From positions 120,001 to 152,000 of the forward strand of contig NC_017856.1 in assembly GCF_000260965.1 (NCBI RefSeq): a stretch of 32,000 bases of DNA, given 5' to 3'. The notes beneath the pieces are model-generated. The model did no database searches. It saw nothing but the letters and a program-made list of their open reading frames with translations, and was not told the DNA's origin. Positions 1 to 32,000 of the stretch are shown here, piece by piece. Every line of letters starts with the position of its first letter. Within the stretch, counting starts at the first letter, position 1. The translations under genes and the position numbers were made by a program. The stretch comes from Methylophaga frappieri. GTDB lineage: Bacteria; Pseudomonadota; Gammaproteobacteria; Nitrosococcales; Methylophagaceae.

Positions 1-667
1 AGACATGCCGCCCGGATGTTTTAGCGAGTCCCCGGTGTTCCATATATTTCATGAACCGCGCCTGGTAAATAGACAGGATAGGACCAAGGCCCATGGAAAC
101 GGTTGGAAACTGCCAGTAATCTGGCATCAGCCAAGGATGTGGATAGGAAGACAAGCCTTTACCATCCACCTCAAAGCGGAAATTATCGAGTTGCTCTTCC
201 GTTAAGCGGCCTTCAAGAAACGAACGTGCATAAATACCTGGTGACGAGTGTCCTTGGAAAAACACCATATCGGCACCATTGCCGTAGTCATCACCTTTAA
301 AGAAGTGGTTAAAACCGACATCGTATAAGGTCGCTGCCGAAGAAAAACTGGCAATATGTCCACCAACAGACCCCGGTTTCAAATTCGCTTTGACCACCAT
401 TGCCATGGCATTCCAGCGAATGTAAGAGCGCAGTTTGTGTTCCATGGCCTGATCACCGGGAATGCGTTCCTGTTGATCAGCCGGAATCGTATTCACATAG
501 GCTGTATTAGCGCTATACGGCAAATTGACACCATTGCGCCGTGCCAAATCAATCAGCTTTTCAATAATGAAATGGGCTTTTTCATCGCCTGCAATTTCAA
601 TAACAGACTCAAGCGCATCTAACCATTCCTGCGTTTCCTGCGGGTCTTGATCGACAAAATCAGTCAT
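1..667 (-). CDS. aceE: Pyruvate dehydrogenase E1 component, N-terminal part (runs off the window's left edge)
   Basis: Absent from the ORF track because there is no stop inside the window. ATG at 667-665. My reverse-strand translation is MTDFVDQDPQETQEWLDALESVIE...NTIPADQQERIPGD...LRSYIRWNAMAMVVKAN...FFQGHSSPGIYARSFLEGRLTEEQLDNFR...SSYPHPWLMPDYWQFPTVSMGLGP. This tracks the conserved AceE N-terminus. Confidence 0.9.
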   Translation of the reverse strand, partial: MTDFVDQDPQETQEWLDALESVIEIAGDEKAHFIIEKLIDLARRNGVNLPYSANTAYVNTIPADQQERIPGDQAMEHKLRSYIRWNAMAMVVKANLKPGSVGGHIASFSSAATLYDVGFNHFFKGDDYGNGADMVFFQGHSSPGIYARSFLEGRLTEEQLDNFRFEVDGKGLSSYPHPWLMPDYWQFPTVSMGLGPILSIYQARFMKYMEHRGLAKTSGRHV

Positions 668-818
668 AAACACCTTCTTAAGATCCAAAAACACCGTTAA
701 TAATAACGCGGCATTGTACCAGTTTTTGTGACTTTCGATTGCGTTAATGACGAGTTAAACCGTATCTCTGGCCGCCTGCTGCCAACATTTTCATGAAAAA
801 TGCCGGCCAAAGAATGTG

Positions 819-1415
819 TTATTGGCGTGCCAGTATGATGGGCTTGATCGTGGCACGATAAAAACGCATGAATAACAGCGTTGCCAGAATAAAGATATAC
901 AGCAATGGCTCACGAATATCGGCCTTCACCAACATCAAAAAATGCAGACAGGCCAGACAGGCAATCACGTAAGTCAGTTTATGTAGTTTTTTCCAGCGCC
1001 GACCAAGCCGTTTTATCATCGCCTTGGTGGAAGTGGCCGCAAGTGGCACTAATAACGTGAAGCTGATAAAGCCAATCGTAATGAAGGGTCGTTCGATGAT
1101 ATCAGCGAGAATTTCCGGCCAGTCAAAAAACTTATCAAGCCATAGGTATAGCAACATGTGCAAACAGGCGTAAAAAAAACAATATAGCCCCATCATACGT
1201 CGGAATTGAATCCACCCAGGCCAATCAGTCAACCAGCGTAATGGGGTCATCGTTAATGTAATCAACAAAAATCGTAACGCCCAGGTACCGGAATCACGCG
1301 TGACTTCTTCGATTGGGTTTGCGCCAAGCTGATCGGTCAATACGGCATAGGTGAGCCAAGCTGCTGGCGCGAATGCCAGCAAAAACACGACTATCTTGAT
1401 ACGGGCAATAGACAT
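819..1415 (-). CDS. msrQ: Protein-methionine-sulfoxide reductase heme-binding membrane subunit MsrQ (YedZ)
   Basis: Multi-TM protein with YedZ-like sequence (MSIARIKIVVFLL...GANPIEEVTRDSGTWALRFLLITL...). It starts 10 nt after the msrP stop. I prefer the ATG at 1415 (verified cat 1413-1415) over the track start at 1454. Confidence 0.85.
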   Translation of the reverse strand: MSIARIKIVVFLLAFAPAAWLTYAVLTDQLGANPIEEVTRDSGTWALRFLLITLTMTPLRWLTDWPGWIQFRRMMGLYCFFYACLHMLLYLWLDKFFDWPEILADIIERPFITIGFISFTLLVPLAATSTKAMIKRLGRRWKKLHKLTYVIACLACLHFLMLVKADIREPLLYIFILATLLFMRFYRATIKPIILARQ

Positions 1416-1425
1416 GTCGAATGAT

Positions 1426-2382
1426 CTAGAAGTATTTGCGCAAATCCATGCCATCGTACAGATCGGCTACTTCCTCACCATAGCCATTGAACATTAGCGT
1501 TTCGCGTTTTAAAAACTCACCAATCCGCCGTTCACGCTTCTGACTCCAGCGGGGATGATCAACGTCAGGGTTTACATTGGAATAAAATCCATATTCGTTG
1601 GGACCTGCAAGCATCCATGTCGTGGTTGGCATCCGCTCGACAAAGCGGATCCGAACAATAGACTTAATGCTTTTAAAACCATATTTCCAAGGTACAACAA
1701 GTCGAATCGGTGCGCCGTTTTGTCCCGGCATCTCATGCCCGTAAAGGCCAATCGCCAACAAGGTCAATGGATGCATGGCTTCATCCATGCGCAGAGCCTC
1801 GATATAAGGCCACTGGAGGACTTCTCGACGTTGTCCCGGCATTTGCTCAGGGTCAAACAAAGTCGTGAATTCAACAAACTTGGCATTGGTATTAGGCTGT
1901 GCTGCTTTTAATACCGCGGCCAGAGGAAAACCCGTCCACGGAATAACCATCGACCAGCCTTCAACACAACGCAAGCGGTAAATTCGCTCTTCCAGATCTT
2001 GTTTGCCGATCAAGTCGTCAACATCATACACACCGGGCTTGTCACACTCGCCATCGATCGTGACCTGCCATGGTTTATTTGGATCTGGGAAGTCCGTGGC
2101 ATAGGTTGCCGGGTCAGACTTGTCCGTACCAAACTCATAAAAATTATTGTAAGTCGTAATATCCTGATAAGTCGTTAACTTTTCATCCGTTGAGAAACGA
2201 CTTTCGGTTGTATTATCAAAGGCCTGTCCAGTGGGTTCCTTTTCTGCCAAAGCAACGGGCAAGGTTAAGGCTGCGGTCATCCCCAATGCACTGTTGATAA
2301 AGCGGCGACGGTTTAAGAAAACCTGATAATCCGTCACTTCAGACTCAGGTAGCTGCCAACGGGCCTTTCGTTTAATTAGCAT
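1426..2382 (-). CDS. msrP: Periplasmic protein-methionine-sulfoxide reductase molybdopterin subunit MsrP (YedY)
   Basis: Twin-arginine signal ([25 protein letters not shown]). Near-colinear match to E. coli YedY motifs: [60 protein letters not shown] at 2382 is preceded by GAGGGGA. The track start at 2451 is an upstream extension. Confidence 0.93.
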
Positions 2383-3004
2383 GAATTCCCCTCTTATCTC
2401 TGAAGTATCGATATAGCCAATCATCAAGGCTGAGATAACGTCCCGCCCCAATAAAAAACAACGCTAATAACATGACAAAATAAGTTGCGGCAAATTCGAT
2501 ACCATTGTTGAGCATCGCTAATCGACCATGCTCTGTCAGCCAACTGTAATTACCGTGCTCCTGCAAAATTGATTTTGCTTTGTCCAAGCGCGCTATCGCA
2601 CCCAAGGCATTTTCAGAAGCAAAAGCACTCATCGGATCATGAATTGCCTGCCAGCCATTTTTCAAATGTACCGAGACCGCAGCGACCACCATGGTGATCA
2701 TCAGCGGTATACTGATCCAGCGTACGGCAAGACCAAGCAACAATAAAATGGCACCAAAATATTCCGCTGCCCAGGCTAGATAGGCCATCAAGGCAGGAAA
2801 AGGCAGCCCCAATCCCCACTCCGCGTTGGCAAACCAATCAATCGTTGGCTGCAAACTGCTACTGCTATCAAAAGGATTCCACTTGTTATTTGCCGCAAAC
2901 CAAAACACCGGCACCAAATAAGCCCTAAGCAACAGTGGGGCTAAAAAATCCACAGCTCGAGTTTTGTCGAGCCCGTCTTGCGCGAGATTGAATAGGCGTA
3001 ACAT
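2372..3004 (-). CDS. DoxX-family integral membrane protein (long form, about 210 aa; possibly the DoxX-type partner of HvfA-class RiPP loci)
   Basis: DoxX-like pattern: [19 protein letters not shown] ... [43 protein letters not shown] at 3004 has AAGGA 7 nt upstream; the track start at 3034 has no SD and abuts a hairpin. Its stop (2374-2372) lies 11 nt inside msrP. Confidence 0.75.
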
Positions 3005-3035
3005 GTGATTTCCTTTAAGCGTGGTCTGGGACATA

Positions 3036-3057
3036 GCAGGGACGTAACCGCCCCTGC
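3036..3057 (-). promoter_or_regulatory. Intercistronic stem-loop between the peptide gene and the DoxX gene
   Basis: GCAGGG (3036-3041) pairs with CCCTGC (3052-3057) around a 10-nt loop. No U-tract follows on the minus strand. Confidence 0.4.
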
Positions 3058-3072
3058 ATGACCATTAACGTC

Positions 3073-3372
3073 TTAACCGTTACCACCACATTTGGCTTCA
3101 CCGCATTTGCCTTCACCATCTTTTTTCATGTCTTCGCCACATTTGGCCTCACCACATTTACCTTCGCCATCTTTCTTCATGTCTTCGCCACACTTAGCTT
3201 CGCCACATTTCGCTTCATCACCATCATGCTCAGCCAAATGCATATAGCCACTGCTCAATTCTGTACTAGCAAAAGGGTTGCTATCCGCATGAATCATTGG
3301 CGAAATGGCCATACCTGCCGTCAGTGTTGCGCCGGCTACCAGAGAAAGTGTCGTTTTTTTGCTTGTCGCCAT
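3073..3372 (-). CDS. Secreted Cys-repeat peptide: HvfA/oxazolin-like candidate RiPP metallophore precursor, or a small periplasmic metal-binding protein
   Basis: ATG at 3372 with AAGGA upstream. Sec signal MATSKKTTLSLVAGATLTAGMAISPMIHA|DS. Then NPFASTELSSGYMHLAEHDGDE, followed by six KCG motifs in CxxxxC pairs (Cys 56, 61, 73, 78, 90, 95) separated by EDMKKDGEG. The mature part is about 70 aa and acidic. Confidence 0.8.
   Translation of the reverse strand: MATSKKTTLSLVAGATLTAGMAISPMIHADSNPFASTELSSGYMHLAEHDGDEAKCGEAKCGEDMKKDGEGKCGEAKCGEDMKKDGEGKCGEAKCGGNG
3088..3225 (-). repeat. 51-bp tandem coding repeat (2 full units plus 1 partial) inside the peptide gene
   Basis: Units 3088-3138 and 3139-3189 are identical at 46 of 51 nt. 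Both encode GEDMKKDGEGKCGEAKC, so all 5 differences are synonymous. The third, partial unit (3190-3225) encodes DGDEAKCGEAKC. Confidence 0.9.
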
Positions 3373-3430
3373 GGGAGTGTTCCTTTAGTTAATAAAAAAT
3401 AAACTGGTTATATCGACCAGCTTGTTTTAC

Positions 3431-3457
3431 TAGACTCCCCATAAAGGCATTTGTTAC
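3431..3457 (-). promoter_or_regulatory. Candidate ECF-type promoter for the peptide-doxX-msrPQ operon
   Basis: The minus strand reads GTAACA-N16-GTCTA (AAC in the -35, GTC in the -10), about 60 nt upstream of the ATG at 3372. Motif match by eye only. Confidence 0.25.
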
Positions 3458-3577
3458 ATCTTTTTTCGACACAAATATCGTTGTACTAAATTGCCGCTAA
3501 CGAAATGAGGTGAAATAAGATACTTTCGGTATGATGGAAGTCAGGTTTCCTAATATTTAAGGTACGATGCCTCGATA

Positions 3578-4189
3578 ATGCATTCAGCAGACTCGCAGCC
3601 CTATGATAATGAGGCAGAGCTCATCAAAGCTTTGCTCAGTAATGAAGCAACGGCATTCGAGTATTTAGTTGCCCGTTACCATATGCAGATGCGGACCGTT
3701 GCCAGCGCTATTATTGGTGAGGCCTTTGCCGATGACGTGGTACAGGATGCTTGGATTTCTGCTATTACGAATTTGCCAACATTTGCCGGGCGAAGTCGTT
3801 TATCCACCTGGTTAATGCAAATTGTTGCCAATGGCGCCAAAACGCGTTTGCGAAAGGAAAAGCGGCAAGTCTCTCTGGATAAAGACTGGCAGGCCATCGA
3901 TGAGGAGTTTGATCATCGGCAACACTGGCGACAGGATGTTTTGCCTTGGGATATTGATACGCCTGAAGCGCTCGCCACTAATCAGCAATTAGTCGCCATT
4001 ATAGAAAAAGCCTTTATTGCCCTGCCGGCGATGCAACGCGCTGTTATCGAGATGCATGATCTCCATCAAATGCCAATGCCAGAAATTTGTAACATTCTTG
4101 ACGTGAGCGCATCTAATGCGAGAGTGCTTTTACATCGTGCCCGCCATTTTGTGCGGCAGAAAATTACCCAGTTTCAGGAACAAGCATAA
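3578..4189 (+). CDS. ECF-family RNA polymerase sigma-70 factor
   Basis: Region 2 (DDVVQDAWISAITNLPTFAGRSRLSTWLMQIVANGAKTRLRKEKR) and region 4 HTH (LPAMQRAVIEMHDLHQMPMPEICNILDVSASNARVLLHRARHFVRQKI). 203 aa. Confidence 0.9.
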   Translation: MHSADSQPYDNEAELIKALLSNEATAFEYLVARYHMQMRTVASAIIGEAFADDVVQDAWISAITNLPTFAGRSRLSTWLMQIVANGAKTRLRKEKRQVSLDKDWQAIDEEFDHRQHWRQDVLPWDIDTPEALATNQQLVAIIEKAFIALPAMQRAVIEMHDLHQMPMPEICNILDVSASNARVLLHRARHFVRQKITQFQEQA

Positions 4190-4432
4190 ATGTTTCGTTG
4201 TAAAGATATTGCGCATCACGCCAGTGATTATCTTGACCAGCAGCTGACTTGGCGGCAACGGCTGGCTTTTAAACTGCATTTATTTATTTGCCGTAATTGT
4301 CGTCAATATGTGCATCAGATTGGTCAAACTGTGGCGGGGATTCGATTGATGGCGGTCAAACAGCAAAACACACTCACGACAGATCAGAAAAAAATGGCCG
4401 AAAACCTACAAAAAATTCGCCGTAAAAACTGA
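4190..4432 (+). CDS. Small soluble zinc-binding (zf-HC2 / ZAS-type) anti-sigma factor
   Basis: The ATG immediately follows the sigma factor's TAA (TAAATG). Motif is C4-x25-H30-x3-C34-x2-C37 (HLFICRNC). 80 aa, with no hydrophobic segment. Confidence 0.8.
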   Translation: MFRCKDIAHHASDYLDQQLTWRQRLAFKLHLFICRNCRQYVHQIGQTVAGIRLMAVKQQNTLTTDQKKMAENLQKIRRKN

Positions 4433-4678
4433 TTATTTCTGATACTGAGATTTCCATTCGCTATAAGGCATGCCATAAATGATGGTCCGCGCCGCATCGT
4501 AACCCATCTCCTTGCCACGTTCTTCTGCTGCGGCAAGATACCATTTCGACAAACAGTTTCGACAAAATCCAGCCAGATTCATCAAATCGATATTCTGTAC
4601 ATCTGTTCGCGTTTGCAGGTGAGCAATTAATTGACGAAACGCCGCCGCTTCGATTTCGATTTGGGTTTGTTTATCCAT
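4433..4678 (-). CDS. DUF1244-family protein
   Basis: [46 protein letters not shown] matches my memory of DUF1244. ATG at 4678 overlaps the upstream ATPase stop by 8 nt. The track start at 4741 is an extension. Confidence 0.75.
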   Translation of the reverse strand: MDKQTQIEIEAAAFRQLIAHLQTRTDVQNIDLMNLAGFCRNCLSKWYLAAAEERGKEMGYDAARTIIYGMPYSEWKSQYQK

Positions 4679-6686
4679 GATAGTCCTGTGATTGATATAA
4701 AAAACAACGAACAACCTGCCCTGTTTCAGGTTCGGTTTCACTTGGATAATGCAGTTTACAGACTGGCATCACATCTGGACAACGGGAATGAAAGTGACAT
4801 CCGGATGGCGGATTTGCCGGTGAGGGCAGCTCCCCTGTTAAAGTCACAGTGGGAGATACCGATTGCATATCCGGTACCGCCGCCAACAAAGCACGCGTAT
4901 AAGGATGTTTTGGGTGCTTCAATACCTGTTGGCGGCTTCCTGTTTCGACGACACGGCCTAAATACATGACCGCAATGCGGTGCGCCAAATAATCCACGAC
5001 ACCAATATCATGCGTAATAAACAGATAACTCAGCCCTTCCTCATTTTGTAGATCCCGGAGCAGGTTCAATATCTGCGCCTGAACTGAAACATCCAGGGCG
5101 CTGGTTGGTTCGTCACAAATCAGCAATGCTGGCTCTGCCGCCAAAGCTCTGGCAATGCACAGTCGCTGGCGTTGGCCACCAGAAAAAGCATGCGGATAAC
5201 GATGTAAAATATCCGTATTCAGCCCCACTTTCCTTAACAGATCCTCAATGACTGTCTGTTGCGCTACGCTTGAGAGTTTATCTTGCCGCGCTTGCAGACC
5301 TTCCAACAGGATTTGTTGCACCGTCATTCTCGGATTCATTGATGCAAACGGATCCTGAAAAATAATCTGCATTGGCAGCCTGTCACCTTGCGCCGCTTTT
5401 ACTAATGCTTTGTTGCCCGATTTTGCAGCAAACTGTATTTCACCACCAATGATTAGTTGTAGCTGTTGTACCGCCTTAGCCAAGGTACTCTTACCGCAAC
5501 CAGATTCGCCAACGATGGCTAAGGTCTCACGTTCATTCAAGCGCAGACTTACCCCATCAACCGCCTTAACCCAGCCTTTAGTACGCTGCAAGATACCTTT
5601 GCGAATTGGAAAATGTACTTGTACCTGATCCAGTCTTAACATAACACGTGTGGCAGGCTCAGTTTCATCGGGCACGCCAGATGACTGCGGTTGAGAAGAA
5701 ACTGCCATAGGCCATGTTCTATCTGGATCAAACTGATGGCAACGCACGCCATCATGTCGCTCACCAAACCAGTTAGGTAACTGTTCCTCACAGACCGGCT
5801 GACGCTGTTGACAACGGGCCGTAAAACGACAGCCGGTAAAGACCTGATTCAATGGCGGTACCGTGCCCGGAATGACGGCAAGAGGCGCGTCTCGCTGTTG
5901 TGTAGATGGCATGGCAGCAAAGAGTCTTTCACTGTATGGATGCCGGGGCTGCTTAAAAAAAGTCCGGCGGTCGGCTGTTTCCACAATCTGGCCGGCATAC
6001 ATCACGGCTATTCGGTCTGCCATTTGTGCAACGACACCTAAATCATGACTGATCAACAGAATCGCCATACCGGTTTCTTGTTGCAATTTTTTTAATAACC
6101 CTAAAATCTGTGCCTGAATAGTCACGTCAAGCGCTGTAGTCGGTTCATCGGCAATCAATAAATCTGGCTTGCCTGCCAGTGCCATAGCAATCATCACACG
6201 TTGTTTCATGCCCCCGGAAAGCTGATGTGGATAAGCAAAGAAACGCTTTTCAGGATCCGGTATACCAACCTGCACGAACAGTTCAATACATCGTGCTTTG
6301 AGTTGCGCAGCTGATAAATCAAAATGCCAGCGCAGCACTTCAAGCAATTGTTGACCTATCGTTAACACTGGGTTCAACGCGCTTTGTGGATCCTGAAAAA
6401 TCATAGCGATTTTCCGCCCCCTGACCCGCTCCATGTCAGCCTCTGAGCAACGTAACAAATCCCGATCATTAAGCCGAATTTGACCACTGACAATCTGACT
6501 TGCGGGTTGTGGGTTTAATTGCAGTAACGACAGCGCCGTCATTGATTTGCCACAGCCTGACTCACCCAGTAAGGCGAATGTTTCTCCGCGATCGATATAG
6601 AAATCAACGCCATCGACAACGCGATAGGCCTGCTCTGCCTTGCCAAACCAGGTTTTTAAATGTGCCACTTCAAGTAAATGGCTCAT
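4671..6686 (-). CDS. ABC transporter ATP-binding protein, two fused ATPase domains (oligopeptide/dipeptide/YejF type)
   Basis: Two Walker A motifs (GESGCGKS twice), two signature motifs ([16 protein letters not shown]) and two Walker B motifs ([24 protein letters not shown]). An Opp-type Cys-containing C-terminal extension follows each domain. Confidence 0.93.
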
Positions 6687-8092
6687 GTGATTACCTGATG
6701 ACGCGGGTCAAAAGCATCACGGACGCTGTCAGCAAACAAATTTGCCGCTAGGACCAATAAAAACATAAAAATAAAAGCCGCAACCAATGACCACCAAACG
6801 ATAGGATCGCGCGCCATTTCCAGTCGTGCACTATTAATCATATTGCCCCAACTGATCATCGTGGGGTCGACGCCAACGCCCACATATGACAAAACGGCCT
6901 CAGCCAGTACCAAACCACTAAAATCAAGAACCACCGTGATCAAAACGATATGCATCAGATTGGGTAAAATATGCCGGTGCAAGATAGTTGGCCCTGGTAC
7001 GCCGAGCGCCTTGGCGGCTTGAACATACTCTGCTTCACGTAATTTCAGTGTTTCACTGCGTAGAATACGACACAGGCCAGTCCAACTAGTGACCCCCAGA
7101 ATCAAACATAAAAATAAAAGCCGGATATCCGCACGTTCGGCGGCCGTGGTAAACAATTGTGGATGATTATTGATATAGACTTGTAACATCAGGACCGCTG
7201 CCGCAATTAAAAGCACGCCAGGAATCGCATTTAAAGTGGTGTAAATATATTGAATCAGATCATCAATCCAGCCTCGAAAATAACCGGCAGCAATACCCAT
7301 CGTCACCGCCATGGGCAACATGATGAGCGTGGTCAGACTACCGATTAACAAACCGGTACGAATGCTTTTCAATGTTTGATAAAGCACATCCTGCCCCACT
7401 TTATCCGTGCCTAAGACATGATAAAACTGGCCGAGATAAAGCAAATTACTGGCAAACAATAGAATGAGGAAAAGCGTTAGCCACGCCGTCGTAACAGGAT
7501 AGCCGGCCTCATCAGACCAGTATCGTTTCAAGACATCACGCAATGAGCTTGCTCGGTGCCAGCAAAGCCAACTTAACCAGAGCGCTATCATCGTCAGCGT
7601 CGCCCCTAGCGCAAATAAACTGGCTTTCGCAGATTTATTCGCAATATCCTGTAACTTATCCGCCGGATTGGTCAAATGTTGACCACCATATTTCAAGTCC
7701 GGGTAGCCATAATGCAGACTGCCCTCATTTTGAATCATTTCCTTGGTAAACTGCTGATGCGCAAAAGGAGCCGAATAGGTTTTTTCAACCTGACTGCGTA
7801 GCGGGGTCAAAATGAGATCCAGAACACTTAACACGTCACTGTGAAAATGATGACTTGCCTCTTCTTCAGTGGGCTGCAACGCCAGTCTGAAGTGCAGGGA
7901 ATCGGCGACGCCAATGCCGATAAAAACCAGCAGTATGAGACTGGAAATCATACCGCGGCTTGTCGAAAAAACCTGTTTCCAGGGCCGACACAAATGCGGT
8001 TTACGGCGAATATAGATGACCATCAGAACCGTAGCTGCCAGCAACGTGAAAAGTAAAATATCTGTCCACAAAAAAACCGGCAAAAAGGCCAT
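6683..8092 (-). CDS. ABC transporter permease, OppC/DppC/YejE type, with an N-terminal extension of about 195 aa
   Basis: Core motifs LGTDKVGQDVLYQTLKSIRTGLLIG and EAA loop EYVQAAKALGVPGPTILHRHILPN. Its stop overlaps the ATPase start (ATGA). The N-terminal roughly 195 aa add extra TM segments and a loop of about 90 aa. Confidence 0.88.
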   Translation of the reverse strand: MAFLPVFLWTDILLFTLLAATVLMVIYIRRKPHLCRPWKQVFSTSRGMISSLILLVFIGIGVADSLHFRLALQPTEEEASHHFHSDVLSVLDLILTPLRSQVEKTYSAPFAHQQFTKEMIQNEGSLHYGYPDLKYGGQHLTNPADKLQDIANKSAKASLFALGATLTMIALWLSWLCWHRASSLRDVLKRYWSDEAGYPVTTAWLTLFLILLFASNLLYLGQFYHVLGTDKVGQDVLYQTLKSIRTGLLIGSLTTLIMLPMAVTMGIAAGYFRGWIDDLIQYIYTTLNAIPGVLLIAAAVLMLQVYINNHPQLFTTAAERADIRLLFLCLILGVTSWTGLCRILRSETLKLREAEYVQAAKALGVPGPTILHRHILPNLMHIVLITVVLDFSGLVLAEAVLSYVGVGVDPTMISWGNMINSARLEMARDPIVWWSLVAAFIFMFLLVLAANLFADSVRDAFDPRHQVIT

Positions 8093-8103
8093 GGATATTC
8101 CTG

Positions 8104-9063
8104 TTATTTATTCAGGCGACTGATATCTACTTTAAGCTCTTTTGGCAAAGAAAAAACGATATTTTCTGGTTGACCACTATCTTCAATGATGTCATCAACG
8201 CCAAGCTGTTGCAGCTGTTTGACAACTTCTTGAACCAACAGCTCAGGCGCAGAAGCACCCGCAGTGAGGCCGATTCGCTGCTTGTCATGCAACCACTCGG
8301 GTTGTATCTCGGTGGCATTATCAATCAAATAAGCTGGCGTGCCCAATTTGACTGATAGCTCCCGAAGCCGGTTCGAGTTTGAGCTATTCACTGAACCGAC
8401 AACCAGTACCAAATCACAAGCGACCGCAATGCGCTTAACGGCATCCTGACGGTTTTGTGTGGCATAACAAATATCATCTTTCCCGGGACCAATAATTGTG
8501 GGGAAACGTTGCCGTAACGCACTGATGACCTTTGCCGTATCATCCACGGATAAGGTTGTCTGAGTAACAAAAGCTAGGTTTTCTGGTTCATTGACAACGA
8601 GATTGTCGACATCTTCCGGCGACTCGACCAGATACATGCCACCCTGTTCAGAGGTATATTGCCCCATCGTCCCTTCTACTTCGGGATGGCCAGCATGTCC
8701 AATCAAAATACATTCACGGGCGACTTTTTCGTGTCGGGCCACTTCCATGTGTACTTTCGTGACCAGCGGGCAAGTTGCATCAAACACGCGTAGTCCGCGT
8801 TGCTTACCTTGTGCATGCACATAACGCGATACCCCATGGGCGCTGAAGATCAGCGTTGCATTGTCAGGTACTTCATCCACTTCCTCGACAAATATTGCCC
8901 CTTTTTTGCGTAAGTCTTCGACGACAGTTCGATTGTGTACGACTTCGTGCCGGACATAAACGGGCGCCCCAAAGAGCGCCAAAGCATGTTCTACGATATC
9001 AATAGCACGATCAACACCCGCACAAAACCCGCGTGGATTCGCCATCATTAGTTGTTTGCTCAT
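8104..9063 (-). CDS. ispH: 4-hydroxy-3-methylbut-2-enyl diphosphate reductase
   Basis: [46 protein letters not shown] and SSNSNRL motifs. Its ATG overlaps the pheA TGA (ATGA at 9063-9060). Confidence 0.95.
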
Positions 9064-10148
9064 AATACCGCCTTAGGGTAGGCGCCAAGCACTCTGAACA
9101 TCGACGATTCTGATTCCAGTTTGGCCAGCGCATCAGCCACAGCTGAGTCCTGACTATGGCCTTCAATATCGATAAAAAACACGTATTCCCAGATGCCTTT
9201 TCGGGAGGGTCGTGATTCAATTCGACTCATACTGATCTGATTTTCTGCCAATGGTTGCAATAATTTTTGCAAGGCACCCGGCTTATTTTTAGTTGAGACG
9301 AGTAAAGCTGTTTTATCTGCACCACTTGGACCAACATCTTGACGACCAATCACCAAAAACCGAGTGGTATTGCCAGCCTCGTCTTCGATATTGTTCGCCA
9401 ATACGGTCAAATTATAAATTTCTGCGGCGTTACTGGCTGCAATCGCCGCAGCAGTCTCATCCATTGTCGACACTCGACGCGCTGCTTCCGCATTACTATC
9501 CAGCGGGATTAACGCTGCTTGTGGTAATTGATCGCCCAGCCATTGTCTGCATTGGGCTAGTGCTTGCGGATGAGCATACACTGTTTTAACGTCGCTCAGG
9601 TTCTCGCCCTTGCCCAATAAATAATGATGAATGCGCAGCGATACTTCACCATTAATTTTCAATGAAGAGCTGATAAATCTGTCTAATGTATGACTGACCA
9701 TGCCTTCTGTCGAGTTTTCAACTGGCACAACGCCATAACAGGCATGTTCTGTTTCAACGGCACTGAACACATTCGCAATCGTACTGACGGGCAGCAATTC
9801 TGCTGAACCACCAAAGTGTTTTAATGCAGCTGACTGCGTGAAGGAACCTTCAGGTCCTAAGTAAGCGATACTAAGTGGTTTTTCTGCAGCTAGGCATGCA
9901 GACATAATTTCTCGAAACAGCCTTGCCATCTCTTTATCGGGAAGCGGTCCGGTATTTCTTTCCATAACACGTCGCAAAATCATCGCTTCACGTTCAGGCC
10001 GATAAAAATCACTTTGATCTGCTTGTTGTTGTTTAATTTCGGCTACCTGATGCGCCAGAGCAGTACGCGCATTGATTAGCGTCTGAATTTTTTCATCCAG
10101 CGCATCAATCTCCTGCCGTACATTTTGCAACGCTTTTTGTTCAGACAT
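9060..10148 (-). CDS. pheA: Bifunctional chorismate mutase / prephenate dehydratase (P-protein)
   Basis: N-terminal CM helix ([29 protein letters not shown]), a PDT domain ([12 protein letters not shown]...) and an ACT domain ([21 protein letters not shown]). The track start at 10157 is TTG. I prefer ATG at 10148 (MSEQK...). Confidence 0.93.
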
Positions 10149-10153
10149 ACCTA

Positions 10154-11233
10154 TCAACCAAACCTGCGTTCAAATTCCATCATAAAGTCAATGAGCCGAT
10201 CAACACCTGCCTCAGGCATCGCATTATAAATGCTGGCACGCATACCACCGAGATCGCGATGACCTTTTAACGTCAGTAGACCTGCTGCCGCGGACATTTG
10301 CAAGAATGTTTTGTCGAGCTCGCTATTCACTAACGTAAAGGGAATATTCATCCAGGATCGACTCGATTTCTCAACCGGATTCGCATAAAAATCGCTGCCA
10401 TCAATCGCGGCATAAAGCTTAGCTGCTTTACGTGAATTAATCTCAGCCATTGCCTGCAGGCCGCCCTGTTGTTTCAACCATTGAAATACCAGCCCGGCAA
10501 GATACCAGCTATAGGTTGCCGGCGTGTTATACATGGAGTCGTTCTTATCATGTATTTGATAATCGAACATGGTCGGCGTGCCCGGTAGCGTTTTGCCGAT
10601 CAAATCGCGACGAACGATCACAATACACAAACCCGCCGGACCAATATTTTTCTGCGCGCCAGCATAAATCAAACCAAATCGATTCACATCGATGGGTCGT
10701 GATAACAGCGTCGAAGACATATCCGCAACCAGTGTAGCCGAGCTCACCTGTGGGATATCGTGAAACTCAACACCATGAATGGTCTCATTCGGCGTGTAAT
10801 GCAAATAAGCGGCATCCTGATTGACTTGCCATTCATGCAGGGGCGGAATACAAGTAAACTTTGAAGCCTTGGCATCGGCAACCACATTAACTTGGCAAAA
10901 CCGTTGCGCTTCTTTAATTGCTTTACTCGACCAGGCTCCCGTGTTGACGTAATCAGCAGCCGTTTTCTCCTGCAAAAAATTCAGTGGAATCATCGAAAAC
11001 TGGCTGGATGCACCGCCCTGTAAAAACAAGACAGCATAATCGTCGGAAATACCCAGCAAATCGCGCAAATCGGCCTCTGCTTGAGTTGCAATTTCTGTGT
11101 ACTCCGGACCACGGTGACTCATCTCCATCACCGACATACCCGTACCACGCCAATCCAGCATTTCTTCACTGGCTTGTTGCATAACCGCTTCCGGTAACAT
11201 CGCCGGACCGGCACTAAAATTATAAGCTCTCAA
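10154..11233 (-). CDS. serC: Phosphoserine aminotransferase
   Basis: YNFSAGPAMLPEAVMQQA, FLQGGASSQF, AGAQKNIGPAGL and GGMRASIYNAMP motifs. The start codon at 11233-11231 is TTG. The next in-frame ATG would delete the conserved FSAGPA. Confidence 0.93.
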   Translation of the reverse strand: MRAYNFSAGPAMLPEAVMQQASEEMLDWRGTGMSVMEMSHRGPEYTEIATQAEADLRDLLGISDDYAVLFLQGGASSQFSMIPLNFLQEKTAADYVNTGAWSSKAIKEAQRFCQVNVVADAKASKFTCIPPLHEWQVNQDAAYLHYTPNETIHGVEFHDIPQVSSATLVADMSSTLLSRPIDVNRFGLIYAGAQKNIGPAGLCIVIVRRDLIGKTLPGTPTMFDYQIHDKNDSMYNTPATYSWYLAGLVFQWLKQQGGLQAMAEINSRKAAKLYAAIDGSDFYANPVEKSSRSWMNIPFTLVNSELDKTFLQMSAAAGLLTLKGHRDLGGMRASIYNAMPEAGVDRLIDFMMEFERRFG

Positions 11234-11237
11234 AGAA

Positions 11238-13817
11238 TTATACTTCTGTTAAATCGTCAGTATCTGGCAAGTCATCGACATCGGTTTCTTCTTCTTCGAT
11301 AACACGCTCAACACCAACAAGACGTTCGTCTTTTGTCAGGTTAATCAATTTGACACCCTGTGTGTTTCGGCCAACCAAGGACACATGCTTCACAGGGGTA
11401 CGGACTAAAGTACCACCATTGGTAATCATCATAATCTGATCTTCATCATCGACCTGGACTGCGCCAACCACTTGCCCATTTCGTGCTGAAGTTTGAATTG
11501 AGATAATGCCTTGTCCTCCCCGACCTTGCACACGATATTCATCAAGGTGGGTACGCTTTCCAAAGCCAAACTCGGTAGCTGTCAGAATAGCGCCTTCCGA
11601 ACGTGCAATGATAAGTGAGATGATTTTTTCGCCGTCCGTCAGCCGCATACCACGTACACCACGCGAGACACGCCCCATCGAACGAACATCTGTTTCCGGG
11701 AAGCGTATGACTTTACCATTCGTGCTGAATAACATGACATCAGACGCACCATCAGTCAGCGCAACATCAACCAAGACATCATCTTCTTTCAAATCAACCG
11801 CAATAATGCCGTTTGCTCGAGGACGAGAATAATCGACTAATGGCGTTTTCTTTACGGTGCCGCTCGCCGTTGCCATGAAAATAAATTTATCGGCTTCAAA
11901 CTCACGAATCGGTAAAACAGCATTGATACGTTCCCCTTCTTCCAAAGGCAACAGATTAACAATAGGTTTGCCGCGAGCGGTTCTGCCGCCTTGCGGTAGC
12001 TCATAAACCTTTTTCCAGTAAACCTTGCCGGCACTTGAGAAACACAACAGCGTATCGTGTGTGTTGGCGATGAAAAGATGCTCCACAAAATCTTCATCTT
12101 TCATTGACGTGGCCGCTTTTCCTTTACCGCCTCGTCGTTGTGCCTGGTAGGTATCAAGTTGCGTCGTTTTGGCATAACCTGCATGCGACAGCGTGACTAC
12201 CATTTCCTCTTCGCAAATCAGATCTTCCAGTGTCAAATCAAGATGCGCATCCAGAATTTCAGTCCGACGGGCATCACCATATTCTTCTTTAACGTCTACC
12301 AGTTCCTGACGAATCACCGCCATCAAATTATCGGCGTCACTCAGGATGGCCAGCAAATCACGAATTTGATCCAGCACATCACGGTATTCCTGAAGAATTT
12401 TGTCTTGCTCAAGCCCGGTCAAACGGTGCAACCGCATATCGAGAATTGCCTGCGCCTGAACCGGTGATAAATGATATTGGCCATCAACCAACCCAAACTC
12501 AGCGGCCAGATTTTCAGGTCGTGAGGCAGCGGCACCGGCAGCACCCAGCATTTCCAAAATCATTTCGCTACGCCAGCCACGCGCCAAGAGAGCTTCACGA
12601 GCCTCTGCAGGACTAGGTGATGCTTTGATAAGCTCAATCACTTCATCAATGTTAGCTAATGCCGTGGCGAGACCTTCGAGGATGTGTGCACGTTCGCGCG
12701 CTTTACGCAGTTCAAAAATAGACCGACGTGTGACAACCTCACGGCGATGTCGAATAAAGGCATCCAATACCTCTTTTAAATTCAGTGTTCGAGGTTGCCC
12801 GTCAACAATGGCAACCATATTGATGCCAAACACCGTCTGCATTTGTGTTTGTTGATAGAGGTTATTCAGTACAACTTCAGGTACTTCGCCGCGGCGCAAG
12901 ACAATGACCATGCGCATGCCATCTTTATCAGATTCATCACGCAGGGCGGAAATACCTTCAATTTTCTTTTCTTTAACTAACTCGGCAATTTTTTCCAGCA
13001 AGCGCGCTTTGTTTACCTGATAAGGCAACTCGTTGACAACAATACTTTGCTGACCAGTTGCCTCATTGGTTTCTATTTCGGCCCGTGCACGAATATAAAC
13101 TCGCCCTCGGCCCGTTTGATAGGCTTCGGCTATGCCTCGTGCACCGTTGATAATCGCTGAAGTGGGGAAATCTGGGCCCGGCACATGTGTCATTAAACCG
13201 GCGACATCAATGCCTGGCTCATCAATAATCGCGATACAGGCGTCCAGTATTTCGTTCAGGTTATGCGGTGGGATATTGGTTGCCATGCCAACGGCGATCC
13301 CCGAAGATCCGTTCACCAACAGCGCCGGGATTTTTGCCGGCAAGACGGCTGGCTCTGATTCGGATTCATCATAGTTGGGGATAAAATCAACGGTTTCTTT
13401 TTCCAGATCCGCCAACATTTCATGGGCAATTTTTGCCATGCGTACTTCGGTATAACGCATCGCTGCTGGCGGATCACCGTCAACAGAACCAAAGTTTCCT
13501 TGACCATCGACCAGCATATAACGCATCGAAAATGGCTGCGCCATCCGCACCATGGTGTCGTAAACAGCGGTATCACCATGGGGATGGTATTTACCAATCA
13601 CATCACCGACTATCCGCGCTGATTTTTTATAGGGAGCGTTCCAGTTATTACCGAGTTCGCGCATGGCGTACAGAACGCGGCGATGTACCGGTTTTAAACC
13701 ATCCCTGACATCCGGCAATGCCCGGCCAACGATAACACTCATTGCATAGTCGAGGTAGGATTGTTTCATCTCCTCTTCTATGCCGATCGAATCCAGTTCC
13801 AGGGCAATCTCAGACAT
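11238..13817 (-). CDS. gyrA: DNA gyrase subunit A
   Basis: [35 protein letters not shown], a catalytic Tyr region ([10 protein letters not shown]), C-terminal beta-pinwheel repeats and an acidic tail. 859 aa. Confidence 0.98.
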
Positions 13818-13924
13818 GCAGTTTTCTTCCTAAAAAGTGAGGATGGACGCGGTTTGTGACAAAGATGTGAATATTACCACTCTCACGCATTTCCTGCACC
13901 CTAAAGCCGGCTTTTAATTCAGGG

Positions 13925-14572
13925 CTAGGGTGACCCGGGTTTAGCAAAATAAGCCTTTAAATCCAGCTCTAATGTGGCGAGAATTTCTTCAAGGCCATTT
14001 TTCCAGCCAATTATCACTTCCGAAGGACGACTCTGATTGATATCTGCATCAACCCGAAAACCGGTTTGTAGCAGCATTCTGTCCTCAGACTCCGACCCGG
14101 CAGGACTCAAAAAAAACTGCATTTCCAAAACCGCTTGTGGTGGATAAGCTGGTCTCGCCTCGCCAAAAAGCTTAGTGAGACCAGTTTCCAATACTAGGTC
14201 ATGTGGCTCACTGGCATCAGTAATCACCTTGCTAAACAGGCCACTTTTTGCCAACCAACGCTCTAGTTGCGCGGTGAACATCGTTTGCGGACTGGTCAAT
14301 AATTCATGAGGCGGACGCGATTCGTACTGGTTCTCACCAACACGCATCATAATATCGGTCTCACGAAAATAAGGCGCCACCCGAACAGGTTTGATAAGCA
14401 AGGTTCTCTCTACCGCGAAATCAGACGCAACACTGCCCCGATCAGCTTCAACAATATAGAGCCTTGGCTGATTATCATCGACATCCAGGTCCTCTCCACC
14501 ACCAAAGCTAAAACAACCAGCCAATAAGGCCATGCCAATTCCTAACAGAATTCGTTGCCCGAAACGTCGCAC
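13925..14572 (-). CDS. Outer-membrane lipoprotein, ABC-type transport auxiliary component (PqiC/YmbA, DUF330-like)
   Basis: Lipobox LLAG|C after a basic/hydrophobic signal. About 190 aa mature. Overall resemblance to DUF330 is from memory. GTG at 14572 sits 7 nt after GGGGGAG; the track start at 14578 is TTG, only 1 nt after that SD. Confidence 0.6.
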   Translation of the reverse strand: MRRFGQRILLGIGMALLAGCFSFGGGEDLDVDDNQPRLYIVEADRGSVASDFAVERTLLIKPVRVAPYFRETDIMMRVGENQYESRPPHELLTSPQTMFTAQLERWLAKSGLFSKVITDASEPHDLVLETGLTKLFGEARPAYPPQAVLEMQFFLSPAGSESEDRMLLQTGFRVDADINQSRPSEVIIGWKNGLEEILATLELDLKAYFAKPGSP

Positions 14573-14602
14573 TGCCAAACTCCCCCATCAGAAACAAAAA
14601 AA

Positions 14603-14617
14603 CCTGCAGTTTGCAGG
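14603..14617. promoter_or_regulatory. Perfect palindrome CCTGCA-N3-TGCAGG in the divergent lipoprotein/apt intergenic region
   Basis: CCTGCAGTTTGCAGG is flanked by an A-run (14595-14602) and ATTTT (14618-14622). A TATAAT hexamer lies at 14636-14641. Confidence 0.25.
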
Positions 14618-14680
14618 ATTTTAAAGATTGCTCGCTATAATAACTGGCGTGCTCAGTTAAGCTCAATACGGGGAGACAAG

Positions 14681-15199
14681 GTGAAGCAAATCGCAGCGCA
14701 AATTCGGGATGTTTCTGATTTTCCAAAACCCGGTATCGTATTTAAAGATATTACGCCGCTATTGCGTGACCCGGCTGCCATGCATCAGGCTATTCAGTCG
14801 ATGATAGCCCCGTTTCAGGATCATCCGATCACGGTGGTCGCTGGCATAGAAGCACGCGGATTCGTTTTTGGCGCGCTGGTCGCCAGTCAGTTAAGGGTAG
14901 GCTTCGTCCCGCTTCGCAAACCGGGGAAACTGCCCTACCAGACACAACAGATTGATTACGATTTGGAATACGGCAACGCCAGTCTGCAAATACATCGCGA
15001 TGCGATCACAGAAAAAGATCGTGTGTTGATTGTCGATGACGTTTTAGCAACGGGCGGAACTGCGTTAGCCAGTTGTCAATTGGTTGAGACGCTGGGTGCA
15101 GAAGTAGCCGGTTGCAGTTTTTTACTGGAAATAAGCGCCCTGCAAGGTCGGCAGAAGTTAGCAGCCTACACTCTACATAGCGTTTTGCAATACAGTTAA
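14681..15199 (+). CDS. apt: Adenine phosphoribosyltransferase
   Basis: DFPKPGIVFKDITPLL and PRPP motif VLIVDDVLATGGTA. GTG at 14681 lies 5 nt after GGAG. The track ORF from 14555 starts at TTG and has no Met before this point. Confidence 0.9.
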   Translation: MKQIAAQIRDVSDFPKPGIVFKDITPLLRDPAAMHQAIQSMIAPFQDHPITVVAGIEARGFVFGALVASQLRVGFVPLRKPGKLPYQTQQIDYDLEYGNASLQIHRDAITEKDRVLIVDDVLATGGTALASCQLVETLGAEVAGCSFLLEISALQGRQKLAAYTLHSVLQYS

Positions 15200-16686
15200 T
15201 TAACACTGATTTTCTGAGATGACTGCTGTTTTGTTTTTTCAGTTTCAGTCTCAGGCCATAAAGCCAATAAAGCGCGAATCACCTGCTGCGTATCGGCTGA
15301 ACGCGTAATTGCCGAAATCATCGCGACAGATTTAACCCCAAGTTCATGCAGCATAACAGCTCTTGGCACTGTAATACCGCCAATCGCAACCAACGGAATG
15401 GTATTTTCCAAAATCCGCAACCATTCTCTTACCGTATGCAGGCCTTGTGGTTGCCATGGCATCTGCTTGGACGTGGTCGGATAAACCGGACCTAATGCGA
15501 TGTAACTAGGCTGTACTGCCAATGCTCTGGCCAGTTCCCAGTGAGAATGCGTTGAGATACCTAATCGCAAGCCGGCACGAGCAATCGCTTCAAGATCGGC
15601 CTGCTGTAAATCTTCCTGGCCTAAGTGCACCCCATACGCGCCATATTGAATTGCCAGTTGCCAGTGATCATTAATAAACAATCGACTATCTTGAAATGCC
15701 GCGGCTTCGTGTATCGCTTGCTGAATTTCGCGCGTGATATGCGACTGTTCAGCTTCTTTTATGCGCAACTGTACGGTGCGAATACCACTTTGCAGACAGC
15801 GTCTTACCCAGTCTGCTGAATCCACGACGGCATACACACCGAGTTGCTCAGGACAGCGAGCAAAAGACCATGACTGTTCAACTGGCTTTGTCTGATCATG
15901 TACCGCAGGCAAGGATTGGCGATTCAATTGCCAGGAAAAATTGCCCAACAAACGATATGGCCCTACCGAACTTGCCTGTTGATACGCTTCTGCCACATAA
16001 CTTCGCGCTAAGACAATGGCGTCCTGACAGCGATGACCAAAAGCCAGCTGGGTGGCGATTGCTGTTGCTAAACGACAGCCGGTCCCTCGCATTGGGTAAG
16101 GTAACCGTGGCAAGCCCAGTGAAAACTGACTAAACGCATCTTTATAAAAATCGGTGCTGAAGGCACCTGAGTCATGCCCTCCCTTGACAAGACAGGCAGA
16201 TAATCCTTGCTGGATTAAGATGTCGATTTGTTGTGACGGCTCTCCGTCTCCAGCAAGCTGTTGCAATTCTGGCAGGTTGGGGGTTAATAGGGTCAAGTGC
16301 GGCAGGAAATGTGCTTTAATCAACACAGCGATGGCGCTATCTACCTCCCCGCCATGACTGATTGATAACACCGGATCTAGAACCACTGGCACAGTCTGTG
16401 TCTTGATAAATTCCGCAACAATCTCAGCAATAGCGCTATTAGGCAGCAAGCCAATTTTAATTGCTGCCAACTCAAAATCACTGCAACAACACGCTAGTTG
16501 CGCCTTGAACTCAGCCGTACCAAGCGGATTGAGCCGGGTCAGCCCCTGAGCAGTCTGCTCGGTCAAACACGTTACTAACGATACCGGATGCCCTCCCAGT
16601 TGCGTCACCGTTTGAATATCAACCGTTAACCCCGCTGCACCTTGGGGGTCAATCCCACCAATTAACAAAACAACCGGTTTAACCAT
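15196..16686 (-). CDS. thiDE: Fused hydroxymethylpyrimidine/phosphomethylpyrimidine kinase (ThiD) and thiamine-phosphate synthase (ThiE)
   Basis: The N-terminal half is ThiD-like ([21 protein letters not shown] ... [11 protein letters not shown]). The C-terminal half is ThiE-like (GVYAVVDS...VQLRIK...[10 protein letters not shown]...GVHLGQEDL...GISTHS...[13 protein letters not shown]...VAIGGI). ATG at 16686 overlaps the thiG stop by 8 nt. Confidence 0.9.
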
Positions 16687-17476
16687 GCTGGTGCCACATT
16701 GGTTGTTCCAAGGTCGGTGTACTGGGTTTGGCCTGAGTGCGTTTTGGCATGATGCCTGAAGTATAGCCCAGTCGTCCGGCATCGATGGCCTGTCTGAATG
16801 CACTGGCCATACCGACTGGATCCAGCGCCTCTGCAACGGCGGTATTTAACAAGACGCCGTCATAACCAAGCTCCATTGCCTGAACCGCATCTGATGGTTT
16901 GCCGATGCCCGCATCGACGAGTAAATTCAGTTCCGGCAATCGTTCACGTAACAATGTCAGCGCATAGGAATTTAGCAACCCCTGTCCCGTCCCAATCGGC
17001 GCTCCCCAAGGCATTAATACCTCGCAGCCAAGATCAGCAAGCCGTTGGCAGAGCACCAGATCATCGGTGCAATAAGGAAAGACGCGAAATCCCTCGCTTA
17101 TTAATACTTTTGTGGCATCAAGCAAAGCAAAGGGATCCGGTTGCAAGTTGTAACTGTCGCCCAGCACCTCCAGCTTTACCCAGTCTGTCTCGAATAATTC
17201 TCGACCCAGTCGTGCCACCTTAATCGCTTCATCGGCACTATAACAGCCGGCCGTATTGGGTAGTAAGTGACAATTGAGCGCTTGCAGTATTTGCCAAAAA
17301 GCCTGACCATCTGCCGCATCAGTACTGGTTTGTCGGCGCAATGACAAGGTAATGACTTCAGCCCCTGAGGCGTTAATTGCCTCGGACATGATTTGCGGTG
17401 ACGGATACAAGGCCGTACCCATGAATAATCGACTTGTTAATACCTGCCCATAAACCTGCCACGATTGCGTTGTCAT
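16679..17476 (-). CDS. thiG: Thiazole synthase
   Basis: [41 protein letters not shown] and [12 protein letters not shown] motifs. Confidence 0.96.
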
Positions 17477-17477
17477 G

Positions 17478-17678
17478 CTAGCCTCCTGTTATCGGTGACA
17501 GAATTTCGATGCGATCACCCTCATGTAGCCGATACTGTTGCAACGCAGTTTTAGGCACCACCACCCCATTGACGACAGCGACAAAACACCCCGTATTGAG
17601 CTGCGCTTGGGTCAGCACCTCGTCCAGAGTCATGTCTTTGGCGAAAATCTCTGACTTCTCATTAAGTATAATTTGCAT
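17478..17678 (-). CDS. thiS: Sulfur carrier protein ThiS
   Basis: 66 aa ubiquitin-like protein ending in GG. ATG at 17678 is preceded by AAGGTAGGA. The track start at 17681 is GTG. Confidence 0.9.
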
Positions 17679-18735
17679 CACGTCCTACCTTATTTGAACT
17701 GGCTAGCTGTGCCAGTAAACGTTCAATCATGATTGGGGCCAATAAATAACCATGCCGATAAAAACCATTAAGTTGAACGCCCCAGGGTTGCTGCTGAATC
17801 AGCGGTAAATGATCCGGCATTGCCGGGCGACAATGCGCCTGCATTTCGACAATACGCGCCTCGGCAAAGCCAGTATCAATTGTGTATAACGCGGAGAATA
17901 ATTCCATCGCACTGCGAACACTGACCGGGCTACGGTCCGCAGTTTCAATAATCGTCGCACCAATCACATAGTGTTGATTCGGTCGCGGCACTAAATAGAG
18001 TGGATACCGGGGATGTAATAACCGCACACAATGTGAAATCGAAACCGCCGGAGCATGTACTCGAATCACCTCGCCCCGCACACTGCGTAATGACGCAATA
18101 TCAGCACGACTGCCATTACCGCGGCAATCAATAACCAGCGTGAAATCATCCCGTTTTTTGTTCAACGTCGTCTGGCATAAATGGTCAAGTGTCGCGGCAT
18201 CTAAATGTTCAACCGGTGAAATACGCCGCCAGTCGGCTCGCACTTTTAAAAACGCGGTCAATGACCGAAATAATTGCCGGTTATCTAGGCAACCCTCGTC
18301 ATCAAACCAGATAGCCCGAGAAAAGTGGTCCGCCAAAGCAGGCAATTTATCGCGCATGGCGTGACCCGTTAAATATTGAAAGTCAGAAGGCGTCAAGGTA
18401 TGCATTGCTCGTTGATAATAACGTTCAAATTCCACGTTATCGGAATCATGCGCCACCACCGCGGTCCCACAGCGTGGAAAAAATACTGGCTCGGGCAATG
18501 CGTCCAGCCAACGATCCCAGATCGCCAGACTTTCACTTGCCAGATCGCGCAGATGCCGACCCTCCGTCACCGCCTCAGCATAAGGCGCCACCATCGCAGC
18601 GGCGACATAACCGGCACTGTCCGTGCCCCTAAAATCGTCACTGGAGAGAATTGTCACTTGATGACCCGCATGTAATAACCGCCATGCGGTCAATCTACCG
18701 ATGAGTCCACTGCCAATAATCAGATAATGTGCCAT
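17662..18735 (-). CDS. thiO: Glycine oxidase ThiO (FAD-dependent oxidoreductase)
   Basis: N-terminal FAD fold YLIIGSGLIGRLTAWRL. Positioned between thiC and thiS. ATG at 18735 verified; the track start at 18837 overlaps the thiC 3' end. Confidence 0.85.
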   Translation of the reverse strand: MAHYLIIGSGLIGRLTAWRLLHAGHQVTILSSDDFRGTDSAGYVAAAMVAPYAEAVTEGRHLRDLASESLAIWDRWLDALPEPVFFPRCGTAVVAHDSDNVEFERYYQRAMHTLTPSDFQYLTGHAMRDKLPALADHFSRAIWFDDEGCLDNRQLFRSLTAFLKVRADWRRISPVEHLDAATLDHLCQTTLNKKRDDFTLVIDCRGNGSRADIASLRSVRGEVIRVHAPAVSISHCVRLLHPRYPLYLVPRPNQHYVIGATIIETADRSPVSVRSAMELFSALYTIDTGFAEARIVEMQAHCRPAMPDHLPLIQQQPWGVQLNGFYRHGYLLAPIMIERLLAQLASSNKVGRDANYT

Positions 18736-18760
18736 ATCAAACGCCGCAATGATGCGCTGA

Positions 18761-20620
<1,860 letters not shown>

Positions 20621-20692
20621 TCAGCGAACAAGGGATGAGTACCTACGGCGGCTACCTGCAGACGTAACTGTATCGCAGACCGAAAATACCGG

Positions 20693-20790
20693 CTTGTTTC
20701 CTACGGAGGTCTTAACCTCTTCAGGTTCAACGGGTTTCATCTCAGCCACATTTGAAAATGCAAACGGGCACCCCGACAAGTTTTTTTATG
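20693..20790 (-). promoter_or_regulatory. TPP (THI-box) riboswitch aptamer upstream of thiC
   Basis: Minus-strand RNA is CUUGUCGGGGUGCCC...GGCUGAGAUGAAACCCGUUGAACCUGAAGAGGUUAAGACCUCCGUAGGAAACAAG. It carries the universal GGGGUGC, CUGAGA, ACCUGA and CGUAGGAA elements. P1 is closed by CUUGU/ACAAG. Confidence 0.92.
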
Positions 20791-20960
20791 CTAAACCAAT
20801 TGCCTGATTTTGTGCAAACGCATTGTATTTTTTGCTGGGTGAACACTATCAACAGGCCAGGGCTTATCATTGCCAATTCGCTGGCTGACCTTATGTCAGC
20901 ACTCGTCCAGCATGCTCTTCTAATGCTATTATCTAACGGTGAACAGATTGGTCGCGGCGC

Positions 20961-21515
20961 ATGACAGACGAAAAAAAACATGACATCGCAGATGACGCTG
21001 CCTTATTTCGTCAAGAAGTCGCTGATGCGGCACCGCTGCGCGCGAGTAATCGGATTAATCCACCCAAGGTTGCCACAAAAATTCAGCGACACCAGACTGC
21101 GCCGCCATTGACTGATCCGGCCCCCGGCTTTTCTGACATGGTCGCAGATACCCTGGTTGGTAATGAAGAAGTATTGTTATTTAAACGTCCCGGAATTCAA
21201 CATCGGCAATTTGCCAAGCTGCGTGCTGGTAAAATTCATATTGAGGCCGAGTTGGATCTACATGGACTCACCTCAGATCGAGCGGAACCAATGCTGGCTG
21301 AATTTCTCATGGCTTGTCTACAACAACAGATTCGCTGTGTTCGTATTATTCACGGCAAAGGCTGGAGTTCGCGGGATAATCTGCCTATTTTGAAAAGCAA
21401 GGTGAACACCTGGCTGCGACAACATCCTTCGGTACTGGCTTTTGCCAGTGCCACCGTTAATGACGGTGGCTCGGGTGCCCTGTACATATTATTAAAACGT
21501 CACTACGCTGAATAA
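20961..21515 (+). CDS. Smr/MutS2-type small endonuclease domain protein
   Basis: C-terminal Smr domain: ELDLHGLTSDRAEPMLAEFL...VRIIHGKGWSS...LKSKVNTWL. Confidence 0.85.
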   Translation: MTDEKKHDIADDAALFRQEVADAAPLRASNRINPPKVATKIQRHQTAPPLTDPAPGFSDMVADTLVGNEEVLLFKRPGIQHRQFAKLRAGKIHIEAELDLHGLTSDRAEPMLAEFLMACLQQQIRCVRIIHGKGWSSRDNLPILKSKVNTWLRQHPSVLAFASATVNDGGSGALYILLKRHYAE

Positions 21516-21543
21516 ACATCAGGCGTATAGCTGGGACTAATTG

Positions 21544-22191
21544 CTAGGTGTGCTTAAATTGGCCATGCTTTAAAAAATGATGAGTCTGCTGTTGGACTTC
21601 AGCACTGTTCATAATGAAAGTATGACTTCGCCTCACCGTAATGCTGTCGCACATCCCCACCAGTTTTGTGCTGGCAACCGATACCTTGCCATCGTGGGGT
21701 TTCGGTAGATAACGGGAAAACAAACACAGGCCAGCTCTGTCTCCGGCAATGATACCGGCATTGAAACTTGCCTTACCTAATGCTGCTGGTAATGCACCCT
21801 CATGCGTGGACAGCTGTTGACCTGCAGGCCCAATTAGCTGACTAAATAAAGACCATTTCGCCAACCTGTCGACAATTTCACTGCCTTGATTAGGTGGGGC
21901 CAACATCACAACATGACCGAGTATTAAGCTGGGATGCTGACGCGCCAAACACCTGACAATCATAGCGCCCATAGAATGCGTGACAAAATGAACCGGCTTT
22001 GACGGTTCAAGATTTGTCAGCTTGGGTAAGACATGGTTTGTTGCGAGTTGTTCGATTGGATAGCGTCGGCTTGGATACGACAAATTTAAGGTTTCAAAAC
22101 CTGATTTTTGTAAAAATCGATCCATATTCCGCATGCTGTACCGGCTTCTTAGCAAGCCGTGTAGCAATACCACTTGGGGCGCGTCAGTCAT
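21544..22191 (-). CDS. Alpha/beta-fold hydrolase (esterase/lipase-like)
   Basis: VVLLHGL oxyanion region and nucleophile elbow THSMG. 215 aa. Its ATG overlaps the upstream TerC stop by 8 nt. Confidence 0.75.
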   Translation of the reverse strand: MTDAPQVVLLHGLLRSRYSMRNMDRFLQKSGFETLNLSYPSRRYPIEQLATNHVLPKLTNLEPSKPVHFVTHSMGAMIVRCLARQHPSLILGHVVMLAPPNQGSEIVDRLAKWSLFSQLIGPAGQQLSTHEGALPAALGKASFNAGIIAGDRAGLCLFSRYLPKPHDGKVSVASTKLVGMCDSITVRRSHTFIMNSAEVQQQTHHFLKHGQFKHT

Positions 22192-22945
22192 CTTGTTGAT
22201 CCGGAAGCCGCCGATTTAACTGCACTGGCTGATGCCGTTTTCGGATACGGATATTCAACATTTCCACAACGACAGAAAAAGCCATAGCAAAATAAATGTA
22301 GCCTTTTGGTATATGCAGCCCCAAGCCTTCTGCCATCAAGGTAAAGCCTATCAAAATAAGAAAACTAAGTGCCAAGATTTTAATCGTTGGGTGTGTATCA
22401 ACAAAATCACCGATTGTTTTGGCAGAAAACATCATCACAACAACGGCAATGATGATCGCGATAATCATGATACTGACCTGCTCGACCAAGCCCACCGCAG
22501 TAATTACCGAGTCCAGTGAAAAAACAAGATCAATAATCGCAATTTGAGTAATGACGGCTGCAAAACTGGTTGTATAAACAAGTGGCTGGTGAGGGTCTGG
22601 TCTATTTCCCGCCTCAAGGCTGTGATGAATTTCATGGGTACTTTTCGCCAATAAGAACAGACCACCGGCAAGTAAAATTAAATCTCGACCACTAAACGTT
22701 TGTGCTAACACCGAAAATAACGGCTGCGTTAATCCCATAATCCACGTCAACACCAGTAGGAGCAGGATGCGTGTGCCCATTGCCAAACCAAGCCCAATCA
22801 ATCTGGCCTGTTGACGTTGTTCGGGCGGCAATCGACTGACCAGCACCGAAATAAAGATAATATTGTCAATGCCCAGCACAATTTCCAATGCCGTCAGGGT
22901 TGCGAGTGCAATCCAGAGATTGGGGTCAGAAAGCCATTCCATCAT
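22184..22945 (-). CDS. TerC-family integral membrane protein
   Basis: ALEIVLGIDNIIFISVL and a second DLVFSLDSVITAVG repeat, typical of the TerC family. Multi-TM, 253 aa. Confidence 0.85.
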   Translation of the reverse strand: MMEWLSDPNLWIALATLTALEIVLGIDNIIFISVLVSRLPPEQRQQARLIGLGLAMGTRILLLLVLTWIMGLTQPLFSVLAQTFSGRDLILLAGGLFLLAKSTHEIHHSLEAGNRPDPHQPLVYTTSFAAVITQIAIIDLVFSLDSVITAVGLVEQVSIMIIAIIIAVVVMMFSAKTIGDFVDTHPTIKILALSFLILIGFTLMAEGLGLHIPKGYIYFAMAFSVVVEMLNIRIRKRHQPVQLNRRLPDQQDD

Positions 22946-23029
22946 TGTCGCTCCGCCAAGTTGATGACGGTATTCAAGCAGTAATAGCAGGTTTCAGCAA
23001 GCCGTGTTTCTTGCCTCTAAAATATGCGT

Positions 23030-25192
23030 TTAGTGGTCTGATTCAGACGGCGGGAATACCGCCATCTCGATGCAATTGCGTCCTGCCATTTTGGCGCGGT
23101 ACAGCGTTTTATCCGCCTGCAGCAACAAATCCTCTGGTAAGTCGCCCACGCCTCGCCAACACGCGATACCGATAGAAAGTGTCAGCGCGGCCAGATCGCG
23201 TCCCTGATACGAAATTTTTCGTGCAGCAATCTTCAGTAACAAATCCCGAGCACGATTGTATGCCGCTTGGGCACTGGCACCAGGCATTAATACCACAAAT
23301 TCTTCCCCGCCATAGCGACAGGGAATATCGGTTTCTCGAAAGTGTTCCAGCATTTGAGTGGCCACACTGCGCAATGCCATATCACCCGCTTCGTGACCAA
23401 AGGTGTCGTTAAAGTTTTTAAAAAAATCGATATCACACATCATTACTGAAAGCGGCTGTTGATACCGTTGTGCCAATTGATATTCACGAGGCAAAGCATC
23501 ATCAAGATAACGACGGTTTTTCAGTCCGGTCAGGGCATCTTCAAACGACATTTTTTGCAGGTTTTCGCGTAACCTGATGCTGCTCAGTGTAATCCCTAAT
23601 CGTTCGGTCACACGATTCATAAAACCAGAAATAACCTGTGCACTTTCCTGATCCTGAGTTAACCTCTCGTCATTTGAAATGATGAGATGAGGTACTTTAT
23701 GACCCTGCAAATCATCAATCACAACAATACGATGATGTCGGCCTTGCGGCCGTTCTGATCGGCTTAAGGTTCCGACTGGCTGGGCGCGGAAAACCCAGGG
23801 CTTGAAGACCTCATGAATCCCCTCACAAACCAGACGCGTAGCAGTCTGCACCTCATTGCACTGCTGCATTTTGCCGATCAACTGCTCCAGTCGGAGACTG
23901 AATTCATTGATGCGTAATAACTGCTGAGATCGTTCCATTTCACGATCAACGTACCCTTGTAATTCGGCTGTTCTTGCCATGACATGGGACTCGAGATCAT
24001 TGTTCATTCTCTCCAATGCTGTTTGTAATTGTTTAAAGTGTGATAAAGACACCATGGAAACAATCAACGCAAATAACAGCGCCCCTAAAGCCAATGGAAA
24101 GTCCACCCATGGGGTAAACCCATGCGCAATCAACATATCTGCAAACAGGAATGCGGCGTAGATAAAAAAGGCCAACATCACCATACGTTGCTCGAATTTA
24201 TATTGACGATAATGATGTAATGCCAGTCCGGTCATCAAAATACAGGTGACGATAAAAAGCAGGTCAAAAGCGGGATAAAAAATGGACAGATTCACCAAGC
24301 CAGACAAGGAGAGGCCCAACGCGATGCTCAGAAATAGGACGTGAATTAAAGCTAATGTGCGAAAAGCCCACTGGTCACTGCGCTGGCACCAGTGACTTAG
24401 GAGCATGGCAATAAATACGGGCGTCAAAAAATAACACATCGCTGCCAGATAAACTTTTAACAACGGTGCGGAAGCGATGAGTTGCAACAGTTGGCTTTCA
24501 CCAAGCAAATTACCGGCGGTCACCAGTGCAAAACAGCCGAGGTAAAAAAAGCCGCCATTTTCGCGCCGCATAAATGCAAAAATTAGCGCCGTAATCCCCA
24601 GCAGCAACAGGAAGCCTGCAATCAGAAGTTCATCAAAACCATCACGGATAAGGTGCAAATGCAGATCCGAACGCTCGGTCAGCCAGATGTCGCCCCAAAG
24701 TCCGATTTCCGTGTAATCAGAAAAGATTTTTAAGGTCAGCGTTTTGCCTGCAGCATCCGGCGGCAACGGAATTTCATGCCATGGCCAGCCGATAAATTGT
24801 GGCGCTGAATCAGCAGTAACTTCGCCAAACTGGTAAATCTTTTGGCCGTCAAGATAGGCTGCAATGGTTAAATCAACACTGGTAATGTAAATAACCGGTT
24901 CTTGAAAATGATGCGTTGGTAGCGTCGTCTTTAACCACAAAAATGCCTCTCCGTTCCGGTCTGGCGGATTGGCGGGAAAGGTCAGCGACTGCCAGTTTTG
25001 ATTATCCGTATGGACCGACGCTGCCGACACATCTCCCCATTGGTAATACCATGGCTGTTGACTCAATACCTGACGCTCTGGTGGCGCCGCCCAACTTAAG
25101 GTGCTGGTCAGTAAACAAAGCCAACCTAAACAGCACAGCCCGGCTTTAAGCCGTCCCTCACTGCCAGCCCAGATCAAGCAAGGCAGCCACAT
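23030..25192 (-). CDS. Diguanylate cyclase with 7TMR-DISM extracellular and 7-TM sensor module, a central GAF-like region and a GGDEF domain
   Basis: Signal-like N-terminus, an extracellular region of about 170 aa and seven hydrophobic segments. Then a coiled coil and a C-terminal GGDEF domain (LTGLKNRRYL, RYGGEEF) with an RxxD I-site (RETD) 5 residues upstream. Confidence 0.88.
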   Translation of the reverse strand: MWLPCLIWAGSEGRLKAGLCCLGWLCLLTSTLSWAAPPERQVLSQQPWYYQWGDVSAASVHTDNQNWQSLTFPANPPDRNGEAFLWLKTTLPTHHFQEPVIYITSVDLTIAAYLDGQKIYQFGEVTADSAPQFIGWPWHEIPLPPDAAGKTLTLKIFSDYTEIGLWGDIWLTERSDLHLHLIRDGFDELLIAGFLLLLGITALIFAFMRRENGGFFYLGCFALVTAGNLLGESQLLQLIASAPLLKVYLAAMCYFLTPVFIAMLLSHWCQRSDQWAFRTLALIHVLFLSIALGLSLSGLVNLSIFYPAFDLLFIVTCILMTGLALHHYRQYKFEQRMVMLAFFIYAAFLFADMLIAHGFTPWVDFPLALGALLFALIVSMVSLSHFKQLQTALERMNNDLESHVMARTAELQGYVDREMERSQQLLRINEFSLRLEQLIGKMQQCNEVQTATRLVCEGIHEVFKPWVFRAQPVGTLSRSERPQGRHHRIVVIDDLQGHKVPHLIISNDERLTQDQESAQVISGFMNRVTERLGITLSSIRLRENLQKMSFEDALTGLKNRRYLDDALPREYQLAQRYQQPLSVMMCDIDFFKNFNDTFGHEAGDMALRSVATQMLEHFRETDIPCRYGGEEFVVLMPGASAQAAYNRARDLLLKIAARKISYQGRDLAALTLSIGIACWRGVGDLPEDLLLQADKTLYRAKMAGRNCIEMAVFPPSESDH

Positions 25193-25198
25193 AACGTC

Positions 25199-28100
25199 TC
25201 AGTTCACCCAGCGTCGTGCGTTCTGGAAGAGGCGCAGCCAAGGGCTATCATCTTGCCACTGCGGTGGATGCCATGAATGTTGCACACTGCGAATCACACG
25301 CTCGGGATGCGGCATCATGATAGTGACTCGACCATCGGTCGTGGTAAAGCCAGTCTGCCCCGCAGCTGAACCGTTCGGATTAAATGGATAGGCTTCTGTC
25401 GGCTGACCATAATGATCAACATAGCGCAGTGCGCTCAGCGCCTGACTCATATCGCCCGTTTCATTGAAATCGACTCGACCCTCGCCATGTGCTACCGCAA
25501 TTGGCATCATCGAGCCGGCCATATCCGCCAACAGAATTGATGGCGATGCCGTCACCTCCACCAGCGACAAACGGGCTTCAAACTGTTCAGACAGATTTCG
25601 GCTAAATCTGGGCCAATGATCACTGCCAGGGATTAATGCTTTTAGTTGTGACAGCATCTGACAACCATTGCAGACACCCAGTGCAAAAGAGTCCGTGCGT
25701 GCAAAAAAGGCACTAAAGACGTCACGCGCTCGCGTGTTGAACAAAATAGTCCCAGCCCAACCACGACCAGCGCCCAACACATCACCATAAGAAAATCCGC
25801 CACAGGCCACCAGCCCTTTCATGTCCGTAAGGTCAATACGGCCGTTGATGATATCGCTCATATGGACATCAATCGCCGCGAAGCCGGCACGATCAAAAGC
25901 AGCGGCCATTTCCATCTGACCATTGACACCCTGCTCACGTAAAATTGCAATTTTGGGTTTGGCGCCGAAATTGATCTGAGGCAGCTCAATCGGGCTCGCC
26001 AAATCAAAGCTTAACCGCGCCGATAGCCCCGGATCGGCTTCATCTGCGATGGTCGCAAACTCTTGTTCCGCACAAGCGGGATTATCTCGCAACGCCTGCA
26101 TTTGATAACTGGTTTCTGCCCACCACTGTTGCATTTGCCGACGAGGTAAATCCAGCAAGACGGTTTCATCCATCTTGACGCTAATCTGCTGATTGGCAAC
26201 TGGCTCACCGATAGCATGGCAATACTTCTCTAACTCGTATTGCTGCAACACCACCATCACTGTAGACAAGTGTTGCTCCTCAACCTGCATCACCACACCG
26301 AGTTCTTCATTGAACAACATGGCCAACGGATCCGCCAGCGCCGGCAGCGTGATATCCAGACCACAACGCGCCGCAAAAGCCATCTCAGCCAAAGTCGCCA
26401 GTAAGCCACCGTCACTGCGATCGTGATAGGCCAGCAACAAACGGTCTTGTTTTAAGCGCTGCATGGCTTTGAAAAACTGTTTCAAAATTTGCGGATTATC
26501 GACATCCGGTGTTTGATTTCCGGTTTGTTGATAAACTTGCGCCAAAGCTGATCCGGCCAGCCGATGTTGACCTTGTCCCAGGTCCAGATACAGCAAATGC
26601 GTTTGTCCCAAGTCAGTCCGAAGCTGCGGGGTCAGTGTTTTGCTGGCATCAACGACTGGCGCAAAGGCACTGATAATCAGCGACAGGGGCGAGACAACGG
26701 ATTTTTTTGTCTCGTTGTCGTGCCAGACCGTTTTCATTGACAAAGAATCTTTGCCAACCGGAATAGCAATACCTAATTCAGGACAAAGCGACATACCGAC
26801 TGCTTTAACTGTGTCATAAAGCAGCGCATCTTCACCCTCATGGCCACACGCTGCCATCCAGTTTGCTGATAATTTAATATCACTCAAGGCTGCAATATCA
26901 GCAGCGGCAATATTGGTGATGGCTTCACCAATAGCCATTCTGCCCGATGCTGGCGCGTCAATAACGGCAAGCGGTGTGCGCTCGCCCATCGACATGGCTT
27001 CACCCTGCAGACCATGATGATCCGCTAATGTCACGGCACAATCAGCAACCGGTACCTGCCACGGACCCACCATCTGATCTCGCGCAACAAGCCCAGTAAT
27101 ACTGCGATCACCAATGGTAATCAAAAAGGATTTACTGGCGACGGCAGGTAATTTCAGCACCCGTTCTGTCGCTTCTACAAGGCTGACTCCGTCAAGATTC
27201 AGATCCGGTTTTGGATTATGCTGATGTCGCACATCGCGAAGCATTTTGGGCGGTTTGCCCAATAACAACGACAACGGCATATCAATCGGCTTATTGTCAA
27301 AATGCGTATCACGCAGTAACAGATGCTGTTCTGCCGTCGTTTCGCCAACAATCGCCCAAGGGCAACGCTCGCGCTCACAAATCGTTTTAAATACTTCGAC
27401 GTGTTCTGCTGCAACCCCCAGCACATAACGCTCTTGCGATTCATTACACCAGATTTCCATTGGCGACATGCCCGGCTCATCATTGGGAATAGCGCGCAAT
27501 TCAAATTGTCCACCACGACCACTATCATCGACGAGTTCAGGGAAAGCATTTGACAAGCCACCAGCGCCCACATCATGGACGGAGACGATCGGATTATGGT
27601 CATCTAAGGCAACGCACCGATCAATCACTTCCTGACAGCGACGCTGCATTTCCGGATTGCCCCGTTGCACAGAGGCAAAATCGAGTCCCTCCTCACTGGT
27701 GCCCGAGGTAACCGATGAGGCGGCACCGCCACCCAGCCCGATTAGCATGGCAGGCCCACCCAGTACAATGAGTTGGGTCCCCGGTTGCATGATGTGTTTT
27801 TCAACATGCTGTGGGCGAATTGAGCCCAAACCGCCGGCAACCATAATTGGCTTGTGATAACCTCTTACTTCAACGCCATTTTCAGTCTCAACTTGCGCTT
27901 CATAGGTTCGGAAATAACCACACAGGTTGGGCCGACCAAATTCGTTATTGAAGGCAGCGCCGCCCAATGGGCCATCCAACATGATTTGCAGCGCTGAGGC
28001 CATTCTGGCAGGTTTGCCATAGGCCAGCTCCCAAGGCTGTTCAAAGCCTGGAATATGCAGATTGGAAACAGAAAACCCGGTCAAACCGGCTTTTGGCTTG

Positions 28101-29083
28101 GATCCCCGACCGGTCGCGCCTTCATCTCGAATTTCGCCCCCGGATCCTGTTGCTGCGCCGGGGAATGGCGAAATCGCCGTTGGGTGATTATGAGTCTCCA
28201 CCTTCATCAAAATGTGTTGCACTTCACCTTGATAGTGATAACCGCTGTCTGCCATATCAACCTGAAAGCGTTGGCTGTGAAAGCCACCAATCACTGAGGA
28301 ATTATCGCTGTACGCCTTCACCACACCTTCCGGATGTTGTTCATGGGTGTAGCGAATCATGTCGAACAGACTGCGATCCTGTTGCTTGCCATCTATGATC
28401 CAGTCGGCACGAAAAATCTTGTGGCGACAATGTTCTGAGTTAGCCTGCGCAAACATCATCAATTCGATATCGTGTGGGTTACGATGCAATGCCGTAAAGT
28501 TCTCAAACAAATAATCGATTTCATCTTCTGCCAAGGCCAGTCCCATCGACTGATTTGCCTGAGCCAGAGCATCTCGTCCACCACCTAGCATATCAATGGT
28601 CTGTAATACACGCGGTGGGGTGTGATGGAATAACTGATCGACGGCATCGGCCGTCTCCCAGACATGATCGGTCATACGGTCATGCAATTTGCCAGCGACC
28701 CAGCGTTTCTCTTCTTCGGTTAAGGCCTGTGATGCCGTGATGGTGAAACAAATACCTCGCTCAACACGTTTAATCGCGGTTAAACCACTGTTATGTACAA
28801 TATCTGTGGCTTTACTTGACCAAGGTGAAATTGTCCCGGGACGCGGCGTGACCAATAACAGCGACTCATTTTCGGCAAGCTGTGGCTGGTTTTCGGTTGC
28901 TTCGAGCAACTCTAGCAAAGTGACCTTATCCTGAGGATCCAGCGTTCGGTCATCGGCCAGCTCGGCAAAATAACGATAGTCACTTCGCAACGTCGTTACA
29001 ACGGGTAATTCACTGCGAATGCTGCGGAGTAATTTTTCGATGCGAAAAGCAGAAAAAGCCGACCGGCCGGAAAATTGCTGCAT
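25199..29083 (-). CDS. purL: Phosphoribosylformylglycinamidine synthase (large single-chain form)
   Basis: 1294 aa. [26 protein letters not shown], and a C-terminal glutaminase domain with GVCNGCQM and MPHPER. Confidence 0.98.
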
Positions 29084-29163
29084 GTCAAACCTGATTTACT
29101 GAATTGGAAAGCGGATATGATACTTTATAGGCTATTTTTCGCCCAATAAAATTGAGCCAATTC

Positions 29164-29613
29164 ATGCCTGAAACTGAGCAAACAAGCCGTCGCCCAAGTC
29201 CACTTAGGATGGTGGCTATTCTGTTTTACGATACCTTGCTGCTAATTTCTGCGCTGTTAGTCGCCGCGGGCATTGCCGTAGCACTTAATGGTGGTGATGC
29301 GATCAGTGCGCAAAATCCCTTCTTTTTGCTGTACTTGCTTGGCGTGATTTTTGTGTTTTACGGCTGGTTCTGGACACATGGCGGACAAACTTTAGGAATG
29401 CGCGCCTGGCAAGTCTATCTAGTCAGCCAAGGGACAACCGGTATCAGTTGGCCGCAAGCGGCGATACGCTTCACTGTGGCAATATTGTCATGGTTGCCGA
29501 TGGGGCTGGGGTTCTGGTGGCAGTGGCTTAGCCCGGACAAATTGAGCTGGCATGATATGGCTTCAGGCAGTGAATTGATTCTTTATCAACGGAAAAAATC
29601 AGCGCCTTCCTGA
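29164..29613 (+). CDS. RDD-family membrane protein
   Basis: Small 3-TM protein with R..A..YD and W...GQTLGMRAW pattern. The track start at 29152 is TTG; the first ATG is at 29164. Confidence 0.7.
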   Translation: MPETEQTSRRPSPLRMVAILFYDTLLLISALLVAAGIAVALNGGDAISAQNPFFLLYLLGVIFVFYGWFWTHGGQTLGMRAWQVYLVSQGTTGISWPQAAIRFTVAILSWLPMGLGFWWQWLSPDKLSWHDMASGSELILYQRKKSAPS

Positions 29614-29620
29614 CTGCAAA

Positions 29621-29848
29621 TCAATCACTGAGTCTCTCCAGTTTCCGTAACTTGAACTGACTGTCGAAAACCAGCGAGAATCGGCCATGAACACCCTGTT
29701 GATCAATGTACTGGCGCAAATGTGACGCCGGAAATTGCACCGATTGACCGTTTTCTGCAACCGCCCAGACCGCGAGCACTTCTCCCCGGTAATAGCGCAT
29801 CGCCTCCTTGGTATCAATGGCCAGTTTAAGCGTGAGTCTGTTGTCCAC
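29621..29848 (-). CDS. DUF2835-family small protein
   Basis: LTLKLAIDTKEAMRYYRGEVLAVWAVAENGQSVQFPASHLRQYIDQQGVHGRFSLVFD fits my memory of DUF2835. The start is uncertain. GTG at 29848 gives 75 aa and a 23-nt overlap with the HIT gene; track start 29962 and an ATG at 29908 would overlap it much more. Confidence 0.6.
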   Translation of the reverse strand: MDNRLTLKLAIDTKEAMRYYRGEVLAVWAVAENGQSVQFPASHLRQYIDQQGVHGRFSLVFDSQFKLRKLERLSD

Positions 29849-30263
29849 TGACCCAAAACCCGTCCAGCATTTCACGTAACTGTGATAGCGTTTGATCCGC
29901 AGTTTCATCAGTAAATTGGTCAGCATCACCTTGACCCCATACCGGCAACGGCCACGCTGCATCGGACTGAAACCGGGCGATCACATGCATGTGCAATTGT
30001 GGCACCTGATTGCCTAACGCCGCTAAATTAATTTTATCTGCGTGACTTAACTTCTTCAGTTTTTCAGCGACCAGAGCACTTTCATGCCAGAACTGTTGTT
30101 GATCTTTCATGTTTAACTCAAACACCTCCGACACCGCATCTCGACGTGGCACCATTATCAGCCAGGTGAATCGTGCATCCTTCATCAGCAAAACCTGACA
30201 TAGCGGCAAATCACCGACCGGAAAAGTATCGTTTTTCAACTGTGGATGTAGCTTAAATGCCAT
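29826..30263 (-). CDS. HIT (histidine triad) family protein
   Basis: Histidine-triad region VPQLHMHVIARF. ATG at 30263 lies 2 nt after the pepN TGA. The track start at 30269 is TTG. Confidence 0.8.
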   Translation of the reverse strand: MAFKLHPQLKNDTFPVGDLPLCQVLLMKDARFTWLIMVPRRDAVSEVFELNMKDQQQFWHESALVAEKLKKLSHADKINLAALGNQVPQLHMHVIARFQSDAAWPLPVWGQGDADQFTDETADQTLSQLREMLDGFWVSGQQTHA

Positions 30264-30265
30264 GT

Positions 30266-32000
30266 TCAATCCGCCAAGTATTTACTAACAATTTCGTAGA
30301 CATCTGGAGATAAATCAGATTTATCGGCAATCATTTGCAATGCCGCCTGCATCTGTTTCTGTCGATCCGCGTTATAGCGACGCCATGAATTAAACGCACC
30401 CAGTTGCCGCGCTGCCACCTGCGGATTGAGTTTATCCAAGGCGATAATCTGCTCAGCCAGAAACTGATAACCGCTGCCATCACGAGCATGAAATTGTGAG
30501 GGATTATTCCGGCAGAATTGACCAATCAAAGCACGCACATTATTCGGATTTTTCAGACTAAACGCCGGATGTTGCATCAACGATTTGATATTGGTCAGCG
30601 TGCCTGGCAAAGTCGATAATGCCTGCACCGTCAGCCACTTATCGACCACCTGACGATCGTGCTGCCATTGTTGGTAAAACGATTCCAGTGCTTGTTGTCT
30701 TTGTGGTCCATCGACATCAACGATCAGTCGCAATCCGGCCAGCAAATCCGTCATATTGTTTGCCTGCGCCATCTGTGCCAGACAACGCTCAACCTGCACT
30801 GGTTCAGTTAAGGTCATCAGATAAGACAGGCAGGTATTTTTGAGACTACGCTGTGCTAAATCAGCCGCATTAAATTCGTAGGGTTTTATCTGATGTAATT
30901 GCTGATAGAGGTTTTCAAACCGGATTTTCAGCGTGACGGCCAAGCTCCGCTTCACAAAAGAACGAACAGCATGAATCGCATCAACATCCGCAACCGCCAT
31001 TTGCGCAGCCAGATAATTTTCTGATGGCAGCGTCAACATGCGTGCTGTCAACGCTGGTTCGACCGACGCATTGTCCAAAATAGCGGCTAATTGATCGGTC
31101 AATAATTCCGGCACAACCAACGTGCTACCTGACTGATATTCAGCTATCAAGGCTAACAAGATATTAATGAACAGTGTTTGCCCGGCATCCCAACGATTAA
31201 AACTGTCGCTGTCATTGGCCATCATAAAGGCCAGCTCTGCGTTATCACGCTGTTGGGTAAGTTTAACTGGGGCAGAAAAACCGCGTAAAACTGACAGTTT
31301 TGGTCGTTCAGGCAAGTTGATAAAGGTAAAATTTTGCTGGTTTTCTGTTAGTAAAAGAACACGCGTATCGCCATCTATTGGCTGAGTTTCATCCGTTAAT
31401 TGCAGTGGCAAACTCTGTCCCTGCTCACCAATCAGTCCAACCGCCACCGGAATCAAAAATGGCTGTTTTTCAGGTTGCCCCGGTGTCGCCGGGCAAGATT
31501 GCTGCAGGGTGACAGTTAATGTCTTTTCAGCTTGGTTATAGTTGCATTCCACCGTCAATTCCGGCGTTCCCGCTTGTGTATACCAACGCTGAAACTGTGC
31601 CAAATCAAGATCATTTGCTTCTTCGATCGCGCTGACAAAATCATCTGTGGTGACGGCCTGCCCGTCATGGCGGGCAAAGTACAAATCGGTACCGCGTCGA
31701 AAACCTGCATCGCCAGCCAGTGTTTTCAACATTCTGACCACCTCGGCGCCTTTTTCATAAATGGTCACCGTGTAAAAATTGCTGATTTCCATGTAGCTGT
31801 CAGGACGCACAGGATGCGCCATCGGCCCGGCGTCCTCAGCAAACTGCATCCGCCGCAACATATCAACATCATCAATGCGTTGCACTGCAGCCGAATTCAG
31901 ATCCGCACTGAAAGATTGATCGCGCATCACGGTAAAGCCCTCTTTCAGGCTTAATTGAAACCAGTCACGGCAGGTCACCCGATTGCCTGACCAGTTATGA
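30266..32000 (-). CDS. pepN: Aminopeptidase N, C-terminal two-thirds (runs off the window's right edge)
   Basis: TCRDWFQLSLKEGFTVMRDQSFSADLNS is near-identical to E. coli PepN just after the HEXXH-E region, followed by a long ERAP-like C-terminal domain. The frame stays open to 32000. Confidence 0.95.
   Translation of the reverse strand, partial: HNWSGNRVTCRDWFQLSLKEGFTVMRDQSFSADLNSAAVQRIDDVDMLRRMQFAEDAGPMAHPVRPDSYMEISNFYTVTIYEKGAEVVRMLKTLAGDAGFRRGTDLYFARHDGQAVTTDDFVSAIEEANDLDLAQFQRWYTQAGTPELTVECNYNQAEKTLTVTLQQSCPATPGQPEKQPFLIPVAVGLIGEQGQSLPLQLTDETQPIDGDTRVLLLTENQQNFTFINLPERPKLSVLRGFSAPVKLTQQRDNAELAFMMANDSDSFNRWDAGQTLFINILLALIAEYQSGSTLVVPELLTDQLAAILDNASVEPALTARMLTLPSENYLAAQMAVADVDAIHAVRSFVKRSLAVTLKIRFENLYQQLHQIKPYEFNAADLAQRSLKNTCLSYLMTLTEPVQVERCLAQMAQANNMTDLLAGLRLIVDVDGPQRQQALESFYQQWQHDRQVVDKWLTVQALSTLPGTLTNIKSLMQHPAFSLKNPNNVRALIGQFCRNNPSQFHARDGSGYQFLAEQIIALDKLNPQVAARQLGAFNSWRRYNADRQKQMQAALQMIADKSDLSPDVYEIVSKYLAD

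What the first reader, a model, noticed from the sequence alone, without database searches (positions are those of the whole stretch)
819..4432. ECF sigma / zinc anti-sigma pair divergent from a KCG-repeat peptide - DoxX - MsrP - MsrQ operon: candidate new envelope copper/oxidant module
Sequence shows four co-directional genes with almost no spacing. Peptide 3372-3073 is followed by a 68-nt spacer carrying a hairpin, then DoxX 3004-2372, which overlaps msrP by 11 nt, and msrQ begins 10 nt after msrP ends. About 200 bp upstream lies a divergent, translationally coupled ECF sigma / zf-HC2 anti-sigma pair. Established knowledge, from memory: EGKCG-type peptides and bufferins are copper-binding RiPPs normally encoded with an MNIO (DUF692) enzyme, a DUF2063 partner and often a DoxX protein, and some such loci are under ECF control. 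MsrPQ repairs periplasmic Met-sulfoxide and in E. coli is induced by a copper/HOCl-responsive two-component system. Inference: here the maturase pair is replaced by MsrPQ. The mature peptide is rich in Cys, Met and His, which are both metal ligands and oxidant targets. The locus may therefore encode a sacrificial or metal-buffering periplasmic peptide with its own repair/redox machinery. I do not know of this combination being described.
Basis: partly seen in the sequence, partly recalled or inferred. Interest (0 to 1): 0.85.

Follow-up and report, generated by a model that had tools for sequence, protein, structure and literature searches.

The report
Copper-peptide, DoxX and MsrPQ stress operon
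A marine methylotroph (Methylophaga frappieri) carries one stress-sigma-controlled operon combining a cysteine-repeat copper-binding peptide, its DoxX membrane partner and the periplasmic methionine-repair enzymes MsrPQ, but without the two enzymes that normally modify such peptides; this is a compact, family-wide variant of a system already known from Neisseria and Haemophilus.

Summary
The window is Methylophaga frappieri. All four minus-strand genes pass curated cut-offs: an HvfA-family KCG-repeat peptide, an HvfX-family DoxX, MsrP and MsrQ. An ECF sigma and a small cytoplasmic zinc (ZAS) anti-sigma lie divergently upstream.

New evidence:
- An ECF-type promoter (GTAACA-N16-GTCTA) sits 58 nt upstream of the peptide. 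It occurs once in 32 kb and is invariant in 17 related loci.
- The arrangement is syntenic in 19 Methylophagaceae species.
- No MNIO or HvfC gene lies in the window or within 10 kb in any of those species.

"MsrPQ replaces the maturases" is not supported. MsrP also follows hvfX in two distant lineages that keep the maturases, so the gain of msrPQ and the loss of hvfBC are separate events.

The combination is not undescribed. A 2025 survey notes EGKCG clusters with molybdopterin-oxidoreductase or ferric-reductase genes. Neisseria SigE/MseR and Haemophilus RpoE2/HrsE already co-regulate the doxX/hvf operon with msrAB.

Whether the genome holds maturases elsewhere remains unresolved, though two homologue searches found no Methylophaga copy.

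Verdict: a new variant of a known kind, of moderate interest.

The parts
3578..4189 (+). ECF sigma factor, 203 aa, divergent from the peptide operon
   Evidence: Pfam Sigma70_r2 and Sigma70_r4_2, and NCBIfam TIGR02937 sigma70-ECF at 83 bits against a cut-off of 42.9. The nearest solved structures are generic ECF sigmas. Homologues lie next to hvf clusters in L084 and L068.
4190..4432 (+). Small cytoplasmic zinc-binding (ZAS) anti-sigma factor, 80 aa; its ATG abuts the sigma stop codon
   Evidence: Pfam zf-HC2 at 36.5 bits, and NF052368 anti-sigma family at 59.7 bits against 50. By inspection the sequence carries C4-x26-H31-x3-C35-x2-C38, which matches the ZAS motif C/H-x23-26-H-x3-C-x2-C quoted in PMC7907618. 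There is no hydrophobic segment.
3431..3457 (-). ECF-type promoter GTAACAAATGCCTTTATGGGGAGTCTA (-35 TGTAACAAA, -10 GTCTA), 58 nt upstream of the peptide ATG
   Evidence: It is the only match in the 32-kb window, against 0.03 expected. The same motif, with an invariant 17-nt gap, lies upstream of the peptide in all 17 class A loci that have upstream DNA. In 2.74 Mb of held loci the strict motif occurs only in class A loci. It resembles the neisserial sigma-E consensus GTMAGBWTT-N12/13-CGTCTAAH.
3401..3423 (-). 5'-UTR stem-loop immediately downstream of the -10 element, followed by a U-run
   Evidence: Flagged as terminator-like. dG is -12 kcal/mol with z = -2.5. Every class A locus folds a hairpin at the same position using a different stem sequence. 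An alignment-based covariation test failed on register. Its function is unknown.
3073..3372 (-). HvfA-family (Buf_EGKCG/oxazolin type) precursor peptide, 99 aa. It has a Sec signal peptide (aa 1-29, 3286-3372), a conserved NPFxxxELSSGYM region, and six KCG motifs arranged as 17-aa repeats.
   Evidence: NF050137 scores 68 bits against 19.5. The HvfA equivalog NF050188 scores only 49.6 against 95. A 51-nt tandem repeat runs for 2.6 copies at 3086-3217. It was aligned with 40 relatives.
3032..3060 (-). GC-rich hairpin in the 68-nt peptide-doxX spacer (attenuator or mRNA-stabiliser candidate)
   Evidence: dG is -29.5 kcal/mol, z = -3.5, and 0 of 200 shuffles fold as well. A hairpin at this position occurs in all class A loci and is followed by a T-run in most relatives.
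2372..3004 (-). HvfX-family DoxX integral membrane protein, 210 aa
   Evidence: Pfam DoxX, and NF050144 HvfX family at 220.6 bits against 80. It is 100% identical to M. frappieri Q7C_122.
1426..2382 (-). MsrP, the periplasmic molybdopterin methionine-sulfoxide reductase. It has a twin-arginine signal (NRRRFI) and its start overlaps the doxX stop by 11 nt.
   Evidence: NF003767 equivalog at 478 bits against 207, and Pfam Oxidored_molyb.
819..1415 (-). MsrQ, the haem-binding membrane subunit, starting 10 nt after msrP ends
   Evidence: NF003831 at 209 bits against 130, and Pfam Ferric_reduct.
781..807 (-). Hairpin just after the msrQ stop, marking the probable operon end before aceE
   Evidence: dG is -20.7 kcal/mol with z = -2.35. 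aceE begins at about 686 and runs off the left end of the window.

Best explanation
This is a self-contained envelope oxidant/copper stress module of the Neisseria SigE/MseR and Haemophilus RpoE2/HrsE type.

Proposed mechanism:
1. A redox-sensitive cytoplasmic zinc anti-sigma holds the ECF sigma inactive.
2. On oxidative, chlorine or copper stress the sigma is released.
3. The sigma fires one conserved promoter (3431-3457).
4. The transcript first encodes a Sec-exported cysteine-repeat peptide of the HvfA copper-metallophore family.
5. By read-through of a hairpin, it then encodes the HvfX DoxX membrane protein and the tightly coupled MsrP-MsrQ pair. MsrPQ repairs oxidised methionines in periplasmic proteins, plausibly including copper-handling proteins and the peptide itself.

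MsrPQ is a co-regulated repair module. It corresponds to msrAB in the Neisseria and Haemophilus regulons and does not substitute for the maturases.

The maturase genes hvfB (MNIO) and hvfC have been lost from this locus in the whole Methylophagaceae clade. They are probably, but not certainly, absent from the genome. If so, the peptide would act through plain cysteine thiolates.

Shown here: gene identities, couplings, the promoter motif and its conservation, synteny, and the local absence of maturases. Inferred: the inducing signal, sigma dependence, read-through, copper binding, and genome-wide absence of maturases.
For: - Family assignments all exceed curated cut-offs.
- The ZAS motif is present and the anti-sigma has no membrane segment (sequence against the motif quoted).
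- The promoter GTAACA-N16-GTCTA is unique in the window, invariant in 17 class A loci, and confined to class A loci in 2.74 Mb of held DNA.
- Related TGTAACGTC...CGTCTAGTG motifs lie upstream of the peptide in L078 and L084. L084 also carries an adjacent sigma/anti-sigma pair.
- The promoter resembles the neisserial SigE consensus and has the same spacer.
- 19 of 80 GTDB species loci share the layout sigma/anti-sigma, then divergently peptide-DoxX-MsrP-MsrQ, with flanking DUF1244 and aceE.
- msrP follows hvfX independently in L031 and L073, which keep MNIO and HvfC. Both sit far from class A in the DoxX tree.
- There is no MNIO or HvfC in any ORF or six-frame segment of the window, nor within 10 kb in any class A locus.
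- The sister lineage keeps peptide-MNIO-HvfC near an orthologous DoxX.
- Searches with the sister-lineage MNIO and HvfC returned no Methylophaga-named hit, and no hit on a class A contig, among the best 120 each.
- Literature: RpoE2/HrsE and SigE/MseR control both msrAB and the doxX operon, which is HOCl-inducible. E. coli MsrPQ is copper-induced and repairs CusF.
Against: - There are no expression data. Sigma dependence rests on a motif alone.
- No matching motif was found upstream of the sigma gene itself in this window, so autoregulation is not evident.
- The hairpin between the peptide and doxX looks like a true intrinsic terminator in many relatives. doxX-msrPQ could therefore be poorly expressed or separately expressed.
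- Genome-wide absence of MNIO/HvfC could not be tested. Only the best 120 homologues are visible per search.
- The peptide's N-terminal NPF...SGYM region is suspected to be the HvfC recognition site. It is as conserved in class A as in maturase-linked loci, which argues for a maturase acting in trans.
- Only 67 of 2583 complete genomes with such precursors lack an MNIO.
Confidence: 0.7

Rival explanations
1. Split biosynthetic cluster. The peptide is still a true RiPP. An MNIO/HvfC pair encoded elsewhere in the Methylophaga genome converts its cysteines to oxazolone/thioamide (or thiooxazole) groups before Sec export. This locus is simply hvfA-hvfX with msrPQ added.
For: - The NPFxxxELSSGYM region and the strict KCG repeats are as conserved in class A as in maturase-linked peptides.
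- That N-terminal region is proposed to be the HvfC recognition site.
- About 97% of complete genomes with EGKCG precursors hold an MNIO somewhere.
- In the sister lineage the maturase genes are already separated from doxX by 2-7 kb.
Against: - There is no MNIO or HvfC within 10 kb in any of 19 class A species, nor in the 32-kb window.
- The best-120 lists for the sister-lineage MNIO and HvfC contain no Methylophaga-named protein, and none on a class A contig. The DoxX search, by contrast, returned several named Methylophaga isolates.
Confidence: 0.35
2. MsrPQ has functionally taken the place of the maturases. The peptide is a sacrificial Cys/Met oxidant sink, and MsrP (with DoxX) recycles it.
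For: - The peptide, DoxX and MsrPQ lie under one promoter with tight coupling.
- The mature peptide has 3 Met and 6 Cys.
- MsrP repairs a Met-rich copper chaperone in E. coli.
Against: - msrP co-occurs with intact maturase genes in L031 and L073, so its gain does not depend on their loss.
- Met in the repeat unit is common in canonical peptides.
- MsrP reduces methionine sulfoxide, not oxidised cysteine.
- MsrPQ is a general periplasmic repair system in the literature.
Confidence: 0.12
3. Coincidental neighbourhood. msrPQ is an independent housekeeping operon that merely sits next to a decaying hvf remnant.
For: A strong hairpin, terminator-like in relatives, separates the peptide from the downstream genes.
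Against: - The doxX stop and msrP start overlap by 11 nt, and no promoter-like site lies between them.
- The peptide and DoxX are intact and conserved in 19 species, down to 57% DoxX identity.
- The hvfX-msrP junction recurs in unrelated lineages.
Confidence: 0.04

Closest known systems
Haemophilus influenzae hvfX-hvfA-hvfB-hvfC (NTHI1440-1444, oxazolin) together with the RpoE2/HrsE regulon (PMC11252979, PMC7907618)
   Same: - A Sec-exported peptide with AEGKCGEGKCG-type repeats.
- An HvfX DoxX partner.
- An ECF sigma held by a small cytoplasmic ZAS anti-sigma.
- The same sigma also drives a periplasmic methionine-sulfoxide reductase.
- The regulon is HOCl-responsive.
   Different: - Here there is no MNIO (HvfB) or HvfC at the locus.
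- The reductase is MsrPQ, not MsrAB.
- The reductase lies in the same operon as the peptide and DoxX, not at a separate locus.
- The sigma pair is divergent and adjacent.
Neisseria meningitidis/gonorrhoeae sigma-E operon NMB2140-2145 plus msrAB (PMC2893595, PMC3240639)
   Same: - The DoxX-family gene, the sigma-E gene and the ZAS anti-sigma MseR form one locus.
- msrAB is the other regulon member.
- The promoter has -35 GTMAGBWTT and -10 CGTCTAAH with a 12-13 nt spacer. This compares with GTAACAAAT-N12-AGTCTAGT here.
   Different: - In Neisseria the sigma and anti-sigma lie inside the same autoregulated operon.
- Neisseria keeps the DUF692 and DUF2063 genes.
- The reductase is MsrAB, at a distant locus.
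Buf_EGKCG/oxazolin clusters with extra Oxidored_molyb or ferric-reductase genes, noted in one sentence in PMC12452194
   Same: This is the same gene combination: an EGKCG peptide and DoxX with PF00174 and ferric-reductase-type genes.
   Different: The survey gives no taxa, regulation, operon anatomy or relation to maturase loss. It describes these as additional genes in small numbers of clusters.
Escherichia coli msrPQ (yedYZ) under HprSR and CusSR (PMC9302797)
   Same: MsrPQ is induced by chlorine species and by copper. It keeps a periplasmic copper-handling protein (CusF) functional.
   Different: E. coli uses two-component regulation, not an ECF sigma with a ZAS anti-sigma. It has no linked peptide or DoxX.
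Caulobacter bufferin buf1ABCD with SigF/NrsF (PMC11626156)
   Same: A Sec-exported Cys peptide metallophore, with DoxX, under an ECF sigma, that protects against copper.
   Different: - It belongs to a different precursor family (DUF2282).
- Its anti-sigma, NrsF, is membrane-bound.
- MNIO and DUF2063 are present and required.
- It has no Msr genes.
- DoxX is dispensable there.

Membership tests
HvfA/oxazolin (Buf_EGKCG) RiPP system | A precursor with a Sec signal peptide and repeated (E)GKCG motifs in 17-residue repeats | tested here: met
   NF050137 scores 68 bits against 19.5. A 51-nt repeat runs for 2.6 copies. The signal peptide and NPF...SGYM region align with 40 relatives.
HvfA/oxazolin (Buf_EGKCG) RiPP system | The precursor reaches the HvfA equivalog model cut-off | tested here: not met
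   NF050188 scores 49.6 bits against a cut-off of 95. It is a family member, not an equivalog of H. influenzae HvfA.
HvfA/oxazolin (Buf_EGKCG) RiPP system | An MNIO maturase (HvfB, PF05114) encoded with the precursor | tested here: not met
   No hit in any ORF of 110 aa or more, nor in six-frame segments against an HMM built from 43 locus MNIOs at E up to 10. None lies within 10 kb in the class A loci. The rest of the genome could not be searched.
HvfA/oxazolin (Buf_EGKCG) RiPP system | A partner protein HvfC (DUF2063; PF09836/PF22106) encoded with the precursor | tested here: not met
   The same searches gave no hit. A search with the sister-lineage HvfC found no Methylophaga copy among the best 120.
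HvfA/oxazolin (Buf_EGKCG) RiPP system | An HvfX-type DoxX membrane protein in the cluster | tested here: met
   NF050144 scores 220.6 bits against 80.
HvfA/oxazolin (Buf_EGKCG) RiPP system | Cysteines converted to oxazolone/thioamide or thiooxazole, and Cu(I) binding | not testable with these tools
   This needs mass spectrometry, UV-visible spectra and metal titration of the native peptide.
SigE/MseR - RpoE2/HrsE type ECF regulon | An ECF sigma paired and co-transcribed with a small cytoplasmic anti-sigma that carries the ZAS motif C/H-x23-26-H-x3-C-x2-C | tested here: met
   Sigma70_r2/r4_2 and zf-HC2, and NF052368. The motif C4-x26-H31-x3-C35-x2-C38 was read and matches the motif quoted. 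The genes meet at a TAAATG junction.
SigE/MseR - RpoE2/HrsE type ECF regulon | Target promoters of the type GTMAGBWTT-N12/13-CGTCTAAH | tested here: inconclusive
   The window has GTAACAAAT-N12-AGTCTAGT: 6 of 9 and 6 of 8 positions match, with the same spacer. It is conserved and specific, but sigma binding is untested.
SigE/MseR - RpoE2/HrsE type ECF regulon | The regulon comprises a methionine-sulfoxide reductase and the doxX/hvf operon | tested here: met
   Both lie downstream of the single ECF-type promoter. Here the reductase is MsrPQ instead of MsrAB.
SigE/MseR - RpoE2/HrsE type ECF regulon | Induction by HOCl or H2O2 and dependence on the sigma factor | not testable with these tools
   This needs expression measurements in the wild type and in sigma or anti-sigma mutants.
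MsrPQ periplasmic methionine-sulfoxide reductase | A molybdopterin catalytic subunit with a Tat signal, plus an adjacent haem-b membrane subunit | tested here: met
   NF003767 scores 478 against 207 and NF003831 scores 209 against 130. The NRRRFI twin-arginine motif is seen in the translation. The gap between the two genes is 10 nt.
Bufferin Buf1/Buf2 (DUF2282 or 6/12-Cys) with SigF/NrsF | A DUF2282 or Buf_6/12Cys precursor and an NrsF membrane anti-sigma | tested here: not met
   The peptide has no Pfam hit. The anti-sigma is a soluble zf-HC2 protein, not NrsF.

The most novel reading that the evidence does not exclude
Methylophagaceae may have lost the MNIO/HvfC maturases altogether while keeping, under strong selection, the EGKCG peptide and its HvfX DoxX partner, and may have fused them with MsrPQ. 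If so, a RiPP precursor family works here as an unmodified cysteine-thiolate copper/oxidant buffer. HvfX currently has no known function and is dispensable in Caulobacter. It would then be the peptide's real functional partner, for example a quinone-linked redox keeper, working alongside MsrPQ. This would be a natural knock-out that makes the role of HvfX directly testable.
Probability: 0.35. Interest if true: 0.7.

Novelty: new variant of a known kind. Interest (0 to 1): 0.45.

Why it matters
The function of the DoxX partner (HvfX/BufD) in copper-metallophore clusters is unknown. Whether EGKCG peptides need MNIO modification to work is also untested. Methylophagaceae offer a culturable, clade-wide case in which the peptide and DoxX persist without adjacent maturases and are wired to MsrPQ and a redox-type sigma switch.

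This links three lines of work in a single 3.6-kb locus:
- RiPP metallophores;
- periplasmic methionine repair under copper or chlorine stress;
- regulation by ZAS anti-sigma and ECF sigma pairs.

The locus also comes with an easily assayed promoter. If maturases turn up elsewhere in the genome, it is simply a split cluster with an extra repair module.

Tried and rejected
- Exact-sequence look-ups of the window's DoxX, its longer start variant, the peptide and P0001 found nothing on record. The source genome's other regions therefore could not be read.
- The single genome-contig scan went on the DoxX survey. No direct MNIO scan of the M. frappieri genome was then possible.
- The supplement tables of PMC12452194 held here do not include Table S4 and do not mention Methylophaga.
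- The literature searches 'MsrP + DoxX' (0 papers) and 'Methylophaga + DUF692' (3 irrelevant papers) gave nothing.
- RNAalifold on the 5'-UTR hairpin predicted no consensus structure, because the stems are out of register in the alignment. The hairpin claim rests on single-sequence folds.
- The anti-sigma has no PDB sequence relative.
- Rfam has no family for the 5'-UTR or the spacer hairpin.
- A sigma-70-type promoter scan found fewer sites than in shuffled sequence.
- I rejected the idea that a second ECF motif drives the sigma gene. The only other near-match lies inside the sigma coding region.
- I rejected a bufferin Buf1/Buf2 assignment, because there is no DUF2282.

Full report
**1. Observation**

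On the minus strand:
- The peptide is at 3073-3372 (99 aa).
- A 68-nt spacer follows.
- DoxX is at 2372-3004.
- msrP is at 1426-2382 and overlaps DoxX by 11 nt.
- msrQ is at 819-1415, after a 10-nt gap.

On the plus strand, 205 bp from the peptide start, lies an ECF sigma (3578-4189). Its stop codon abuts the ATG of an 80-aa zf-HC2 protein (4190-4432).

Curated models confirm every identity:
- MsrP: NF003767, 478 bits against a cut-off of 207.
- MsrQ: NF003831, 209 against 130.
- DoxX: HvfX family NF050144, 220.6 against 80.
- Peptide: HvfA-family domain NF050137, 68 against 19.5.
- Sigma: Sigma70_r2 and Sigma70_r4_2.
- Anti-sigma: zf-HC2 and NF052368.

The peptide stays below the H. influenzae HvfA equivalog cut-off (49.6 against 95).

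The spacer hairpin is real, with dG -29.5 kcal/mol and z = -3.5. The peptide gene contains a 51-nt tandem repeat of 2.6 copies. This corresponds to the 17-residue repeat with two KCG motifs described for type-1 Buf_EGKCG/oxazolin precursors.

**2. Source and surroundings**

The DoxX is 100% identical to Q7C_122 of Methylophaga frappieri. To the left of msrQ, aceE runs off the window. To the right lie a DUF1244 gene, a Yej-like ABC ATPase and permease, ispH, pheA, serC, gyrA and other housekeeping genes.

No ORF in the 32 kb is an MNIO (PF05114) or a DUF2063/HvfC protein. No six-frame segment matches HMMs that I built from 43 MNIO-bearing and 45 HvfC-bearing related loci, even at E = 10. Those HMMs pick out exactly the genes that carry precomputed PF05114 and PF09836/PF22106 labels in independent loci.

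**3. Regulation**

The pattern GTAACA-N16-GTCTA lies 58 nt upstream of the peptide ATG, at 3431-3457 on the minus strand. It is the only match in the window, against 0.03 expected by chance.

All 17 related loci that hold upstream DNA carry the same -35 TGTAACAA and -10 GTCTA, with an invariant 17-nt gap at the same distance. In 2.74 Mb of fetched DNA (both strands) the strict motif occurs only in loci of this type. L078 and L084, labelled Aquipseudomonas and Pseudomonas, carry TGTAACGTC...CGTCTAGTG at the same distance from the peptide. L084 also has an adjacent sigma/anti-sigma pair.

The motif resembles the neisserial sigma-E consensus, -35 GTMAGBWTT and -10 CGTCTAAH with a 12-13 nt spacer (PMC2893595).

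The anti-sigma has no hydrophobic segment. It carries C4-x26-H31-x3-C35-x2-C38. This is the ZAS motif described for the small cytoplasmic anti-sigmas MseR, HrsE and RsrA (PMC7907618).

Sigma control of the peptide operon is therefore well supported at the sequence level, although it is untested experimentally. I found no equivalent motif upstream of the sigma gene. A near-match lies inside its 3' coding region (see section 8).

**4. Conservation**

A DoxX-anchored scan of one genome per GTDB species returned 80 loci at 56-83% identity. I classified them with phmmer and HMMs.

- 19 loci show the window's layout: sigma/anti-sigma divergent from peptide-DoxX-MsrP-MsrQ. I call these class A. Two of the 19 are truncated by a contig end. 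Wherever flanks exist, DUF1244 and aceE flank the locus.
- These are Methylophaga or Methylophagaceae genomes, or unnamed gammaproteobacterial MAGs with the same synteny. Metagenome contigs show the same arrangement.
- None of the 19 has an MNIO or HvfC within 10 kb.
- About 45 loci hold MNIO and HvfC. About 40 have them within 5 kb of DoxX, mostly in the canonical order peptide-MNIO-HvfC-DoxX.
- 16 loci are DoxX genes with no linked partner in the DNA held.

Two distant loci keep MNIO-HvfC-DoxX and add msrP directly after DoxX: L031 (Thiohalomonadaceae) and L073. In a neighbour-joining DoxX tree without support values, these two sit far from the Methylophaga group. L068 has peptide-DoxX-sigma-anti-sigma without MNIO and without msrPQ.

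The gain of msrP after hvfX and the loss of hvfBC are therefore separable events. 'Replacement' is the wrong description.

A sister lineage, with DoxX 70-76% identical, keeps lysS-peptide-MNIO-HvfC a few kb upstream of an orthologous DoxX near argG and lpd. The Methylophaga state is therefore best read as derived.

**5. Are maturases elsewhere in the genome?**

This could not be settled.

Evidence for absence:
- A search with the L016 MNIO, and another with the L088 HvfC, each returned 120 best hits. None carried a Methylophaga name, and none had a longest contig matching any class A contig.
- The DoxX search, by contrast, returned several named Methylophaga isolates.
- The published census counts 67 complete genomes that have an EGKCG precursor but no MNIO.

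Evidence for presence:
- Those 67 genomes are only 2.6% of 2583.
- The NPFxxxELSSGYM region is thought to help HvfC recognition. It is as conserved in class A peptides as in maturase-linked peptides.

I put genome-wide absence at roughly 55-65%.

**6. Mechanism**

The closest experimentally studied systems are as follows.
- N. meningitidis SigE/MseR. The operon NMB2140-2145 contains a DoxX-family gene, three hypothetical-protein genes, sigma-E and the ZAS anti-sigma. msrAB is the other regulon member.
- H. influenzae RpoE2/HrsE. HOCl induces both msrAB and the doxX operon in a strictly RpoE2-dependent way. That doxX operon is now known as hvfXABC, which makes the copper-binding oxazolin.
- E. 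coli. MsrPQ is induced by chlorine species and, through CusSR, by copper. It restores the Met ligands of the copper chaperone CusF.
- Caulobacter. DoxX (BufD1) is not needed for peptide modification or for copper protection. Its role remains open.

The Methylophaga locus packs the same logic into one unit: a redox-type anti-sigma switch, one promoter, a Sec-exported Cys-repeat copper-binding peptide, HvfX and MsrPQ.

A GC hairpin after the peptide gene occurs in every class A locus. It is followed by a T-run in most relatives, but not in M. frappieri. From general knowledge of precursor-peptide operons, this probably sets a high ratio of peptide to downstream gene products by partial termination or transcript stabilisation. 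This step is inferred.

**7. Novelty**

PMC12452194 states that small numbers of EGKCG clusters carry extra Oxidored_molyb (PF00174) or ferric-reductase genes. The co-regulation of Msr with the doxX/hvf operon by an ECF sigma and a ZAS anti-sigma has been known since 2006-2021.

What is new here:
- the anatomy;
- the conserved promoter;
- the clade-wide synteny;
- the absence of local maturases across a whole family;
- the independent recurrence of the hvfX-msrP junction.

I rate this a new variant of a known kind, with moderate interest (0.45). The most novel reading still open is an unmodified peptide working with HvfX and MsrPQ. I give it about 0.35 probability. It would be clearly more interesting, because it would make the unknown function of HvfX testable.

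**8. Side observations**

- The strict promoter motif recurs inside the 3' end of the sigma gene in 14 class A loci, about 85 nt before the anti-sigma ATG. It falls on the codons for C-N-I-L-D-I-S-A-S-N.
- In the window this site is 4089-4115 and reads ATCTA instead of GTCTA. TGT is used in 19 of 19 sequences, AAC in 18 of 19 and TCT in 16 of 19.
- It could be an internal sigma-dependent promoter giving anti-sigma feedback, or simply conserved coding sequence. I did not resolve this.
- A 5'-UTR hairpin directly after the -10 element is present in every class A locus, each time with a different stem sequence.
- Some relatives carry two tandem peptide genes (L005, L027).
- A TPP riboswitch precedes thiC.

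Noticed in passing
window 4089-4115 (+), inside the sigma ORF; same position in L002, L018, L019, L020, L023, L027, L030, L033, L042, L057, L075: A second copy of the ECF promoter motif, GTAACA-N16-(G/A)TCTA, lies in the 3' end of the sigma coding region. It is about 85 nt before the anti-sigma ATG, on the codons for C-N-I-L-D-I-S-A-S-N. Synonymous codons are unusually fixed: TGT in 19 of 19, AAC in 18 of 19, TCT in 16 of 19. It may be an internal sigma-dependent promoter that gives anti-sigma-only feedback, or it may be a coding coincidence. The window's copy reads ATCTA.
   Followed up: partly
window 3401-3423 (-): A stem-loop with a U-run sits at the very 5' end of the predicted peptide transcript. 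Every class A locus has a hairpin at the same place, each with a different stem sequence (CTGGT/ACCAG, ACCGGT/ACCGGT, GAGTCA/TGAC and others). It has no Rfam match. The alignment-based covariation test failed on register.
   Followed up: partly
L005 9304-9543 and 9626-9931; L027 9065-9439 and 9478-9885; L016 1-204 and 397-786: Some relatives carry two tandem KCG-repeat peptide genes. Repeat number varies widely, from 4 to 14 KCG motifs, among class A species.
   Followed up: no
L068 2202-4100: Another maturase-less layout in an unrelated gammaproteobacterial MAG: peptide-DoxX-sigma-anti-sigma on one strand. No MNIO or HvfC lies within 2.5 kb upstream or 10 kb downstream. The peptide's SGYM motif has degenerated to SSPL.
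   Followed up: no
window 4433-4741 (-): A DUF1244 gene, with a conserved CRNC motif, ends back-to-back with the anti-sigma gene. It keeps this position in every class A locus that has flanking DNA. Whether this is functional or just synteny is unknown.
   Followed up: no
window 4671-8092 (-): A Yej-like ABC importer remnant: a fused double ATPase with oligo_HPY domains and one permease. No substrate-binding protein or second permease lies nearby, and ispH follows directly.
   Followed up: no
window 20681-20785 (-): A TPP riboswitch (RF00059, 67.9 bits) lies upstream of thiC, at the head of a thiC-thiO-thiG-thiDE cluster. This is ordinary.
   Followed up: yes
L088 1911-7843; L093 1406-10642: In the sister lineage, unrelated genes separate hvfA-hvfB-hvfC from the orthologous DoxX. 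These include a TPP enzyme, a Glu_synthase-like protein, and RimB/transglutaminase/ATP-grasp genes. The hvf cluster was therefore already breaking up before Methylophagaceae lost hvfBC.
   Followed up: partly

Follow-up and report, generated by a model that had tools for sequence, protein, structure and literature searches.

The hvf gene cluster is probably split in Methylophaga frappieri and in the Methylophagaceae at large. The gene for the precursor peptide, hvfA, is found there in an operon with hvfX, msrP, and msrQ, and its product would be matured by an MNIO/DUF2063 enzyme pair encoded at a remote site, through the mechanism set out below. This reading is built on what was observed in the window (the whole 32-kb stretch of M. 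frappieri DNA that was analysed) and in related loci, namely the family identity of the peptide, the layout of its operon, and the conservation of the promoter in front of it. To these is added a maturase pair whose occurrence was taken from a published genome table and whose position was estimated from accession order.

The hvfA ORF had been described in an earlier note as coding for 99 residues with a signal-like N-terminus, an NPF...GYM segment, and six cysteines in KCG context that form three C-x4-C pairs. Its translation, MATSKKTTLSLVAGATLTAGMAISPMIHADSNPFASTELSSGYMHLAEHDGDEAKCGEAKCGEDMKKDGEGKCGEAKCGEDMKKDGEGKCGEAKCGGNG, agrees with this description in every respect and is the product deposited for M. 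frappieri JAM7 as WP_014702754.1 / AFJ01304.1 (exact accession). Residues 1-29 make up the signal-like N-terminus, MATSKKTTLSLVAGATLTAGMAISPMIHA, which is followed by D; a KK n-region and a hydrophobic core (15-aa hydropathy of 1.75) were judged by eye to be those of a Sec signal, and cleavage was placed by inspection at IHA|D. Following the signal peptide, residues 32-44 read NPFASTELSSGYM (NPF-x4-L-x2-GYM). The cysteines (residues 56, 61, 73, 78, 90, and 95) are arranged as KCGEAKCG pairs between residues 53 and 97 and are separated by EDMKKDG linkers. Pairs and linkers together constitute a 17-residue protein repeat, which corresponds to the 51-nt tandem unit of the gene. There are three methionines among the 70 residues of the mature peptide. 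The gene is covered entirely by an antisense ORF of 114 aa (window positions 3058-3402, plus strand), which may mislead gene callers.

A database search with the peptide revealed 2367 homologous proteins at E<=0.001. The NCBIfam model NF050137 (KCGExKCG_twice, the HvfA-family domain) matched two stretches of the peptide with 68 bits against a cut-off of 19.5, so the HvfA/EGKCG identity proposed earlier held up to profile scoring. The score with NF050188, the H. influenzae HvfA equivalog, was 49.6 bits and thus below the cut-off of 95. Since the first model was passed and the second was not, the M. frappieri peptide is a member of the HvfA family but not an equivalog. A Pfam scan of the peptide revealed no family at E<=0.1, DUF2282 (the Buf1 signature) included. 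We conclude that, as judged from its sequence, the hvfA ORF is a genuine HvfA (Buf_EGKCG/oxazolin) precursor, which belongs to a family of Sec-exported, Cys-repeat, copper-binding RiPPs. The peptide is already catalogued in a published survey (see below).

On the chromosome, hvfA is the first of four tightly packed genes transcribed from the same strand, hvfA-hvfX(DoxX)-msrP-msrQ (Table 1). The start of hvfX is located 38-68 nt 3' of the hvfA end, depending on the start codon chosen. Its product scored 220.4 bits with the HvfX family model (NF050144, cut-off of 80) and shares 57% identity with its DoxX counterpart in L008, a locus with the canonical order hvfA-MNIO-hvfC-doxX. In the case of msrP, the product scored 477.6 bits with the MsrP equivalog model (NF003767, cut-off of 207) and contains a twin-arginine signal (NRRRFI); the match begins at residue 25 of the ORF, and Met24, which overlaps the hvfX end by 11 nt, is the likely start. 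The msrQ product scored 211 bits against a cut-off of 130 (NF003831), with a match from residue 14. On the other side of hvfA, a sigma factor gene and an anti-sigma factor gene are followed by DUF1244 and ABC transporter genes. The anti-sigma factor is small and soluble, with an H30-x3-C34-x2-C37 motif and no transmembrane segment (maximum 19-aa hydropathy of 0.32). The list of flanking genes in the earlier note (aceE, sigma, anti-sigma, DUF1244, and ABC) was correct as far as it went; hvfX, msrP, and msrQ, which lie before aceE, were omitted from it, even though DoxX and MsrP figure in the third explanation of that note.

Table 1. Features of the hvfA region of M. frappieri (positions refer to the window)
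Feature	Position	Strand	Remarks
aceE	667..2	-	beyond msrQ
msrQ, haem-b membrane partner of MsrP	819..1454	-	NF003831; likely start 1415
msrP, periplasmic molybdopterin methionine-sulfoxide reductase	1426..2382	-	NF003767 equivalog
hvfX, DoxX-family membrane protein	2372..3034	-	start 3034 or Met11 (3004); PF07681, NF050144
hvfA (Buf_EGKCG/oxazolin precursor)	3073..3372	-	99 aa; NF050137 match, homologues, exact accession
hvfA repeat core	3082..3217	-	TRF: period 51 nt, 2.6 copies, 85% matches
Terminator-like hairpin and U-tract in hvfA leader	3401..3423	-	between -10 element and ribosome-binding site
ECF-type promoter GTAACA-N16-GTCTA (TGTAACAA ... GTCTA)	3431..3457	-	upstream of hvfA
ECF-type sigma-70 factor, WP_014702755.1	3578..4189	+	Sigma70_r2, r4_2, TIGR02937; divergent from hvfA
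zf-HC2 anti-sigma factor, 80 aa	4190..4432	+	PF13490; NF052368 59.7 vs cut-off 50

The GTAACA-N16-GTCTA promoter upstream of hvfA is the single match to this pattern in the 32-kb window, while 0.02 matches would be expected by chance. In 16 Methylophagaceae loci, the promoter elements AACA (TGTAACAA) and GTCTA were invariant, and the spacing between them was fixed. Presumably, this promoter is used by the adjacent ECF sigma factor. The leader downstream of it contains a hairpin of 8-10 bp, which was found at the same position in 15 out of 16 related leaders (loci: the window, L001, L004, L007, L012, L015-L021, L024, L026, L039, and L066); stem sequences differ from locus to locus, and in L004 the stem is split by bulges. 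An Rfam search with the hvfA leader hairpin matched no family, and RNAalifold, applied to an alignment of promoters and leaders, gave no consensus structure; the register of the hairpin shifts in the MAFFT alignment. The hairpin may serve in attenuation, or as a 5' stem that stabilises the mRNA.

A second ECF-like motif (GTAACATT...CGTCTA) was observed within the 3' end of the sigma factor gene, just upstream of the anti-sigma factor gene, in nine distinct Methylophagaceae loci (11 with the near-duplicates L005 and L006), and is absent from the window. Its sites, all on the minus strand, are at positions 9362 in L004, 7363 in L012, 8999 in L018, 8393 in L019, 8817 in L021, 8726 in L024, 2503 in L026, 8892 in L039, and 8722 in L066. 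Because the motif overlaps the conserved coding sequence of region 4.2, it probably reflects a coding constraint; alternatively, it may be an internal feedback promoter.

All large ORFs of the window were scanned with Pfam, and tblastn was run with four queries, two of them MNIO and two HvfC. Neither approach turned up an MNIO or DUF2063 gene in the 32-kb window, as the earlier note had stated, and tblastn revealed no MNIO or HvfC gene within 10 kb of the hvfA locus in 17 Methylophagaceae loci. A published survey of MNIO systems is accompanied by a per-genome Table S2, in which the row GCF_000260965.1 is the M. frappieri assembly (PMC12452194). In this row, WP_014702754.1, the hvfA product, is given as Buf_EGKCG, and it is the sole recognised precursor of the genome, the numbers of Buf1, Buf2, and TIGR04222 precursors being zero. 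The same row contains one DUF692 (MNIO) protein, WP_014702799.1, one DUF2063 protein, WP_014702798.1, and two DoxX proteins, WP_014702753.1 and WP_014703914.1 (PMC12452194). The whole-genome check for DUF692 and DUF2063 genes that the earlier note called for is thereby answered, with one of each. WP_014702799.1 also appears in the Fig7B sheet of the survey (the large bufferin/oxazolin MNIO cluster), in the column for PME-type 1, an enzyme class that is tied by the survey to signal-peptide precursors (PMC12452194).

While the existence and class of the MNIO/DUF2063 pair were taken from the published Table S2 and Fig7B, its position was estimated from the order of accessions. Exact look-ups revealed that RefSeq/GenBank accessions strictly follow gene order along the window: in the series WP_0147027xx, hvfA (Q7C_123) ends in 754, the sigma factor in 755, the anti-sigma factor (Q7C_125) in 756, a permease in 759, IspH in 760, GyrA in 763, Smr (Q7C_140) in 771, TerC in 773, a GGDEF protein in 774, and PurL in 775. 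By this order, the pair should be encoded ca. 45 genes from hvfA on the same chromosome, i.e., at a distance of ca. 50 kb given the gene density of the window (ca. 1.14 kb per gene). This would put it ca. 20 genes beyond the right-hand edge of the window, with predicted locus tags of about Q7C_167/168. Assembly GCF_000260985.4 is presumably that of M. nitratireducenticrescens JAM1. Its row in Table S2, which comes right after that of M. frappieri, has the same pattern, with an MNIO/DUF2063 pair ca. 95 accessions off (PMC12452194). A protein search was also conducted with HvfB of Thiocapsa, which was chosen as a query for its neighbouring HvfX and HvfA, closest to those of Methylophaga. No Methylophaga MNIO was among the 120 matches listed, all of which came from Chromatiaceae and were at least 74% identical to the query. 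The apparent paradox of a RiPP precursor that lacks a maturase thus dissolves, since the genome has one MNIO/partner pair beyond the window. Of the three options offered in the earlier note, that of maturases acting from elsewhere is the best supported, given the MNIO and DUF2063 entries of Table S2 (PMC12452194).

An HvfX alignment was used to scan genomes that represent species, which yielded additional loci, and a tblastn census was carried out over 94 sequences. The Methylophagaceae layout, in which the sigma/anti-sigma pair is divergent from hvfA-hvfX-msrP-msrQ and the whole is placed between DUF1244/ABC genes and aceE, is also present in M. pinxianii, Methylophaga sp. OBS1, M. lonarensis, sp. 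42_25_T18, and one JGI metagenome genome. According to the census, all 17 distinct Methylophagaceae loci have this layout without MNIO or HvfC within 10 kb, and in most of the other gammaproteobacteria the cluster is canonical (hvfA-MNIO-hvfC-hvfX). In two loci, L028 (Thiohalomonadaceae; 2-2563) and L057 (8313-10915), MNIO-hvfC-hvfX is followed by an msrP-like gene; this intermediate architecture ties msrP to canonical hvf clusters. A related sigma/anti-sigma pair is present ahead of the canonical cluster in the Pseudomonas-type loci L071, L081, and L090. A split hvf system was also seen in a second lineage, that of Thiocapsa marina. Genes hvfB-hvfC of the T. marina type stand alone in L094 (8001-9633), an 11.7-kb locus with no EGKCG peptide or hvfX, and T. 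marina hvfX and hvfA are found together in L036 (10001-14062), with no MNIO within 10 kb.

Two features, the [NS]PF-x4-L-x2-GY motif and the pairing of KCG units, recur in 18 out of 18 distinct Methylophagaceae peptides, and in 36 out of 40 peptides from loci outside the family, most of which have an MNIO gene adjoining. This common motif and KCG context indicate that the unlinked peptides are constrained in the same way as those encoded beside a maturase. Linkers vary among the Methylophagaceae peptides, and the number of cysteines ranges from 6 to 14, which points to rapid expansion and contraction of the repeat. Methionine is not conserved in the core of these peptides, where there are from one to nine residues, and only one in several species. 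Tandem hvfA paralogues with unequal numbers of repeats were observed in L019 (9040-9921) and L078 (3636-4643).

In ca. 20 loci, a gene of the HvfX family was found with none of the other components (EGKCG peptide, MNIO, HvfC) recognisable in the surrounding 10 kb; examples are L051, L061, L063, L073, L075, and L084 (hvfX at ca. 10001-10600). In L083 (Colwellia), hvfX adjoins a sigma/zf-HC2 anti-sigma pair alone. Inspection of the neighbours of orphan hvfX in ca. 20 genomes revealed no obvious conserved partner. Given these loci, the role of HvfX may be independent of a neighbouring peptide.

Among known systems, the hvf operon of H. influenzae (hvfX-hvfA-hvfB-hvfC, whose product is oxazolin; PMC11252979) is among the closest comparisons for M. 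frappieri hvfA. Both precursors have a Sec signal, a length of ca. 95-99 aa, and three (A)EGKCGE(G/A)KCG pairs with six target cysteines; in both cases a gene for the DoxX-family protein HvfX adjoins hvfA, and the genome encodes MNIO and DUF2063 proteins. In M. frappieri, however, hvfB and hvfC are not adjacent to hvfA but ca. 45 genes away, the peptide (6 Cys) is without the N-terminal disulfide Cys pair of H. influenzae HvfA (8 Cys), and the locus carries msrPQ and the ECF sigma/anti-sigma pair. With the bufferins of Caulobacter vibrioides (buf1ABCD, buf2; SigF/NrsF; PMC11626156), the M. frappieri system shares the logic of ECF sigma control, a Sec-exported, Cys-derived, copper-chelating RiPP, and a DoxX gene. 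The precursor families are different (DUF2282 and Buf_6/12Cys in Caulobacter versus EGKCG repeats in M. frappieri), as are the anti-sigma factors (membrane-bound NrsF versus soluble zf-HC2, respectively), and, unlike in Caulobacter, the maturase genes of M. frappieri are unlinked from the precursor (PMC11626156). A third likeness is to MrpX-YedY1(MsrP)-YedZ1 of Azospira suillum (SigF/NrsF; PMC4436054), where an ECF-controlled small secreted peptide is combined with MsrP/MsrQ in envelope oxidant defence. MrpX is a Met-rich hypochlorite sink (PMC4436054), whereas the M. frappieri peptide is rich in Cys, Gly, Lys, and Glu, and low in Met. With regard to the MrpX-type class, the M. frappieri locus thus has the adjacency of MsrPQ and ECF sigma factor and lacks the Met-rich peptide. 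The survey cited above reports Buf_EGKCG clusters "in various combinations", as well as stand-alone precursors, and a few clusters with Oxidored_molyb or ferric-reductase genes (PMC12452194). The hvfA-hvfX-msrPQ operon that is common to the Methylophagaceae is not treated there, nor are its conserved ECF-type promoter and the retention of hvfX with the peptide, rather than with the enzymes, where the cluster is split.

Maturation by the remote pair has to be weighed against export of the peptide without modification. The peptide would then be a metallothionein-like thiolate buffer for Cu(I) or a sacrificial redox sink, kept reduced or repaired by HvfX and MsrPQ, in resemblance to hypochlorite scavenging by MrpX/MsrP, and the remote MNIO pair would serve some other, unrecognised substrate. 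We consider this unlikely, though worth keeping in mind. In every Methylophagaceae locus examined, hvfA is indeed grouped with hvfX and msrPQ and never with MNIO, but the one MNIO/PME-type-1 pair of the genome has this peptide as its only recognised precursor, and the N-terminal motif and strict KCG context of the peptide match those of peptides encoded beside MNIO. For precursors with no linked maturase, the published survey allows both outcomes: these [quoted passage not shown]. There is also a precedent in Azospira MrpX-YedY1, an ECF-controlled periplasmic peptide with an MsrP (PMC4436054); the low and unconserved methionine content in the Methylophagaceae argues that the peptide is not a Met sink of the MrpX type.

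It is highly improbable that HvfX (DoxX) and/or MsrP replace MNIO and modify the peptide in the periplasm; that DoxX or MsrP may act on the peptide was the third option of the earlier note. These proteins occupy the operon slots that are held by hvfB and hvfC in canonical clusters, and the HvfX family is called a "maturation protein" by NCBI. Yet the M. frappieri protein is an ordinary HvfX orthologue, and such orthologues are encoded beside MNIO in canonical clusters too; most loci have HvfX alongside both MNIO and HvfC, and HvfX is thus an addition to them rather than a substitute. Furthermore, the DoxX protein BufD1 is dispensable for both the modification and the copper phenotype in Caulobacter (PMC11626156), MsrP is a standard, full-scoring equivalog, and the genome has an MNIO pair of its own (Table S2, PMC12452194). 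Practically no weight can be given to the notion that hvfA is spurious, i.e., that the ORF is a low-complexity artefact or that the antisense ORF which overlaps it is the true gene. An older annotation as a "putative low-complexity protein" would agree with such a notion, and so would the lack of an entry for the peptide in the gene-position index, an index that also has none for PurL of this genome and therefore says little. Against this stand thousands of homologues in which the signal peptide, the motif, and the Cys pairs are retained, a promoter and a ribosome-binding site that are likewise conserved, a syntenic place ahead of hvfX in every relative, and the match to a curated family model. 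Conservation thus rules out the spurious-ORF reading.

Returning to the split hvf system, we infer the inducing signal, the use of the promoter by the sigma factor, the modification of the peptide by the pair, and the role of HvfX as follows. Thiol-oxidative or metal stress would inactivate the soluble zinc-finger anti-sigma factor and so set the sigma factor free, and hvfA-hvfX-msrP-msrQ would be transcribed from the ECF-type promoter. In the cytoplasm, the distant MNIO/partner complex would turn the six cysteines of the pre-peptide into 5-thiooxazoles. The modification was first reported as oxazolone/thioamide (PMC11252979), the chemistry that the earlier note named; a later reassignment made it 5-thiooxazole (10.64898/2026.07.17.739211). 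Upon Sec export and cleavage after IHA, the peptide would buffer periplasmic copper; alongside, HvfX and MsrPQ would provide quinone-linked redox protection of the envelope.

In published hvf work, the function of HvfX is uncharacterised (PMC11252979; 10.64898/2026.07.17.739211). We tentatively propose, as a possibility that we hold at less than even, that HvfX acts after export, and that a quinone-linked cycle with MsrPQ maintains the thiooxazole/thiol copper peptide in a reduced or repaired state. If true, this cycle would be the first concrete, testable function for HvfX/BufD proteins.

Published genome tables already contain both the peptide and the enzymes. The new point is a modest one: throughout the family, hvfX has remained beside hvfA and is coupled to msrPQ, with a conserved ECF-type promoter in front of the operon. 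Where the cluster is split, hvfX follows the peptide gene, not the genes of the cytoplasmic maturases, and is translationally coupled to msrPQ. The Methylophagaceae thus present a natural experiment, in which the genes acting before export (MNIO and its partner) are set apart from HvfX, MsrPQ, and the ECF sigma/anti-sigma pair, which are linked to the peptide. This arrangement points to an envelope-redox, post-export role of the DoxX-type protein HvfX, and offers a simple genetic system in which such a role can be tested.
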